Assembly (NCBI GenBank): GCA_963664815.2
Contig: CAXXHB010000002.1
Span: forward strand, 608,001 to 672,000
DNA from: Spirochaetota bacterium
GTDB taxonomy: Bacteria > Spirochaetota > UBA4802 > UBA5550
Direction of reading: 5' to 3'
DNA length: 64,000 nt
Below are positions 1-64,000 of this stretch, in pieces; positions within the stretch are counted from its first letter, which is position 1, and each line of letters opens with the position of its first letter. The notes beneath the pieces were generated by a model. That model was not told the origin of the DNA. It saw only the letters and a list, made by a program, of their open reading frames with translations, and did not search any database. A program made the translations under genes and the position numbers.

Positions 1-1224
1 AAGTGTAACCCAAAGTAATGATCCACCTTCAGGATTGGTAACCCTTGTTCCTTCCGGAAAACTATCAAGTATGCAAGCTCTGACTTCACCGACCTGAATT
101 TTCAGAGAGTCGCGTAGTTTTCTCATATGGCGATCATATCCGCCCTCTTTAAGGAAGCGAGCCGCTGCAATCTGATTAATAGCCCCTGTAGAGATGTTAA
201 GCAGGTTTTTGAGACTGCATATTTCGTCAAAATATTTTTCACCGGGAGCTATCCAGCCTATGCGCAGACCCGGCGAAACTGTTTTTGTAATAGATGAACA
301 GTGAATGACATTACCTGTTTTATCGTAAGCCTTGCACGCTGATGGTCTGGAATCAAAATAAAGTTCTCCATATATATCATCCTCAATTAATATTACATTG
401 TACTCATCGAGGATTTCAACCATCTCTTTTTTTCTGTTCACGGCCATTGCAAAGCCGAGAGGATTATTAAAGTTAGGTATTGTAAACATAGCTTTGACAG
501 GATGATTTTCAAGTACAAACTTCAGTGTATCAAGGTTTACTCCGTCTTTTTCGGACGATGGTATCTCTATTAATTTAAGATTGAGACGCTGAAGAAGCTG
601 CAGTGAACTGAAATACATAGGACTTTCATAAATAATAGTATCTCCTGGTTTGCATAAAACCATAAGAGAAAGAAATATCGCTTCATGGCATCCATTGGTT
701 ACAATTATCTCCTCCGGGTTGAGATCTATTCCTGCAGACAGACTAAGCCGTGATATCTGTTTGCGGAGTTCCGGGTATCCCGGCGACATCATGTAAGCGA
801 AAGATTCATGATCGTGATAGCGGAGAGCTTCCTGTATATATTTGCTCAGTTTTTCTATTGGCCATAAGTCCGGGTGGATATTTGACAAACCAAGGTTAAG
901 TTCAGGACTGTATTTCCCTGAATACTGAAAAGCTCCATATATCTGGCATAACCCAAACTGTTGAGGGTCCATTAAAGCCGGGTCAATGGCCGAGGGTTCG
1001 TGATCCCGGTTTTTCTTTCTGACATAAAATCCGGACTGTGGGACTGCTTCTATATAATTCTGTTTTTCAAGTGTCCAGTATGCTTCTTTAATCGTATTTA
1101 TACTCACGCCGAGTTCACTGCTAAGTTGTCGCATTGACGGAATTCTGTCACCCTCCTTCAGTATTCCGTGGTGTATAAGTCCAAGAATTTTTTCTGCAAC
1201 TTGTTCATATCGTGTTGCTTTCAT
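1..1224 (-). CDS. MocR/GntR-family PLP-dependent transcriptional regulator (3' end runs off the window)
   Basis: Not in the ORF track. Manual translation from ATG at 1224 gives MKATRYEQVAEKILGLIHHGILKEGDRIPSMRQLSSELGVSINTIKEAYWTLE..PQSGFYV (GntR wHTH), followed by aminotransferase motifs (PNFNNPLG, IEDDIYGEL, SITKTVSPGLRIGW). GAGG RBS upstream. Confidence 0.93.
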   Translation of the reverse strand, partial: MKATRYEQVAEKILGLIHHGILKEGDRIPSMRQLSSELGVSINTIKEAYWTLEKQNYIEAVPQSGFYVRKKNRDHEPSAIDPALMDPQQFGLCQIYGAFQYSGKYSPELNLGLSNIHPDLWPIEKLSKYIQEALRYHDHESFAYMMSPGYPELRKQISRLSLSAGIDLNPEEIIVTNGCHEAIFLSLMVLCKPGDTIIYESPMYFSSLQLLQRLNLKLIEIPSSEKDGVNLDTLKFVLENHPVKAMFTIPNFNNPLGFAMAVNRKKEMVEILDEYNVILIEDDIYGELYFDSRPSACKAYDKTGNVIHCSSITKTVSPGLRIGWIAPGEKYFDEICSLKNLLNISTGAINQIAAARFLKEGGYDRHMRKLRDSLKIQVGEVRACILDSFPEGTRVTNPEGGSLLWVTL

Positions 1225-1254
1225 AAATTTAACCTCGTTTTCCGGCTCATCTAT

Positions 1255-1364
1255 GACAGGTTTACAGTTCCGGATAAATAAATAAAGACACAGTTTTGTT
1301 AAAATATAGGGACACAGTAATATTTCAACAATATCTGTTATAGTATGAAATTTTATAACTGGTG
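1255..1364. promoter_or_regulatory. Putative MocR operator boxes in the divergent promoter
   Basis: GACACAGT direct repeat at 1287-1294 and 1311-1318, with further ACAG/CTGT motifs, between the divergent regulator and DUF2917 genes. Confidence 0.4.
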
Positions 1365-1424
1365 CTTAAAAATAAAACAATTTTAAAGTAAATTTTTAAA
1401 AAATTCAGGGAAGGATATTTTATC

Positions 1425-1751
1425 ATGAATGTTGGAAAATCTGAAGAAAATAATTTGCTCATAGAAAAGGGATCTGTTGCATCATTCAAGAGAGGTGAAT
1501 ATGTTATCTATTGCATGAATGGAATTATATGGGTAACATGGCCCGGGAGTGCTGATGTTATACTGAAGGAAGGAGATGATATTTTTGTCAGATCATCAGG
1601 AAAACTCTGCATAACGGCATTATCGGAAGTCTGTATTAATATTAAAAATAATAAAATGAGTATCGGGATTGAAGGTTTCAGAGAATTAGTGTTGAGAAAA
1701 ATCAATGGGCTGTTTTTATCCTATTTGAAAAAAGATGTAATCCGATATTAA
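1425..1751 (+). CDS. DUF2917-like small cupin-type protein
   Basis: C..G.IWVT...DVIL..GD motif. Divergent from a MocR regulator, a common context for DUF2917. Confidence 0.7.
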   Translation: MNVGKSEENNLLIEKGSVASFKRGEYVIYCMNGIIWVTWPGSADVILKEGDDIFVRSSGKLCITALSEVCINIKNNKMSIGIEGFRELVLRKINGLFLSYLKKDVIRY

Positions 1752-1937
1752 TTGGCGGATAATCATAAACTTAACTAAGTGTTTTTACTTAATGTAAATT
1801 AAGGGTTTTCCCTTATATGTTATTTTTTTAATTTATTTGACTTTATAAATTAAAGAGTTAAATGTTAATAATCAGGCTTGGTACTGATATCCTATTTATC
1901 AACTTATGAAAGCTGAATAACGGTCAATCCTTCCAAT

Positions 1938-1974
1938 TTCATGAGAGAAGTCCCTTCGGGGCTTCTCTCATGAA
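1938..1974. terminator. Strong hairpin / probable terminator
   Basis: TTCATGAGAGAAG(T)CCC-TTCG-GGGCTTCTCTCATGAA, a near-perfect stem with a UUCG loop. Confidence 0.6.
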
Positions 1975-2190
1975 TATCAGGCATTTTATTAACATTCTAA
2001 GAATATCTTCGATAAACGCCAGGTTCCCCAATTAATGATTAAAATAAATGAAATTCCTGAACTCATCGCTATATAAAAAACTGAAATTTAACATTATGCT
2101 GCAGTCTTGGCATAATAAACATTTTATAAATAATTGACAAATACCTGTTCGGTACAATAGTGACATCAATATTTATCAAAGGATTTTTGT

Positions 2191-3186
2191 ATGAATACAG
2201 GGTATAAATTTAGAGTTTTTACTATTATTTTAGTTTTTATTACATATCTTTTAAGTTCAAACGTTTTTTCAGCCCAGGAAACGGATAAATCCATAACCAA
2301 CAGTGTCAATAAAGAAAATATAACAGATAATGCTTCGGGTAATGATGACATTACTGCACAGGATATAACCCGCTGGTCGATACTTGGAGGTACTGTTCCG
2401 GTAGTTTTTCTTTTCGGATTAAAATCATGGGATTGGGGTGATAGGCATAGTCCTTATTCGAAAAGAGAAGGTTTCTTTGGTGAAAGTACCAGTTTTGGTG
2501 GAGCTGATAAAGCGGGGCATTTCTTTGCACATTATATGGTACAGAGAGGAGTTTATAATATTTTTAACTGGACCGAAGATGGCGAAAACCAGAAATGGGC
2601 CTACTCTATAGGAACTACCATGATGGTGGGTTTATTTATTGAAGTAGGAGATGCATATACTTCTGCTTACGGGTTTTCATATGAAGATCTGGTAGTTGAT
2701 TACACCGGTATTCTTATCGGAGCAGCACTTGATTATTGGCCAACTCTTGATGGATTTATAGGATTTAGTATTGAGTATATTCCTTCAGATGCTTACAGGA
2801 ATGGATATAATAAAAATGAACGCATTAAATATGCACTTGATATTGTAAATGACTATAGCGGGCAGCAGGTTATGATGAATTTTAAACCCGCTGGATTTCG
2901 GAACCTCGGTTTTGATGTTCCACTTGCTCTGAGATTGCTCAGCATTGATGTTGGATATTATACCAAAGGATATACTCATTATGATATAGGGGAATATTCT
3001 CATAAACATGAAAGAGATATTTTTGTGGGTGTGTCCATAAACTCAGCCCAGCTTCTCTCTGAATTGTGGCCTGTAGAACACAGAAATGTTGTATACACAA
3101 TGTCTCATACATTTCTTGAATATTACCATCTGCCTTACGATCGCCTGCCTGTGCCTACAAGGTATGTTAATGATCTTAACGAGTAA
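2191..3186 (+). CDS. DUF2279/YfiM-family exported membrane protein
   Basis: Signal peptide, GGADKAGHF motif, E..D....GFS.ED motif and NDYSGQ. Confidence 0.75.
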   Translation: MNTGYKFRVFTIILVFITYLLSSNVFSAQETDKSITNSVNKENITDNASGNDDITAQDITRWSILGGTVPVVFLFGLKSWDWGDRHSPYSKREGFFGESTSFGGADKAGHFFAHYMVQRGVYNIFNWTEDGENQKWAYSIGTTMMVGLFIEVGDAYTSAYGFSYEDLVVDYTGILIGAALDYWPTLDGFIGFSIEYIPSDAYRNGYNKNERIKYALDIVNDYSGQQVMMNFKPAGFRNLGFDVPLALRLLSIDVGYYTKGYTHYDIGEYSHKHERDIFVGVSINSAQLLSELWPVEHRNVVYTMSHTFLEYYHLPYDRLPVPTRYVNDLNE

Positions 3187-3210
3187 TGATTGCAAATAAA
3201 AAGTATTAAG

Positions 3211-3245
3211 AGCGGGGGTGTTAATAAATCCTCCGCTGTTTATTT
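3211..3245 (+). terminator. Putative intrinsic terminator
   Basis: AGCGGGGG...TCCTCCGCT stem followed by GTTTATTT, downstream of the DUF2279 stop. Confidence 0.45.
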
Positions 3246-3277
3246 GTGGATGTGAAAAACAAGATTAATAAATAACT

Positions 3278-3778
3278 GTGAAAAATGTTATAATTGATTC
3301 ATCCTCTGCAATACTGATTTACAGAAGCGGTATGTTTTCAGCTCTGCTAAGGTATTGTTACCCTGTCATACCGGAGTCTGTTTACAGAGAAGTGACGGTA
3401 TCCGGGCACACTGGGTCCGATTTTTTTTCGGATCTTTGTGAAAAGGGTGTAATAACTGTATATAAGACAACGGAGAGATTTGACCTTTCACTAAGCTTTC
3501 TTCATGAAGGTGAGCGGGGTGTTATCGATATCTTTTATGAAGGGAAAGGCGATTTTGTTATCATGGATGACGGGAAGGGGGGTGCATTTTGCAGGGATAA
3601 TAACATTCCGTATATAAATGCATTGCTGGCTGTAAAAATTATGTTAATGAAAAAAATAGTTACTGAAGCTGAATATGCAGATGCAAGGCGTTGGCTCCTT
3701 AAATATGGAAGATATTCTGAAAAGGTAAAATTGTGGACAGATAATGCCGATGAACATATGCTTTCTTTTTTTTTATAA
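3278..3778 (+). CDS. PIN-like (DUF3368-type) predicted nucleic-acid-binding/nuclease protein
   Basis: VIIDSS, IPESVYRE, LHEGE and VIMDD acidic PIN pattern. GTG start. Confidence 0.7.
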   Translation: MKNVIIDSSSAILIYRSGMFSALLRYCYPVIPESVYREVTVSGHTGSDFFSDLCEKGVITVYKTTERFDLSLSFLHEGERGVIDIFYEGKGDFVIMDDGKGGAFCRDNNIPYINALLAVKIMLMKKIVTEAEYADARRWLLKYGRYSEKVKLWTDNADEHMLSFFL

Positions 3779-3901
3779 GAAAAAAACGGCAGCAATGAAA
3801 AAAACGAGGGATGAAAATAGTTTCCGGTTTTTGTTGGAGGAGTATTTAAAAGAACAGTTGCAAGCATATTTTCAAGATTTGAAAAGATATAAAATTCTAT
3901 A

Positions 3902-4474
3902 TTATTTTTCACCACATGCAATAAAAGTTTCAATCTTAATCTCTTCTCCGGTTTCAACAGAAACTGTGAAAAAGTGATCCAGTTTTTCAATGGATATGTT
4001 TCTGAATCCAGTTTTTATAAACCAGACATAAAGATCGGGAAGAGAAAAACCGGGCCACCTGTTGTGATGATTTTCAATGTACTTCGTATGATCGTGAAGT
4101 ATAATATCGGTTATTGCAGCTTTACCCCCGGATTTCAGAATACGGAAAATTTCTTTGAGTGAGGCCTGAGGATTGTCAGTATGGTGAAGATACATGTTGG
4201 CAAAGGCGTAATCCACAGAGTTGTCATCAAGTTTAATAATATCAGAATCAGTCAGTAATGCTTCGAACTCTTTTATATTAGCGAATTTTTCTTTCATAAA
4301 ATCAATCATGGCTGGAGATGTTTCCACTGCTATGACATTTAAGTCAGCGTCAAGGAGCCCCTCGGAAAAGAATCCGATGCCGGCTCCTATATCTGCGGCA
4401 GTCTTTCCGCTGATTGTCTTAAGCTGCATAACAGCCTCGTCTCTTATCTTTTTTGAATAGAATTCTTCTTTCAT
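3902..4474 (-). CDS. Class I SAM-dependent methyltransferase
   Basis: ADIGAGIG motif I, DNSVD, LHH, EIFRILKSGG. Confidence 0.9.
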   Translation of the reverse strand: MKEEFYSKKIRDEAVMQLKTISGKTAADIGAGIGFFSEGLLDADLNVIAVETSPAMIDFMKEKFANIKEFEALLTDSDIIKLDDNSVDYAFANMYLHHTDNPQASLKEIFRILKSGGKAAITDIILHDHTKYIENHHNRWPGFSLPDLYVWFIKTGFRNISIEKLDHFFTVSVETGEEIKIETFIACGEK

Positions 4475-4676
4475 GGAAAATCCTCTGTATATAATTATAT
4501 ACTGTATTTAATTCGATTTTATGTAATGCACATAATAATAAAAGCAATAAAATTTTTTATTGCAAATAGTTAAAGCAGACATAACATGTGTGTTTAATTA
4601 TTACAGTTTTAAACGTTATATTTAATTTTGCACACATCTTATGTGTGATAGAGAATCACCGGCTTCAGGATATTAA

Positions 4677-5549
4677 ATGGATATTGAGATCTGCTACAGA
4701 ATACTGCAAATCGTGGAGTCCACATCGGATGAGGAGATTTCACGGTCCTTTAAGGCTTTGGCAATGAAATACCATCCCGATAAAAATCCGCAGAGGCGCG
4801 AATGGGCAAATGAGCAGATGACCATTCTTAATACCGCCTATTCAACACTTATGAGCTACAGATTCAGCCAGGGGAGTCCTGAAGCGGCGAATGAAATAAG
4901 AAAAAATGAACAGGAGCAGAGAGGAAGATCTTCCCATACCGGAGAAAGCCGAAAGAATGATTCACGCAGCCAGACAACAAGTGAAGAAGACAGAGAGTAT
5001 CTTATAAGCAGATTCATTCATGCAAGAGAGGACGCAAAGGATGTAATGTATAAGTATTTTCAGTATAATCTATACAACTTCCACCGCAGGGAGGATAGGG
5101 GAAACAGAAGAATATACAATGACATAATTGTTTCCTTAAGGAAATCATATCATCTGATAAAAAAATATTCATCTCTTACCGGAGACAGTGAACTTCTTGA
5201 GCATTTCAATATTTTTAACAGAATGATTTTTGATTTCTACAGAGCGTCCGAATGTATGAATATAATTGATTCATATAATGACAGCTATGAGGTTGATGCT
5301 TACAGGATGTACAGAAAAGGGGATGAACATCTTCACATGAGCGAAAAGGAACTTTTTTTTGACAGGCACAACAGAGGCCATCTTGATATGAGAAAAACAG
5401 TACCGGAACTTCTTGACGCTGAGAACATATTCAGAAGGACTCTACAGGTGTATAAAAATTCATCGTGGACAGTGGAATCATCTATTAAATTAGAATACGT
5501 TTTATCACTGAAGGCTTATATTACATTATTTTTTTCCTCTGACTCTTAA
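4677..5549 (+). CDS. J-domain (DnaJ class C) protein
   Basis: N-terminal J domain with KYHPDKN, then a helical C-terminal region without a Zn finger. Confidence 0.85.
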   Translation: MDIEICYRILQIVESTSDEEISRSFKALAMKYHPDKNPQRREWANEQMTILNTAYSTLMSYRFSQGSPEAANEIRKNEQEQRGRSSHTGESRKNDSRSQTTSEEDREYLISRFIHAREDAKDVMYKYFQYNLYNFHRREDRGNRRIYNDIIVSLRKSYHLIKKYSSLTGDSELLEHFNIFNRMIFDFYRASECMNIIDSYNDSYEVDAYRMYRKGDEHLHMSEKELFFDRHNRGHLDMRKTVPELLDAENIFRRTLQVYKNSSWTVESSIKLEYVLSLKAYITLFFSSDS

Positions 5550-5675
5550 CAATTTTACTATTGACAGGAGATGCAGTCAGCAACGAATTGGGAAAAACCG
5601 GTCTGTTCCGGGGATTGCCTGAGTATGTTACATGTGTGCGGGATTGTTGAAAATAAAAGAAAATAGAAGGATGTT

Positions 5676-6839
5676 ATGACTCAATACAGCAATGATTCAC
5701 CGATATATACAGAAATAGACCTGGATGCTTTCAGGAATAACATGAAAGAGATAAAAAAAATATTAAAACCAGGTACAGAGATAATGGCCGTGGTAAAAGC
5801 TGATGCATACGGTCACGGAGGAGATAGAATTGCCCGTGAAGCTGTTATGTGTGGTGCGTCATATCTTGCAGTAGCGAGAATGAATGAAGCTATCCGCATA
5901 AGAGAGTGTGGGATAAGTGTCCCGGTTCTCCTTTTTGATGATTGCGTTTCGGAAAACACATCGAGGTATATTGAACTGAATGTTCGCCCTACAATCAATA
6001 CTTTAGCTGAAGCTGAAAATTTTTCCCATCAGGCATCACTTAGCGGAAAAAGACTGAAAGTTCATATAAAAATAGATACTGGTATGGGACGTCTTGGATT
6101 TATCGCAGACGGACTTTCCTTTAATAATGATATAAGTACTCTTCCAGAATTAATAAAAAAAATTTCTCAGCTTCCATATATTGAAATTGAGGGTATATAT
6201 TCCCATTTTGCAAATGCCGATACAAAAGATAAAACTCATGCGAATAGTCAGTTAAGTCTATTTTTAAATCTGAAAAAAGAACTGGAAAATATTTTACCCG
6301 GAAATATACTTTTTCATATGGCAAACAGTGCTGGTATAATGGACATACCGCAGTCTCATTTTGATATAGTCCGTCCCGGAATAATAATGTATGGTCTTTA
6401 TCCATCGGATGAAGTTGACAGGAGCAGAATTAATCTTAAACCGGTTATGTCGCTGAAATCAAAAATCATCCATATCAAAAAAGTAGGACCAGGTTTTAAA
6501 GTCAGTTATGGCAGTACTTTTGAAACTGATCGGGAAACAGTAATTGCAACTGTCCCTGCCGGGTATGCTGATGGTTTGAGCAGACATTTATCTTCAAAAG
6601 GGGAAATGCTTGTTCATGGAAAAAGAGCTCCTGTTCTCGGAAGGGTATGTATGGATCTTACAATGATTGATGTAACTTATATAGATGGAGTAAAACTAAA
6701 TGATGAAGTAGTCATCATTGGTGAACAGGGCGGAAGCAGCATTTCTGCGGATGAGGTAGCTGAAAAAACAGGTACAATAAGCTACGAGGTTTTAACATCA
6801 ATTGCGCCAAGGGTACCAAGAAGATTTATAAATGAATGA
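5676..6839 (+). CDS. alr: Alanine racemase
   Basis: AVVKADAYGHG, KIDTGMGRLG, GYADG and GRVCMD motifs. Confidence 0.97.
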   Translation: MTQYSNDSPIYTEIDLDAFRNNMKEIKKILKPGTEIMAVVKADAYGHGGDRIAREAVMCGASYLAVARMNEAIRIRECGISVPVLLFDDCVSENTSRYIELNVRPTINTLAEAENFSHQASLSGKRLKVHIKIDTGMGRLGFIADGLSFNNDISTLPELIKKISQLPYIEIEGIYSHFANADTKDKTHANSQLSLFLNLKKELENILPGNILFHMANSAGIMDIPQSHFDIVRPGIIMYGLYPSDEVDRSRINLKPVMSLKSKIIHIKKVGPGFKVSYGSTFETDRETVIATVPAGYADGLSRHLSSKGEMLVHGKRAPVLGRVCMDLTMIDVTYIDGVKLNDEVVIIGEQGGSSISADEVAEKTGTISYEVLTSIAPRVPRRFINE

Positions 6840-7126
6840 GAGATATAAAGAGAACAGAAATGATAGAGAGCTGTACAAATAAAAAAGAGATACTTTATCC
6901 GGCAGAGATTATGTTCAAGGCAGTTTTCAGGAATATGCCATATACAATGGATACTATAAAAAACATAGTTCATGAACATGCGGCAAACGGTAATGTTACT
7001 TCACGAGAAAGTTCCGGCGGAAAGTTCATATCCTATACGGTTTCAGGGATATTCATTTCGGAGGATGTTTTAAATTCCACATGTACAAAGATTACAATGA
7101 TTAACGGATTCATGTCTATGTTTTAA
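6836..7126 (+). CDS. DUF493/YbeD-like protein
   Basis: YP..FK..., SRESSGGKFISYTV motif. Overlaps the alr stop (ATGA). Confidence 0.7.
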   Translation: MRDIKRTEMIESCTNKKEILYPAEIMFKAVFRNMPYTMDTIKNIVHEHAANGNVTSRESSGGKFISYTVSGIFISEDVLNSTCTKITMINGFMSMF

Positions 7127-7142
7127 ATGGGTACTGATTTAT

Positions 7143-7598
7143 TCAGGAATTGTTTTTATCAGAATCATCAAATTCCTTCTCAGTAAAAACTGTTATACCA
7201 GATTTAATAAAAAGATCAGCGGTAATACCGTTACCGGTTGTAAGATTTCCGCAGAATGTTCCATCATAAATCATTCCACAACCACAGGATGGGCTTTTTG
7301 ATTTTAAAATAGCGATAGTAATTTTATTTTTTTTGGCTATCTCAAGTGATAACGTCGCCCCGGTGATAAATTCTTCAGTGAAGTCAGTCCCATTTTCTGA
7401 TATAATCTTTGTTGAACCGTTTTCATTTATCCGTAATTCACATCTGGGACGAGGTATTGTGAGGCCACCGAGTATTTCCGGACAGACAGATACGGCATCG
7501 CCGTTTTCTACAAGCTCCTGTAAAGCATTAATTGTGTTGGAATTTCCGTCATACCTGCATCTTTCGCCGGCGAGACAAGCACTGACAAGGTATTTCAT
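7143..7598 (-). CDS. DUF523 family protein (2-thiouracil desulfurase-like Fe-S protein)
   Basis: VSACLAG..CRYDG, CPE..GGL..PR and LKSKSPSCG. Start re-assigned to MKYLVSAC at 7598. Confidence 0.9.
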   Translation of the reverse strand: MKYLVSACLAGERCRYDGNSNTINALQELVENGDAVSVCPEILGGLTIPRPRCELRINENGSTKIISENGTDFTEEFITGATLSLEIAKKNKITIAILKSKSPSCGCGMIYDGTFCGNLTTGNGITADLFIKSGITVFTEKEFDDSDKNNS

Positions 7599-7612
7599 GC
7601 AGTAATATCCAT

Positions 7613-8833
7613 CTATTTCTGCGACATACCGGCTACTGCACCGGTGCTCCACGCAAACTGAAGGTTGAATCCTCCGCTGTCACCATCTATATCGAGAAGT
7701 TCGCCGGTTACAAAAAGGTTTTTCACAAGTTTTGATTCCATTGTTGAGGGATCGATTTCATCAACTGAAACTCCCCCGGCTGCAACTACGGCTTCGTCGA
7801 ATCCTCTTGGTTTCCCCGGTGTAATATGTAAATCTTTAAGTGCAGATGAAATTATCTCTTTATCATTTTGTGACAGAGTACCACACCTTTTATCAGGATC
7901 AATTCCGGCCATGGACAGGATAACATCCGGCATTCTTTCTTTGAGTATTCCAAGGAGAGAGAAAGAAAGCTTTTTATTCTTATCATTGAAAAGTATTTCA
8001 AGCATCTGATTAAGTTCATTATGGCTCAATGATGGAAAAAAATCCAATGATATGTCAGGTTTTTTCCCGGATAAGACCAGTTCATTAACACATCTTGATA
8101 CTTTTAGTGAAGCTGGGCCTGATATCCCATATGCTGTAAATAGGAGCTCATCGTATGATTCGGCCATACATTCTCTATTGTAATAAACCTTTACGCCGCA
8201 ATTCCATTTTATCCCCTGAAGTGTATGAATTGCTTTATGAGGGATGTTTAACGGAAGAATGGCCGGGAAGGGTTCATAAATTTTATGCCCAAGGCTTGCC
8301 GCGATGTCATAACCGGATCTGGAGGCGCCAGCTGCCGGGAAAGCCGGGCTTCCACATGCGAGGATAACTGAATCAAAAAGTTCTTCTTCCATGCCGTTAG
8401 TTATAAGTCTGAACTTTTTATTCTCGGGGATAATGGTTTCAATCTTCCTGTGAATACGTATATCAACTCCCCGGAGTGGGAGTTCATATTCAAATACTTT
8501 AGTCACGATTGATGCCTGGAGTGAAGCGGGGAAGAGTTTTCCATTCTCCTCCTCAGTAAAAGGAATCCCAACTGAGCTGAAAAAGCTGTTTGTTTCTTTA
8601 AATCCGAATCGTGAAAAAACAAAGTTCACAAATTCCGGATTATGGCCATGGTATCTGTCTTTTTTGATGTTTTTATTTGATATGTTACATCTGCCATTGC
8701 CAGTTACAAGAATTTTCCGGCCGATTTTTTTCTGTTTTTCAAAGAGAGTTACATTATGTCGTTCAGATGCAAAATATGCCGCCATCAGTCCTGAAGCGCC
8801 CCCTCCGATAATTGCTGTTTTTTTTTCTTTCAT
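7613..8833 (-). CDS. HI0933/YhiN-family NAD(P)/FAD-dependent oxidoreductase
   Basis: IIGGGASG, GRKILVTGNGRCN and GELLDIDG.SGGFNLQFAWSTG. Confidence 0.93.
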   Translation of the reverse strand: MKEKKTAIIGGGASGLMAAYFASERHNVTLFEKQKKIGRKILVTGNGRCNISNKNIKKDRYHGHNPEFVNFVFSRFGFKETNSFFSSVGIPFTEEENGKLFPASLQASIVTKVFEYELPLRGVDIRIHRKIETIIPENKKFRLITNGMEEELFDSVILACGSPAFPAAGASRSGYDIAASLGHKIYEPFPAILPLNIPHKAIHTLQGIKWNCGVKVYYNRECMAESYDELLFTAYGISGPASLKVSRCVNELVLSGKKPDISLDFFPSLSHNELNQMLEILFNDKNKKLSFSLLGILKERMPDVILSMAGIDPDKRCGTLSQNDKEIISSALKDLHITPGKPRGFDEAVVAAGGVSVDEIDPSTMESKLVKNLFVTGELLDIDGDSGGFNLQFAWSTGAVAGMSQK

Positions 8834-8845
8834 TATTATATGGAT

Positions 8846-9394
8846 TTAATCAGTTTTTTTTAAGGCTTGCCAGTTATCCTGGGTACCTGTATACCTGTAG
8901 TAACCTTTTATTGTTTTTTTATCAGATGTAAAAATTCCGTAAAAATCCTGTTCAAAATAAGCTGTTCCCCCATACTTGACAAGATCTTCTTTTGTTTTAA
9001 TAATTCTTTTAAAATATATTTTCTCATCTGTGACTTTTAAATTAACAAGTGGCTGGGGAGTGCCATTACCCCAGTTAAAAAACTTTATTGTCCCGTAAAA
9101 CTTTCCGTCTGTGATTCCAATGAATAATTCTCCCTTGAATCCGGACATTGACAGATCGAAGTTCCCGACATGGTGTTCCATATCATTAATACCGCTTTCA
9201 TTAACATTGTTGCCTGGTAAAATAGTTTCTTTTTCTTCAGTAGCTGAACTATTATCTTTTTCTTCGGTTGATTTAATATTCTCTTTGATAATGGAGATAC
9301 TCTCGTTTTTTACAGATTTAGTGCAGGCTGAAATTAAAAAAATAATCATAATTATTGAAAGAAGATAGTTTTTATTATTCATATTTTTATCCAT
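8846..9394 (-). CDS. Hypothetical lipoprotein
   Basis: Hydrophobic stretch with LISAC lipobox and a beta-rich C-terminal domain. Confidence 0.7.
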   Translation of the reverse strand: MDKNMNNKNYLLSIIMIIFLISACTKSVKNESISIIKENIKSTEEKDNSSATEEKETILPGNNVNESGINDMEHHVGNFDLSMSGFKGELFIGITDGKFYGTIKFFNWGNGTPQPLVNLKVTDEKIYFKRIIKTKEDLVKYGGTAYFEQDFYGIFTSDKKTIKGYYRYTGTQDNWQALKKTD

Positions 9395-9533
9395 TGTTTA
9401 AATAATGTGGAGTGATATATTATTATCGGATTTGATCATCGTTAATTATACCTGAAATAAACATATAATATAATACAGTAATTGAATATAATGTGGTTAA
9501 ACTGCTAAGTCCAATGAAATTAAAAAAGAGTAC

Positions 9534-11330
9534 TTAAAGAGAAACAATAAGTACAGTAAGGTCATCAAGAAGATCCTGATTTGGATAAATTTCCCGGATT
9601 TTATTTCTCATAATATTAAGCATCATTTCTGGTGTTTCATCAATATTTTCCTTAATAATGACGGACAGGTTTGAAAATCCGATATCGATATCAAGCAAAT
9701 CCCCTCCAAGAGATTCAACCAGACCATCAGTAAAAAGGAAGAGAACATCCCCTTTTTCGTAAATAACAGTTTTTTCAGAATAAACAGATGAAGCAGCAAT
9801 TCCCAGAGGTTTTCCTTCAACCTGAAGCTTTACTATTTCAAGATTTTTTTTACGTAGCAGAATCTGATCATCATGTCCGGCGGAGCCAAATGTAATTATT
9901 TTAGATTCAGTATCTATCAATGCGTAGAATACTGTGACAAACATTCCATATTCAGATTCCTGGTGTATTGAAACATTTGAACTCTGGAAAAGACCGGCAG
10001 GTCTGAAGTTATTTTTTGTTCCGAATTTTAAAATATTTTTAACTGTGCCGGTAAAAAGTGCCGCAGGTATCCCTTTACCTGAAACATCTGCAATTATTAT
10101 ACCGCAGTTAAGTTCATCCATTGCATAGAAATCAAAAAAATCACCCCCCACCTGTTTTGCCGGTTCATATAACGCCGTTACTTTTATTCCATTGAAATCA
10201 GATGGAATCTTTACAAGGTTTTTTCTCTGGATTTCAGATGCTATTTCGAGTTCCTGCTTTAGTTTTTTACGTCTGTCTTCATTACGTCTGTCGGCAAAGG
10301 TTTTATAAACTCCGGTCATATGGCTGATGATTGAAGAGAGAACATTAAGTTCAAAATCGTCAAATAGTCTTCTGTTTTTTTTATCTGTGAGATTGAGTAC
10401 TCCGACAACGCGATTGTTATAATACAAAGGAACAGATACGAAGGCATTTGATTTGTACCCGCTTTTTTTCATGCAGTATTCAGGGAGATCTTTTTTTACA
10501 TTACTTACATTTACCATTTTCCCGGTTTTGAAAACATGAGCTGCTATTGAATCATCAGGAACAACCGAACCGGGAGTGATGCTTGAGCCGTGAACTGCAA
10601 TTACTTCAAGTCTGTTCCGTTCAGGGATAAAAAGAATCAGAGAAGCTCTTTCCACATTTAAAGATTCAGCAAGAGTGTGAATTACATTCATGAAAAAATC
10701 CATTTCATTATCAACCAGTGATACTGATCGGGAGAGTTCATACAGGGCGTTAAGTTCTTCAACGCGTTTTTTCAGGTCATCATATAAAAGCCGGTTTGTA
10801 ATTGATGAAGCAGATATCATTGCGATAACTTCAATAAGCCGGAGATCAAGAGGGGAAAAATGATCAGATACTGATTTATTTGCTATTTCCAGGACTCCTA
10901 CAAATTCATTTCTTGCCATCAGCGGGGTACAAAGAATATTTTTAATAGCCAATCCTGTGTCAAGATCGATCCCCTGGTAGAAGTGTTCATTTGAATCAAC
11001 ATCATTTTCAATTATGGATCTTTGGTCGTTAAAAACAGTCCAGGCAAACCCTGAGTTTTCCGGTATACTTATTCCCAGACTTTTTTTTAAATTTTCATCA
11101 GTAGTCGATTTGAATATAAGTTTATTATCTTCCTGATTATAAATAAGCAGAGAGGCTGTTTCAGCTTCAAGTATATCTTTTGATATATTTACAATAGAGG
11201 CGTAAAGCTCATCCAGTCCTTTCGCTGGAGAGATTTCTTCTGTAATTCTGAAGAAAACAGAAATGTCAATCAATGTGTCATTCTGCAATCGGATTTTCTC
11301 CTCTTTATCAGAATATCGGTTTATAATCAA
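9534..11330 (-). CDS. GAF-GAF-SpoIIE (PP2C, RsbU-like) phosphatase
   Basis: Two GAF domains (GVLEIANK; GVLNLTDK), then VGGDFFD, ADVSGKG, FTDGL and DDLT motifs. Confidence 0.92.
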   Translation of the reverse strand: MIINRYSDKEEKIRLQNDTLIDISVFFRITEEISPAKGLDELYASIVNISKDILEAETASLLIYNQEDNKLIFKSTTDENLKKSLGISIPENSGFAWTVFNDQRSIIENDVDSNEHFYQGIDLDTGLAIKNILCTPLMARNEFVGVLEIANKSVSDHFSPLDLRLIEVIAMISASSITNRLLYDDLKKRVEELNALYELSRSVSLVDNEMDFFMNVIHTLAESLNVERASLILFIPERNRLEVIAVHGSSITPGSVVPDDSIAAHVFKTGKMVNVSNVKKDLPEYCMKKSGYKSNAFVSVPLYYNNRVVGVLNLTDKKNRRLFDDFELNVLSSIISHMTGVYKTFADRRNEDRRKKLKQELEIASEIQRKNLVKIPSDFNGIKVTALYEPAKQVGGDFFDFYAMDELNCGIIIADVSGKGIPAALFTGTVKNILKFGTKNNFRPAGLFQSSNVSIHQESEYGMFVTVFYALIDTESKIITFGSAGHDDQILLRKKNLEIVKLQVEGKPLGIAASSVYSEKTVIYEKGDVLFLFTDGLVESLGGDLLDIDIGFSNLSVIIKENIDETPEMMLNIMRNKIREIYPNQDLLDDLTVLIVSL

Positions 11331-12258
11331 ATTGATGTATGGCGTTTATAAACCGGATAGTATGAGTCTGCTGTCTTATTGCCAGAGAGTTTGTTTTTGC
11401 GCCGCCCGGGAAAAACTGCACTCCGGGAAGCAACACACCATCGGTGACTCCTGTTATTGAAATCAGAATATCGTCAGTCCTGACCAGATCTTTAACTCTG
11501 TATATTTTATCGGCATTACCTCTGCCAAGGTTTTCTGCTATTGACTTTTCAAAATAATCGTTATAATAAAACTTTGCCTGCATATCTCCACCGAGGCATT
11601 TTAATCCTGCCGCTGAGATTACAGCTTCTTTTGCGCCGCCTATGCCCATAAATATATCAATGGATGTATTTTCTACGGCTGTGGAAATTACTCCTGAAAT
11701 ATCACCATCAGTGATAAACTTGATTCTTGCACCGCATTTCCGGATCTCTTCAACCATAGGAAAGTTTACTTCTCTTTCAAGAACACAAACAGTTATATCT
11801 TCAATATATTTTCCCTTGGCACGTGCGACTCTTTTAATATTTATATCGGGGGGCTGATTAATGTCTACAACACCTTTGGCATCAGGTCCGACGGCAATTT
11901 TATGCATCAGGTTGGGCGGCATTTTCATGAATGCGTTTCTTCCGCCGATTGCTATTACTGCAATAGCGTTGTGACCTCCGGTAGCGCATGTTCTTTTTCC
12001 CTCCAGAGGTTTTACTGCGATGTCAACCTTCATCTTTTCTCCTGCGCCCACTTTTCTGCCGTCATACAGGTAAAGTTCTTTATTTGAGGCGCCAATTGCA
12101 ATTTCACCGTCAATGTCCATTGTTTCCAGAACTTTCCACATTGCCTCATCGGAAGAACGATAGCATAGATCATCATCTCCTTTGCCCATGTGCCTGCTGG
12201 CGTACAGAGCAGCAAGCTCGGTAAGTCTCGTGGCCTCAAGAGTGAGATTTCTATTCAT
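11308..12258 (-). CDS. glpX: GlpX-like class II fructose-1,6-bisphosphatase homologue with a degenerate active site
   Basis: Overall GlpX sequence (RNLTLE..R.TE.AA, KIAVGP, TDGDISG, GIGGA.E.V, TGVTDG). DPLEGT appears as KPLEGK and GEGE is absent. Confidence 0.8.
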   Translation of the reverse strand: MNRNLTLEATRLTELAALYASRHMGKGDDDLCYRSSDEAMWKVLETMDIDGEIAIGASNKELYLYDGRKVGAGEKMKVDIAVKPLEGKRTCATGGHNAIAVIAIGGRNAFMKMPPNLMHKIAVGPDAKGVVDINQPPDINIKRVARAKGKYIEDITVCVLEREVNFPMVEEIRKCGARIKFITDGDISGVISTAVENTSIDIFMGIGGAKEAVISAAGLKCLGGDMQAKFYYNDYFEKSIAENLGRGNADKIYRVKDLVRTDDILISITGVTDGVLLPGVQFFPGGAKTNSLAIRQQTHTIRFINAIHQFDYKPIF

Positions 12259-12509
12259 AAATCCTCCGGGTTTCTTTCCAGGTAATTTAATTTAGCGTAC
12301 GAATTGACATTATGTTGCAGATGTGAGTTCTTTTCAACACATTTTCAGATCTGAGTATTTACAATATTGTTATAATCGGTTTTTATAAAAGGTTTACCAG
12401 TCATTGATTTTTTTATGAAATATGTTCTTTTTAAATATTGTAAAGGGATATTTCCAACAAATGAAACAGGACATCTGAATGCATTTTATAAAAAATGTTA
12501 AGATTTTTA

Positions 12510-12538
12510 TTGACTGGATTTATGTCTCATTGTATAAT
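12510..12538 (+). promoter_or_regulatory. sigma70-type promoter
   Basis: TTGACT-17 nt-TATAAT, 30 nt upstream of the GTG start at 12569. Confidence 0.7.
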
Positions 12539-12568
12539 TATGCGATATAAAATATCCGGAGAAACCCT

Positions 12569-14797
12569 GTGAAAAAAACAATTATGATTATTGGCGGAGG
12601 GCTGCTTCAGGCTCCTGTTATTACAACAGCAAAGAAAATGGGGTATCAGGTAATCGTTACTGATTATAATCCTGATGCCATAGGGATGAAGGATGCTGAT
12701 ATACCGATTGTAATGAGTACAAGAGATGTTCAGGGTTCAGTGAGAATAGCGAAAAAGCAGAATGAGATTACTCCAATAAGCGGAGTATTGACAGTTGGTA
12801 CGGATGCTTCGATGACTGTCGCGGCGGTGGCAAATGCTCTGAATCTTCCAGGGATAAAATTTGATGATGCTGAGGCGGCGACAAACAAGCTCAAGATGAG
12901 AATGAGATTTAAGGAGCATAATATTCCTTCACCGGCATTTCTCCCGGTATGGACACTGGCGGATGCTAAAAAAGGATGCAAGATACTGGGATATCCGGTT
13001 GTAATGAAACCTTCAGATAATATGGGAGCCAGGGGTGTGATGAGGCTGGATAATGCCAATCAGGTTGCCGATGCTTTTAAATTTGCAAAAAGTGCTTCAC
13101 CTAGCGGAGAACTGATTATTGAACAGTTTATGGAGGGTCCGGAGCTTTCAATAGATGCGATAGTATTTAATGGAGAGATAACAATCACTGGTGTGGCTGA
13201 CCGGATAATAGAGTACCCTCCGAACTTTGTGGAAACCGGTCATACGATGCCATCCCACCTTAATCTTGAGATGCTGGAAGACGCCTGCGATGTCATGAGG
13301 CGCGGAGTTAAAGCGCTGGGAATTACTACAGGCGCAGCCAAGGGAGATATAAAAGTTACAAAGAGCGGGGCAATGATAGGCGAGATCGCAGCGAGGCTTT
13401 CAGGCGGATTTATGTCAGCCTATACATATCCTCTTTCCAGCGGAGTTGATTTGATGAAGGCGATGATTGAGGTTTCTATTGGCCAGGAGCCGGGAAACCT
13501 TGAACCTCTGTTTAACAGAGTGGCTATCGAGAGGGCAATTATATGCAAGCCCGGAATAATAAAGAAAATTTCCGGGCTTGAAGAGGCTCTGAAAGTACCG
13601 GGAATTGAGGAGATATTCCTCAACATAAAAGAAGGAGACAGGGTTATAAAACCTACATCAAATGTTGAGAAATCGGGAAACATTATAGCGGTTGGTGAGA
13701 ATCTGCAGCAGGCGGAAGCAGCCGTGAAAAGGTGCATGGAGTTGCTTAAAATAGAGACGTCTGCTGAAATTGAAGTTTCGATGAAGTCAATAAATGATTC
13801 AGCGAGGGAAAAGTTTAAGAAAATATGTTATGTATGCAGTATTTGTGACGGATATAACTGTGCTTCCGGAGTGCCTGGTATGGGAGGTACCGGCACAGGT
13901 GAATCTTTCAGGAGAAATTCTGATGCACTTAAAAGTTTCAAAGTTATTACAACACTTATACATGATGAAATTATACCTGATCCTTCAACTGAACTTTTCG
14001 GGAACAAAATATCTTTTCCAGTTATGGCCGCTCCAATTACAGGCTCGGTGACAAATATGGGTGGAGCGATTGAGGAGATTGATTATAATATAGCAGTGGT
14101 AAGAGGATGTAAAACGGCCGGTACAATAGCGTTTGTCGGAGATGGAGCTACTCCTGATAAATATAAAATCGGACTTGATGTTATCAGAAATGAGAAGGGT
14201 CTCGGTATTCCGATATTTAAACCGAGAAAAGATAATGAAGAGATTATAAAAAGATTTAAAGCTGCCGAAGAAGCAGGAGCCATTGCAGCAGGTATTGATA
14301 TTGATGCTGTAGTGTTTAAAACTATGGCGATGAAAAATCAGGAGGTTGCTGCGAAAAGTATCAGTGAGCTTAAGGAGATAAAGGCATCAACGTCTCTTCC
14401 TTTGATACTTAAAGGGATTATGAACCCGAGAGATGCTGAGATGGCGTGCAAGGCTGGTGCGGGAGCGATTATAGTTTCTAATCACGGAGGGAGGGTATTG
14501 GATGAGATGCCTGGATCAATGGATGTCCTTGAGGAGATAGTGAAAGCTGTTGGTGAATCTGTTATCATAATGATTGATGGCGGGTTTCGCGATGGTGTGG
14601 ATGTATTCAAGGCCATTGCGATGGGGGCGAAATATGTTCTTATCGGAAGACCTGTTGCAATAGCAGCGGTAGGAATGGGTGTTGATGGGACAGCATTTTA
14701 TCTCAATAAAGTTAAAGATGAATTTATAAAGACAATGGTACTCGCCGGATGCAGGAATATTAATGATATTAAAATGGATCTGATCCGGAAAATTTAA
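12569..14797 (+). CDS. ATP-grasp domain fused to an FMN-dependent alpha-hydroxy-acid dehydrogenase domain
   Basis: N-terminal ATP-grasp (VMKPSDNMGARGV, IIEQFMEGPE, GEIAARLSG). C-terminal CYVCSICDGYNC, SNHGGR and DGGFRDG.DVFKA..MGA..VLIGRP. Confidence 0.88.
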   Translation: MKKTIMIIGGGLLQAPVITTAKKMGYQVIVTDYNPDAIGMKDADIPIVMSTRDVQGSVRIAKKQNEITPISGVLTVGTDASMTVAAVANALNLPGIKFDDAEAATNKLKMRMRFKEHNIPSPAFLPVWTLADAKKGCKILGYPVVMKPSDNMGARGVMRLDNANQVADAFKFAKSASPSGELIIEQFMEGPELSIDAIVFNGEITITGVADRIIEYPPNFVETGHTMPSHLNLEMLEDACDVMRRGVKALGITTGAAKGDIKVTKSGAMIGEIAARLSGGFMSAYTYPLSSGVDLMKAMIEVSIGQEPGNLEPLFNRVAIERAIICKPGIIKKISGLEEALKVPGIEEIFLNIKEGDRVIKPTSNVEKSGNIIAVGENLQQAEAAVKRCMELLKIETSAEIEVSMKSINDSAREKFKKICYVCSICDGYNCASGVPGMGGTGTGESFRRNSDALKSFKVITTLIHDEIIPDPSTELFGNKISFPVMAAPITGSVTNMGGAIEEIDYNIAVVRGCKTAGTIAFVGDGATPDKYKIGLDVIRNEKGLGIPIFKPRKDNEEIIKRFKAAEEAGAIAAGIDIDAVVFKTMAMKNQEVAAKSISELKEIKASTSLPLILKGIMNPRDAEMACKAGAGAIIVSNHGGRVLDEMPGSMDVLEEIVKAVGESVIIMIDGGFRDGVDVFKAIAMGAKYVLIGRPVAIAAVGMGVDGTAFYLNKVKDEFIKTMVLAGCRNINDIKMDLIRKI

Positions 14798-14849
14798 GAA
14801 GAAACATAACTGATTCGTCATTGATTACAGATGTAGTAACATTTCTATA

Positions 14850-14875
14850 ATCAGCCTCCATGTCCGGAGGCCGAT
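14850..14875. terminator. Hairpin between convergent genes
   Basis: ATCAGCCTCC-ATGTCC-GGAGGCCGAT stem. Confidence 0.45.
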
Positions 14876-14984
14876 ATCAGCAGTCGTGACAAAAGAATAA
14901 TTTAATAATACTGATTTTATTCTGCTCAATTTGTGGCGATACCTGCACAGAAATTATGGCCGTTTGAGAAAAAGCATTAATTTT

Positions 14985-15776
14985 TCATTTAGCTTTAAAC
15001 TCAGGAGTTCTTTTATCAATAAATGCAGCCATCCCCTCTTTCTGATCTTCAGTGGCGAAACATTGGGCAAACATCTGGTTTTCAAAGGCTATTCCGGTTT
15101 CAATATCTGTTTCAATGCCCCTGTTTATTGCCATCTTGGAATACCTTACCGCTATCTGCGCTTTTGAAGCTATAATTTTTGCCATTTCCATTGAAGCAGC
15201 CATGAGCTGTTCAGCGGGAACAACTTTGTTTACAAGCCCTATCTTTTCGGCTTCAGATGCCGAAATAATACCCGCTGTATAGATAAGTTCTCTTGCTTTT
15301 GCAACTCCAGTAAGTCTGGAGAGTCTGATGCATCCTGAGAAACCGGGGGTTATACCCAGACCGGTTTCCGGCTGACCGAACTTCGCATTTTCAGAAGCAA
15401 TTCTGATATCGCATGACATTGCAAGCTCACATCCGCCACCAAGAGCGAATCCATTTACTGCAGCTATTGACGGGATTTTAAGTTTTTCAATATTCCTGAA
15501 AACATCAGCTCCCAGTTCACCGTATTTAAGACCATTTATACTGTTAAAATTTTTCATTTCATTGATATCAGCTCCGGCAACAAAAGCCTTCCCTTCCCCT
15601 GTAATTATCAGTATATGAATACCTTCATCTTTTGAAATCATATCCACGGCGCTTCTGAGCTCAAGAAGAAGCTCAGTGTTCAGGGCATTAAGGGCTTTAG
15701 GTCTTGAAAGAGTAAGTATTGCTATTTGTCCATCTTTCTGAAATTTAAGATTGTCATAGTTTATTTCATTTGTCAT
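14985..15776 (-). CDS. crt: Enoyl-CoA hydratase (crotonase)
   Basis: AFVAGADI, GFALGGGCELAMSCD and FGQPE..LG. Start placed at MTNEINY (15776) behind an AAGGAG RBS. Confidence 0.93.
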   Translation of the reverse strand: MTNEINYDNLKFQKDGQIAILTLSRPKALNALNTELLLELRSAVDMISKDEGIHILIITGEGKAFVAGADINEMKNFNSINGLKYGELGADVFRNIEKLKIPSIAAVNGFALGGGCELAMSCDIRIASENAKFGQPETGLGITPGFSGCIRLSRLTGVAKARELIYTAGIISASEAEKIGLVNKVVPAEQLMAASMEMAKIIASKAQIAVRYSKMAINRGIETDIETGIAFENQMFAQCFATEDQKEGMAAFIDKRTPEFKAK

Positions 15777-15900
15777 ATTCATCTCCTTATAAATAACCCC
15801 GCTGTTGCGGGGGTATTCTTTCATATGATAGAAATTAATATAGAAAGCATTCGACTTTATAACAGTATAATATCAGCAGATCTTTCTATAAATAATGAAC

Positions 15901-17064
15901 TTATTCAGCATATTCCGCTAGTACATTTGTTGCAATAACAAGTCTCTGAATCTCTGAAGTGCCTTCATATATCTCTGTTATACGCGCATCTCTGTAAAGT
16001 CTTTCGGCGATATAGTCTTTTACATAGCCATAACCGCCATGAATCTGAATGCATTTATGAGCACATCTGTGGGCACATTCTGATGCATAGAGTTTTGCCA
16101 TTGCTGAATATTTTCCTACCGGACGACGGTTTTTGCCGTTTTTCGAGCAGAGATAAGCAGCCTGATAAACCAGAAGCCTTGCAGCTTCAATCTCAGTTGC
16201 CATATCAGCAAGCATCCATTGAATGGCCTGCAGTTTGCCGATCGGCGCTCCGAACTGCTCTCTGAGATTCGCATATTTTGCGCCTTCTTCAAGTGCGGCC
16301 TGCGCTATTCCGAGAGCCTGAGCTGCGATACCAACTCGACCTCCGTCAAGGGTATGCATTGCTATCTTAAATCCATCTCCAGGTTCTCCAAGCATTCTGC
16401 CGTCCGGAATTTTACAGTCTTCATAAATCATTTCTGTAGTGGAAGAGGCACATATACCGAGTTTATCCTCAACTTTTCCGACCGAGAATCCCGGATCGCC
16501 TTTTTCAATAATGAAGAAAGAGGTGTTTTTATTTTTCGGTGCGTTTTTATCAGTTACAGCGAGTGTAACATGAACATCTGCGTATTGCCCGTTTGTAATA
16601 AAATTCTTGCTGCCGTTAACAATGTAGCCGTCACCGTTTTTTACGGCGGTTGTTTTGGTTCCACCTGAATCAGATCCTGCGCTTGGTTCTGTTAGTCCGA
16701 AAGCGCCGATATGTTCACCTGTGCAGAGTTTTGGAAGATATTTTTTCTTCTGTTCGTCCGTACCGAAGTAGTAAATTGGAGAGAGGCAAAGTGAGTTATG
16801 TGCTGATACAATAACTCCTGATGATGCACATACCCTCGAAATTTCTTCAACAGCAATTGCGTATGAAACATAATCCATTCCTGCACCGTTATATTCTTCG
16901 GGATAAACCACACCCATTATTCCAAGTTCTCCCAGTTTCCTTGTTGTTTCAAGAGGAAATTTATGTGATTTGTCGATCTCGACAGCCTGTTCTCTTAATT
17001 CCTTTTCTGCGAAACCTCGGCACATATCCCGCACCATCAATTGCTCTTCAGATAATTCAAACAT
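15901..17064 (-). CDS. bcd: Short-chain acyl-CoA (butyryl-CoA) dehydrogenase
   Basis: GAFGLTEPSAGSD, LDGGRVGIAAQALG, QIHGGYGY and IYEGTSEIQR. Confidence 0.92.
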   Translation of the reverse strand: MFELSEEQLMVRDMCRGFAEKELREQAVEIDKSHKFPLETTRKLGELGIMGVVYPEEYNGAGMDYVSYAIAVEEISRVCASSGVIVSAHNSLCLSPIYYFGTDEQKKKYLPKLCTGEHIGAFGLTEPSAGSDSGGTKTTAVKNGDGYIVNGSKNFITNGQYADVHVTLAVTDKNAPKNKNTSFFIIEKGDPGFSVGKVEDKLGICASSTTEMIYEDCKIPDGRMLGEPGDGFKIAMHTLDGGRVGIAAQALGIAQAALEEGAKYANLREQFGAPIGKLQAIQWMLADMATEIEAARLLVYQAAYLCSKNGKNRRPVGKYSAMAKLYASECAHRCAHKCIQIHGGYGYVKDYIAERLYRDARITEIYEGTSEIQRLVIATNVLAEYAE

Positions 17065-17403
17065 AATACTCTCCTGGTTTTACAAGAATTTTAAAATAGA
17101 AAAATTAGTATATTGTTATAAATTTATTAGAATAAATACAATAGACGTATCGTGTAGTTAACTGTAGTTGAAATCACTATTTTAATGTAGTAAATATATG
17201 TCAAAATAATGACTCTGTGGTGGTTTTAAGACTTGTTATTATAGAATTTTGGTTAATTATATTAAGATGATGGAGCGTTTTTACAAAGATCCGGAGTGTG
17301 AAGTTTTATTTATTGACTGTAACAGAATATGGACATCTAACAAGATCGTTATTGATCGATATCAGCAATAAAACTCTACTCATGGAAAAGGAAATAAAAG
17401 AAA

Positions 17404-17883
17404 ATGAAAGCGTTTCAGGATTTTTACCCGGATGATTATTCACACTGTTATGGTTGTGGAAGACTGAATGAAAAAGGGATGCATATTAAAAGTTATTGGG
17501 ATGGTGATGAAAGTATATGCAGGTTTAAACCAGAATCACATTATACAGGAGGGTTCCCGGGAAATATTTATGGAGGTCTGATTGCATCTATTATTGATTG
17601 TCATTGCGCGGGAACCGCGGCAGCGGCAGACCTCAGGCAGAATGACAGTGTAATCGGAGAAAAACCAATTTCAAGATATGTAACAGCGTCAATAAAGGTT
17701 GATTACCTTAAACCTACACCGGCAGGAGTTGAACTCGAAATCAGGGGGAGGGTTCTTGAAATAACCGGGCGCAAAATAGTTGTAAGTGCAATAGTGAAAG
17801 CTGATGGAGTAACAACGGCAAAAGGAGAAGCTGTAATGGTACAGCTTCCGGATAAGACAAAAAAGATTGAACAAGAGATTTGA
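17404..17883 (+). CDS. PaaI-family hotdog thioesterase
   Basis: HCYGCG..N..G, YGGLIASIIDCH and VDYLKPTP. Confidence 0.88.
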   Translation: MKAFQDFYPDDYSHCYGCGRLNEKGMHIKSYWDGDESICRFKPESHYTGGFPGNIYGGLIASIIDCHCAGTAAAADLRQNDSVIGEKPISRYVTASIKVDYLKPTPAGVELEIRGRVLEITGRKIVVSAIVKADGVTTAKGEAVMVQLPDKTKKIEQEI

Positions 17884-17973
17884 TAATCATTACTGCAATA
17901 AATTTTATTGGCGTACTGATATATATAATTTTGCGAGTTAATAATTATTTAATATAATCCAAGGAGAGGGTTT

Positions 17974-19170
17974 ATGAAGAAAGTAGTAATCTGTTCTGCG
18001 GTAAGGACTGCGGTTGGTTCATTTGGCGGGATGTTTAAAGATGTACCATCAGTTGATCTCGGGGCGGCTGTAATTAAAGAAGCACTTGTAAGGGCAAAAA
18101 TATCCGGGAAAGATGTAGATGAAGTTGTTTTCGGATGTGTTCTTCAGGCGGGTCTCGGTCAGAATATTTCAAGGCAGTGTTCACTTAAGGCGGGAATTCC
18201 AATAGAGGTTCCAACGTTTACAATAAATAAAGTATGCGGATCAGGACTAAGAAGTGTTGCCCTTGCCGCGCAGATCATAAAAGCGGGAGATGCAGATATT
18301 ATAGTAGCGGGCGGGACGGAGAGCATGAGTAATGCCCCATTCATTGCACCAAAAGTACGCTGGGGTATAAGAATGGGGAATGCCGAGCTTATTGATGAGA
18401 TGGTATTCGGCGGCCTTACGGATATTTTCAACGGGTATCATATGGGTATTACAGCTGAAAATCTTGCGGAGAAATTCAATATAACACGTAAGGATCAGGA
18501 TGAGTTTGCTCTGAGTTCGCAGCAGAAAGCACAGAAAGCGATAGAGTCAGGCCGCTTTGTTGATGAGATTGTTCCGTTTGAAGTTACAACGAAAAAAGGA
18601 GTTATAAGGATTGATAAGGATGAGCATTATACACCAGGATCAACAATGGATAGTCTTGGAAAGCTCCGTGCTGCATTTAAAAAAGATGGAACAGTAACTG
18701 CGGGAAATGCATCTGGTATTAATGACGGGGGATCGGCATTCGTTGTAATGAGTGAAGAAAAAGCAAAAGCAATAGGCGCGCCTATATTTGCCGAGATAGT
18801 TGATTATGCTTCGGGTGGTGTTGATCCTTCGATAATGGGATATGGTCCTGTTCCGGCTATTAAGAAGATGATGAAAAAAGCAGATATAAAATTTGATGAT
18901 ATAGATCTTTTTGAATTAAATGAAGCTTTCGCAGCTCAGTCAATTGCTGTCGTGAAAGGTCTTGAACAGGAGGGAGTTGGCAAAATCGATATGGCCAGGG
19001 TAAATGTAAATGGAGGAGCAATTGCCATAGGGCATCCTATAGGTGCATCTGGTGGAAGAATTCTGGTTACACTTCTTCATGAGCTGAAAAAACAGGGTAA
19101 GAAAACAGGACTTGCCGCGCTATGTATAGGTGGAGGTATGGGGACATCAATGATTGTTAAAATTGTATAA
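17974..19170 (+). CDS. thlA: Acetyl-CoA C-acetyltransferase (thiolase)
   Basis: [23 protein letters not shown] and LCIGGGMG. Confidence 0.96.
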
Positions 19171-19220
19171 TATTCATTCATTAAAAGTGTTTTTATGTAT
19201 CCGCTTCAATAATAGAAAAC

Positions 19221-19253
19221 AGCCCCCGACCATGATCGGGGGCTTAAAAAAAA
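19221..19253. terminator. Terminator-like hairpin after thiolase
   Basis: AGCCCCCGA-CCATGA-TCGGGGGCT stem. Confidence 0.6.
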
Positions 19254-19364
19254 TAGATCTATCATCTCTGCGATTCAGATATGCTGGTATTCTTCGATTC
19301 ATTGTTGACAAAAAGATATCCTATTTTTTATATTAAGAAAAACAGAGGGTTTGGTGTTTATACA

Positions 19365-20219
19365 ATGAGCGAAAATTCAAAGTTCAAATCCGTTGTATTT
19401 GCCGGAGGTGGAAGCCGCTGCTTCTGGCAGCTTGGATTCTGGAACACTGCGGCTGCTGCCTTGAATATAAGACCATCTGCTGTTTCCGGCGTAAGCGGAG
19501 GTGCAGCTTTTGCATGTTTCTCTATTTCAGGAGATGCAGCTGAGATACTGACTTATTTTAAAAAACTTACCGGTGCGAACCGGAAAAATTTTTATCCGTC
19601 AAATTTGTTTCGAAAGGAATCGGTGTTTCCTCATTACGAAATGTATAAAGACGCAATACTTCACAGTCTTAACGATGTAACAATTAAAAAAATTCTTAAC
19701 GGTCCTGATATAAGAATTCTGATTGCACGGCCGCCGGGATGGATGGGTGCCTGGTTTTCAGCTTTTACAGGAGTTGTTTTGTATAATATAGAGAAGCATA
19801 TCCTTCACCCGCTTCATCCGGTTTTTTCTTCCATAGCGGGTTTCAGGGGGGAGGTTGTTTCAATAAAGAAATGCAGAACCAGGGAAGAGGTAGCTGATCT
19901 TATATTGGAATCTTCCTGCATGCCTCCATTTATGCCGGTGATGAGGCGTAATAATGATGTAGTTCTTGATGGAGGGTTAATAGACAATGTCCCGATAAGC
20001 ATACTTGATGACTGTGAGGGGGAAAAACTTGTATTGCTTACAAGACACTATAAAGATAAAATCATTCCGAAAAATGATGGAATAACATACGTTCAGCCGT
20101 CAGAGATAATTCCAATAACAAAATGGGAATATACTGATCCTGATGGATTGCAGTATGTTTATGATCTTGGAAGAAGGGATGGAGAAAAATTTGCAAAGAA
20201 ACTTAAAACTGCGCGTTGA
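19365..20219 (+). CDS. Patatin-like phospholipase
   Basis: GGGSR oxyanion loop, GVSGG nucleophile and DGG motif. Start placed at MSENSK. Confidence 0.9.
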   Translation: MSENSKFKSVVFAGGGSRCFWQLGFWNTAAAALNIRPSAVSGVSGGAAFACFSISGDAAEILTYFKKLTGANRKNFYPSNLFRKESVFPHYEMYKDAILHSLNDVTIKKILNGPDIRILIARPPGWMGAWFSAFTGVVLYNIEKHILHPLHPVFSSIAGFRGEVVSIKKCRTREEVADLILESSCMPPFMPVMRRNNDVVLDGGLIDNVPISILDDCEGEKLVLLTRHYKDKIIPKNDGITYVQPSEIIPITKWEYTDPDGLQYVYDLGRRDGEKFAKKLKTAR

Positions 20220-20243
20220 TAATCATAGCGCAGTTTTAAGTTT
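20199..20243. terminator. Bidirectional hairpin between convergent genes
   Basis: AAACTTAAAACTGCGC ... GCGCAGTTTTAAGTTT, a 16-bp inverted repeat spanning the patatin stop. Confidence 0.65.
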
Positions 20244-20276
20244 ATCTAAACGGGATCTCTTTTCATGTAAAACAGG

Positions 20277-20774
20277 TTATTTTGAATCACAACTGCACCT
20301 GGTTTTCCACTCTTGAACCGAGTTGAGACGTATTCTCCTTCTCTCCTGAGCCTCGCAGTTTCTTCTTTTTTCTTCATCGGTTTCAAGAATCAACGGGTTT
20401 ATAGGTTTAGGCTTTAAGTGTTCATCAAGTGCTACAAATGTAAGATAAGCAGATCCTGTATGCCTGACTTCTCCTGTGACAAAGTTTTCAGCTTCTACTC
20501 TTACCCCGATTTCCATGGATGTCTTTCCAACATAGTTGACACTGGCGCTGACGCGTAGAAGGTCACCAACAAATACTGGTGAGTGAAAATCGACTTTATC
20601 TATTGATGCCGTGACGCAGTTTAGTCCCGCGTGCCTTATTCCTGTTATCCCTGCAGTGTTGTCTATCAGCTTCAGTATAACTCCTCCATGAACATTACCT
20701 GCAAGATTTGCATCCTGATGAGTCATCTGCTGAACCACTGTTATGCTGCTGTCTTTTACTTTTTTACTTTCCAT
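20277..20774 (-). CDS. Acyl-CoA thioesterase (YciA-like hotdog fold)
   Basis: DANLAGNVHGG, VTASID and YVGKTSMEIGV. Confidence 0.92.
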   Translation of the reverse strand: MESKKVKDSSITVVQQMTHQDANLAGNVHGGVILKLIDNTAGITGIRHAGLNCVTASIDKVDFHSPVFVGDLLRVSASVNYVGKTSMEIGVRVEAENFVTGEVRHTGSAYLTFVALDEHLKPKPINPLILETDEEKRRNCEAQERRRIRLNSVQEWKTRCSCDSK

Positions 20775-21195
20775 CTGGCAACTCCGTATATTATTATTAA
20801 ATATAAATTTTAATCATTAAAGATAATTATATATTCAGCAAGAATTATTTAAGTACTTAATAATATACTAAATATTCATTTTTTTGTCAAAACAATATTT
20901 ATTTTTTTATAATAAATCGGAGAATAAGGAAGTATTAAATAATTTTAGTTAAAAAATATGTTTTTATAAATAATTTGTTTTTTGATTATTTATAAAAACA
21001 TTTTATAATTGCAATAATCTGTAAAAGCATATTTAAATGTAAAATGTTTATGTTCCCCGGCAGCGGTATACTCATTGATATTTGTGTTATATCTGCATTA
21101 AAGTTGACAAATGGTAGTAAGCTGAAATTATTATATAGACGTTATACAGGATCATTTTCCCGGCAGCAATAAACTATTATAAATGAGGTTTAAGA

Positions 21196-21687
21196 ATGAA
21201 AATCAGGATTCCTATTATAGTCTGCATGGTTATAGCGCAGATTAGTTGTTCAACGGTTACACACAGGGCTGAAAATGCTACACCGGAAGTTAAAAATTTT
21301 TTTGGTGATGTAATTCTTGGTATTATCGACGGAGCGGATAAAGCCGCATCATATAAGGTTAAAACCGAAAAGATGAAAATTCCGATGGGAAAAAATATTT
21401 ACGGTTATCCGGTAATTTCTGAAGGGCCTGCTCTTGATTCATCCCAGCTGGCGGTATTTAAAAATATTCTTCTAGATGAAAACACATATGATTTTAAATG
21501 GGCAAAGAAATCATTTGTTTTTCCCGATTATGCCATAGTCCTTAAAAAAGGTAATGAAGAAGTTATAGTTTTTATTGATTTCTACAGGAAAGAACTTTTG
21601 TTCGTATATAAAGGGAAAGAACTTGTAGAGGATTTTGATAATGCAGAAAAACAGGTTAAGAAACTTGTTGATGATATTTTCAGGTGA
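21196..21687 (+). CDS. Hypothetical lipoprotein
   Basis: GAGG RBS, signal peptide ending QISC, 13 nt upstream of the caspase-like gene. Confidence 0.7.
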   Translation: MKIRIPIIVCMVIAQISCSTVTHRAENATPEVKNFFGDVILGIIDGADKAASYKVKTEKMKIPMGKNIYGYPVISEGPALDSSQLAVFKNILLDENTYDFKWAKKSFVFPDYAIVLKKGNEEVIVFIDFYRKELLFVYKGKELVEDFDNAEKQVKKLVDDIFR

Positions 21688-21700
21688 AAGGTAACAGATT

Positions 21701-22927
21701 ATGAAATACGTGAAATTATTAATACTGAATTGTATATTTATTGCAGCATTGAGCGTTAACGCTTTTTCTGTGACAATGCATGCTATTTTTGTAATCAACA
21801 CGGAAGATAAGGGCATTGGGTGTGAGTATGATATGAAAAACTGGGAGACACTTCTTCCGGAGATAAAAAAATATTCAGGTATGACAATAACAACTCATTA
21901 TCTTAAGGATAAAAACTGGAGCGAGACTGCTGTTAATAAAAAGATTGCCCAGATAAAACCGGGTGCGGATGATGTTGTACTGTTTTATTACTCGGGACAT
22001 GGTTTCAGGTTTCAGCAGGGACAGAAAGATCAATGGCCCTATCTGGCTCTTCAGGAGGGTGTGAAAAGTCTCCAGACAATCTATACAGAGTTGTATAAAA
22101 AGAATCCCCGGCTCCTGATTGTCGTTTCGGACTGCTGCAACAGCTTCTGTCCGGGATCTCCGCCCAAGGTACAGTCAAGGGCTGCAATATCAGAAACCAA
22201 AATTGCGGAAAATTACAAGATACTGTTTCTGAAATCAAAGGGTGCAATCATAGCATCCGGCTGCACTCCGGGACAGTATTCATACGGCGGAGCTCCGGAT
22301 GGTGGGGCATACACCAGTACTCTGTTAAAAAACATCAAACTCTCAGTTCGGGGTGACAATTCTTCATGGAAACAGATATTCGAAACCTCAAATCAGCCAC
22401 TTGTAGGTGGAAAACAGCAACCTCAGTACAAGCTTGACTTTAATCCGCTGAGTAATGAAAACTCATCTGATATAGCTTCAGATAAAAACAATGAAGAAAC
22501 TGACGGGAAAATAGCTATTAATAATAATGAAGATGTTCAGGAAATCGAGAATAATGATAACGCAACTGCCGGTGGAGATGTTGACTTTGACGATCTCAAA
22601 GATGCAGACTGGTGCTCGCAGGCTTTAGAAACCAGGAATATGTTCAACAATGCCCTTGTTCTTCTTGAATCAGAGAAATACCTGCCAAGTGATTCGGATG
22701 AGTTTGAACAGCTTCTGGAATACGCTGAAATGCAGGAGGGATTTTTTACCAAGGATGAACCCGATAAGGAATCTGCTAAATACTGGAATGACGTAGTTAA
22801 TCTTGTAAACGCCATGACAAATAAAAATGCAGGAAAAGTTAAGATGAAAAAAATGGTGACTTTTTTAAAAGAAGCACAGAGTGAAATGCTGAAGATAATA
22901 CATGAACAGGCATGCAGGAAGAAATAA
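21701..22927 (+). CDS. Exported caspase-family (peptidase C14) protein
   Basis: Signal peptide, FYYSGHG (catalytic His), VSDCCN (catalytic Cys), then an acidic linker and helical C-terminal domain. Confidence 0.85.
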   Translation: MKYVKLLILNCIFIAALSVNAFSVTMHAIFVINTEDKGIGCEYDMKNWETLLPEIKKYSGMTITTHYLKDKNWSETAVNKKIAQIKPGADDVVLFYYSGHGFRFQQGQKDQWPYLALQEGVKSLQTIYTELYKKNPRLLIVVSDCCNSFCPGSPPKVQSRAAISETKIAENYKILFLKSKGAIIASGCTPGQYSYGGAPDGGAYTSTLLKNIKLSVRGDNSSWKQIFETSNQPLVGGKQQPQYKLDFNPLSNENSSDIASDKNNEETDGKIAINNNEDVQEIENNDNATAGGDVDFDDLKDADWCSQALETRNMFNNALVLLESEKYLPSDSDEFEQLLEYAEMQEGFFTKDEPDKESAKYWNDVVNLVNAMTNKNAGKVKMKKMVTFLKEAQSEMLKIIHEQACRKK

Positions 22928-22954
22928 TACTTTATTAATCTGTGAGAAAAAATC

Positions 22955-22986
22955 GCCGGTGTGGGATAACTGCATCGGCTTTTTTT
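22955..22986. terminator. Bidirectional intrinsic terminator
   Basis: A-tract, GCCGGTG...CATCGGC stem, T-tract, between convergent genes. Confidence 0.6.
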
Positions 22987-23002
22987 ATGTTTTATTGGAG
23001 TG

Positions 23003-25024
23003 TCAGTTACTTTGTGATTGCGAAATAGTTTTTTTAAAAAGTATCTTTTCCGATTCCCATGCCGCCATTGAACCTGTACCTTTTCTGATAACAGCAACTA
23101 TTCCCGAAGAGTTTGATCCACCGGTAAAAATCCCATAACCATGATGTTTGTTGGTTCCGGCGATGACGGTTCCTGTTTTTCCCCATAACTCTGCTGAATT
23201 ATACGTGGTTGCAACATCGCCGGAATTCTTTAAATGCAGTAAATTAATCTTTTCACGTGAATTTTTTGCAGTACCTTCGGTGAATGTTTTATGGAGCGCG
23301 CTGAAAATTGCGTAAATTTTACCTGAATGATGTCGGGTGCTTTCCAGAAAAATATAACGGTTAAGCTTTATTATTCCATCTACTGAGATAGTTATGTTAA
23401 AATTAAGACCGGCCAGAAGAGCGGAAAAATCTTTTTTACTCCTGGTTTCAGGTAAAGTCATTTCAATGCCATGTTTCATTGTAAAGTCCAGTATCCATCT
23501 TCGAAAATCAGCAGGATCAATATTACTGTAGAGCGATGCAAAATAGCGGTTGCATGAATGGTACAGGGCACGGCTGATATTCATTTTGCCGTGACCCTCT
23601 TTTTGCCAGCAGTTTGCCGGAAGATTTTTATCGTCTGTACTCTCGGTGCAGTTAAAAGTATAGTTGTAGAACAGATCAGGCCTCTGTTCTGCGAGATAAA
23701 GCGCGATGAAAAGCTTGAAAATTGACCCGCATGGAATAATTCTGTTACGAAAAGAAGTTCCACCCCTGCTGTTAATGACCTCTCCGGAAGTATAATCAAA
23801 GGCAATATACTGAAGGTAATGATTCGTTTCTGTTTTTAATATACTTTTAAACTCAAGAGAGGGATAATAATGTTCGAGAATTTCATACCGGGAGAATCCC
23901 CTTTCGGCAAGTTGAAGCGCCCCCTCAAGGCTCATACCGGTGCAATGCCCCATGCCGGAACCTGTGAATTCATAAACACCGTTGTTTTCAGAAACATGGT
24001 AGTTATTGCTTTTTATAAAGTTCCATCCTTTTATCCTGTTAACCCTTATGCGAAAGCTTTCAGGAGGTATGGTTTCACTTCCGGCATCTGTTTCGACTAA
24101 GGTTATCTCTTTATCCCTGTCAAAATTTATTTTTTTCAGATTTATATTTCCTGCCGGATAGAGGATTTGAACAAGTTCATTGCTGTCTATCTTTGCTTTC
24201 CATGAGTTATGCCGGTTTCTGCTAAGCGTCAGATTTTCAGAGTAGATTATATCCTTTGGAGGCTCAAAATTCCTCCCATGGTTGTTGAAGATGGTTTCTG
24301 TGAACAGGGTTCCCCCGCTCGAGGCATGAAAAAAAAGACCACTGGTTATACTCTCCGTATTGATATATATGTCATCATTGAAAATTTTTCCGGTTATACC
24401 CTTGTAAGACTGGCAGCATGTAAGATCGCAGAAGTGGTATCCATTATGTTTACCTGTAAGGTAAGGGAGTCTGCATCTTGCCTTTATGAGGTGTGCAAGG
24501 GCGTAAAGAGCCTCCGATTGTTTTTCTGTAATATTACCGAATTCAGCATATGCAGAGTCTATTGCAAAACGGTCTATTGTCTCCTCTATAGATAATTCAA
24601 TGTCGGAGCCGGAGAATTTTATTTTGAGAGGGAGAGGATATATTCTCTTCTCCCCGTTTATATCAGCTGTAAAAGTACTGCCGCGATCTGAAGGATAGAG
24701 CGTAAACTCACCTCTGTTAAAAATGCTATTCTCTGTTTTTATTGAAAAGGTATGTCCGTCAGTGAGTATTGAAAGTTTAACACAGGAAAATCTGTTATTA
24801 CCGGTATCGAGTTCACAATATCTGGGGAGTGTCAGCTGAATGCTGCCTGTTTTATTCTCTTTCAGCAGACGGAGATGTTTTGACAGAATAAGAATTCTGG
24901 CTTTATCTTCAGCTGAAGGTATATTTTCATGAGTTTTTTCCGCTCTCAAACCTGTTTCGAGAGCGGAAAAAATTATAATAAAGAGAATTAACCATACAGC
25001 CTTTAAACGGCTAATTACTTGCAT
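23003..25024 (-). CDS. SpoIID/LytB domain fused to a PBP/serine transpeptidase-like domain (YfaQ-like)
   Basis: HFCDLTCCQSY, GSGMGHCTGMS..GA and ILEHYYP (SpoIID), then GSIFK, SCN and KTGT. Start probably MQVISRL (25024), overlapping the A2M stop. Confidence 0.82.
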   Translation of the reverse strand: MQVISRLKAVWLILFIIIFSALETGLRAEKTHENIPSAEDKARILILSKHLRLLKENKTGSIQLTLPRYCELDTGNNRFSCVKLSILTDGHTFSIKTENSIFNRGEFTLYPSDRGSTFTADINGEKRIYPLPLKIKFSGSDIELSIEETIDRFAIDSAYAEFGNITEKQSEALYALAHLIKARCRLPYLTGKHNGYHFCDLTCCQSYKGITGKIFNDDIYINTESITSGLFFHASSGGTLFTETIFNNHGRNFEPPKDIIYSENLTLSRNRHNSWKAKIDSNELVQILYPAGNINLKKINFDRDKEITLVETDAGSETIPPESFRIRVNRIKGWNFIKSNNYHVSENNGVYEFTGSGMGHCTGMSLEGALQLAERGFSRYEILEHYYPSLEFKSILKTETNHYLQYIAFDYTSGEVINSRGGTSFRNRIIPCGSIFKLFIALYLAEQRPDLFYNYTFNCTESTDDKNLPANCWQKEGHGKMNISRALYHSCNRYFASLYSNIDPADFRRWILDFTMKHGIEMTLPETRSKKDFSALLAGLNFNITISVDGIIKLNRYIFLESTRHHSGKIYAIFSALHKTFTEGTAKNSREKINLLHLKNSGDVATTYNSAELWGKTGTVIAGTNKHHGYGIFTGGSNSSGIVAVIRKGTGSMAAWESEKILFKKTISQSQSN

Positions 25025-28000
25025 TATTAACATCAAGAATTGTCGGGAGAGTCCACCCCTGGATTGCTTCTTCGTACATACACTCAATTCGTGCAGGTCT
25101 CATAATAAAAGAACCTGGCAGTTCAGCCCGGATAATGTATGCAATTTCGTATTCTTTCTCTTTTTCTATCCCTGTGAAGAAGAATACCATCCGGTTGTCT
25201 CTTCTTTCAATGTGGGAGTAGGGCTGAAACTCGTTATATGCACTCTCCCTGACTACTTCAAAACCTGCAGGGAGATAATCCTCCAGAACCATAAATCCGA
25301 AGCTGTCCTGTGCGCGGAATTTCACCCTGACTAGAAGCTCGTCACCGACATTGATCTTTCCTTTTTCATCAATATTCTGCGGTACAAGGTATTCCTGGAG
25401 TTTCATATCCTTTACCCTGTTGAGGAATGATATCTCTCTGCGTGCGGTAATACCGTTTGAAAGAGCCATGATTCCCCTTTTTTCAGATTTCATAAAAGAG
25501 AAAAGACCTTTCGGTTTAAAGTACAGTGTCCCGCGAAGCGATGCGGAAAATGTAGTGTCAGGAGATTCATCGCCGGATACTGTAAGCTTATAAATGTCAG
25601 CTTTTCTGTTTTTACCGAGCTTTATAGTGCGTTTTAATGAATCCGGATCGGAGTTGAGGGAATATGATACTTTTTCCAGCTTTTCTCCGTTAAGGGCAAA
25701 TTCAATGCTGCCGGAAGTTTTGAAGTCTAAACCATTGGCAGTAAGATAATCGCAGAGCGCAAGAATTACCGTTCCGGATTCCTTGGTGGAGTTCCAGGAA
25801 CCGGATTTAAATCTCTTTGACAATGATGAGACGGCCTGCGAGGTTACAGAAGATCTGTCGCCTGAGATTAAAAGCGCTGAAAGTACATGAGCTGTTACTT
25901 CTGTATTTCCGCCGGCCCAGTTCCATGATTGCCCCTCTGCTGCCGGCCAGTATATTCCTGAAGAATCGCGTTTGGCTGATTCATTTATCTTCTTCTTTAA
26001 AATAACAGATATTTCATCAATCTCCCGCGATTCATGTTCCTGCAGGGTGCTCTTACCCCTGAATAATGATATTGCTTTCAGCAGGTTTGCGGCCTGATAG
26101 GGATTCAGATCTTTTGAAAAGGCAATTCTTTTGAAAACCGGGTGATACCATTTCCCGAACATGGAGTATATGCTTGTAAGGTAGGAAAGTTCATCGTTAT
26201 CCATTTTTTCAGGTGATTGAAATATGCGCAGTATTGCCGCAAGCCCCTGGTTGAAGGTGTTTTCGTTTACAGGGTAACCGAAGTTTTTTGCCTGTAACAG
26301 TGAGTACATTGCAAACCCGGTAGTGTATGTATTTCCCCTGTCTCCCTCCCACCAGCCCCATGTGCCGTCATAGTTCTGTGCTTTTATTATGCGCTGTATA
26401 CCTTCTGGAATATTATTCTCAACCTGCTTTTTAAGTTTTTCAGGAATAGCTTTTGAATAACCGCTTCCCGAGAGAAGTTTAAGCATGGCAAGGTTGGGTA
26501 AAAATTTATTGATAGTCTGTTCAATACAACCATATGGATATTCGTTCAGATACTCGACGGCTGCTATTATCTGTGTTACCGGAGAGGGGTTAACACAGAC
26601 AAGAATCTCTTCAGGTACAAAATCAAAATCATCGTTCCCCCTGACAGGTTTAAGAATAATCTCTTTGTTGCCATGCATATCCCCTGCGCCGGAGACAACA
26701 TACCTGAGTCCACGCTTTTCAACTGGGACTGTATATTTTACAGCATCACCCTTTGAACCGTGAATTAAAGATTTAAATTCAAGGGAGATAGATTCCTTCT
26801 TTTCAGGTACCATAAGCGTATAATTTTTTGCAGATGAACCGAAACCGGGGAGACTTATTTTGAAATCATTTTCTGGTAAAAGTATTTTACCGTCGGCCTT
26901 AAACTCTGTTGTGACAGATTCCATCCCCGAGTCCGTATTGTTATTGACTATACCTATAAGACCGGCTTTGTCGCCTTCAACCAGGAACCTGGGTTTGCCG
27001 ATGCGGGCAATAATGTCCTGAGTGGAAAGGAACTTCTTCCTGGCCTCCCCCATGCGTCCCTTAAGGTCATGGCCGCGTACGGTTAACCGCCATGTAGTGA
27101 GATTATCGGGGAGAATAAACGATACCTCTGCTTCACCCTTCGCATCAGTTTTAATGTTTGACTCCCAGAAGGCTGTGTCGCGGAAATTTTCCCTGACTCT
27201 TACACTTGCATCTTTCCCCGCGCCGGCAAGAAGGGTGATTGGATATGAATATGTTGTAATTACCCAGTTTGAAATCTTTGAGTAGAAAAAGCCTGAAATT
27301 TCCGGAGTGGAATCGGATCTTATATAGAATATTGATTCATCAACTGCGGCAAGAGAGAAATCGGCAGAGACCGGTTTTCCCGCAGGATCAACAGCATTGA
27401 CTTTGATCCTGGCAGTTTCACCGGGGCCGTACTTCTCTTTTTCCGGTATAAGAGTAATATAAAGTTTAACATCATCAACCGGAATAGTAACCTCACTGTC
27501 GGTTGTATATAACGCCCTTCCGCGCTGCATTGCGCCGCGGATAAAAAGGTTGGGAGCAAGTTTTGAATCTATACTGAAAGTAACAGGGACAACGTGTTTA
27601 TTCATCTTAATAACTTTTGTTTCATAAACATCCCGCCCCTCAAGTGTCAGCATAACATATGAGTCGGTGAATCTGCTTTTAACAAGACATGTAACCTCTC
27701 CGCTCTTCTCCATTGATGCTTTGTTAAGGGTAACCTCCAGTTCCCTGTATTTTGAGTCGATATCACCCCCGTTGTCACTGTATATCCATAGAATTTTTGA
27801 ACCGCTGACAAGATTGTCCCTTGAATCGCGCCCCTGGGCTATAAGGTCATATTCTCCGTCGCCGCTGAAATCAGCGGGGAGTGAAAATCCGGCTGAACCG
27901 GTTTTGTCAGTGGAGATTTTTTTTGTATAGAAAGGCCTGCTGTCATGGACATAAACCCTTTCTACAGGTTTCCAGATATAACGGTAAAGATTAATTTCAA

Positions 28001-30380
28001 GGTTTACCGCAACAGGTTTGTCGGTATGTGTAGCTGTTTTTACTTTTATCTTTTTATCACCTTTCGAATTGAAAAAATTCTCTTCTGGAATAAGCTTTAT
28101 AAAAAATTCCCCCCGGCCGATTTTTACTGTTTTGCTGGCAGTAATTGTCACGTTGGATTTATCGGTAACAGTCGCTTCAAGAGTGATCTCCCTGTCATAA
28201 GGGTAGTTACCAGAGGCAACTTTAAGCAGAGCCGAACCTCCTGCATCAGCGTACTTTTCACCTTCGAGTTTAAGACGCGAATAGGAGCCGTTTGAATTAA
28301 ACGCATCATCACCTGAGTAGGATGGATCGATGTCCTCAATCTTTCTTTCATAGAAGGTGTATTTGACAAGTGCGCCGTTAAGCGGAGCACCAAAAAAATA
28401 TTTAGCTTCAACCTTGAACTCGGCCTGGTCACCGTTTATAAAGTACTCCTTCGAAGGTATAATATCAATTTTAAACTCAGGCTTTCTGTATTGTTCAATA
28501 TAGAAAGAGCCGTTTCCGTAGAGATCCTTTTCAGAGAAACCCGCGCTTATCCGGAAATAGCCAAGGTCGAAATCAGGTGGAATCTGCACAGAACCGTTTG
28601 CCGTTCCCCATTCATCAAGTGTAAGAGTACCGTCAGCAAGTTTTTTTGAGCCTCCGCCCGCTATTTTATAGAAAAGGGATTTATTTTTAATGGGAAGAAA
28701 TTTACCCGCCATCTTTTTTGCGATAATTTTAAAGAAAAGCTTGTCCCCCGCGCGGTAAACAGGCCTGTCAGTGTATATATAAAGTTTATCCTTTTCCGAA
28801 ACATAATAGTTTGAAGCTCCTCCGCTGCAGATAGCATAGCTTCCCTCCTCTGATACAGCAAGCATATGAATATCTTTTGCTGACGTAAGTCTCACTTTAA
28901 ATATGCCGTTCTCATCAGTTTTGCCTTTGGCAAGAACAGTCACCGGCAGTTCCTCAAGCATAATGGATTCAATCTGTTCCCCGGATTCGCTGTCTTCATA
29001 AACTTTTTTGTTGAGTTTTTCGTTATAAAAAATAACTGATACGTTTTTCAGCGGTTTATTCTGTACGAGATCAGTAACATAAACAGAAACGTTCTCAGGT
29101 GACCGCTTCATTACAACACCGAGGTTTGTAACAGTAAAAAACTGCCTGGACAGAACATTACCTTTTCCTTTAACTTCAATGCAGTAACCTCCGGCTGTGA
29201 GAGGTTCGTTCACTTTCACTGCATAATACATCCATTCGTAGGGATTGAAGTTCTGAACAGATTGATCCCATTCGGTAACGTTATTGTAACCAGATTGTGC
29301 GGGATCAACAGAATCCGGGTCCCGTTTTTCGGATATAAATACCTGCATGGGTACTTTATAAATTTTAACATGAACAGCGTCCAGCCGGAGAGTCCTGAGG
29401 TTGAACTCAATTTCGTTTCCCGGAGTAAAGGTGTAACGGTAGGAGTGAATTTTTATTTCCGGAGCTTTTGCCTCTATGCTGAACTTCAGATCCTTCACAT
29501 CCCTCCCCTCGGTAACAATGATATTCCCGGATTTGATATTATGAAATCCCTGGTGAGAGAGGGTAATAGTATATGTTCCGGGCTTGACATCCTCAAGCAG
29601 GAATGAGCCATCGCGAAAACTCACATTGGAGTAGGCGTATCTTCCCTCGGCTGAGACGTTAATATTTGCCGCCGGGGAGTTGATCCCTTCAATCTTTATA
29701 TTTCCCGAGATCGACGCAGGCCTGTACATAACCATCTGGAGTTTAAATGATTCACCTTCGCGTACCTGACTGATGTTTGCACTTTCGGAAATATATCCTG
29801 CTTTGCTGAATGTAACAAGGTAGGAGCCGGAACGGAGTTTATCTATTGAATAATTACCATTACTGCCGGTTTTAGTGAATAAAGGCTTAAAGTGGTCAAT
29901 AGCCGGGTGCTCACTGTAATTTTTAAGCTTAACCTCAACATCGGACAAGGAATTACCGGAGCTGTCTTTAACTGTTCCGTTTATAAGAGATTCCTTTGTC
30001 AATTTGAGATTGTTCTTCACATTTGTAAAACTTGCAGTTTCAATATATGAAACATATCCCGGGGCAGTTATTTCTATGTCGTAACGGATATAGGGGATGA
30101 AATCATTTATCCTGTAGTAACCGCTGCGATCGGTCTCTGTTTTATAGTATCCGACACCGCGGCTGGAATTTTTTATTTCAACAACGGCACCCTTAACCGG
30201 TTTTCCCGTAGTGGAATCGGTTATAGTTCCCTCGATATATGTTTTTTCAAGAGCAGCAGGTTTTTCGGTATAGACAGTATTTCCGTCATTGCTGGTAAGG
30301 ACATCGGGTGAAGCGCTGCTTATAATAATCAGCCCTGTAAGGAGCGTAAGTATCGAAAAGAGTATTCTTAATCGTTTCAT
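25011..30380 (-). CDS. Bacterial alpha-2-macroglobulin with N-terminal carboxypeptidase-regulatory-like repeats
   Basis: TDRPVYRAGD (MG2), RENFRDTAFW, LPDNLTTW, YPYGCIEQ thioester motif and EDYLPAGFE. Three N-terminal I.G...DS..G.P beta-sandwich repeats. Confidence 0.93.
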   Translation of the reverse strand: MKRLRILFSILTLLTGLIIISSASPDVLTSNDGNTVYTEKPAALEKTYIEGTITDSTTGKPVKGAVVEIKNSSRGVGYYKTETDRSGYYRINDFIPYIRYDIEITAPGYVSYIETASFTNVKNNLKLTKESLINGTVKDSSGNSLSDVEVKLKNYSEHPAIDHFKPLFTKTGSNGNYSIDKLRSGSYLVTFSKAGYISESANISQVREGESFKLQMVMYRPASISGNIKIEGINSPAANINVSAEGRYAYSNVSFRDGSFLLEDVKPGTYTITLSHQGFHNIKSGNIIVTEGRDVKDLKFSIEAKAPEIKIHSYRYTFTPGNEIEFNLRTLRLDAVHVKIYKVPMQVFISEKRDPDSVDPAQSGYNNVTEWDQSVQNFNPYEWMYYAVKVNEPLTAGGYCIEVKGKGNVLSRQFFTVTNLGVVMKRSPENVSVYVTDLVQNKPLKNVSVIFYNEKLNKKVYEDSESGEQIESIMLEELPVTVLAKGKTDENGIFKVRLTSAKDIHMLAVSEEGSYAICSGGASNYYVSEKDKLYIYTDRPVYRAGDKLFFKIIAKKMAGKFLPIKNKSLFYKIAGGGSKKLADGTLTLDEWGTANGSVQIPPDFDLGYFRISAGFSEKDLYGNGSFYIEQYRKPEFKIDIIPSKEYFINGDQAEFKVEAKYFFGAPLNGALVKYTFYERKIEDIDPSYSGDDAFNSNGSYSRLKLEGEKYADAGGSALLKVASGNYPYDREITLEATVTDKSNVTITASKTVKIGRGEFFIKLIPEENFFNSKGDKKIKVKTATHTDKPVAVNLEINLYRYIWKPVERVYVHDSRPFYTKKISTDKTGSAGFSLPADFSGDGEYDLIAQGRDSRDNLVSGSKILWIYSDNGGDIDSKYRELEVTLNKASMEKSGEVTCLVKSRFTDSYVMLTLEGRDVYETKVIKMNKHVVPVTFSIDSKLAPNLFIRGAMQRGRALYTTDSEVTIPVDDVKLYITLIPEKEKYGPGETARIKVNAVDPAGKPVSADFSLAAVDESIFYIRSDSTPEISGFFYSKISNWVITTYSYPITLLAGAGKDASVRVRENFRDTAFWESNIKTDAKGEAEVSFILPDNLTTWRLTVRGHDLKGRMGEARKKFLSTQDIIARIGKPRFLVEGDKAGLIGIVNNNTDSGMESVTTEFKADGKILLPENDFKISLPGFGSSAKNYTLMVPEKKESISLEFKSLIHGSKGDAVKYTVPVEKRGLRYVVSGAGDMHGNKEIILKPVRGNDDFDFVPEEILVCVNPSPVTQIIAAVEYLNEYPYGCIEQTINKFLPNLAMLKLLSGSGYSKAIPEKLKKQVENNIPEGIQRIIKAQNYDGTWGWWEGDRGNTYTTGFAMYSLLQAKNFGYPVNENTFNQGLAAILRIFQSPEKMDNDELSYLTSIYSMFGKWYHPVFKRIAFSKDLNPYQAANLLKAISLFRGKSTLQEHESREIDEISVILKKKINESAKRDSSGIYWPAAEGQSWNWAGGNTEVTAHVLSALLISGDRSSVTSQAVSSLSKRFKSGSWNSTKESGTVILALCDYLTANGLDFKTSGSIEFALNGEKLEKVSYSLNSDPDSLKRTIKLGKNRKADIYKLTVSGDESPDTTFSASLRGTLYFKPKGLFSFMKSEKRGIMALSNGITARREISFLNRVKDMKLQEYLVPQNIDEKGKINVGDELLVRVKFRAQDSFGFMVLEDYLPAGFEVVRESAYNEFQPYSHIERRDNRMVFFFTGIEKEKEYEIAYIIRAELPGSFIMRPARIECMYEEAIQGWTLPTILDVNNASN

Positions 30381-30404
30381 TCTGATCTCCGTAAAGAAAT
30401 ATAT

Positions 30405-30995
30405 TTATCTTATCGTAACACTTTTAAATCTGTAATATCTGCAACCGGACCTGCCTGTACGTTTAATGATCCATGAAGATGTTTTGTACTCTGCCGGAAC
30501 AATTACAGTTTTTGAGGAGTCCTCACATTCAATAAACACCCCGGAATTAGCTATGTCAACACTATTTATGTCGTCTACCGGTTCCGGGTTTGAAGTGATA
30601 GTCAGAACTATTTCGGTTTCATCAAGTTCATATTTTTCAAGAGGTTTATACCTTGGATCAAGGTACAGAGCGCCTTTGATATAATCACGCAGAATGATGG
30701 ATGGAGAACTGAAACTGTGATTGAATGCACCGTAGCAGCCGCGTACTGTACCTTTTTTTATAAGGGTAATGAACATTCCCGTACAGTCGGGATTTGCAGG
30801 AAGAGCAAAGTCAAGGCCGGGGTACTTTTTGTCTCCTGAAAGAATTACGCGCGCGGTCTGCATCATCCATTCTTTGAGGAACCTTTTACCGGCTGAATGA
30901 GAAAACCCTTCCCATTTGTCAAGACAGGAATCTGACGCGGCAGTAAACAAGATAACTGAAAGGATTGTAATAATAAAAACAGTTCTGCTTGACAT
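30405..30995 (-). CDS. AMMECR1-domain protein with an N-terminal signal/TM segment
   Basis: GMFITL...VRGCYG and A..DPRY.PL..EL motifs, with a hydrophobic N-terminus. Start uncertain (30995 ATG or 31031 TTG). Confidence 0.8.
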   Translation of the reverse strand: MSSRTVFIITILSVILFTAASDSCLDKWEGFSHSAGKRFLKEWMMQTARVILSGDKKYPGLDFALPANPDCTGMFITLIKKGTVRGCYGAFNHSFSSPSIILRDYIKGALYLDPRYKPLEKYELDETEIVLTITSNPEPVDDINSVDIANSGVFIECEDSSKTVIVPAEYKTSSWIIKRTGRSGCRYYRFKSVTIR

Positions 30996-31128
30996 AGAAT
31001 GAATATAGCTAAGTCCGCTTTTAAGAAGCAAGAATAATTTTCATGATATTTAAAATGTTTTTTTGATTCCGGATTGATTTTTAATTATTTATAAGCATTA
31101 AGAATAAAATATATGATGAGGTCTGATA

Positions 31129-31497
31129 ATGAGCACAGAAAAAAAGATTACATACATTATTACCTATGGAGATGATAATCCGGAGAAGGCTACTCTTCCT
31201 TTTATGCTGGCGAATATTGCAATGACTATGGATGTAACTCCGGTAGTGGTACTTCAGAGCAACGGGGTTATGCTTGCTGTAAAAGGTTATGCCGAGAAAG
31301 TTCATTTCAAGGATGGAATCTCACTTAAACAGCTGATGGAAAATTACACAGGAGCCGGGAATAATCTTCTGCTCTGCGGTCCATGCTTTGAAACACGGAA
31401 TCTCAAGGAGGGGGATCTGATTGAAGGAGCGATCATAGTCGGCGCGGCAAGGGTGACAGAGGAGGTGCTTTCAAGTATAAATGTAATTACCTATTGA
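31129..31497 (+). CDS. DsrE/DsrF-like protein
   Basis: EKATLPF.LA, GV.L..KG and LCGPC motif. Confidence 0.85.
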   Translation: MSTEKKITYIITYGDDNPEKATLPFMLANIAMTMDVTPVVVLQSNGVMLAVKGYAEKVHFKDGISLKQLMENYTGAGNNLLLCGPCFETRNLKEGDLIEGAIIVGAARVTEEVLSSINVITY

Positions 31498-31541
31498 AAT
31501 AAAATCTCTGCACTTTATTATATAAATTGTGTTGATATATA

Positions 31542-31587
31542 TTTACCGGTAATGAATATACGCGGGCTGTAATTCATTACCGGTAAA
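31542..31587. repeat. 16-bp perfect inverted repeat
   Basis: TTTACCGGTAATGAAT ... ATTCATTACCGGTAAA. Confidence 0.8.
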
Positions 31588-31750
31588 GAACATACTTTTA
31601 AAAACTCTATGGTCAATTCAGCATTTTTATAAAATGCCGGTATTAAATTTATCAGCATGTAAAAACAAAAAATACTTTTCTTTCTGAAACTGAAGTTTTA
31701 AAAGTGACATCAGTTTATGTTAATGAAAATAACTGCCGGAGGAATAAATT

Positions 31751-32614
31751 TTGAAAAAAGCATCCATAGCCTTTATCGGAGGATCGGGCCTTTACGATAT
31801 AGAAGGGGCAAAACTAATTGAACAGCTCGACATCGAGACACCCTGGGGTAAACCGTCGGATAAAATTGATATTGTGGATATTGAGGGAACAACGGTCGCT
31901 TTTCTTCCAAGGCACGGAAGAGGGCATTACTGCGCCCCGCACCAGCTTAACACAAGGGCCAATATTGCCGCTCTTAAAATGATAGGTGTTGAACAGATAA
32001 TTGCGTTCTCGGCAGTGGGGAGCTTAAAAGAGAACATACCCCCTCTTGATTTTGTTCTTCCCGACCAGATAATAGACAGGACAAAGGCAAGACCGTCGAC
32101 ATTTTTCGAGGATGGTGTTGTAGCGCATATGGGTTTTGCCGATCCCTTCTGTAACAGACTGCACGACATTATACTTCCCGTGGCAAAAGAACTGGGGCTT
32201 AAAATGCACACCGGAGAAACACTGGTTGTCATGGAGGGGCCCGCTTTTTCCACGAGAGCTGAGAGTAAACTCTACAGAGCATGGGGTGCCGGAGTTATTA
32301 ATATGAGCACGATACCGGAGGCAAAACTTGCCCGTGAAGCGGAAATGTGCTATGCTGTTATATGTATGAGTACAGACTATGACTGCTGGCATGAGAGCGA
32401 AGAGGATGTAACAATAGATATTGTGATAAACAATATGAACACAAACTCTGCCAATGCAAAAAATCTTGTGAGGAAGCTTGCGGCAAAACTCGGTAAAGAG
32501 CGGACCTGCGGATGTAAAGAGGCAATGAAATTCGCGGTAATTACAGCCCCGGAGAAGAGGGACATTGTTCAATCTAAAAAGCTGAGCGCAATTCTCCCTG
32601 AATACTTTCAGTAA
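31751..32614 (+). CDS. mtnP: S-methyl-5'-thioadenosine phosphorylase
   Basis: IGGSGLY, PRHGRGH, MEGPAFSTRAES and STDYDCWH. Confidence 0.95.
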   Translation: MKKASIAFIGGSGLYDIEGAKLIEQLDIETPWGKPSDKIDIVDIEGTTVAFLPRHGRGHYCAPHQLNTRANIAALKMIGVEQIIAFSAVGSLKENIPPLDFVLPDQIIDRTKARPSTFFEDGVVAHMGFADPFCNRLHDIILPVAKELGLKMHTGETLVVMEGPAFSTRAESKLYRAWGAGVINMSTIPEAKLAREAEMCYAVICMSTDYDCWHESEEDVTIDIVINNMNTNSANAKNLVRKLAAKLGKERTCGCKEAMKFAVITAPEKRDIVQSKKLSAILPEYFQ

Positions 32615-33873
32615 AAAACGGATGCGCCGGCAATGAAATTGATATAGACGCTTGTATCTTCAAGTTTCATTGAGACCGACGATGTATCTGATTTCATGTG
32701 CGATCGGTAGTAGTATGAGCTCAGGCCGAAGAGAAGATTAACATCTTCGGCCGGCTTGATTTCCGCGCCTGTTATAAGACTGTAAATGATATAATCTGTT
32801 TCTCCGGTTTTTATCCTGTCATCATCCGCAGTATCAGCGCTGAATGTTTTTGCTCCTCCGCCGAAACCCAGCTGAAGATTTCTGTTGTACCTGAAGCTAA
32901 AACCACCTGTTGCACCTGCTGAATATCTGATAAAGGTCCGGCTTTTCTTTTCAGCCATCACGCCGGCATCATCATCCTTAAGTTCCTTTTTGCTGTTGTC
33001 AAAGGGAGACCCAGTAGTCACCTCCATGTTGAAATGAAACCTGTTTGTAAAATTATATTTGAAACCCAGAATATATTCAAGTCCGCTGTTTCTGAAAATA
33101 TATGGAGATACCTTCTTTTGATTTTCGTCAAATGGGGAGAGGTTGTTTCTGTATGAGTATTCCTGTTTTTCGCGGACAAATCCGCCGGACTTTATTATTG
33201 CGCCGATGCTGCAGTTATTGTCTGAATAATAGTATCCACAATTAAGACTGCATATAAGTCTTTCGGTAGAGATTTCCATGTTATAATTCTTATTTGAAAA
33301 ACCGCTTTCAGTTTTTTTCTTTGTGGAGGTTGATGATGATATACCTGTTTCAAATTGCAGCCCGGCAGACTGGTTCCTGTCTAAATTACCGCCCCAGGAT
33401 ATTACTGTTGATATGGCGGATGATTTTTTTTCTTCAATCGAATCATTTTTAATGTAAACCGGACCTGGAGCATATTCGCCGGTTATTGAAAAGCGGCTTT
33501 CACTTTTTGTCAGCTGTTCGGCTCCTTCAGGTTTTGTTATTGCAATACCCAATGCGCTGTGGTCAAACCGGTTTACATATGACAGGGAGAGTGTTCCATT
33601 ATATTTTTCCTCAGAAGAGGCTTTGATGTTCGTGTTTGACAAAAGTGGTATATTAACATCACCTGATATTTCATTATAAACATTCCATGAATAGGAGCAG
33701 AAAGTTCCGGCGGAATTTTTTTTCTGCCTGCTCATGAGGGCAGGGTTACGGAGAGCATTGAAACCGCTGTCATAATCAACAGAGGTCACGCTTCCGGACA
33801 ATAAAGCCTCGGAGTATGAATTTGTACCGGCCAGTACTACTAATAATAATATTATGTAATATCTGAAATTCAT
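32608..33873 (-). CDS. Predicted outer-membrane beta-barrel protein (FadL/OMPP1-like)
   Basis: Signal peptide, NPA motif near the N-terminus, amphipathic strands and a C-terminal aromatic residue (SVFY). Confidence 0.6.
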   Translation of the reverse strand: MNFRYYIILLLVVLAGTNSYSEALLSGSVTSVDYDSGFNALRNPALMSRQKKNSAGTFCSYSWNVYNEISGDVNIPLLSNTNIKASSEEKYNGTLSLSYVNRFDHSALGIAITKPEGAEQLTKSESRFSITGEYAPGPVYIKNDSIEEKKSSAISTVISWGGNLDRNQSAGLQFETGISSSTSTKKKTESGFSNKNYNMEISTERLICSLNCGYYYSDNNCSIGAIIKSGGFVREKQEYSYRNNLSPFDENQKKVSPYIFRNSGLEYILGFKYNFTNRFHFNMEVTTGSPFDNSKKELKDDDAGVMAEKKSRTFIRYSAGATGGFSFRYNRNLQLGFGGGAKTFSADTADDDRIKTGETDYIIYSLITGAEIKPAEDVNLLFGLSSYYYRSHMKSDTSSVSMKLEDTSVYINFIAGASVFY

Positions 33874-34215
33874 GCGGTAGTTCCTTTACATAAAAATGTG
33901 TACTGAAATTTTTTTGTAACATTGTTAATTATATGTAATATAAATAAAAGTAATAAAAAATAATTCATATTTGTTTGACAAAAAGTGAGAGTTTAAATTA
34001 ATCGGTAGCAGGTAAATAATAATTAATTACTCATACAGCGGTAAATTGGATATAAAAAACATGGAGGGTATAATATTTTTTTAAAAAAAATTTAAACTCT
34101 ATTGACTTTTGGTATTTTATTCTTTAATTAAATACAACATGATTGTTATATGAAAATATCTTCATGTTTTTGTATAACCAAATCAAATCCTCATAAAAAG
34201 AACCGGCAAAATTAA

Positions 34216-34243
34216 ACAGCCCACCCCGGGCTGTATTTTTTTT
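34216..34243. terminator. Intrinsic terminator
   Basis: ACAGCCC-ACCCC-GGGCTGT followed by a T8 tract on +, with a weaker T-rich tail on -. Confidence 0.65.
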
Positions 34244-34287
34244 CTTATCACAGGCTGAAGAATTTTTTTAAATATATATTCAGATAA

Positions 34288-35583
34288 TCAGATAACCTGC
34301 AGAAATTTCAGAATATCTGATCTTGTTATAATCCCGACGAGTTTTCCGTTATCCATTACTGGGAGATGACCAATGCCGTTGATAAAGAGAATATTTTCAA
34401 TCTCTCTCATATTGGCCCCGGAAGAACATGTAACAAGCTTTGTTCTCATGTATGCTTTAACAGGAGAGTTCATCTGATCTTTTTTTCTCCCCTTCATAAT
34501 ATCACGAAGTGTAAACATGCCGCAGAGTTCATCCTTATCATTAAGAACCGGCGCACCCGAGAGATCCATCTCTTCAAAAAAAATGGATGCATCCTTAAGA
34601 GACCATGTTTCTTTTATCGTTACAACATTTTTTGTCATCATATCTTCGGCAGTTACCGCGTGCTGAAGCTGTATTGTAAGTGTTTCCAGAAGGTTTTTTA
34701 AAATATCTCTCCCCTCCCCCTGTTTGACAAGAGCAGAAGCCGCCTTTGAGTGGCCTCCACCGCCGAAGGGCTTAAGTATGTCGATAAGATCAATTACGTT
34801 TTTTCCGCTTCTTCCTATTATTACGGTAGTGCCCGGTTTTTTAAAATGGAATACACCAAAAATGGCATCGGGATTTTCAATGTTAAAAATCTCTTCGATA
34901 ACCGCTGCAAGACCTGCGGCCTGTTTTTCCATGGAGTAGTAGCTGAATACTATCTGATGGCCATTAATATCCTGCCACACGAGAGTATTCATTATATCAT
35001 GAAAAAGAGAAACCTGATATTCCTCTTTAAGGGATTTCAGAAAATTGTTAACAAGCTTTATATCAGCATGATGCTTAAGAAGATATGATGATACCCTGAA
35101 ATCGTCCTCATGTACATTATCGTGTGTAAAGTTTCCTGTATCTGCATAAATTCCGGTAAGTGCTATTGTAGCATCTTTTGGTGATATTGATATCCGGTTT
35201 TTCATAAGTTCCAGCCCGATCATTGTAGTGTTGGAACCGAAATTCCCTTCATTAACTACAGCCCCTTCGAAGTCACAGGAATCCGCCGAGTGGTGGTCGT
35301 AAATTACAATCTCTTTCACATCATTTTCAATAACATCAAAATATTCTTTTACTCTTGAACGTGATCTGGTGTCGACCATTACAACTCGTTCAATATGTTC
35401 ACCCTTTAATTCATCTACCGGCTTGAAATCCAGATGGTATTGGTACAGGTTAACAAGATTTTTTGCCGCGGGGTGGATAAGTCTGCTGATTACAGGAACA
35501 TGATCCGGATAGAGATATTTAGCCAGAACAATGGAACCTATGCAGTCAAGATCCATGTTTGTATGTCCGATAATTATTTTCAC
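34288..35583 (-). CDS. DHH/DHHA1 phosphoesterase with a tandem CBS pair
   Basis: GHTNMDLD, YDHH, DTG and GGGGH motifs, then two CBS domains. Confidence 0.9.
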   Translation of the reverse strand: MKIIIGHTNMDLDCIGSIVLAKYLYPDHVPVISRLIHPAAKNLVNLYQYHLDFKPVDELKGEHIERVVMVDTRSRSRVKEYFDVIENDVKEIVIYDHHSADSCDFEGAVVNEGNFGSNTTMIGLELMKNRISISPKDATIALTGIYADTGNFTHDNVHEDDFRVSSYLLKHHADIKLVNNFLKSLKEEYQVSLFHDIMNTLVWQDINGHQIVFSYYSMEKQAAGLAAVIEEIFNIENPDAIFGVFHFKKPGTTVIIGRSGKNVIDLIDILKPFGGGGHSKAASALVKQGEGRDILKNLLETLTIQLQHAVTAEDMMTKNVVTIKETWSLKDASIFFEEMDLSGAPVLNDKDELCGMFTLRDIMKGRKKDQMNSPVKAYMRTKLVTCSSGANMREIENILFINGIGHLPVMDNGKLVGIITRSDILKFLQVI

Positions 35584-35858
35584 ATAAACCTGCTATGAGA
35601 GTAATTCCAGAAATTTATCAATTACTCTATATAAAACGGCTGCAAGAGTCAAGCCATAATATTCAGACAGACAGATGATTATTCATGAATTCCTGTATAA
35701 ATGATTTTTATCTGAATATCGTAAAATAGAATTGTCATATAAATTAAAAAAAGTTAATATATAAAGAGGGTTTTCAGAGATTTTTTAATTAAATTCAGAA
35801 AGTAAAAAAAGAATTATAACGGTAACAATGACTGAAAACTCAATACAGGGGGCGGACT

Positions 35859-36752
35859 TTGAATGATTCCAGGCCATTGATTCTGATTGTTGAGGATAGT
35901 TCCGTAAACGGGAAACTCTGTGAAAGACTGCTTAATAAAAACGGGTTTGATACAGCTGTATGTTCTGATGGTGAAAGCGCAATTGAATTTGTTAACAGCA
36001 ATTCCCCCGACCTTATACTTCTGGATATAATAATGCCTGGAATTGATGGTTACGAGTTTTGCAGGGTTATCAAGAACAACCCAAAAATCAGGCATACCCC
36101 GATAATTTTTTTAAGCTCCATGAATGATGAAAAAAGTATAATAAAGGGATTTGAAAGCGGTGCTGTTGATTTTGTCACAAAACCATTCAGGCATCAGGAA
36201 CTTATTGCGAGGACTAAAACCCATATTGAACTGAAGCAGACAAAAGAAAAGCTTCTCCGTATGGCTATAACGGATGAATTAACAGGGCTTGTCAACCGCA
36301 GGTATTTTATGGGGAGATTACTCCATGAATATGAGAGAATCAGAAGATATGAATCGGTATTCACCCTGTTAATGATAGACCTGGATCATTTTAAAAACGT
36401 AAATGATTCATTCGGGCACCAGGCGGGAGATGTTATACTGAGAACTGTTTCGGATACCATGAAATTAAGTCTGAGGCTGTCTGATATCATCGGCAGAATA
36501 GGGGGGGAGGAGTTTGCTGTTATTCTTCCGGAAACAGAACTTGGCCCCGGCATGATAATAGGAGACCGGCTCAGAAAAAGGGCGGAAGCCCTTGAAATTC
36601 CACACAAAGAATGTAAAATCAGGATGACAATAAGCATCGGAGCATCACAGTCTTCAAAAGATGATTTAAGCATAGATGAAGTTCTTCAGCGGGCAGACCT
36701 GGCCCTATACAGGGCAAAGGAGAACGGAAGAAACAGAATCTACTCGGAGTGA
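35859..36752 (+). CDS. Response-regulator diguanylate cyclase (REC-GGDEF)
   Basis: LLDIIMP receiver domain, DLDHFK.VND, RLSD I-site and GGEEF. Confidence 0.95.
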   Translation: MNDSRPLILIVEDSSVNGKLCERLLNKNGFDTAVCSDGESAIEFVNSNSPDLILLDIIMPGIDGYEFCRVIKNNPKIRHTPIIFLSSMNDEKSIIKGFESGAVDFVTKPFRHQELIARTKTHIELKQTKEKLLRMAITDELTGLVNRRYFMGRLLHEYERIRRYESVFTLLMIDLDHFKNVNDSFGHQAGDVILRTVSDTMKLSLRLSDIIGRIGGEEFAVILPETELGPGMIIGDRLRKRAEALEIPHKECKIRMTISIGASQSSKDDLSIDEVLQRADLALYRAKENGRNRIYSE

Positions 36753-37028
36753 TACTGTTTCATCTGGCGGTACGCTTTTAAGCATTTCCAGTAGCCGGGA
36801 ATGAGTCCCCATGCTGTAAAAGATGTGATAGTATAAACAGTCCCTTTTCCCGGCCGGTCATGTCAATAATCTTTACCATGAATAGAATAATTTCCCTTTG
36901 ATAAGAGTAACTTTTCCGGAAATTGTTTTTCTTCTTTAAAAAGCAGAATGCCGGATTATAAAAACAGAATAACAGACTGTCAGTGTAAAAAGTTTTATTT
37001 TAATGAACAAACTTCCGATCAGGTATAT

Positions 37029-39173
37029 ATGGATAATTTTTCGACATTTATAATTCCGCCGATACTCTGTCTTGTTACAGGATATTTCCTTGCTACAATA
37101 TCTGTTATCTGGGGGAAGGTTAAAAAAGAGAGCATTCTGCTGGCTCTGATCTGCTTCTGGTGGACTCTTCTTTCCTATTCATTTATTTATCACAATATTG
37201 AAACTGATCAGGCCAGGGTTATGACAGTGGAGAGGATTGTACATACTTTCTATGTCTTTGCCCCCTTTGTTTCAATTGCGTTTTTTCAGGTAACTATAGA
37301 TAGGGTAAATAAGGCCGTGCTGTTTGGCAGTCTTGTAATCAGTACGGCATTGGCATTTTTTGTACGGACACCATATTATTTTTACGGATTTTATACATAC
37401 AGGTGGGGAATGATTGCCAGGGGGGGGGTTGCTTTCCAGGCCTTTTCACTCTATGGAATTGCAGTTTCAGTTTATCTGTTCATCATTTTTTTTAAAAGAA
37501 TCCGTGAAGAAGAAAATCATCTTATCAGGCTGAAATTATTTTATCTTTTCGCAGCATGTTTCATCTACGCAGTATTTACATTTACCAACTGCCCTGCAAT
37601 GCACGGAATAGATTTTTATCCTCTCAGCAATTTTATATTCATTCCTCTTGGTATAATGACATACGGGGTATTAAAGTACAGGCTTGTCAGAATAGGCAGC
37701 GTATTCCAGATGTTTGTCTTCTGGCTTGCTTTTTCTTCGATGATTGCGATTCCGAATTATTTTATATTTATTCTTATAAAAAATAATTTTATGAGACTCA
37801 ACTCCGTCAGGCTTGTGATTATATTCCTGATCTGGTATTTTGTCAATTATTACTATTTTATCAAAATACAGCCGCTGATAAATCAGTTGTTCAACAGAAG
37901 AAATTACAACCTTTCAAGGATGGAAAAAATATTTATTAAAGATCTGGCGATGCTGAAGAACCTTGATGATCTCATCTTCCAGATGACGGAAATGTTGAAG
38001 AGAGCGCTCCATGTGGAATATGCTTCTCTTTATATAAGAAGGGGATATGCCGGAGGTTATATCGATTCGCAGGGAAAATCCCTTAACATAGAAATAGAAA
38101 CGGAACAGGTTCTTTTGAACGGTAATTTTTTTGAGAAGAGCCTTATCGAGTCAGATGAGGAGTTGAACGATTCAATGGGGCCCGTTCTTCATCTTTTTAA
38201 TTCTTCCAGGAGTGAATATATTGTCCCTCTGGTGCACCAGAATGAACTTATAGCAATACTTGCTTTGAAGAAAAAAATTAATCGTGAAAGTCTTAAGGAC
38301 AAAGAAGTTGAGTTTATCTGCAATCTCAGTTATTATGCAACGATAGCCCTTGCAAATTCGGTTATGTACCAGAATCTTTCCGATATGAAGGATAACCTTG
38401 AAAAAATTGTTGAGGAGAGAACGGCTGTAATAGAAAAGCAGAAATACAACATGGAGAGCGATATACAGCTGGCGCGGAAAATACAGATGGCACTGCTCCC
38501 GGCAAACATTCCTGATTTAAAAAAATTAAAGATAGCATTTAAGTACGAACCGATAATGGGTGTTGGCGGTGATTTCATAGATATTCATTACAGGGAGGGG
38601 ATGAATGAACTCGGTTTATTCATCTGTGATGTCTCCGGGCATGGAGCATCTTCGGCAATGATAGCATCCATGGTCAAGATGTCGTTAAATTCATGGGGAA
38701 AGTTTATTAAGAGCCCTGCAAGGGCGTTTGCTGAGATAAAAAATCTTTTAAGGGGTAAAATAGGTGATAACTTTATCACTGCCTATATGTGCTGTATAGA
38801 CCTTAAAAGCGGGGTCATTACTTCGGCATGTGCCGGACATCCTGCAATGGTTATTATAAGAAAAAACAGTGAAATTGAGCTTGTAAAACCGTCAGGTTTA
38901 ATTCTGTTCGACCTGAAGGATTCTGTGTATGAAGAGGCAAGGAGTGTTCTGAATGATGGTGATAAGCTTGTATTATATACAGATGGAGTATTTGAGACCA
39001 TAAATTCGGCAGGGGAGATGATAGGGGTGGAGAGGTTTATACAGATGCTGAAAGAAAATTACTATCTGAATGCTGAAGGTTTGTGTCAGAAAATTTACAA
39101 TGATATATTTACCTTCCCGGGAAATATCATAGAAGACGATTTTGCTCTTCTGGTTGCCGAATACAGGGACTAA
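37029..39173 (+). CDS. Multi-TM sensor-GAF-SpoIIE phosphatase
   Basis: N-terminal TM helices, a GAF-like segment, then VGGDF, CDVSGHG, YTDGV and EDDF. Start probably MDNFST at 37029 (track start 36948). Confidence 0.88.
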   Translation: MDNFSTFIIPPILCLVTGYFLATISVIWGKVKKESILLALICFWWTLLSYSFIYHNIETDQARVMTVERIVHTFYVFAPFVSIAFFQVTIDRVNKAVLFGSLVISTALAFFVRTPYYFYGFYTYRWGMIARGGVAFQAFSLYGIAVSVYLFIIFFKRIREEENHLIRLKLFYLFAACFIYAVFTFTNCPAMHGIDFYPLSNFIFIPLGIMTYGVLKYRLVRIGSVFQMFVFWLAFSSMIAIPNYFIFILIKNNFMRLNSVRLVIIFLIWYFVNYYYFIKIQPLINQLFNRRNYNLSRMEKIFIKDLAMLKNLDDLIFQMTEMLKRALHVEYASLYIRRGYAGGYIDSQGKSLNIEIETEQVLLNGNFFEKSLIESDEELNDSMGPVLHLFNSSRSEYIVPLVHQNELIAILALKKKINRESLKDKEVEFICNLSYYATIALANSVMYQNLSDMKDNLEKIVEERTAVIEKQKYNMESDIQLARKIQMALLPANIPDLKKLKIAFKYEPIMGVGGDFIDIHYREGMNELGLFICDVSGHGASSAMIASMVKMSLNSWGKFIKSPARAFAEIKNLLRGKIGDNFITAYMCCIDLKSGVITSACAGHPAMVIIRKNSEIELVKPSGLILFDLKDSVYEEARSVLNDGDKLVLYTDGVFETINSAGEMIGVERFIQMLKENYYLNAEGLCQKIYNDIFTFPGNIIEDDFALLVAEYRD

Positions 39174-39176
39174 AAA

Positions 39177-39869
39177 TCATATAATCCTGTCCACAACACC
39201 CTTCGCATGAAGTGCAGTAGTGTTTAAAAACGGGAGCCCTGCAACATCTCCATCTGAAAGAATCAGCGGGAGTTCAGTACATCCGAGAATTATTCCGTCA
39301 ATTCCCGCAGCAGATTTCATCTCATTAATAATATTTATGAATTTATTTCTTGTATCGTCTTTTATAATTCCGGATACAAGCTCTCCGAAAATTTTTGTAT
39401 GGATAAACTGTCTGGCATCATCACCCGGTGTTTCTATACCGATGTTTTCCTTTTCAAAAACTTTATGATAAAAACGGTTGTTCATGGTAAAAGCTGTTCC
39501 GATCAGCCCGGCTTTTTTCAATCCAACGCGTTTAGCTTCACTACATGTCACATCAACAATGCTGACAAGCGGTATCTCTGAGAGATCTGAAAGTTCGTCA
39601 AATACAAGATGGGGGGTATTGGATGCAAGAAATGCAATATCAGCGCCTGAATCTGAAAGTGTTTTTATTCCCTTTGAAAGAAACCTGACAAGGCCGGCTT
39701 TATTGTTGTCTTCAATATAATTTATCATTTCAGTCATATTGATACTGTTTATTATAATTTCAGGGTAACTTCCGTCGTTGACCCTGTCCCTGTAATAACT
39801 TACAATAAGCCTGTAGTATTCTACAGTTGCTTCAGGACCTACTCCGCCGATTATACCTATTTTTTTCAT
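39177..39869 (-). CDS. Aspartate/glutamate racemase family protein
   Basis: IGIIGGVGPEAT..YY, SNTPH and LGCTELP. Confidence 0.9.
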   Translation of the reverse strand: MKKIGIIGGVGPEATVEYYRLIVSYYRDRVNDGSYPEIIINSINMTEMINYIEDNNKAGLVRFLSKGIKTLSDSGADIAFLASNTPHLVFDELSDLSEIPLVSIVDVTCSEAKRVGLKKAGLIGTAFTMNNRFYHKVFEKENIGIETPGDDARQFIHTKIFGELVSGIIKDDTRNKFINIINEMKSAAGIDGIILGCTELPLILSDGDVAGLPFLNTTALHAKGVVDRII

Positions 39870-40050
39870 AATACACTCCCAATTCTTCGTTATATTCAGG
39901 GGTTGTTCAGAGATAAAAAATTTCCCCGCCCTTAATGTATGGGTCAGTGGCAGTTGACAGAATGATTTATTGAATCATAATCTGCTCCCCCGCGACCCTC
40001 ACCCATTTAGGGTAAGGGCTTTCCTGACTGCAGGGGCAGAATAAAAAAGA

Positions 40051-40563
40051 TTATTTCCTGTCGAGAACTGCATTCCACTCTTTTATTCTGTCAGAAACCT
40101 TTTCCAGCAGGGATGAGGTGTCTCCTTCGATGACAATTGATTCAATAATATCACCCTGTTTTATACTGTTTACTACCTTCTGGTCGTCGTCACTTACTAC
40201 AGAACCGAATACAGTATGCTTGCCATTAAGCCATGCAGTCGGGACATGTGTAATAAAAAACTGGCTGCCGTTAGTTCCCGGTCCGGCATTTGCCATAGAG
40301 AGTTTTCCCGGTTTATCATGGGGAAGTTTGGGTGTGCATTCATCCTCAAATTTATATCCGGGTCCCCCCGTACCTGTTCCTAATGGGCATCCACCCTGTA
40401 TCATAAAATCAGCGATGACCCGGTGAAACTTAAGTCCGTTGTAAAATCCTCTGTTGGCAAGGTTTACGAAATTACCAACAGTTACAGGGGTTTCATCCGC
40501 AAAGAGATTTAAGTTTATGTCCCCTCTGGATGTTTTAATTTTTGCTGTTATTCCACTCATCAT
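40051..40563 (-). CDS. ppiA: Cyclophilin-type peptidyl-prolyl isomerase
   Basis: [31 protein letters not shown] and KHTVFG. Confidence 0.95.
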
Positions 40564-40719
40564 TTTTTCCTTTAATTAATTTTTATAGTACATACTTTTC
40601 ACAGGAGTATTTTACTGTCAAGAAATGTTGCCATGATTTGTAACATACATCTCTTCATGTATTTTTCAGGGATTGAACTCGATACGGCAGGAAAAGCAGT
40701 ATTTTATAATGTACCAAAC

Positions 40720-40748
40720 TTGACAAGTGGCAGAAATAGCCTTAAGAT
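40720..40748 (+). promoter_or_regulatory. sigma70-type promoter for tupABC
   Basis: TTGACA-17 nt-TAAGAT. Confidence 0.6.
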
Positions 40749-40940
40749 TTAATATGCAGTTTGGAAATACAGCTGTTTGAATAGTTCAACATAAACATAA
40801 AGACAGTTTCAGCAGACAGTTTGTTGCAGAGCTTATGAAAGATAAACCTTGAAAAGTACAACAGGGGGTTACTTCTCAGGTTTTAAAAATATATCTTTTG
40901 TGTACATCATAAATAAATAAAAAATTACAAGGAGCTTGTT

Positions 40941-41789
40941 ATGAAAAAAAACGGAAGATCTGGTCTTTTATTTTTACTATTATTGGTAACAGTTTTTTTA
41001 TCCGCTTTGATTTACTCAGGATGTAAAAAGGATAGTAAATCTCTGATGATGGCAACAACTACAAGCACTAACGATACGGGAATTCTCGATTATCTTGCTC
41101 CTGTTTTTCAGAAAGACACGGGTATAGAACTTAAGTGGACCTCAGTTGGCACCGGGAAGGCTCTTCAGATGGGGCAGAACTGCGATGTCGATGTGCTTCT
41201 TGTACATGATCCCGATGCCGAGATGAAATTTATAAACGAAGGATATGGAATAAACAGAAAGGAGCTGATGTATAATGACTTTGTCATAATCGGACCGAAA
41301 AACGATCCTGCGGGTATAAATCAGAAGACAGTTGTTGATGCATTGAAAACCATTGCCGCCAAAAAAGCGAATTTTGCCAGTCGTAACGACAAATCGGGAA
41401 CTCATTCACTTGAACTGAAATTATGGAAAGCAACGGGATTAAAAACACCGGATAAAGAAACATGGTATATCCAGACAGGGCAGGGGATGCTTGCAACAAT
41501 AAAAATTGCCTCGGAAAAAAATGGTTATACAATAACCGACAGGGGTACTTATATCAAGTACGAAGCAACCAGCAAAGGTAACCCCCCGCTTGTAATCCTT
41601 GTCGAAAAAGACAATAATCTCTTCAATCAGTATTCCGGTATTGAAGTAAATCCTGCTAAATGTCCTAATGTTAAAAATAAAACTGCAAAACAGTTCATAA
41701 GCTGGATGGCTTCGGAAAAAGGTCAGAAACTGGTCAAAGATTATAAACTTGAAGGTAAGGAGCTGTTTATTCCAAACGCAAAACAGTAA
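40941..41789 (+). CDS. tupA: Tungstate ABC transporter substrate-binding lipoprotein
   Basis: Lipobox SGC, ATTTS signature, GTGKAL, SR.DKSGTH and DRGTY. Confidence 0.92.
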   Translation: MKKNGRSGLLFLLLLVTVFLSALIYSGCKKDSKSLMMATTTSTNDTGILDYLAPVFQKDTGIELKWTSVGTGKALQMGQNCDVDVLLVHDPDAEMKFINEGYGINRKELMYNDFVIIGPKNDPAGINQKTVVDALKTIAAKKANFASRNDKSGTHSLELKLWKATGLKTPDKETWYIQTGQGMLATIKIASEKNGYTITDRGTYIKYEATSKGNPPLVILVEKDNNLFNQYSGIEVNPAKCPNVKNKTAKQFISWMASEKGQKLVKDYKLEGKELFIPNAKQ

Positions 41790-41894
41790 TTTGCATAGTT
41801 TCTGTGTAATATATATTAAGGAATCAATATTTTAATAAGCAGAGAGGATGCAGTTATCATGGCGCACTCTCTGTTTATATAAAAAAGAGATAAT

Positions 41895-42584
41895 ATGGAT
41901 TATTTGGCAGAGGGTTTTTTAAAGGCATTTATACTTCTTTTTCAGAGGAACGCTGAAACCTATGATGCAATATATACTACATTGAAGGTATCTTCGTTTT
42001 CGATTTTGATCAGTCTTATTATCGGTCTCCCCGGCGGTTTTGCTCTGAGTTATTACAGCTTTCCAGGCAGAAAGCATATAAGGGTGGTGGCTGATACACT
42101 TCTTGCGCTTCCCACTGTTGCAGTTGGCCTTCTGGTTTATGCATTTATTACAGCGAAGGGGCCTCTTGGCAATTTCAATCTTCTGTTTGAATTATCCGGA
42201 ATTATAGCCGGTCAGGTGATACTTATACTTCCGCTAGTCGTATCATTAAGCGCGTCAGGAATTGAAAGCCTTGATGAAAGGCTGCGGAGCACTCTTATTA
42301 CACTCGGTGCAGGGCCGAAGAGAATACTTTTCAGCACATTGTATGAATCCCGGTTTGCATTAATGACTGCCGCCGCAACTGCATACGGAAGAGCTATCTC
42401 CGAGGTAGGGGTCTCCATGATGGTTGGTGGTAATATAAAGTGGCACACCAGAACAATCACAACAGCAATAACTCTGGAAACCGGCAAGGGTGAATTTGCA
42501 ATGGGTATAGCTCTTGGTATTGTACTTTTATTAATCAGTTTAATTGTTAACTGGTCCCTGATATTTTTCAGGAAAAGGACGTAA
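41895..42584 (+). CDS. tupB: Tungstate ABC transporter permease
   Basis: GRAISEVG..MMVGGNI...TRT.TTAI.LET.KG. Confidence 0.92.
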   Translation: MDYLAEGFLKAFILLFQRNAETYDAIYTTLKVSSFSILISLIIGLPGGFALSYYSFPGRKHIRVVADTLLALPTVAVGLLVYAFITAKGPLGNFNLLFELSGIIAGQVILILPLVVSLSASGIESLDERLRSTLITLGAGPKRILFSTLYESRFALMTAAATAYGRAISEVGVSMMVGGNIKWHTRTITTAITLETGKGEFAMGIALGIVLLLISLIVNWSLIFFRKRT

Positions 42585-42587
42585 TAA

Positions 42588-43610
42588 ATGAAAAAAAGGG
42601 GTAAAATCAAAAGCTGTAACCTGTATGAGATGACCGGGATTGAACACAGCTATGGGGGCTTTACTCTGAATATCCCTGAACTTAAAATTGAAAGAGGAGT
42701 TGCGGCAGGTCTCTCGGGACCAAATGGAAGCGGGAAAAGCACTCTTATGAGGCTGATGGCTTTTCTAGAGAAACCGGCATCGGGAAGGATTGTCTTTAAC
42801 GGCGCATATGAAGAGAGACTCCGGGCAACCATGCTGCAGCAGGATCCATACCTGCTTAAAAGGAGCGTTTATGATAATGTTTCGTATGGTCTTAAGGTTA
42901 GAAACGATTACAGGGATATAAAAAAACGGACTGCTGAAGCACTTGAAAGAGTTAACCTTAACCATAATTCATTTATGCACAGGAAGTGGTTTGAACTCTC
43001 CGGAGGCGAGGCAAAGAGGGTTGCACTGGCTTCAAGGCTTGTTCTTAAACCGGAGGCTCTTCTGCTTGATGAACCTGTTGCCAATGTTGATTCTGAAAGC
43101 TCAAGAGCAATAATAAATGCTGTAAGATGGATGAAGGAGGAACATTCAACCACTTTAGTCATTTCAAGTCATGATCTTACATGGCTTAACAGTGTAACTG
43201 ACCATATATGGAAACTCAATAACGGGAAACTTGCCGGATCGGGAAATGCAAACCTTATCCCGGGACCATGGACTGAAGAGAAAAACAATCTGTGGTATAC
43301 GACGCTACCCGGTGGAGACAAAGTCTATTCAACTGAGCCACCCGACTGCAGTGCTGCGGCTATATTATATCCTTCCGATATAATTATATCTGAAAAAAGG
43401 ACAACGGGAACCTCTGCGCTTAATCAGATTGAAGCAAAGATTAAACTTCTTGTATCAGAGGGTAACACCGGCAGGATAAGAGTGGAATCAGAAGCCTCCG
43501 GGAAGATCATCAACTGCTATATAACCATGACATCCGCTGAAAAAATAAATATTGTACCGGGGAGAAAAGTGTATCTGATATTCAAAGCGGCTTCACTTGT
43601 GTGGGGCTGA
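42588..43610 (+). CDS. tupC: Tungstate ABC transporter ATPase with a TOBE domain
   Basis: GPNGSGKS, LSGGE, LLLDEP and C-terminal SALN..FKA TOBE motif. Confidence 0.9.
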   Translation: MKKRGKIKSCNLYEMTGIEHSYGGFTLNIPELKIERGVAAGLSGPNGSGKSTLMRLMAFLEKPASGRIVFNGAYEERLRATMLQQDPYLLKRSVYDNVSYGLKVRNDYRDIKKRTAEALERVNLNHNSFMHRKWFELSGGEAKRVALASRLVLKPEALLLDEPVANVDSESSRAIINAVRWMKEEHSTTLVISSHDLTWLNSVTDHIWKLNNGKLAGSGNANLIPGPWTEEKNNLWYTTLPGGDKVYSTEPPDCSAAAILYPSDIIISEKRTTGTSALNQIEAKIKLLVSEGNTGRIRVESEASGKIINCYITMTSAEKINIVPGRKVYLIFKAASLVWG

Positions 43611-43614
43611 TTAA

Positions 43615-44445
43615 TTATATTCCAAGTATACGTTTGGCGTTTTCTCCGAGAATTTTATTCCTGTCCTCCATTGTTCCGATCTCTTGTTCGATTGAACCTT
43701 TATATCTTCCAATGCCGAGAAGCGGGAAGTCACTTCCGAAAACTATTCTGTCTGCCCCGGTAATTTTTACAGCCGTACTGTAGATCCCGCTCCGGTATAA
43801 ATACGGGGTAGCCGCCGTATCATAAAAAACATTTTTTAAAACCTCGTTAACCTCCGGCATAAGTTCATAAAAACAGAGTCCCCCTCCCCAGTGAGAGAGT
43901 ATGACTGTTGCTTCCGGAACAGACTTCAGAAGTTCATATACTGCCGCAAGAGAGGGTTCATATTTGCCGGGGTAACTGTGTCCTACAGGTTCATTGAGGT
44001 GCAGACATACCGGGAGTGATAAATCCGCTGCAGCCTCAAGGACTTCGCGGAGAAAGATTTTGCTCAGATCATTCATCCCCCCCGTATAAAAAGCAATCTC
44101 CCCTATGCCGTACAGTCCAAAGCTTTTTAACTCCTCCGCGTAGTGTCTTACGCTGCCGGAGCCGGAAAGGGGGATCATGCCGAAAGGGAAGATATTGCCG
44201 CCGCCGGGGATTGAAGCCATGCATTCATTCTGTCTCATGCAGTGCTTCTCTCCGGACCAAGGGAATGACATTGCAGCTGCGCCATGCAGTTTTTCGGTTA
44301 AAATGTATTCCGCCAGTCCCGCATGGTCTGTAACTGCTGATTTCTCTGATGAATATAAAAGTTTAAAACCGGGATCATCAAAATAGCAGTCTCTTGATAA
44401 TAAAACATCTTTCGGGAATATATGAGTGTGAAAATCCAATATCAT
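43615..44445 (-). CDS. Amidohydrolase_2 family metal-dependent hydrolase
   Basis: DFHTH, SHWGGG, YDTAA and FGSDFP. Confidence 0.9.
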   Translation of the reverse strand: MILDFHTHIFPKDVLLSRDCYFDDPGFKLLYSSEKSAVTDHAGLAEYILTEKLHGAAAMSFPWSGEKHCMRQNECMASIPGGGNIFPFGMIPLSGSGSVRHYAEELKSFGLYGIGEIAFYTGGMNDLSKIFLREVLEAAADLSLPVCLHLNEPVGHSYPGKYEPSLAAVYELLKSVPEATVILSHWGGGLCFYELMPEVNEVLKNVFYDTAATPYLYRSGIYSTAVKITGADRIVFGSDFPLLGIGRYKGSIEQEIGTMEDRNKILGENAKRILGI

Positions 44446-44450
44446 GATTA

Positions 44451-44849
44451 CTATTTAAATATTTTCCCGAATTCTACTTCCGAGGGTTCGCTTCCATCGT
44501 CCCATCTGATAACCGCTCCTTTAGCTGTAACCTTTTCAACCGTGCCGGGATAAAATTTTGCCCCTGACCACACAGCATAAACTTTATCCCCTGCAGTGAG
44601 TACTAACTTAGCCGGGATAAATTTAATAGCCCCCTCAGAAACTGTACCCTGAGAACCGTCAGCATAGTCAACTTCATAATTCCCATCTGTACAGCTTTTA
44701 ATTACTGCAAGGTAATATTCTCCATCAGACCATTTAGCTGCAACAGAAGCACCGTCGGGAAATTTCTGCGCACTCTTTCCCGTGACCGGAAAAACAACGA
44801 AACCTGACAGAAACAATACAACAAGAAACATTCTTAAATTTTTCATCAT
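44451..44849 (-). CDS. Exported tandem Tudor/agenet-like protein
   Basis: Signal peptide and two repeats of G..V.A.W....Y...I......(V).(Y/W).DGS. Confidence 0.7.
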   Translation of the reverse strand: MMKNLRMFLVVLFLSGFVVFPVTGKSAQKFPDGASVAAKWSDGEYYLAVIKSCTDGNYEVDYADGSQGTVSEGAIKFIPAKLVLTAGDKVYAVWSGAKFYPGTVEKVTAKGAVIRWDDGSEPSEVEFGKIFK

Positions 44850-45199
44850 TAACTCCTCATTTAAATAGTAATATTTTTATTCCATTATCAGATAAAAATG
44901 GAACAGTTGAATAATACAATTATAACACATAAACCGGCTTTGTCATCCGTAAGTTTACGGATATTGGAATTTTAAAAATGAATTCAGGCTGACAACGGAT
45001 CAGCAGTCAATACCTGACGGGCTTTTTAAATTTACCATAAAAAATACTATTCGTTGTAATAAAAAATAAAAATAATACGTATGATACAATTATTATTGAC
45101 AATAAATAATATTATTACAAAGATATAATACAAAATATACTATTAAGACTAATAATTCTTTACATTATTCTTATTTTGTATTAAAATATAGTACTTATT

Positions 45200-46561
45200 A
45201 TGGAGCGTCATATGAACAGCGGAAGACAAGGGAGAGACCGCACTGTAAAACATGGTTCTTTCACAGATGATTATAAAGCTAAAATTATTACACCTGAAAG
45301 AGCAGCGTCATTTGTAAGATCAGATGATATGTTATTTACCGGAGGTGGAGTAAATATCCCCAAAGCCTTTTCCACAGCATTGGGAGCAAGGGCTTCCGAG
45401 CTGAAAAATGTAACAATACTCCAGGGTTTTGCCATGGCGCTTTATGACTACATGAAACCTGAGGCTAAAAACAGTTTTAATATTGAAACGATGTTTGTCG
45501 GCCCTCTTGAAAGAATCTGTATGGAGTGGGGTGTCGGGTCATATAATCCTCACAGTTTTTCCGATCTTGGCACTCTGGCATTCAGGGCTGCTCCCAGGAT
45601 TGTGGCATTTTCAGCTACACCACCAGATAAAGACGGATATGTCAACAAGTCATGTTTTGGATCATTTCTTCCCCGGAAAGAGTGCCTTGAGCCTGCGGAA
45701 GTTGTTATCTGCGAAATAAATAATCATCTACCCTGGTGCAGCGGTGATGATTTCAAGGTGCATTTGTCTGAAATAGATTTTATTATTGAAAACAATGCGC
45801 CGATTTTCGAGCTGCCCGAGATTCCCATTACTGAAGTTGAAGATAGAATGGCGGAGTATATAGTGGACATGATTCCTGACGGATCTACAATTCAACTCGG
45901 TTTCGGCGGGCTTGGCAATGCAATAGGTCATATGCTTTATAATAAAAAAGATCTCGGTATGCATTCCGAGGTTGTTACACCTTCGGTTACGGAGCTTGTG
46001 AAGGCAGGGGTTATAACTTGTTCAAAGAAGAACTTCTATCCCGGGAAGGTGGTAACGGCTTTTGCAGTGGGAACAAATCAGTTCTACAGCGATCTTGACA
46101 GAAATGAAATGTTTGAGTTCAAGGAGGTTCACTGGGTTAATCAGCCTTCAGTAATAGCAAAAAATGACGGTATGATATCCATAAATACAACTCTTATGAT
46201 GGATCTGACGGGACAGGCCGCATCGGAATCGATAGGGATAAAGCAGTATAGCGGAACCGGCGGTCAGGTAAACTTTAACCAGGGGGCGAAGATGTCAAAG
46301 GGGGGTAAAAGGATACTGGCAGTGGCATCATCCTATACCGATAAAGACGGAGAGCTGAAATCCAAAATTGTACCCAATCTTCCTCTGGGATCAATTGTAA
46401 CCACAACGAGAAATGAAATAGAATACGTTTGTACCGAGTATGGAGTAGTGGATCTCAGTTTCAACAGTATAAGTACGCGCGTAAAGAAGCTTATATCAAT
46501 AGCTCATCCCCAATTCAGAGATGAGCTTGCTTTTGAAGCTAAGAAAAACAGGTGGATTTAA
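45200..46561 (+). CDS. Acetyl-CoA hydrolase/CoA-transferase (4-hydroxybutyrate CoA-transferase-like)
   Basis: DGSTIQLG, DLGMHSE, YSGTGGQ, TEYGV and SIAHPQFR. Confidence 0.92.
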   Translation: MERHMNSGRQGRDRTVKHGSFTDDYKAKIITPERAASFVRSDDMLFTGGGVNIPKAFSTALGARASELKNVTILQGFAMALYDYMKPEAKNSFNIETMFVGPLERICMEWGVGSYNPHSFSDLGTLAFRAAPRIVAFSATPPDKDGYVNKSCFGSFLPRKECLEPAEVVICEINNHLPWCSGDDFKVHLSEIDFIIENNAPIFELPEIPITEVEDRMAEYIVDMIPDGSTIQLGFGGLGNAIGHMLYNKKDLGMHSEVVTPSVTELVKAGVITCSKKNFYPGKVVTAFAVGTNQFYSDLDRNEMFEFKEVHWVNQPSVIAKNDGMISINTTLMMDLTGQAASESIGIKQYSGTGGQVNFNQGAKMSKGGKRILAVASSYTDKDGELKSKIVPNLPLGSIVTTTRNEIEYVCTEYGVVDLSFNSISTRVKKLISIAHPQFRDELAFEAKKNRWI

Positions 46562-46580
46562 GCATATTAAGAGGGGAGGA

Positions 46581-47249
46581 TTATTCCTCCCCACCTTCTT
46601 CATCTTCAGGTTCAATCTTGATTTTAAAATTAAAATTCTTCATTCTCTTGTCTTTTTTGACGCCGTTCATAATCAGCTTGAACAAAGGGTCAACGCAGAG
46701 TATCGGCTGGGTCTTGTCATTGGGGGAATCGTACATGAGCCATCTGATAACTACAAACTCAACACATCCGAGAATTGCCGATCTTATAAAATTGGGATCT
46801 ATATCGGCTCTCAGCTCACCATTCTGAATCCCCTCTTTAATGACATCGGTCATAATCTTGTAATATTCAATAAGATCCTTGTAGGTATCGGTGTCTTTAA
46901 ATTTTTTGTTTGTTTTAAGAGTCATAAGGGATATTGACGCAAAGTACGGATTATCCTGGTAAAACTTGCAGAGGTGGTAGATCATCCCTCTCAGTTTATT
47001 ATTTGTGCCGCTTATATAATTGAGATGAGAGTCAAGCATCTGCTTGCTCAGCTCAATACCTTCGCGGGGAATGGTGAAAAGAAGCTCCTCTTTTGATGAA
47101 AAATATTCATAGATTGTGGTGTCAGATACTCCTGTTTCCTTTGCCACATCAGAGATTGTTGAATTTAGAAAACCCTTCTCGGAGAAGACTTTTTCAGCAG
47201 ATTTCAGGATCTGATCCTTTCTTGCTTCCTTTAATGATTTAACTGTCAT
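46581..47249 (-). CDS. TetR/AcrR-family transcriptional regulator
   Basis: ILKSAEKVFSEKGF..STISDVAKETGVS..TIYEYFSSKEELL HTH. Confidence 0.93.
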   Translation of the reverse strand: MTVKSLKEARKDQILKSAEKVFSEKGFLNSTISDVAKETGVSDTTIYEYFSSKEELLFTIPREGIELSKQMLDSHLNYISGTNNKLRGMIYHLCKFYQDNPYFASISLMTLKTNKKFKDTDTYKDLIEYYKIMTDVIKEGIQNGELRADIDPNFIRSAILGCVEFVVIRWLMYDSPNDKTQPILCVDPLFKLIMNGVKKDKRMKNFNFKIKIEPEDEEGGEE

Positions 47250-47549
47250 TTTTCAGTCTCCATATTTATATTAATTTACTTCCTCTTGTAAAAAAAGAAA
47301 AAATTCTTAGTTACTATAAAGTATTCTCAAAAACAGGCCTCTGGGAGTCAAGCTTTTTTTGTTAAAATATTGTCATGGATTTTTATCTTTTTTTTAAGGG
47401 GTTGATGTTGAAGGGCAAAAATTTTTCCGGTAAGATTTTCAGGTTATTATTACATGTTGCTGTTAAGCCCGGGGGAAAAGAAACACTTCAGCATGTTTAG
47501 CGTTTACAGATAAATATGTAAATATATAATATAATGTACATCTTTTAAG

Positions 47550-47593
47550 CAAGGTTATCGAAGGGTGTACGGAGGATATACGAAGGATATACC
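47550..47593. repeat. Degenerate 11-bp tandem repeat
   Basis: CGAAGGGTGTA-CGGAGGATATA-CGAAGGATATA. Confidence 0.6.
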
Positions 47594-48059
47594 GGGGGCC
47601 TGGAGGTTAATTTAACCGCGACAGGCGCTTTCTCAGTTGATCTTAACATATCTGCCAATGCAGAATACTCCTTATGGTTATTCTGCAGGTGATATCTGGC
47701 GGTATTGGCACATCAGAGATTTCTGTTAAACCGGGTGGTACCGGCGCAGCAGGACACTCTGTGGTCTGCTGTCTGTTGTATAATTATTAACAGTTGTTGT
47801 TTTTCTGTTATCCCGGTTACCCGAAGGGGAGTAGAAATACTTAACAGGTTATGGCCGCTTTAAGGCAATATTCAGCATAATAAGTTTTATGTGTAATTTA
47901 AGTTTGATCGGACGGTTTTTGAGGTATAGAGGGTTTAGCGGTTGACAACGGGGTTTTTATTTGTATAGCGTTGGATGTAATTATAATGCGTTAAATAGTG
48001 ATAACGGAATTTTATCTGATTTTTCTGGAATACCGGAATTAATATCTATCGGAGATTAA

Positions 48060-48422
48060 ACGGCTAAAGCTGTAAAGAACAACAGCAGCGAAGAACCAAT
48101 AGAAAAACAAATTTAGAAAGCTGCTGATAAACTCAGAAAGAATATAGATACTGCTGGATAAAAACATATAGTCCTGGGACTATATGTTTCTTAAATATAT
48201 ATCAGACGCATTTGAAGAACTGCAAACAAAACTGAAAGGGTAAGGGAGCTGGATTATGTATTTACACTGGTAAGGTATGTTGACCTGCCTGATGACGAGG
48301 ACGATTTTGATTTTAATGAGAGATTAACAGCTCTTAAGGCAGAATTGGAAGCACAGATGAAAGAAGAGGATAAACTTAATAAGCTGATTCTGGAGAAGTT
48401 GAAAAAGGTCAAACTTGTATGA
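48060..48422 (+). pseudogene. hsdM: Type I R-M methyltransferase remnant (N- and C-termini joined, middle deleted)
   Basis: GGAG RBS with the start mutated to ACG. Reads EEPIEKQI*KAADKLRKNIDTAG*KHIVLGL, a frameshift, FLKYISDAFEE (HsdM N-terminus), then directly LDYVFTLVRYVDLPDDEDDFDFNERL...LKKVKLV* (HsdM C-terminus). Confidence 0.85.
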
Positions 48423-48676
48423 ATACTCAAAATTCTGATAGATTCCATTTTACCGTTAAAGAATTAATCGAAATACTCAAAGATTTACCGCAGGACTTAC
48501 CGGTATTAACAAGCGGATATGAATCCGGATTTGAAAATTTTTATTATCCATCAATAGTCGAATTGAAGCATGTTCCGGAAAATATGTATCATGATGGTGA
48601 GTTCCAGGCAGGTGAAGATGGTGATGCAGATATATTTGAAGCTGTAATTCTACAAAGAGTAATGCGGTATGATTGA
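48419..48676 (+). CDS. Small hypothetical protein (TVKELIE.L..LP.DLPV..SGYE family)
   Basis: ATGA overlap with the hsdM remnant stop and a coherent globular-looking sequence. Confidence 0.6.
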   Translation: MNTQNSDRFHFTVKELIEILKDLPQDLPVLTSGYESGFENFYYPSIVELKHVPENMYHDGEFQAGEDGDADIFEAVILQRVMRYD

Positions 48677-48730
48677 CAGAAGGCGCCAATAGTCCGGCGC
48701 CCGTATCTGATTGAAGGAAAAGTAGCATCT

Positions 48731-48757
48731 GTAAGGGCAGGCCCCTGTGCCTGTCCC
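48731..48757 (+). repeat. REP-like palindrome (RAYT-associated type), degenerate
   Basis: GTAA-GGGCAGGC-CCCTGT-GCCTGTCCC resembles a GTAG-tetranucleotide + GC hairpin REP. Confidence 0.55.
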
Positions 48758-48771
48758 AAAGAATAACAAAG

Positions 48772-49449
48772 GTGAAGAAACACCTCCCCGACAACCAGAT
48801 CACCTTTTACCAGACCCCGGACGGCTCGGTGAATATCGAGGTGATGTACGCCAATGAAAATATCTGGCTTTCGCAAAAACGAATGGCTGAACTCTTTGAC
48901 TGCACCCCGGACAATATTTCTCTGCATCTTAGAAATATCTATACAGAGAATGAATTGGACGAGAATGCAACTGCCGAGGAATTCTCGGTAGTTCAAACCG
49001 AGGGCAGCCGGGAAGTAAAACGGAAAATTACCTTTTATTCACTTGAAGCCATTATTGCAGTGGGCTACCGTGTCAACTCAGAGCGGGGCACCCAGTTCCG
49101 TCAATGGGCGATTACCATTCTTCAGCAGTACATTCATAAAGGTTTTGCAATAGATTCCCACCGGTTCAAATACGGCTCACGTTTCAACACCCGCTATTTT
49201 GACGAACTGCTCGAAGAAATCCGTGAAATCCGGGCCAGCGAGCGCATGGTGTATCAAAAAATTACCGATATCTACACGACGTCTATCGATTATTCGACTA
49301 AAGCAGAGGACACGACGGCGTTTTTCTCCACTGTCCAGAACAAACTGCATTTTGAAAAGTTCAGGGTTGTACAGGACAGTAAATTTATATCCGATTTTGA
49401 TAAGGAAGTAAAAAAATTGCTGGATAAGGACAAAGGCGGCAAGAAATGA
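48772..49449 (+). CDS. rhuM: RhuM-family protein, probably internally deleted
   Basis: WLSQK.MAELF, YSLEAIIAVGYRVNS.RGTQFRQWA and IREIRASER. VQNKLH is followed immediately by the C-terminal FEKFRVVQD..SDFD. Confidence 0.82.
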   Translation: MKKHLPDNQITFYQTPDGSVNIEVMYANENIWLSQKRMAELFDCTPDNISLHLRNIYTENELDENATAEEFSVVQTEGSREVKRKITFYSLEAIIAVGYRVNSERGTQFRQWAITILQQYIHKGFAIDSHRFKYGSRFNTRYFDELLEEIREIRASERMVYQKITDIYTTSIDYSTKAEDTTAFFSTVQNKLHFEKFRVVQDSKFISDFDKEVKKLLDKDKGGKK

Positions 49450-49586
49450 CCAGTAAAATCACCGAATCAGTAATAGAACAATTCGTTATTGATCTTCTGG
49501 TACATTATAAATACCAGTACATATACGGCCTTGACATAGCGCCCGATTCCGATAACTCCTCTCCTTCAGGAGATGTACAGTCATAA
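49446..49586 (+). pseudogene. hsdR: Type I restriction endonuclease R subunit, N-terminal remnant
   Basis: MTSKITESVIEQFVIDLL...YQYIYGLDIAPDSD then a stop after 46 codons. ATGA overlap with the rhuM stop. Confidence 0.72.
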
Positions 49587-49689
49587 ACCCATCTCTTATT
49601 TCCCCTTTAGGGATAAGGGGGCCGGGGCTTACAGTTATCACTACGGCTGGAATGACATGGTGCTAATCATTTCTTGAAATGCTACAGCT

Positions 49690-49917
49690 TCGCGGGTTGA
49701 TATTATGTGTTTTGCATATGGATACAGTTTTAATACACCTGTTGTTACAGATGATACTGATATGATCCAGCTTGGCCAGATGTTCGGTGTGCAAATGATT
49801 AAAATGGTCGAATTACTCAGGCTGATGCTTGAAGAGGATCATATTGACATGGATAAAATCGAAGAGATCGCCCAGTACCTGCAATATATGGATGATCCAC
49901 CAGTATACAGGAAATGA
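49690..49917 (+). pseudogene. C-terminal fragment of a PIN-like protein
   Basis: SRVDIMCFAYG...VVTDDTDM resembles the C-terminal half of a PIN domain. No intact N-terminus upstream. Confidence 0.4.
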
Positions 49918-50115
49918 GAAATGTTATTGCGAATTCGATAAATACGATAATAAAATGCTGCCGTTTGATAATTATTGAATTCTTTAAATGAATGTGCAAA
50001 TAATATATACCTGATAAATATTTTCATGTAATTTAGATAAATTGCCCTTAATGATGTTTCTTTTCCCCTTAAATTCTTCTTTACAAATCAAACAAACCAA
50101 CCCAGACTATCTTTC

Positions 50116-50862
50116 ATGACCAGACAACACCCATACCTGTCCAAAGCCCCGGTAGTCGAGGCTGTACTTGAAATAAAAACAATCCCGGCAGAAGCATGGG
50201 AGGAAAACCCGGTCTTTGAAAAAGCAAAATCAGAATTCGGTAGCGATTATTCCTTTGAATCAGAAAATTCTGTACTATTCACTATGAAGTTTAAGGCATT
50301 AATACCAGCTGTTGACAATAAATCAGAAACAGGCTGGAGCGGTTTAAGGCTTACATCAGGTGACAATACAGAAATTTACAAATTAACACGTGAATCCTAT
50401 GTATACAGCAGGCTCTCACCATACCAGGGGTGGGAAACTTTTAAAGAGAGGGCATTACAGGGCTGGTCACGGTACTGGAACATTGCTGGCAAGCAGAATG
50501 TAAAAAGAATCGGAATAAGGTTTATAAACAGGATAGATTTTATTGAAAAAGATCTTCCGGAGCTCTTTACCCTCTACCCTGTACAAATCGGTACAATTGA
50601 AAAGGATATAGCGGGGTATTTTCAACAGAATATGTACGCATACGAGAATGGTAAATATTTAACAAATTTTATCCAGGCAGTACAGATGCCTGAAAAAAGT
50701 AGTGATAAACCGGCAATGATAATGGATATAGACGTTTATACAACAGATGAATTTATTATTAATGAAAAGGACATAGAGCCCTGTCTTGAAAAGATCAGGG
50801 AGTATAAGAACGATATTTTTTTCGGGGCTGTAAATGATAAGCTGATAGAGAGATTAAAATGA
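50116..50862 (+). CDS. TIGR04255-family protein
   Basis: L.KAPVVEAVLEI, PYQGWE.F, RIGIRFINRI, DIDV and KNDIFF motifs. Confidence 0.85.
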   Translation: MTRQHPYLSKAPVVEAVLEIKTIPAEAWEENPVFEKAKSEFGSDYSFESENSVLFTMKFKALIPAVDNKSETGWSGLRLTSGDNTEIYKLTRESYVYSRLSPYQGWETFKERALQGWSRYWNIAGKQNVKRIGIRFINRIDFIEKDLPELFTLYPVQIGTIEKDIAGYFQQNMYAYENGKYLTNFIQAVQMPEKSSDKPAMIMDIDVYTTDEFIINEKDIEPCLEKIREYKNDIFFGAVNDKLIERLK

Positions 50863-51347
50863 ACTATACACTTTCAATGAAATCTTCCGAGAATATGCTC
50901 AGAACAGGTGCAAGCGGTTTCAGCAGAGAAGCGGATTATATAGACAGGGAGAAAAAATCATTAACAGAAAAACTGCTGGAAACTATTTCATTCGGAGAAA
51001 GGGAGCGTAAAATTCTTTTACTGTTAAATGCATCCCTTTCGGAGTGCGTTAATAAAGACTGGGACGGTTATGGAGCCCTGCCTGTTTCGGTAATGACATA
51101 TGTAAAGGCGCTGGAATTCCTGGTATCACTGCCGGAGTCAATCAGGCTACCCGACCTTACTGCTGACCCTGACGGATCAGTATCTATGGAGTGGTACCGG
51201 ACACCAGAATGGATATTTTCAATCAGTATTAACCGTGATGGTAAACTTGATTATGCAGCAATCTTCGGTGATAAAAAGCATCATGGCTCTATGCACTTCA
51301 GTGGTGAAGTTGATAAGGATATTTTAAACCTTATCGGAAGGGTGTAA
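50859..51347 (+). CDS. Uncharacterised 'DWDGYGA' protein (putative antitoxin/immunity component)
   Basis: ATGA overlap with the TIGR04255 gene. DWDGYGA.P, PDGSVSMEW and a polar, low-structure N-terminal ~45 aa. Confidence 0.75.
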   Translation: MNYTLSMKSSENMLRTGASGFSREADYIDREKKSLTEKLLETISFGERERKILLLLNASLSECVNKDWDGYGALPVSVMTYVKALEFLVSLPESIRLPDLTADPDGSVSMEWYRTPEWIFSISINRDGKLDYAAIFGDKKHHGSMHFSGEVDKDILNLIGRV

Positions 51348-51736
51348 TGTCCCTTGCAGAAGTACCGGTAATCAGTGAAGAAATTCTGTCCAGGTTTATT
51401 CTCTTCAGCAAATGGATTCGATCGTCAGATAATACAATTAAACCTGAAGCTTTTGTACCTCATCTATATATCGAACTATCAGTAACAAGGCAGAGAAATA
51501 TTACAGAAGATGAGCTGATGAGGCTGGGCAGAAATGTTTCTGTGTTAAGAAATTGCACCCTTTATGGCAGGGCGGATATTATGGCTAATCATGTAAAGCA
51601 GAATAATCTTACAGTTGAACCTTCGGAACCTCCACTTAATCATGCAAATATTAAAGGCTATCCTGTTGAAAAGTCTGCACAGAAACTGGTCGCAATGGAA
51701 CTGGCTGCTAAGGCGGTTTTTGTTGCAGCAGAGTGA
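51347..51736 (+). CDS. Small uncharacterised protein with ART-like R / AF / LSV / H motif spacing
   Basis: TAATG coupling. E.LSRF, IKPEAF, ELSVTR, YGRADI and NHANIKGYP. The ART-like assignment is inference. Confidence 0.7.
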   Translation: MSLAEVPVISEEILSRFILFSKWIRSSDNTIKPEAFVPHLYIELSVTRQRNITEDELMRLGRNVSVLRNCTLYGRADIMANHVKQNNLTVEPSEPPLNHANIKGYPVEKSAQKLVAMELAAKAVFVAAE

Positions 51737-51745
51737 GGAAAATGT

Positions 51746-51772
51746 ATGATACCTAAATTAATAAAAACGTGA
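51746..51772 (+). pseudogene. 8-codon remnant identical to the HigA N-terminus (MIPKLIKT*)
   Basis: ATGATACCTAAATTAATAAAAACGTGA behind a GAGGAA RBS, versus higA ATGATACCTAAACTTATAAAAACA. Confidence 0.55.
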
Positions 51773-52325
51773 ACAGCCTTTCAGAAAGCACTGAAGAGAG
51801 AGATGCTGTTGACACGGGTCAGTTTTAAATAATAATGATGAGATTCAGAGGGAAATTAAGCAACTGATAGTTTAAAATAAGTATGGTTTTACTGGTTTGT
51901 TTTGAGGTGGTCATCGAGTGACAGCGCGATTAAGTGAAGGTTATTGTAGCGAGTTTGTTGCGCTGTTTTATCGAAATGCCCGCTTAGATCAATATAGTTA
52001 TGGTATACATGAATATTTTTGAATGCAGTGAACGTTCGATTTACGCGGGTAGTACTGTTGACCTAACTAAAATTTGAACCAAACGATAAATTTTAATCAT
52101 TAAAAGTGAAGCAATTCAATGAGTAAAAACAATAAAATCCGGAGAAAAAAGAAAAAGCTAAAACAGCAGGAATAGTATTTAATAATGAAAGTATTAAAGA
52201 TTGTTTGGTGATTGCAAAAAACATAGATGATGATAGTACGCCATATCATTTAATTGCAGTTTTTCGTTCAGATAATAAATAATATAATAATTGGGAACTA
52301 AATTCATAAAAAAATAAATCTTTCT

Positions 52326-52340
52326 TTCCCAAAATGGGAA
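52326..52340. promoter_or_regulatory. Putative HigA operator palindrome
   Basis: TTCCCA-AAA-TGGGAA just upstream of higB, with a half site TTGGGAAC at about 52291. Confidence 0.55.
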
Positions 52341-52374
52341 CTTTTTGTTGACATTGTGTTGATAAATACCGATT

Positions 52375-52668
52375 ATGCATATAATTAAACATAAAACACT
52401 CATCGATTTCTATGAAAAGCACCCTTCTTCAAAAGGCGCACTTGAAGCATGGTTTTCAGAGGTAAAGAAAGCTGAATGGAAAGATACGGCAGACGTTAAA
52501 GAGCGTTACCGTTCAGCTGATTTTATTATGGGCAACCGCGTGATTTTTAACATATGCGGTAATAATTACAGGCTGATTGTAAAGATTCATTACCAGACAA
52601 AAACTGTGTTTATCAGGTTTATCGGCACCCATGCCGAGTATTCCAGGATTGATGCGGAGATAGTGTGA
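52375..52668 (+). CDS. higB: HigB-family toxin (RelE superfamily)
   Basis: L.AWF, RVIFNICGNNYRLIV and FIRFIGTHAEY. Confidence 0.92.
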   Translation: MHIIKHKTLIDFYEKHPSSKGALEAWFSEVKKAEWKDTADVKERYRSADFIMGNRVIFNICGNNYRLIVKIHYQTKTVFIRFIGTHAEYSRIDAEIV

Positions 52669-53873
52669 TGATACCTAAACTTATAAAAACAGAAAAAGAA
52701 TACAACGAGGCAGTCAGGCGAATTGAATTCCTTATGGGCAGGGAACTGCTTGATGAAAAGGAAACCAATGATCTTGAGCTTCTCAGCTACCTTGTGTCTG
52801 TTTATGAAGATGAAAAGTGGCCCATTTCCCAGCCCGATCCTGTAAGTGCTATACTATTCCGGATTGAGCAGATGGGTATGGACAGGAGTGATCTTGAACA
52901 GTATATAGGGCCCAAGGGCAGGGTTTCCGAGATTTTATCCCGCAAGCGTCAGCTGAGCAAGCAGATGATTATAAACCTGCACAAAGGGCTTGGCATACCC
53001 TATGAATCGCTAATCGGCGGTAGTGAGGAATCCGGACAGCCTTCTATTGACGCGTGTGAAACAGATAACTGGCTTAAATACCCTGTTAAAGAGATTGTAA
53101 AAAGGGGATGGGTCGAATCGGTTAAAGTTAAAGAGGACCCGGAGTTTTACGGCTTTGTTATGAAGAAATTCGCAGCAGGTCTTGGAACAGAACTCTTTGA
53201 ACCTGTAATGCTCCGCACAGGCAGGCAGTATAAAAAAAGTCCTGATGTGTATGCTCTTGCCTCATGGAGAATTCGTGTGCTTTCACTGGCTAAAACTGGC
53301 AGGCTTAAGGCTGTATATGATCCCGGTTGTATAACTCAGACATTCTGCCATGAACTGGCAAAGCTCAGCTACCTTGACCAGGGGCCGCTGCATGCCAGGG
53401 AGTTCCTTAACAAAAACGGAATACATCTGATAATAGAAAACCATCTTGAACATACCTACCTTGACGGTGCTGCAATGATGCTGGCTGACGGTTCGCCTGT
53501 AATTGCTTTAACACTTAGGTATGACAGGCTTGATAACTTCTGGTTTGTGCTCTTCCATGAACTTGCACATATTGCCCTGCATCTTTCTTATGATAATTCC
53601 AGGTACTATCTGGAAGACCTTGACAGTGTGTCAGAAAGACCGGAAGAGAGGGAGGCTGATAAATGGGCAACTGACGGGCTTGTTGACCCTGAAACATGGC
53701 GTGCCTCAGGGTTGTCAATGTATTCAAAACCTTCAGAAGTAATACGTTTTGCCAGCAGCCTGCGCATAAATCCCGCTATTCCTGCAGGTCGTCTGCGAAG
53801 GGAATCTGGCGATTACAAAATTTTTATGCGTCTGGTGGGTAACGGGGAAGTGAGAAAACTTTTTGTCAAATAG
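52665..53873 (+). CDS. higA: HigA-family HTH antitoxin fused to an ImmA/IrrE metallopeptidase
   Basis: IKTE.EY, VYEDE, RVSEILSRKRQLS..MI..LH..LGIP HTH, then LDGAA, DNFWFVLFHELAH and E.EAD. Confidence 0.9.
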   Translation: MMIPKLIKTEKEYNEAVRRIEFLMGRELLDEKETNDLELLSYLVSVYEDEKWPISQPDPVSAILFRIEQMGMDRSDLEQYIGPKGRVSEILSRKRQLSKQMIINLHKGLGIPYESLIGGSEESGQPSIDACETDNWLKYPVKEIVKRGWVESVKVKEDPEFYGFVMKKFAAGLGTELFEPVMLRTGRQYKKSPDVYALASWRIRVLSLAKTGRLKAVYDPGCITQTFCHELAKLSYLDQGPLHAREFLNKNGIHLIIENHLEHTYLDGAAMMLADGSPVIALTLRYDRLDNFWFVLFHELAHIALHLSYDNSRYYLEDLDSVSERPEEREADKWATDGLVDPETWRASGLSMYSKPSEVIRFASSLRINPAIPAGRLRRESGDYKIFMRLVGNGEVRKLFVK

Positions 53874-53875
53874 GA

Positions 53876-54226
53876 ATGATTAGATTAAATATTATAAAAT
53901 TCCCGTTTAATGACACATACATTATAATCACAACAATCCTCGAACTCCATCAATTCAGTTCTTGTACAGTTAAAGAATATGAAGAATCTCACAGAGGAAA
54001 GATTTTATTCCATTCTCTCTTTTCAGACTCATGCTTAGATCATATTATCGTTGAAGATATTAAACTGGCTATCCTTGGTCAGTCTCTGGAATACAATGGT
54101 TTTACCTTTATCAATGGCTCACGTATAGAATTTGATAATAACTCAGACATTGTTAGTGGATATGTTAAGGCCTGTTGTTATGATGGCACACCTGTGCCGG
54201 AAGGTTTAAAAATTGTTTTGGTGTAG
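53876..54226 (+). CDS. Hypothetical protein
   Basis: Starts 2 nt after the higA stop. No recognised motif. Confidence 0.5.
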   Translation: MIRLNIIKFPFNDTYIIITTILELHQFSSCTVKEYEESHRGKILFHSLFSDSCLDHIIVEDIKLAILGQSLEYNGFTFINGSRIEFDNNSDIVSGYVKACCYDGTPVPEGLKIVLV

Positions 54227-54283
54227 CGGGTGAACCGGAAAGGATTACATTATCTGAAAAATAAAATAAATTGTTTTCTTCAT

Positions 54284-54319
54284 TCTAACCGATCTAACCG
54301 ATCTGACTGATCTGACCGA
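54284..54319. repeat. 9-bp tandem repeat x4
   Basis: TCTAACCGA TCTAACCGA TCTGACTGA TCTGACCGA. Confidence 0.8.
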
Positions 54320-54390
54320 TGGAGAAAAGGTCGGGTAAATTTCACATAAATCCCGATTTGTTCATAATCTGTAATTGAGCGGTTGAAACC

Positions 54391-54494
54391 TGTAGACAGT
54401 CTACTGACCCTTTACTGACAGTATATTAACAGTAGTTTACTTATGTCTGAAAGGGTGAGCATACTGTCTGAATACTGTCAGTAAACTGTCTGTA
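54391..54494. repeat. Inverted arrays of ~11-bp ACTGAC/ACTGTC units
   Basis: TTTACTGACAGTAT (54411-54424) is a perfect inverse of ATACTGTCAGTAAA (54472-54485). Three tandem A(T/A)ACTGTC units at 54461-54493. Confidence 0.7.
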
Positions 54495-54683
54495 GTAATT
54501 GGATTATAGCTATCAGTGAATATTTTAAGCTGTAAATTTCCGTACAGATAATTAATATTGACTTGATAAAAGAAAATTTGATGGATTAGACAGAATAGTT
54601 TATATATTTTACACTAAAAGATATGTTAAGGAATTAACATTGATATTATAATGTTGAGAAGCATGCATTTTCCCGGAGGATTT

Positions 54684-56507
54684 ATGAATAAACATGTAAC
54701 GGTAATAATCTTATTTTTATTAATAACAGTTTTTTCAGAGTGGGGAAAAGCTTCCCAGCCGGTAATTGTGCAGAGTGGAATATCCGCTGTAAAACTATTT
54801 ACAAACAAGGCAGAAATTACCCGGACTTCCAGGATAAAACTTGAAAAAGGGCTTAATCTGATACAGATAGAAGGTCTCCCTGATAACCTGTATGACTGGT
54901 CGGCAAGAGGGAGCCTCCCTGAAAAATATAACGGAAAAATTCTCTCAATGGAGATTTCACGTCAGGCTCTGCTGGAGAAGCGGAAAAAGAAGATCAGGGA
55001 GATTGAAGAAAAACTGGAGGATCTGAAGGACAGGGACGCGGATCTGGCGGACGACCTGGCGAATATAATGTTTCAGGAGGATTTTTTAAATTCAATAAAT
55101 GACTTCGCCAAGATAAGCGCTTCAAAAGAACTGGTTACAAGACTGCCGCAAACAGATGTCTGGAGCAGTACAATGGATTTTACAGGTAGTCGAAGGAAAA
55201 CAATCCAGGGATCAAAGAGAGCGATCTATAAAAAAAGGAGAGATCTGGCGGAGGAGATACAAAAGTGGGAATTTGAACTGACACAGATTGCAGGGCATGC
55301 GTATTTCTCTAATTATAAGTCACTTAAAATGGCAGTGGAAAAAAATACAATATCAAACCAGGTTCAGCAGTATGGCGAATTTGCAGACCAGTATGCCCAG
55401 CAGAAAGGTTTTCTGGAGAAGGATACCTCCCGGATCGATACAGAGAAAAAAATTCTTCTGAACATTTTTTCCGCGAATGAAGGTGAAACGGATTTTACTT
55501 TTACATATATGATCCCCGATACATACTGGATCATGAAATACGACTTCAGGGCCAGCAAGAAGAACGACGAGGTTGAAATTATTCTGTATTCAGATATTTA
55601 CCAGAAGACCGGAGAGGACTGGGATAACATAAATCTCAGCCTCTCAACCGGCGCGCCTCTTAACAGCATAGCTCTTCCCCTGCTCTATCCCTGGTATTTA
55701 AGCGCGAACAGACCGTTCAAGGATGAAGAAAACAGATACGCATTAAAGTCAAAAAAAGAATATGCCCCGAGTAAAAAAGCAGAGAGTGCATCAGGGATGA
55801 ACGAGTATGTTCAGGAGGAGGCTAAGGTTCCTGAAACATCTGTCAAGGAGAGCGGCATGTACATGGAGATTTCATTTCCACTGAAACAGACAATTGAGTC
55901 CTCCGAAAAGTACCAGAAAAAATATATAAAGTCATATACCATCAAGTCGGGGAAGGGTTTAAAATATTTCTACCAGACTATACCCGCCTCTTCGGGGAAG
56001 GTATTTTTAATGGCAAAAACAGTCAATCAGACAGAGCTGCCCTGGCTTGGCGGAGAGGCGCAGGTTTTTCTTGAAAATGAATTTATCGGGAAAGTGGATG
56101 TGCCTGATACTCCGGTAAGCAAAGAGAAAGAGATTGTCCTGGGTATTGTACCGGATACTGTTTCAAAGAAGGAGCTGGTTAAAAGATTTGACGATACGTC
56201 GGGGGTCTTCGGCGGCAATAAAAGAATTGTTTACTCCTATAAAATAACAGCGGAGAACAACTCTAAAGAAACAAGGGAAATTGTACTGATGGATAATTTC
56301 CCTGTTCCAACAACAGATGATGTCAAGGTCGAGATAAAAGATCTTTCTTACAAGTATCTTGAAGATGAAGAAACTAAAAAAAGTACCGAATATGCCCAGG
56401 GAATAAGGAAATTCATAATAACACTTGTCCCCGGATCGAAGAGGGAGATCACATACGATGCCGTAGTAACATACGACAAAGAACTTATAATAAACGGGTT
56501 GAGATAG
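54684..56507 (+). CDS. DUF4139/DUF4140 (MuiA-like) exported protein
   Basis: ISAVKLF...AEITR, coiled coil, QKTGEDW..I.LSLSTG and G.AQVFL...FIG. Start MNKHV behind GGAGG. Confidence 0.85.
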   Translation: MNKHVTVIILFLLITVFSEWGKASQPVIVQSGISAVKLFTNKAEITRTSRIKLEKGLNLIQIEGLPDNLYDWSARGSLPEKYNGKILSMEISRQALLEKRKKKIREIEEKLEDLKDRDADLADDLANIMFQEDFLNSINDFAKISASKELVTRLPQTDVWSSTMDFTGSRRKTIQGSKRAIYKKRRDLAEEIQKWEFELTQIAGHAYFSNYKSLKMAVEKNTISNQVQQYGEFADQYAQQKGFLEKDTSRIDTEKKILLNIFSANEGETDFTFTYMIPDTYWIMKYDFRASKKNDEVEIILYSDIYQKTGEDWDNINLSLSTGAPLNSIALPLLYPWYLSANRPFKDEENRYALKSKKEYAPSKKAESASGMNEYVQEEAKVPETSVKESGMYMEISFPLKQTIESSEKYQKKYIKSYTIKSGKGLKYFYQTIPASSGKVFLMAKTVNQTELPWLGGEAQVFLENEFIGKVDVPDTPVSKEKEIVLGIVPDTVSKKELVKRFDDTSGVFGGNKRIVYSYKITAENNSKETREIVLMDNFPVPTTDDVKVEIKDLSYKYLEDEETKKSTEYAQGIRKFIITLVPGSKREITYDAVVTYDKELIINGLR

Positions 56508-56519
56508 GAGACACTGAAT

Positions 56520-58274
56520 ATGCGAAGAACAAAAATTATCTGCACTCTCGGTCCTGCTACAGATGATCCCGCTGTACTGAAAGAACTTTTTTTAAAGGGG
56601 ATGGATGTGGGGAGATTGAACTTTTCACATGGTACTCACGAAGAGCATCTGGTAAGAGCGGAACAGTTCAAGAAAATCCGGGCCGATCTGAATCGCCCTG
56701 CAGCGCTTCTCCTTGATACAAAGGGACCGGAGATACGGCTGAAAAAATTCAGGGATGGCAAGGCGTTTCTGGAAAAAGGGAAAACTTTTATTCTTACAAC
56801 CGATGAGATTGAAGGTGATTCCGAACGCGTTTCGATTACATATAAAGACCTCCCCGGAGACCTCACCAAAGGAAACAGAATACTTATTGCCGATGGTCTT
56901 ATTGAACTCAAGGTTACGGCGATAAAAGGAAATGATATAATCACAGAAATCATGAACGGAGGAGAGCTGAGCGACAGGAAGGGGATGAACGTCCCGGGCG
57001 TAACAACAAAACTCCCCTTTATGAATGACAATGACAGGAGTGATCTTCTTTTCGGCATTAAAAATGATTTTGATTTCATCGCGGCATCATTTGCCCGGTC
57101 GGCTGATGACGTGAAGGATATGAAGAATTTTATTGAAGCCAACGGCGGGGGATTTTTAAAGCTGATTTCAAAGATAGAGAATCATGACGGGGTGAAAAAC
57201 ATTGATGAAATAATAAGAGTGAGCGACGGCATAATGGTTGCCCGCGGTGATATGGGTGTGGAGATCCCATTCGAGGAGATTCCGCATCTTCAGAAAATCA
57301 TTATTAAAAAGACCCTTGCAGGGGGCAAGCCTGTAATTACTGCAACACAGATGCTTGAGTCGATGATTAAAAACCCGCGGCCGACCCGTGCGGAAATAAC
57401 CGATGTTGCTAACGCAATATATGACGGAACCAGCGCGATAATGCTCTCAGGTGAAACATCTATCGGCCAGTTTCCGGTACTTACTGTTGAAACAATGGCA
57501 AAAATAGCAAGACAGACTGAGATGGATATCAATTATACCGATCTGCTTGAAAATACACATATTAATATTTCAAAAAATGTTACCGATGCAATCAGCTATG
57601 CAACCTGTTCGGCTGCCCATTCACTTAATGCTTCGGCAATTATAACAATCACCAAATCGGGGCATACCTCAAGAATGGTATCCCGCTACAGGCCCAGATG
57701 TCGTATAATAGCATCCACCCCGCTGAAAAAGGTATATAACCAGCTTGCTCTGTCCTGGGGCGTATGCCCCATGTTGTCGGCTGAGGCAACAACAACAGAT
57801 GAAATATTTGAAAACGCAGTAAACGATGCATTGAAGGAGGGGATGGTTCAGAATGGAGAACTTGTTGTAATAACAGGCGGAATGCCTGTCGGCGTAAGCG
57901 GGACTACAAATATGATAAAGATTCATATAGTGGGGGATATCCTTCTTGAAGGGAAAAGCCTTAACGGATTATCATCCTCCGGTGTATTATGTGTAATAGC
58001 GGACAACAAATCGTCCATAAATGATTTTAAAGGGGGAGATATTCTTGTAATTAAAAGATCCTCGGACAGCGTTCTTCATCTGATTAAAAACTCATCCGGC
58101 ATAATTACCGAGGAGGAGAGTCAGGACTCACCGGCTGCGATTGTAGCCAAGGCCCTCGATATCCCGGTAATTACAAGCGCCGAGAAGGCAACAGAAAAGC
58201 TGACAAGCGGAATAGCGGTAAGGATTGACGGTGGGAAGGGGCAGATCTTAAGCGGTCAGAGCGTTTTTAAATAA
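56520..58274 (+). CDS. pyk: Pyruvate kinase with a C-terminal PEP-utiliser mobile domain
   Basis: TKIICTLGPA, RLNFSHG, DTKGPEIR, MVARGDMGVE, TATQMLESM and MLSGET. Confidence 0.97.
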   Translation: MRRTKIICTLGPATDDPAVLKELFLKGMDVGRLNFSHGTHEEHLVRAEQFKKIRADLNRPAALLLDTKGPEIRLKKFRDGKAFLEKGKTFILTTDEIEGDSERVSITYKDLPGDLTKGNRILIADGLIELKVTAIKGNDIITEIMNGGELSDRKGMNVPGVTTKLPFMNDNDRSDLLFGIKNDFDFIAASFARSADDVKDMKNFIEANGGGFLKLISKIENHDGVKNIDEIIRVSDGIMVARGDMGVEIPFEEIPHLQKIIIKKTLAGGKPVITATQMLESMIKNPRPTRAEITDVANAIYDGTSAIMLSGETSIGQFPVLTVETMAKIARQTEMDINYTDLLENTHINISKNVTDAISYATCSAAHSLNASAIITITKSGHTSRMVSRYRPRCRIIASTPLKKVYNQLALSWGVCPMLSAEATTTDEIFENAVNDALKEGMVQNGELVVITGGMPVGVSGTTNMIKIHIVGDILLEGKSLNGLSSSGVLCVIADNKSSINDFKGGDILVIKRSSDSVLHLIKNSSGIITEEESQDSPAAIVAKALDIPVITSAEKATEKLTSGIAVRIDGGKGQILSGQSVFK

Positions 58275-58282
58275 AATAAAAC

Positions 58283-59026
58283 ATGAAAACTGAATTTTAT
58301 ATAACATCTGCAGTGATTTTTTTAATGTCTTTTTTAATGCTCTTTTCTTTTCCCCTGACAGAAGACTTTTCTCTGCAGGCAGCCGGTGATCTTGTTGTAA
58401 TATCATCCTACAGGACATCTGTTGAGGATCAGGATTCCAATGTGAAGACAAATATAGCTATCGCTGCATCAAAGCTCAATGGAGCAGTAATTCCTGCCGG
58501 GGGAGTTTTTTCTTTTAATAATACGGTAGGTGAAGGATCTGCTGCCAACGGTTTTTTATCAGGCAGGGTTCTTTATCAGGATACGGCAGCGTATGAGTCG
58601 GGGGGGGGGATCTGCCAGGTGTCATCCACTCTTTTTAACGCCCTGCTTCTTGCGGGATGCAGTATAACCGAGAGGCACAGGCATTCGCGGCAGGTACGCT
58701 ATGTTCCCTCCGGGCTTGACGCTACAATCAGGTATGGAAAAAAGGATCTGAGGATGAAAAATATAATGCCTTTTCCGCTCTATATCTTTACATCCATTAA
58801 TGATAAAGGACTTGCAGTAGTAATAAAAGCGGACAGGGGAACAGAAACAGGCTATGAAATTTATACGGAAGAGGAAGAGGTAAATCTCCCTTTTGTCAAT
58901 GACGAAACCGGTATGACAAAACCGGGCATATCTATCTATGTTTACAGAAAAAGCACCAGAAATGGTAAAACTGAAAGTTTATTGTTGTATAAAGATTTTT
59001 ATCCTCCAATGCAGCTTGATAGGTAA
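58283..59026 (+). CDS. VanW-family protein
   Basis: FSFN.TVG, GGGICQVSSTLFNA, ERH.HS and GLDATI.YG..DL. Confidence 0.92.
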   Translation: MKTEFYITSAVIFLMSFLMLFSFPLTEDFSLQAAGDLVVISSYRTSVEDQDSNVKTNIAIAASKLNGAVIPAGGVFSFNNTVGEGSAANGFLSGRVLYQDTAAYESGGGICQVSSTLFNALLLAGCSITERHRHSRQVRYVPSGLDATIRYGKKDLRMKNIMPFPLYIFTSINDKGLAVVIKADRGTETGYEIYTEEEEVNLPFVNDETGMTKPGISIYVYRKSTRNGKTESLLLYKDFYPPMQLDR

Positions 59027-59425
59027 TTAATTTTGAATTTATAAGAATTTATCATTTTTTATCTTATTTTTATGAGTCGGCATCTCCTTTTTTATGACAA
59101 AAAGTGTATCGGATCTATGTACAAAGGTCTTTCCCCCTGCAGTTATGCGTAAAATATGCCACTTTTCCAATATAAATAGTACATAATTTTAAAAAATGAT
59201 TAATTTATGCCCGCTGCTATTTTTTTCTTGAAAAATAAACAACTTCTAATTGATTATAAAAAGGAGAAAAATAGTTGTATAAAAATTAAAATATAAATAT
59301 TTATAAGTCGGCCGGTCAGACAATTTTAATTGTTATGCAATTTCACAGTTTGAACTTCTACTTAAACTGTGGTACAAACATTTTTTTAAAACACATAAAA
59401 AAATTTTATTAACAGTGGGGGCCCC

Positions 59426-61237
59426 ATGGGTAATATTTCTGAAGTTGTAAAGAAGTGTGCTAGTGCTTATCAGAAAGACCCGACAAAAATGCTGGATGTT
59501 ATAAGAGACGTTCAGGCAGAGTTAGGTCAGGTAGCAGAAGAGGCTATTGCGGAAATAGCAAAAGAGATGAATGTCTCTTCGATCGATGTTGAGGGTGTTG
59601 TAACCTTCTATCATTTCTTCTCAAAAGCGCCGGTAGGTAAATATGCTGTTTATCTTAACAACAGCGCCGTAGCAGTGATGAAAGGCTGCTATGACATTGC
59701 AAAGGCATTTGAAAAGGAAGTTGGCTGCAAGTTTGGTGAAGTTTCTTCAGACGGGAAAATCGGACTTCACTATACCGCTGATATCGGTATGAACGATCAG
59801 GAACCATCTGCAATCATCAATGATGTTATCTTTACCAGCCTTACAGCTGATAAAGTAAAGGCGATTGTTGCAGATATGAAAGCCGGTAAAAACGTACAGG
59901 ACACTGTAAAAGAACTTGGAGACGGCAATAACCAGGATGCTCTCATCAAGTCCATGGTTAAGAATAACATCCAGAAAAAAGGCGCTGTTCTCTTTGCTCC
60001 TTTTGAATCAGGTTCCGCTCTGAAAAAGGCTGTTTCAATGACTCCGGAAGCAGTAATTGAAGAAATGAAGGTTTCGAATCTCAGAGGCCGTGGCGGTGCC
60101 GGATTCCCTACAGGTATGAAATGGGATTACACAAGGCAGTCTGCCGGAGACAAAAAGTACATAGTTTGTAACGGTGACGAAGGTGAGCCGGGAACATTTA
60201 AAGACAGGGTTCTCTTTACTGAGAGAGCTGAAATGCTGTTCGAAGGTATGGCTATTGGCGGTTATGCTATTGGCGCTGATGAGGGGCTTCTGTATCTCAG
60301 AGGCGAGTATATGTATCTCAAAAAATATCTTGAGAATGTACTCGATAAGATGAGGAAGAATGGAGTTCTCGGAAAAAATGCCGGCGGAAAAAGCGGCTTT
60401 AATTTTGATATAAAAATCCAGATGGGTGCAGGCGCATATGTCTGTGGTGAAGAATCTGCGCTTATTGAATCTGCAGAGGGTAAAAGAGGAGAACCGAGAA
60501 ACAGGCCTCCATTCCCCGCACAGAGAGGTTTCATGGGTAAACCTACCTCTGTTAACAACGTAGAGAGTTTCTGTTCTGCGGCAAGAATCATTCTTGAAGG
60601 TGGAGCATGGTTCGCAAAAATGGGAACAGCCCAGTCTAAAGGAACAAAACTACTCAGCGTATCAGGCGATTGTAAAAAGCCTGGAATATATGAAGTTGAA
60701 TTCGGAACAACAATACAGACTCTTCTTGAAGAATGTGACGGAAGAACCGCAAAAGCTGTACAGGTGGGTGGACCTTCAGGCGCCTGTGTTGATAAATCCA
60801 AATTCGGCAACAGAATATGCTATGATGATCTGGCAACAGGGGGATCGGTAATAGTAATTGGACCTGATAGAGATATTCTTGAAGTTGTTAAAAACTTTAT
60901 GGAATTCTTTGAAGAGGAATCATGCGGATGGTGTACACCATGCCGTGTAGGTAATAAACTGCTCCTGCACAAACTTGAAAAAGTTATGGATGGTCATGGA
61001 ACAGAATCTGATTTGCAGGAAATGGAAAAATGGTGTGTTACTGTTAAAAGCATGAGCCGTTGCGGTCTTGGGCAGACATCTCCAAATCCTATACAATCAA
61101 CATTGAAAAACTTCAGAGGAATATACGAAGCTAAAATTCAGAAAGGTAAGGATTTTGTTACCGAATTTGATATGGCTGCTGCAGTTAAGGATTCATGCGC
61201 TGCTGCAGGAAGAAAACCAAATTTAGAGGAACATTAA
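59426..61237 (+). CDS. hoxF: NAD-reducing hydrogenase diaphorase large subunit (NuoE-NuoF fusion)
   Basis: GRGGAGFPTG, NGDEGEPGTFKD, GAYVCGEESAL and ESCGWCTPCRVG..CGLG. Confidence 0.93.
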   Translation: MGNISEVVKKCASAYQKDPTKMLDVIRDVQAELGQVAEEAIAEIAKEMNVSSIDVEGVVTFYHFFSKAPVGKYAVYLNNSAVAVMKGCYDIAKAFEKEVGCKFGEVSSDGKIGLHYTADIGMNDQEPSAIINDVIFTSLTADKVKAIVADMKAGKNVQDTVKELGDGNNQDALIKSMVKNNIQKKGAVLFAPFESGSALKKAVSMTPEAVIEEMKVSNLRGRGGAGFPTGMKWDYTRQSAGDKKYIVCNGDEGEPGTFKDRVLFTERAEMLFEGMAIGGYAIGADEGLLYLRGEYMYLKKYLENVLDKMRKNGVLGKNAGGKSGFNFDIKIQMGAGAYVCGEESALIESAEGKRGEPRNRPPFPAQRGFMGKPTSVNNVESFCSAARIILEGGAWFAKMGTAQSKGTKLLSVSGDCKKPGIYEVEFGTTIQTLLEECDGRTAKAVQVGGPSGACVDKSKFGNRICYDDLATGGSVIVIGPDRDILEVVKNFMEFFEEESCGWCTPCRVGNKLLLHKLEKVMDGHGTESDLQEMEKWCVTVKSMSRCGLGQTSPNPIQSTLKNFRGIYEAKIQKGKDFVTEFDMAAAVKDSCAAAGRKPNLEEH

Positions 61238-61238
61238 G

Positions 61239-61931
61239 ATGAGTGATATAAAATTTACTATAGATGGAAAAGAATGTACCGCGAAAAATGGGCAGACAAT
61301 TGTTGAAGCTGCAAAAGACAACCACATTTACATTCCGGTTCTCTGCCATTTTGAGGGTCTTAAACCTGCAGGAACATGCCGTATATGTACGGTAAAGGTT
61401 GGCGGAAGATTTATGGCTGCCTGTACAACTCCTGTAACAGCGGGAATGACTGTAGAAAACAATACTCCTGATATCCAGGAATTAAGAAAACAGATCATAG
61501 AGATGCTTTTTGTTGAAGGAAACCACATGTGTCCTGTATGTGAAAAGAGCGGAAACTGTGAACTTCAGGCTCTCGGATACAGGTATAAAATGATGGTTCC
61601 TAGATTTCCGTATCTATGGCCACAAAGAGCTGTTATTGCAAATACACCCAAACTCTATATTGACAGGAACAGATGCGTTCAGTGCCTGAGGTGTGTAAGG
61701 GATGTTAAAACTTCAGACGGCAAACACGTTTTTGGAGTAACAGAGAGAGGCGGAAAAACAATAATCAGCATAGATCATAAACTGGCTGCCGGATTAAGTG
61801 AAGAAGCAGCTCAGAAGGCTATGTACCAGTGCCCGGTTGGATGTATCCTCAGAAAAGAAATCGGATACAAAATTCCTATCGGTCAGAGAAAATATGATGC
61901 TAAACCTATCGGCAGTGAAATCGAAGGTTAA
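61239..61931 (+). CDS. hoxU: NAD-reducing hydrogenase Fe-S subunit
   Basis: IPVLC..GTCRIC..AC, HMCPVCEKSGNC and RCVQCLRC..CPVG. Confidence 0.93.
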   Translation: MSDIKFTIDGKECTAKNGQTIVEAAKDNHIYIPVLCHFEGLKPAGTCRICTVKVGGRFMAACTTPVTAGMTVENNTPDIQELRKQIIEMLFVEGNHMCPVCEKSGNCELQALGYRYKMMVPRFPYLWPQRAVIANTPKLYIDRNRCVQCLRCVRDVKTSDGKHVFGVTERGGKTIISIDHKLAAGLSEEAAQKAMYQCPVGCILRKEIGYKIPIGQRKYDAKPIGSEIEG

Positions 61932-61960
61932 AAAGTAACTGGATAATTTGGAGGCTAATT

Positions 61961-62508
61961 ATGAGTAAACGGTTGTGGCCACAGCGTCACTGGCAGGATG
62001 TTTCGGATGCCATATGTCTTTACTGGACATAGACGACAGAATATTAACATTAATTGATCTGGTGGAATTTAACAAATCACCGATTGATGATATAAAAACA
62101 TTCACAAAGCAGTGCGATATTGGAATTATTGAGGGTGGATGCTGCAATAGTGAGAATGTACACGTTTTAAAGGATTTCCGTAAAAATTGTAAAATACTTA
62201 TATCTCTCGGGGAGTGTGCTATTATGGGCGGTCTTCCTGCAATGAGAAATGGTATTCCTATTCAGGCTTGCCTTAAGGAAGCTTATCTTGACGGACCGAC
62301 AGTTGATACCAACACAGACAAGATCATCCCTAACGATGAAGAATTACCGATGATTTTGGACAGAGTTTATCCCTGCCATGAAATTGTTAAAGTTGACTAT
62401 TTCATTCCGGGATGTGCGCCAAGAGCTGATCTGATATGGGAGGCGCTTGTTGCGCTTGTAACAGGCAATGAGATGAAGCTTCCGTATGAAGTATTAAAGT
62501 TTGATTAA
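61961..62508 (+). CDS. hoxY: NAD-reducing hydrogenase small subunit, 5' end frameshifted as given
   Basis: LAGCFGCHMS, LGECA..GG and PGCAP. The RBS-spaced ATG at 61961 is out of frame by 1 nt; an in-frame GTG lies at 61975. Confidence 0.88.
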
Positions 62509-62520
62509 TTGGAGCAGAAC

Positions 62521-63972
62521 ATGGGAAGAAAAATAACAATAGAACCTGTAACAAGGGTTGAAGGACACGGTAAAGTTACAATTCAGTTAGATGATTCGAA
62601 TAATGTATCGCAAACCAGACTCCATGTAGTTGAGTTCAGAGGTTTCGAAAAATTTGTACAGGGACGTCCTTACTGGGAAGTACCGGTACTTGTACAGCGG
62701 CTTTGCGGTATTTGCCCGGTAAGCCATCATCTGGCAGCGGCAAAAGCACTTGACGTTATTGTCGGAGCAGGCACGGGAGACGGGTTAACCCCAACCGGCG
62801 AAAAAATGAGAAGGTTAATGCACTTTGGGCAGATGTTCCAGTCTCACGCCCTGCATTTTTTTCATCTTGCTTCGCCTGACCTTCTTTTCGGCGCGGATGG
62901 AGATCCTGCAATAAGAAACGTTATAGGTGTTGCCCTTGAGCATAAGGACCTTGCTGTGCAGGGTGTTATGATGAGAAAGTATGGCCAGGAGATTATTGCT
63001 GCAACTGCAGGAAAAAAAGTCCATGGAACAGGTGCAATCCCCGGCGGTATTAACAAAAACCTTTCAATAGCGGAAAGAGATTCATTTCTGAAAGGAGCTG
63101 CTCCCCTTAATATTGACCAGATGGTTGCATGGGCACAGGGTGCGCTTGATTTCTTTAAAGGATACTATGCAAAAAATAAAGATTATATTGACAATTTTGC
63201 AGTTTTCCCCTCTGCACATCTCAGTCTGGTAAGAAAAGACGGAGCTCTTGATCTGTACCATGGCGTTCTCCGTGCTGTTGATGCAGACGGCAAGAGAATT
63301 GTGAATGATGTCGACTGTCAGGATTATTCAAAAATAATAGCTGAAGAGGTAAAGAGCTGGAGTTACATGAAGTTCCCCTATCTCAGGGCGCTTGGAAAAG
63401 AAAAGGGATGGTACACAGTAGGGCCGCTGGCCAGGTTGAATGTATGTGATTTTATTCCTACTCCTCTTGCGCAGAAGGAATTTGAAGCATATAAAGCTCT
63501 GACAAACGGAAAACCAAATCATATGTCCATGCATATGCACTATGCAAGACTTATTGAGCTTCTCCACTCTGCAGAGGTAATAAAAGATCTTCTCAATGAT
63601 CCGGATCTTCAGAAAACTGATCTTGTCAAGAAAGGGACAAAACAGAAAGAGGGTGTCGGTATTGTTGAAGCACCTCGCGGAACTCTTTTCCATCACTACA
63701 GAATCAATGATGATGACCAGATTGAAATGGGTAATCTTATTGTTTCCACAACAAACAATAATGAACCGATGAACAGAGCGGTAAATTATGTTGCCAAGAG
63801 TGCGTTTAACGGTAAAAAAGAAGTTACCGAAGGGATGATGAACAGGGTTGAAATGGCAATCAGAGCGTATGATCCATGCTTAAGCTGTGCGACACACGCG
63901 CTGGGACAGATGCCTCTTGAGGTTACATTAGTTGATTCTGAAGGAACTATCCTTGATCAGAAAAGGAAATAG
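62521..63972 (+). CDS. hoxH: [NiFe] hydrogenase large subunit, group 3d
   Basis: IEPVTRVEGHGK, RLCGICPVSHH, EAPRGTL.H and RAYDPCLSCATH with a cleavable C-terminal extension. Start MGRK behind GGAG. Confidence 0.95.
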   Translation: MGRKITIEPVTRVEGHGKVTIQLDDSNNVSQTRLHVVEFRGFEKFVQGRPYWEVPVLVQRLCGICPVSHHLAAAKALDVIVGAGTGDGLTPTGEKMRRLMHFGQMFQSHALHFFHLASPDLLFGADGDPAIRNVIGVALEHKDLAVQGVMMRKYGQEIIAATAGKKVHGTGAIPGGINKNLSIAERDSFLKGAAPLNIDQMVAWAQGALDFFKGYYAKNKDYIDNFAVFPSAHLSLVRKDGALDLYHGVLRAVDADGKRIVNDVDCQDYSKIIAEEVKSWSYMKFPYLRALGKEKGWYTVGPLARLNVCDFIPTPLAQKEFEAYKALTNGKPNHMSMHMHYARLIELLHSAEVIKDLLNDPDLQKTDLVKKGTKQKEGVGIVEAPRGTLFHHYRINDDDQIEMGNLIVSTTNNNEPMNRAVNYVAKSAFNGKKEVTEGMMNRVEMAIRAYDPCLSCATHALGQMPLEVTLVDSEGTILDQKRK

Positions 63973-64000
63973 TTTTTTTGAAAGATAATACAATTTATAT

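Follow-up and report, generated by a model that had tools for sequence, protein, structure and literature searches.

A putative toxin-antitoxin-type operon with a third partner of the TIGR04255 family

Within the window, the whole stretch of 64,000 nucleotides that was analysed, an intact trio of open reading frames is aligned on one strand (Table 1). The stop codon of gene 1 overlaps the start codon of gene 2, and the stop codon of gene 2 overlaps the start codon of gene 3. The intactness of the trio and both overlaps had been claimed by an earlier, sequence-only reading of this DNA, and the positions were found exactly as given there. Among the generic criteria for type II toxin-antitoxin systems, adjacency and overlap are seen here. 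The promoter scan detected 13 promoter-like sites against 10.8 +/- 3.3 in shuffled sequences, showing no excess, the terminator scan gave no convincing terminator 3' of gene 3, and the Rfam search over the whole window gave 0 matches. Contigs from three runs cover 46000-56000 only in fragments and give no information on expression or on the limits of the cassette.

Table 1. The three genes of the cassette, their overlaps and the frames preceding them (positions in the window)
Feature	Position	Strand	Length	Assignment
hsdM fragment	48216-48422		68 aa	end of type I restriction-modification (R-M) subunit M genes (tblastn E 3e-5)
hsdR-like frame	49428-49586		52 aa	weak match to HsdR start (E 6e-3, one record)
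supposed PIN fragment	49678-49917			hypothetical proteins only; no Pfam model
gene 1	50116..50862	+	248 aa	TIGR04255; putative accessory (stabiliser, sensor or switch); conserved first cassette position
ATGA	50859-50862			gene 1 stop overlapping gene 2 start
gene 2	50859..51347	+	162 aa	putative neutraliser of gene 3
TAATG	51345-51349			gene 2 stop overlapping gene 3 start
gene 3	51347..51736	+	129 aa	putative toxin/effector, predicted minimal ADP-ribosyltransferase-like fold; large unnamed family

The neighbouring hsdM, rhuM, hsdR and PIN genes had been described as broken. The rhuM gene in the window is indeed truncated, its Pfam match spanning profile positions 1-128 of 252, and the end of an hsdM gene is recognised; the evidence for hsdR is weak, and the PIN assignment lacks any Pfam match. 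Downstream from the trio, the proposed HigBA module is real, its two genes matching the PADLOC models of PD-Lambda-2 A (8.6e-42) and B (4.3e-130), and the cassette is placed between R-M debris and PD-Lambda-2. Elsewhere, the trio was found inside intact type I R-M operons at two loci (L001 and L008). By BLASTP, the hsdR and hsdM fragments of the window showed no similarity to the genes of L001. Other trio loci adjoin HEPN/MNT, PIN or BrnT genes, while the flanks of the 20 loci with a gene 3 relative carry mostly housekeeping genes, not defence genes.

Gene 1 was confirmed as a member of TIGR04255 (NCBIfam) by a whole-length match, residues 8-248 being aligned to positions 2-252 of the 252 in the profile (115.2 bits against a curated cut-off of 30, E 4.2e-33; 114.7 bits at genome level). 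It also matches phrog_5464 weakly (3.9e-5). For gene 1, the Pfam search gave no family at E <= 0.1, hence no SecB match, and PDB sequence searches with profiles of gene 1 and of the whole TIGR04255 family gave nothing meaningful and no SecB. In the ESM Atlas, gene 1 and its homologue P0203 retrieved TIGR04255 clusters only, and comparison of the N-terminal with the C-terminal half by hhalign gave no internal duplication (E 0.078 over 5 columns). A comparison of 35 diverse TIGR04255 members indicated that P12, Y103, F109, R135, I137, N138, D204 and F235 are kept in at least 80%, the counts for the polar residues being 32/35 (R135), 31/35 (Y103), 30/35 (D204) and 29/35 (N138). Full-text literature, with supplements and subscription journals outside the scope of the search, yielded no paper on TIGR04255, phrog_5464, phrog_4575, DUF7689 or PF24738, and likewise none on IPR026349 or CHP04255, which we presume, perhaps wrongly, to be other names of TIGR04255.

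As a check proposed together with the sequence-only reading, the trio was compared with PADLOC-DB v2.0.0. Genes 1 and 3 matched zero families, and gene 2 gave a single weak row, PDC-M32A (E 0.013); the trio of L001 and two other TIGR04255 proteins also matched 0 families.

Gene 2 is without match in Pfam or NCBIfam, macrodomain and Xre models of Pfam included. In the predicted structure, residues 1-20 are disordered and two helices (23-64) are followed by a conserved alpha/beta domain (about 65-162), folded at pLDDT >=90. This domain contains the WDGYGA motif; the DWDGYGA string that had been quoted for this protein is present and falls on family-conserved columns. Nothing was found for the gene 2 model by Foldseek against PDB at E <= 0.001, nor anything meaningful by PDB sequence search with the gene 2 profile, while its structural matches by VIA-align include TriTu and contact-dependent-inhibition immunity proteins. 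The joint complex prediction of genes 1, 2 and 3, with gene 2 set as the partner, gave 0.88 three times, 0.00 and 0.00 after replacement of gene 2, and 0.87 after replacement of gene 1; under the scoring rule of the method, these values speak neither for nor against binding.

A common docking motif within the N-terminal 50 residues of the second-gene proteins was also considered. With 23 sequences, relatives included, its z was 4.7, but with 15 sequences, one for each family, z dropped to near 0 and its score was reached in 18 to 20 of the 40 shuffles, and the motif was rejected.

Gene 3 (model pLDDT 93.5) has no match in Pfam or NCBIfam. Across the family, no residues turned out to be better conserved than the Arg, Ser and His singled out by the sequence-only reading (R16 98%, S45 99% and H99 100% of 210 sequences; T47 80%), and the LSRF, AF, LSV and HANI motifs are all present on family-conserved columns. 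The near-invariant R16 is located on strand 1 (13-18), S45-x-T47-R48 at strand 2 (46-48), R75-x-D77 on strand 3, and H99 opens strand 5 (99-103), the motifs being mapped onto ADP-ribosyltransferase (ART) strands by secondary-structure order only. For the proposed R-S type ART, the conserved R16 and S45 hold, but the canonical R-S-E triad does not: the Arg and the Ser-x-Thr are present, strand 5 starts with H99 in place of Glu, and the sole Glu at >=75% conservation among the 210 sequences is E12, ahead of strand 1. The features of the H-Y-E clade are also absent, with Arg instead of His on strand 1 and no conserved Tyr. Without the Glu of R-S-E and without the H-Y-E triad, gene 3 might bind NAD+ or nucleic acid with no transfer of ADP-ribose; for Tse2 as well, ADP-ribose transfer versus mere binding is debated.

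The structural comparison of the gene 3 model by VIA-align returned, among others, rows for Tpt1 (three), DarT (four), AvrPphF ORF2, Tse2, CopC, Scabin and Arr, and further for TreX, TreTu, RhsP2, the diphtheria, pertussis and heat-labile toxins, RES and SPN, classed as ART by entry titles and, for about ten rows, by what we take the proteins to be. None of these ART enzymes appeared with the gene 2 model as an internal control. Foldseek gave 0 matches of any fold at E <= 0.001 in PDB and BFVD, and the PDB sequence search with the gene 3 profile gave nothing meaningful. As judged from the model, gene 3 appears to resemble a minimal ADP-ribosyltransferase fold. The family comprises 2838 clusters at 50% identity; on IMG/VR viral contigs, 0 relatives were found among 25 pattern hits.

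If the trio is a functional unit, the three families should co-occur across genomes, a test named beforehand. By the search of genome contigs, a gene 3 relative was detected at 20 loci, in all of which it accompanies gene 2 (20/20), and at 19/20 the three genes are aligned in the same order and with tight spacing. According to the record titles, the loci belong to Pseudomonadota, Planctomycetota, Acidobacteriota, Verrucomicrobiota, Nitrospirota and Bacteroidota, or at least six phyla. The one exception is L020, where a TIR-domain protein precedes genes 2 and 3 instead of TIGR04255. In a tree of 48 TIGR04255 proteins, a quick tree only, a single clade (SH-aLRT 98) holds 21 of the 23 proteins linked to an ART-like gene. 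Because this clade mixes phyla, the cassette appears to move as a unit. The TIGR04255 lineages track the type of partner, with 11 label changes on the tree against a mean of 23.6 after shuffling.

TIGR04255 was detected in 28/401 genomes (7%) of the phylum of the window, in 72/401 (18%) of a second phylum and in 0/14 control genomes, and its distribution is sporadic. Among 60 loci from the two phyla, tight cassettes headed by TIGR04255 were observed, in which the type of the third gene changes together with that of the second; for the first 30 loci, at least two tightly coupled same-strand ORFs followed in 28. The third genes include PIN (L039, 1.5e-13; L070; L080), PemK/MazF (L061, 2.2e-13), PtuB-like HNH (L021, PADLOC 5.8e-22), HicA-like (weak HicA matches, E 0.024 and 0.11; phrog_353 'toxin', 1.7e-4), DUF7689 (5 loci), phrog_4575-like and ART-like (4/30 and 5/30 loci) proteins. 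In the second phylum, what follows TIGR04255 at 10/30 loci is a single Xre-HTH protein of about 240 aa, with no clear third gene, indicating that the three-gene rule is not universal. The third genes of L026, L034 and L046 look like distant relatives of gene 3 by eye, but the hhalign E values (0.0086 to 0.13) were not significant; by the same comparison, only that of L043 passed as a relative (E 4.9e-6). Cassettes of TIGR04255 with swapped toxin/antitoxin-like pairs are a widespread and apparently undescribed family, of which the present trio is one form.

We read the three ORFs as a horizontally mobile toxin-antitoxin-type operon with TIGR04255 as a third, family-defining partner, and give this reading, with its putative functions, a probability of about one half. 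Gene 3 would be the effector, which may use NAD+ to modify nucleic acid or protein and thereby stop growth. Gene 2 would be its cognate neutraliser, probably binding gene 3 through the conserved C-terminal alpha/beta domain. Gene 1 may serve as the accessory common to the cassettes, which would control the stability or release of the gene 2 protein, or of its complex with gene 3, by binding to it, a role parallel to that of the SecB-like chaperone of TAC/CmdTAC but with no kinship to SecB. Upon loss of the cassette or upon a phage cue, the toxin would be freed, leading to addiction or abortive infection.

The role of gene 1 could differ within the same module. Rather than a passive chaperone, TIGR04255 could be an enzyme, or a sensor of a small molecule or phage protein, acting on the antitoxin or the toxin. 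Gene 2 might be its substrate for cleavage or modification, or it might produce or bind a signal. R135, N138, D204 and Y103 are kept across TIGR04255 subfamilies with unrelated partners, and a chaperone would account for this conservation no better than an enzyme or a ligand-binding site would. Within the ART-type subfamily, E15, R135, N138, D204, K231 and N232 are invariant. The TIR domain, which takes the place of gene 1 in L020, is a known NAD-using signalling/effector domain, although this is one locus. In addition, genes 2 and 3 are almost always accompanied by gene 1 (19/20 loci), unlike TAC systems, of which chaperone-free relatives are common. Against these points, gene 1 has no match to a catalytic family in Pfam, PADLOC or PDB sequences, and we consider an enzyme or sensor unlikely, if worth serious attention.

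It is improbable that TIGR04255 does no more than regulate the transcription of a two-gene toxin-antitoxin pair. In omega-epsilon-zeta and PaaR2-PaaA2-ParE2, the third component is followed by the antitoxin and then by the toxin, the same gene order as proposed for the present cassette, and a conserved first gene ahead of a varying pair agrees with such a layout. The first gene of those systems is, however, a small DNA-binding repressor, while the search of gene 1 at E <= 0.1 gave no DNA-binding family, be it helix-turn-helix, ribbon-helix-helix or another, and gene 1 is large for such regulators. That TIGR04255 lineages follow the partner type also speaks against a mere regulator, although linkage alone could explain it.

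Still less probable is an enzyme unrelated to toxin systems, in which gene 3 would be a Tpt1/KptA-like, NAD+-dependent RNA/DNA end-modifying or repair enzyme with genes 1 and 2 as cofactors. In the structural matches to Tpt1, gene 3 corresponds to the C-terminal NAD-binding lobe only, lacking the RNA-binding lobe and any match to the PTS_2-RNA model of Pfam (PF01885). At the equivalent position of sister cassettes, PIN, MazF, HicA-like and PtuB-like HNH proteins are found, and the distribution is sporadic and horizontal. A secreted polymorphic toxin with its immunity protein for interbacterial competition is very improbable: the modelled likeness of gene 2 to TriTu and contact-dependent-inhibition immunity proteins and of gene 3 to the Rhs domains TreX, TreTu and RhsP2, together with a type VI secretion gene (IcmF-like) some 3 kb from the trio of L012, is opposed by gene 3 being a stand-alone protein of 125-145 aa in almost every one of the best 150 family members, by the absence of Rhs, PAAR or other delivery domains in 30 members scanned (many of them longer ones), by the putative immunity gene preceding the toxin gene, and by the absence of secretion genes from the scanned flanks of the other 19 loci.

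For TIGR04255, a curated but functionless family, the toxin-antitoxin-type reading gives a testable context at the head of operons with swappable toxin/neutraliser-like pairs. If correct, toxin-antitoxin biology would gain in TIGR04255 a second promiscuous type of third component, beside SecB-like chaperones, the gene 3 family would be a large new family of ART-like toxins, and unnamed effector families (phrog_4575-like and DUF7689) would become candidates for the phage-defence catalogue, currently missed by PADLOC. Only tentatively, and with less confidence than for the operon itself, TIGR04255 might be the hallmark of a widespread and undescribed superfamily of immune/addiction cassettes, modular and built of three genes, in which a common non-SecB switch (infection sensor or stabiliser) is combined with at least seven unrelated effector families; in one of these, thousands of toxins with a minimal ADP-ribosyltransferase fold would form a new 'R-S-H' clade.

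Among the closest known systems are DarTG, ParST, RES-Xre and MbcTA, two-gene toxin-antitoxin systems with toxins of the ART superfamily, and TreTu-TriTu, the Rhs ART toxin of Salmonella with its immunity protein. We know of no third gene in DarTG, ParST, RES-Xre or MbcTA; moreover, gene 3 has no Pfam match to DarT (DUF4433) or RES, and gene 2 none to a macrodomain or Xre. The sequence-only reading had compared the trio with CmdTAC, an anti-phage abortive-infection system described in PMC11618068. According to that paper, the catalytic triad of CmdT is H-Y-[EDQ], and CmdA has a helical N-terminus and a long disordered C-terminal chaperone-addiction region. Against this description, kinship is not supported: gene 3 carries R/S/H and no Glu in place of H-Y-[EDQ], in the gene 2 model it is the N-terminus that is disordered while the C-terminus is folded, and gene 1 lacks the SecB match expected of the third component, which is encoded last in TAC operons but first here. 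The likeness lies in the three-gene set of toxin, neutraliser and a third protein common to cassettes with different toxins, all of them putative in the present case; TAC toxins include HigB, MqsR, HicA and the ART CmdT. The logic of toxin, neutraliser and accessory would also fit the TIGR04255 cassettes with PIN, MazF, HicA-like and HNH third genes. The trio is probably best read as a tripartite module, of toxin-antitoxin or abortive-infection type, which would resemble TAC/CmdTAC in its working while standing outside that family.

Three open reading frames on one strand form the operon, and their stop and start codons overlap at both junctions (ATGA between genes 1 and 2, TAATG between genes 2 and 3). 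The translational coupling claimed from the sequence alone was thus borne out, coordinates included. Gene 1 gave a full-length match to NCBIfam TIGR04255 (115.2 bits against a cut-off of 30, E 4.2e-33), while genes 2 and 3 gave no Pfam or NCBIfam match at E <= 0.1. No model of PADLOC v2.0.0 covers the trio; genes 1 and 3 had no match in it, and gene 2 a single weak row (PDC-M32A, E 0.013).

Coordinates of the operon and of neighbouring features in the window
Feature	Position	Strand	Detail
RhuM-family gene, truncated	48772-49449		Pfam positions 1-128 of 252; PADLOC PDC-S05 8-196 of 342
Proposed PIN fragment	49678-49917		
Gene 1 (TIGR04255)	50116-50862	+	248 aa
ATGA overlap, genes 1/2	50859-50862		
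Gene 2 (putative neutraliser)	50859-51347	+	162 aa
TAATG overlap, genes 2/3	51345-51349		
Gene 3 (putative ART-like toxin)	51347-51736	+	129 aa
Direct repeat, first copy	51746-51768		23 nt
HigB-like gene	52375-52668		PF09907 E 4.8e-33; PADLOC PD-Lambda-2 A 8.6e-42
HTH + M78-peptidase-like gene	52665-53873		402 aa; PADLOC PD-Lambda-2 B 4.3e-130
Direct repeat, second copy	52668-52690		23 nt
Next ORF	53876-54226		116 aa; no Pfam or PADLOC match
Inverted repeat	54401-54495		34 nt
Segment with joined form	54640-55062		421 bases skipped
618-aa gene	54651-56507		

Gene 3 probably has an ADP-ribosyltransferase (ART) fold, judging from its AlphaFold2 model, a six-stranded alpha/beta domain predicted from a 32-sequence alignment with pLDDT 93.5 and pTM 0.85. 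By our reading, ART-superfamily proteins make up about 36 of the 50 VIA-align rows. Foldseek against PDB and BFVD returned nothing at E <= 0.001. Below the top rows were listed Tne2, DarT (four entries), protein 6b, Scabin, TreX, Arr, TreTu, diphtheria toxin, SidE/SdeC, PltA, NarE, RhsP2, the heat-labile and pertussis toxins, RES, SPN and TccC3. At least 28 of the ART rows were recognised from well-known names in the entry titles; the rest we take to belong to the superfamily. Since the same search with the gene 2 model listed none of these enzymes, the library itself does not account for the enrichment. Each Z value, taken singly, is of a size that the tool cautions is often seen, and the fold is therefore rated as probable only.

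A profile search of 1.84 billion cluster representatives detected 2838 relatives of gene 3 at E <= 0.001, 1599 of them at E <= 1e-10; nearly all of the best 150 of the 2838 are stand-alone proteins of 125-145 aa, and 30 relatives scanned gave no Pfam family of substance. Conservation over 210 aligned members is centred on R16 in strand 1 (98%), S45, T47 and R48 in strand 2 (99, 80 and 93%), R75 and D77 in strand 3 (92 and 90%), H99 at the start of strand 5 (100%) and K109 (91%). The R-S type proposed earlier agrees in the positions of the Arg and the Ser with the R-S-E layout, but the catalytic Glu is replaced by His. Because the 210 members also lack an H-Y-E triad, gene 3 is, by its conserved residues, placed outside both classical ART clades. 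The arginine-rich conserved set, together with VIA-align matches to Tpt1, suggests a phosphate-rich ligand: NAD+, nucleic acid, or both.

The gene 2 model (pLDDT 83.3) consists of a disordered stretch (residues 1-20), helices 23-42 and 47-64, and a domain of one helix, five strands and a final helix with pLDDT above 90. Residues W68-D69-G70, A73, P98, P104, G106 and E111-W112 are invariant, and all are located within this folded domain or just ahead of it. VIA-align gave modest matches only, including the MotA C-terminal domain and frataxins, and the predicted structure fits a candidate protein-binding neutraliser.

The three families constitute a conserved unit. Word-indexed searching identified 37 gene 3 relatives and 9 gene 2 relatives, none of them named. 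A scan with gene 3 patterns, one genome per prokaryotic species, yielded 20 loci, which by their record titles belong to Pseudomonadota, Planctomycetota, Acidobacteriota, Verrucomicrobiota, Nitrospirota and Bacteroidota. In all 20, gene 2 lies next to gene 3, and in 19, as determined by phmmer, genes 1, 2 and 3 follow in that order on one strand, mostly overlapping; the co-occurrence expected from the sequence alone was thus found. In the exception, L020:3567-5579, a 330-aa TIR-domain protein (TIR_2 E 2e-13; PADLOC TIR-TM 6.4e-12) replaces TIGR04255 directly upstream of a 121-aa gene 2, shortened by some 45 residues at its start, and a relative of gene 3. A BrnT toxin gene immediately precedes the TIR-domain gene. 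The trio is enclosed by intact type I restriction-modification (R-M) operons in L001 and L008 (the L001 genome, flagged as unpublished, counts here and among the 19). Five other loci carry HEPN/MNT, PIN, BrnT, a terminase fragment or an IS4 transposase nearby, and the remaining loci have housekeeping flanks (thrA/thrC, mutS, secDF/tgt, thiC, comEC). Such mixed flanks are typical of a small module, selfish or defensive, without insertion preference.

In the window, the surroundings had been described as a decayed defence island, and this description largely holds. The cut RhuM gene, the end of an M subunit (a 68-aa frame, tblastn E 3e-5 to type I R-M M subunits) and a weak HsdR start (a 52-aa frame, E 6e-3, one record) were recovered, but the PIN fragment was not confirmed. 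The RhuM frame continues past its matched part into unrelated sequence. The downstream module claimed as HigBA is present as a HigB-like and an HTH/M78-like gene, both intact with a 4-base overlap, which PADLOC assigns to PD-Lambda-2. The start of the latter gene (MIPKLIKT) is one copy of a direct repeat, 91% identical; the other copy lies 10 nt past the gene 3 stop, after GAGGA, and runs for 8 codons before a stop. This copy resembles what is left of the start of another B-type gene, or else a site at which the two modules recombined. Farther downstream, contigs from all three public runs compared with the region contain the joined form, in which 5 different letters replace the skipped segment; the two sides meet at the start of the 618-aa gene, and the inverted repeat lies just upstream.

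The main new result is the architecture of other TIGR04255 loci. TIGR04255 is present in 28 of 401 genomes of the window's phylum, in 72 of 401 of a second phylum and in none of 14 control genomes. The window's own genome carries three such genes, and the other two likewise lead tight three-gene clusters: in L021 (C3:1968245-1968910) with a 144-aa gene and an HNH nuclease (PADLOC PtuB 5.8e-22), and in L022 (C1:64267-64947) with a 93-aa gene and a 210-aa protein similar to phrog_4575 (3.6e-41), the TIGR04255 gene itself resembling phrog_5464 (1.8e-27). Neither PHROG has an assigned function. A ParB_N-like gene lies upstream of the L022 cassette.

At least two same-strand ORFs follow directly downstream in 28 of the first 30 loci (gaps -32 to +27 bases); the second and third genes group into pairs that vary together, and the same types of pair recur in the second 30. 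Besides HNH/PtuB, the third gene encodes PIN (L039, 1.5e-13; L070; L080; a fragment in L028), PemK/MazF (L061, 2.2e-13), a family that matches HicA_toxin weakly (E 0.024, 0.11) and also a 'toxin' phrog (1.7e-4), or the ART-like family (the window's locus L023, L040, L041, L043, L067, L071, L076, L078 and L082). DUF7689 occupies this position in five loci; its members at L024:625-1041, L025:2657-3088, L042:640-1077 and L054:2670-3128 have in common the invariant motif 'YNCIAWA', followed farther on by 'HAA', and by eye resemble a papain-like Cys/His peptidase. Another frequent third gene (L022:2462-3094, L033:626-1186 and relatives, 176-217 aa) has 'QGD' and 'SQxCD' motifs seen by eye; both members scanned match phrog_4575, and since a PHROG exists for it, the family is also phage-borne.

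Ten of the second 30 loci depart from this pattern: downstream of TIGR04255 lies a single protein of some 240 aa that carries an Xre-like HTH. Single proteins of about 220-250 aa follow it in L053, L055, L060, L063, L065, L066, L068, L072, L077, L081 and L044, with weak HTH matches (HTH_3, HTH_23 or Xre-like-HTH) in four of eight scanned; no clear third gene could be called in nine of these 11 loci, L044 and L068 having one. Such loci may represent a fused or two-gene variant. In a quick maximum-likelihood tree of 48 TIGR04255 proteins, 21 of 23 ART-linked members fall in one clade (SH-aLRT 98) with the phyla mixed, and partner type changes 11 times against a shuffled mean of 23.6, a clustering that kinship alone can yield. 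On this tree, therefore, inheritance and transfer appear to involve mostly the complete cassette, and partners are exchanged now and then.

As sister cassettes carry textbook toxins at the gene 3 position and small unnamed proteins at that of gene 2, the most economical reading is that genes 2 and 3 are a neutraliser-toxin pair. TIGR04255 would be a promiscuous third component, to which we give a probability of about one half: it would bind gene 2, alone or in complex with gene 3, and set the stability of what it binds, and the ART-like toxin would be freed when the cassette is lost or a cue comes from a phage. The main rival, rather unlikely in our estimate, leaves the module unchanged and makes TIGR04255 an enzyme or sensor; R135, N138, D204 and Y103 are kept across subfamilies with unrelated partners, and a TIR protein once takes its place.

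With TIGR04255 as the promiscuous component, the cassette may be classed among tripartite modules of the toxin-antitoxin or abortive-infection kind. No paper on TIGR04255, DUF7689 or related identifiers was found by full-text search, supplements and subscription journals excluded. The SecB-like chaperone of toxin-antitoxin-chaperone (TAC) systems serves several toxin families, the ART CmdT included (PMC11618068). The window's cassette differs from TAC/CmdTAC in every defining feature tested, namely the SecB component, toxin triad, antitoxin architecture and gene order. An accessory serving multiple toxin families would be common to both, and the cassette would work alike, its new elements being the accessory family TIGR04255 and the ART-like putative toxin family.
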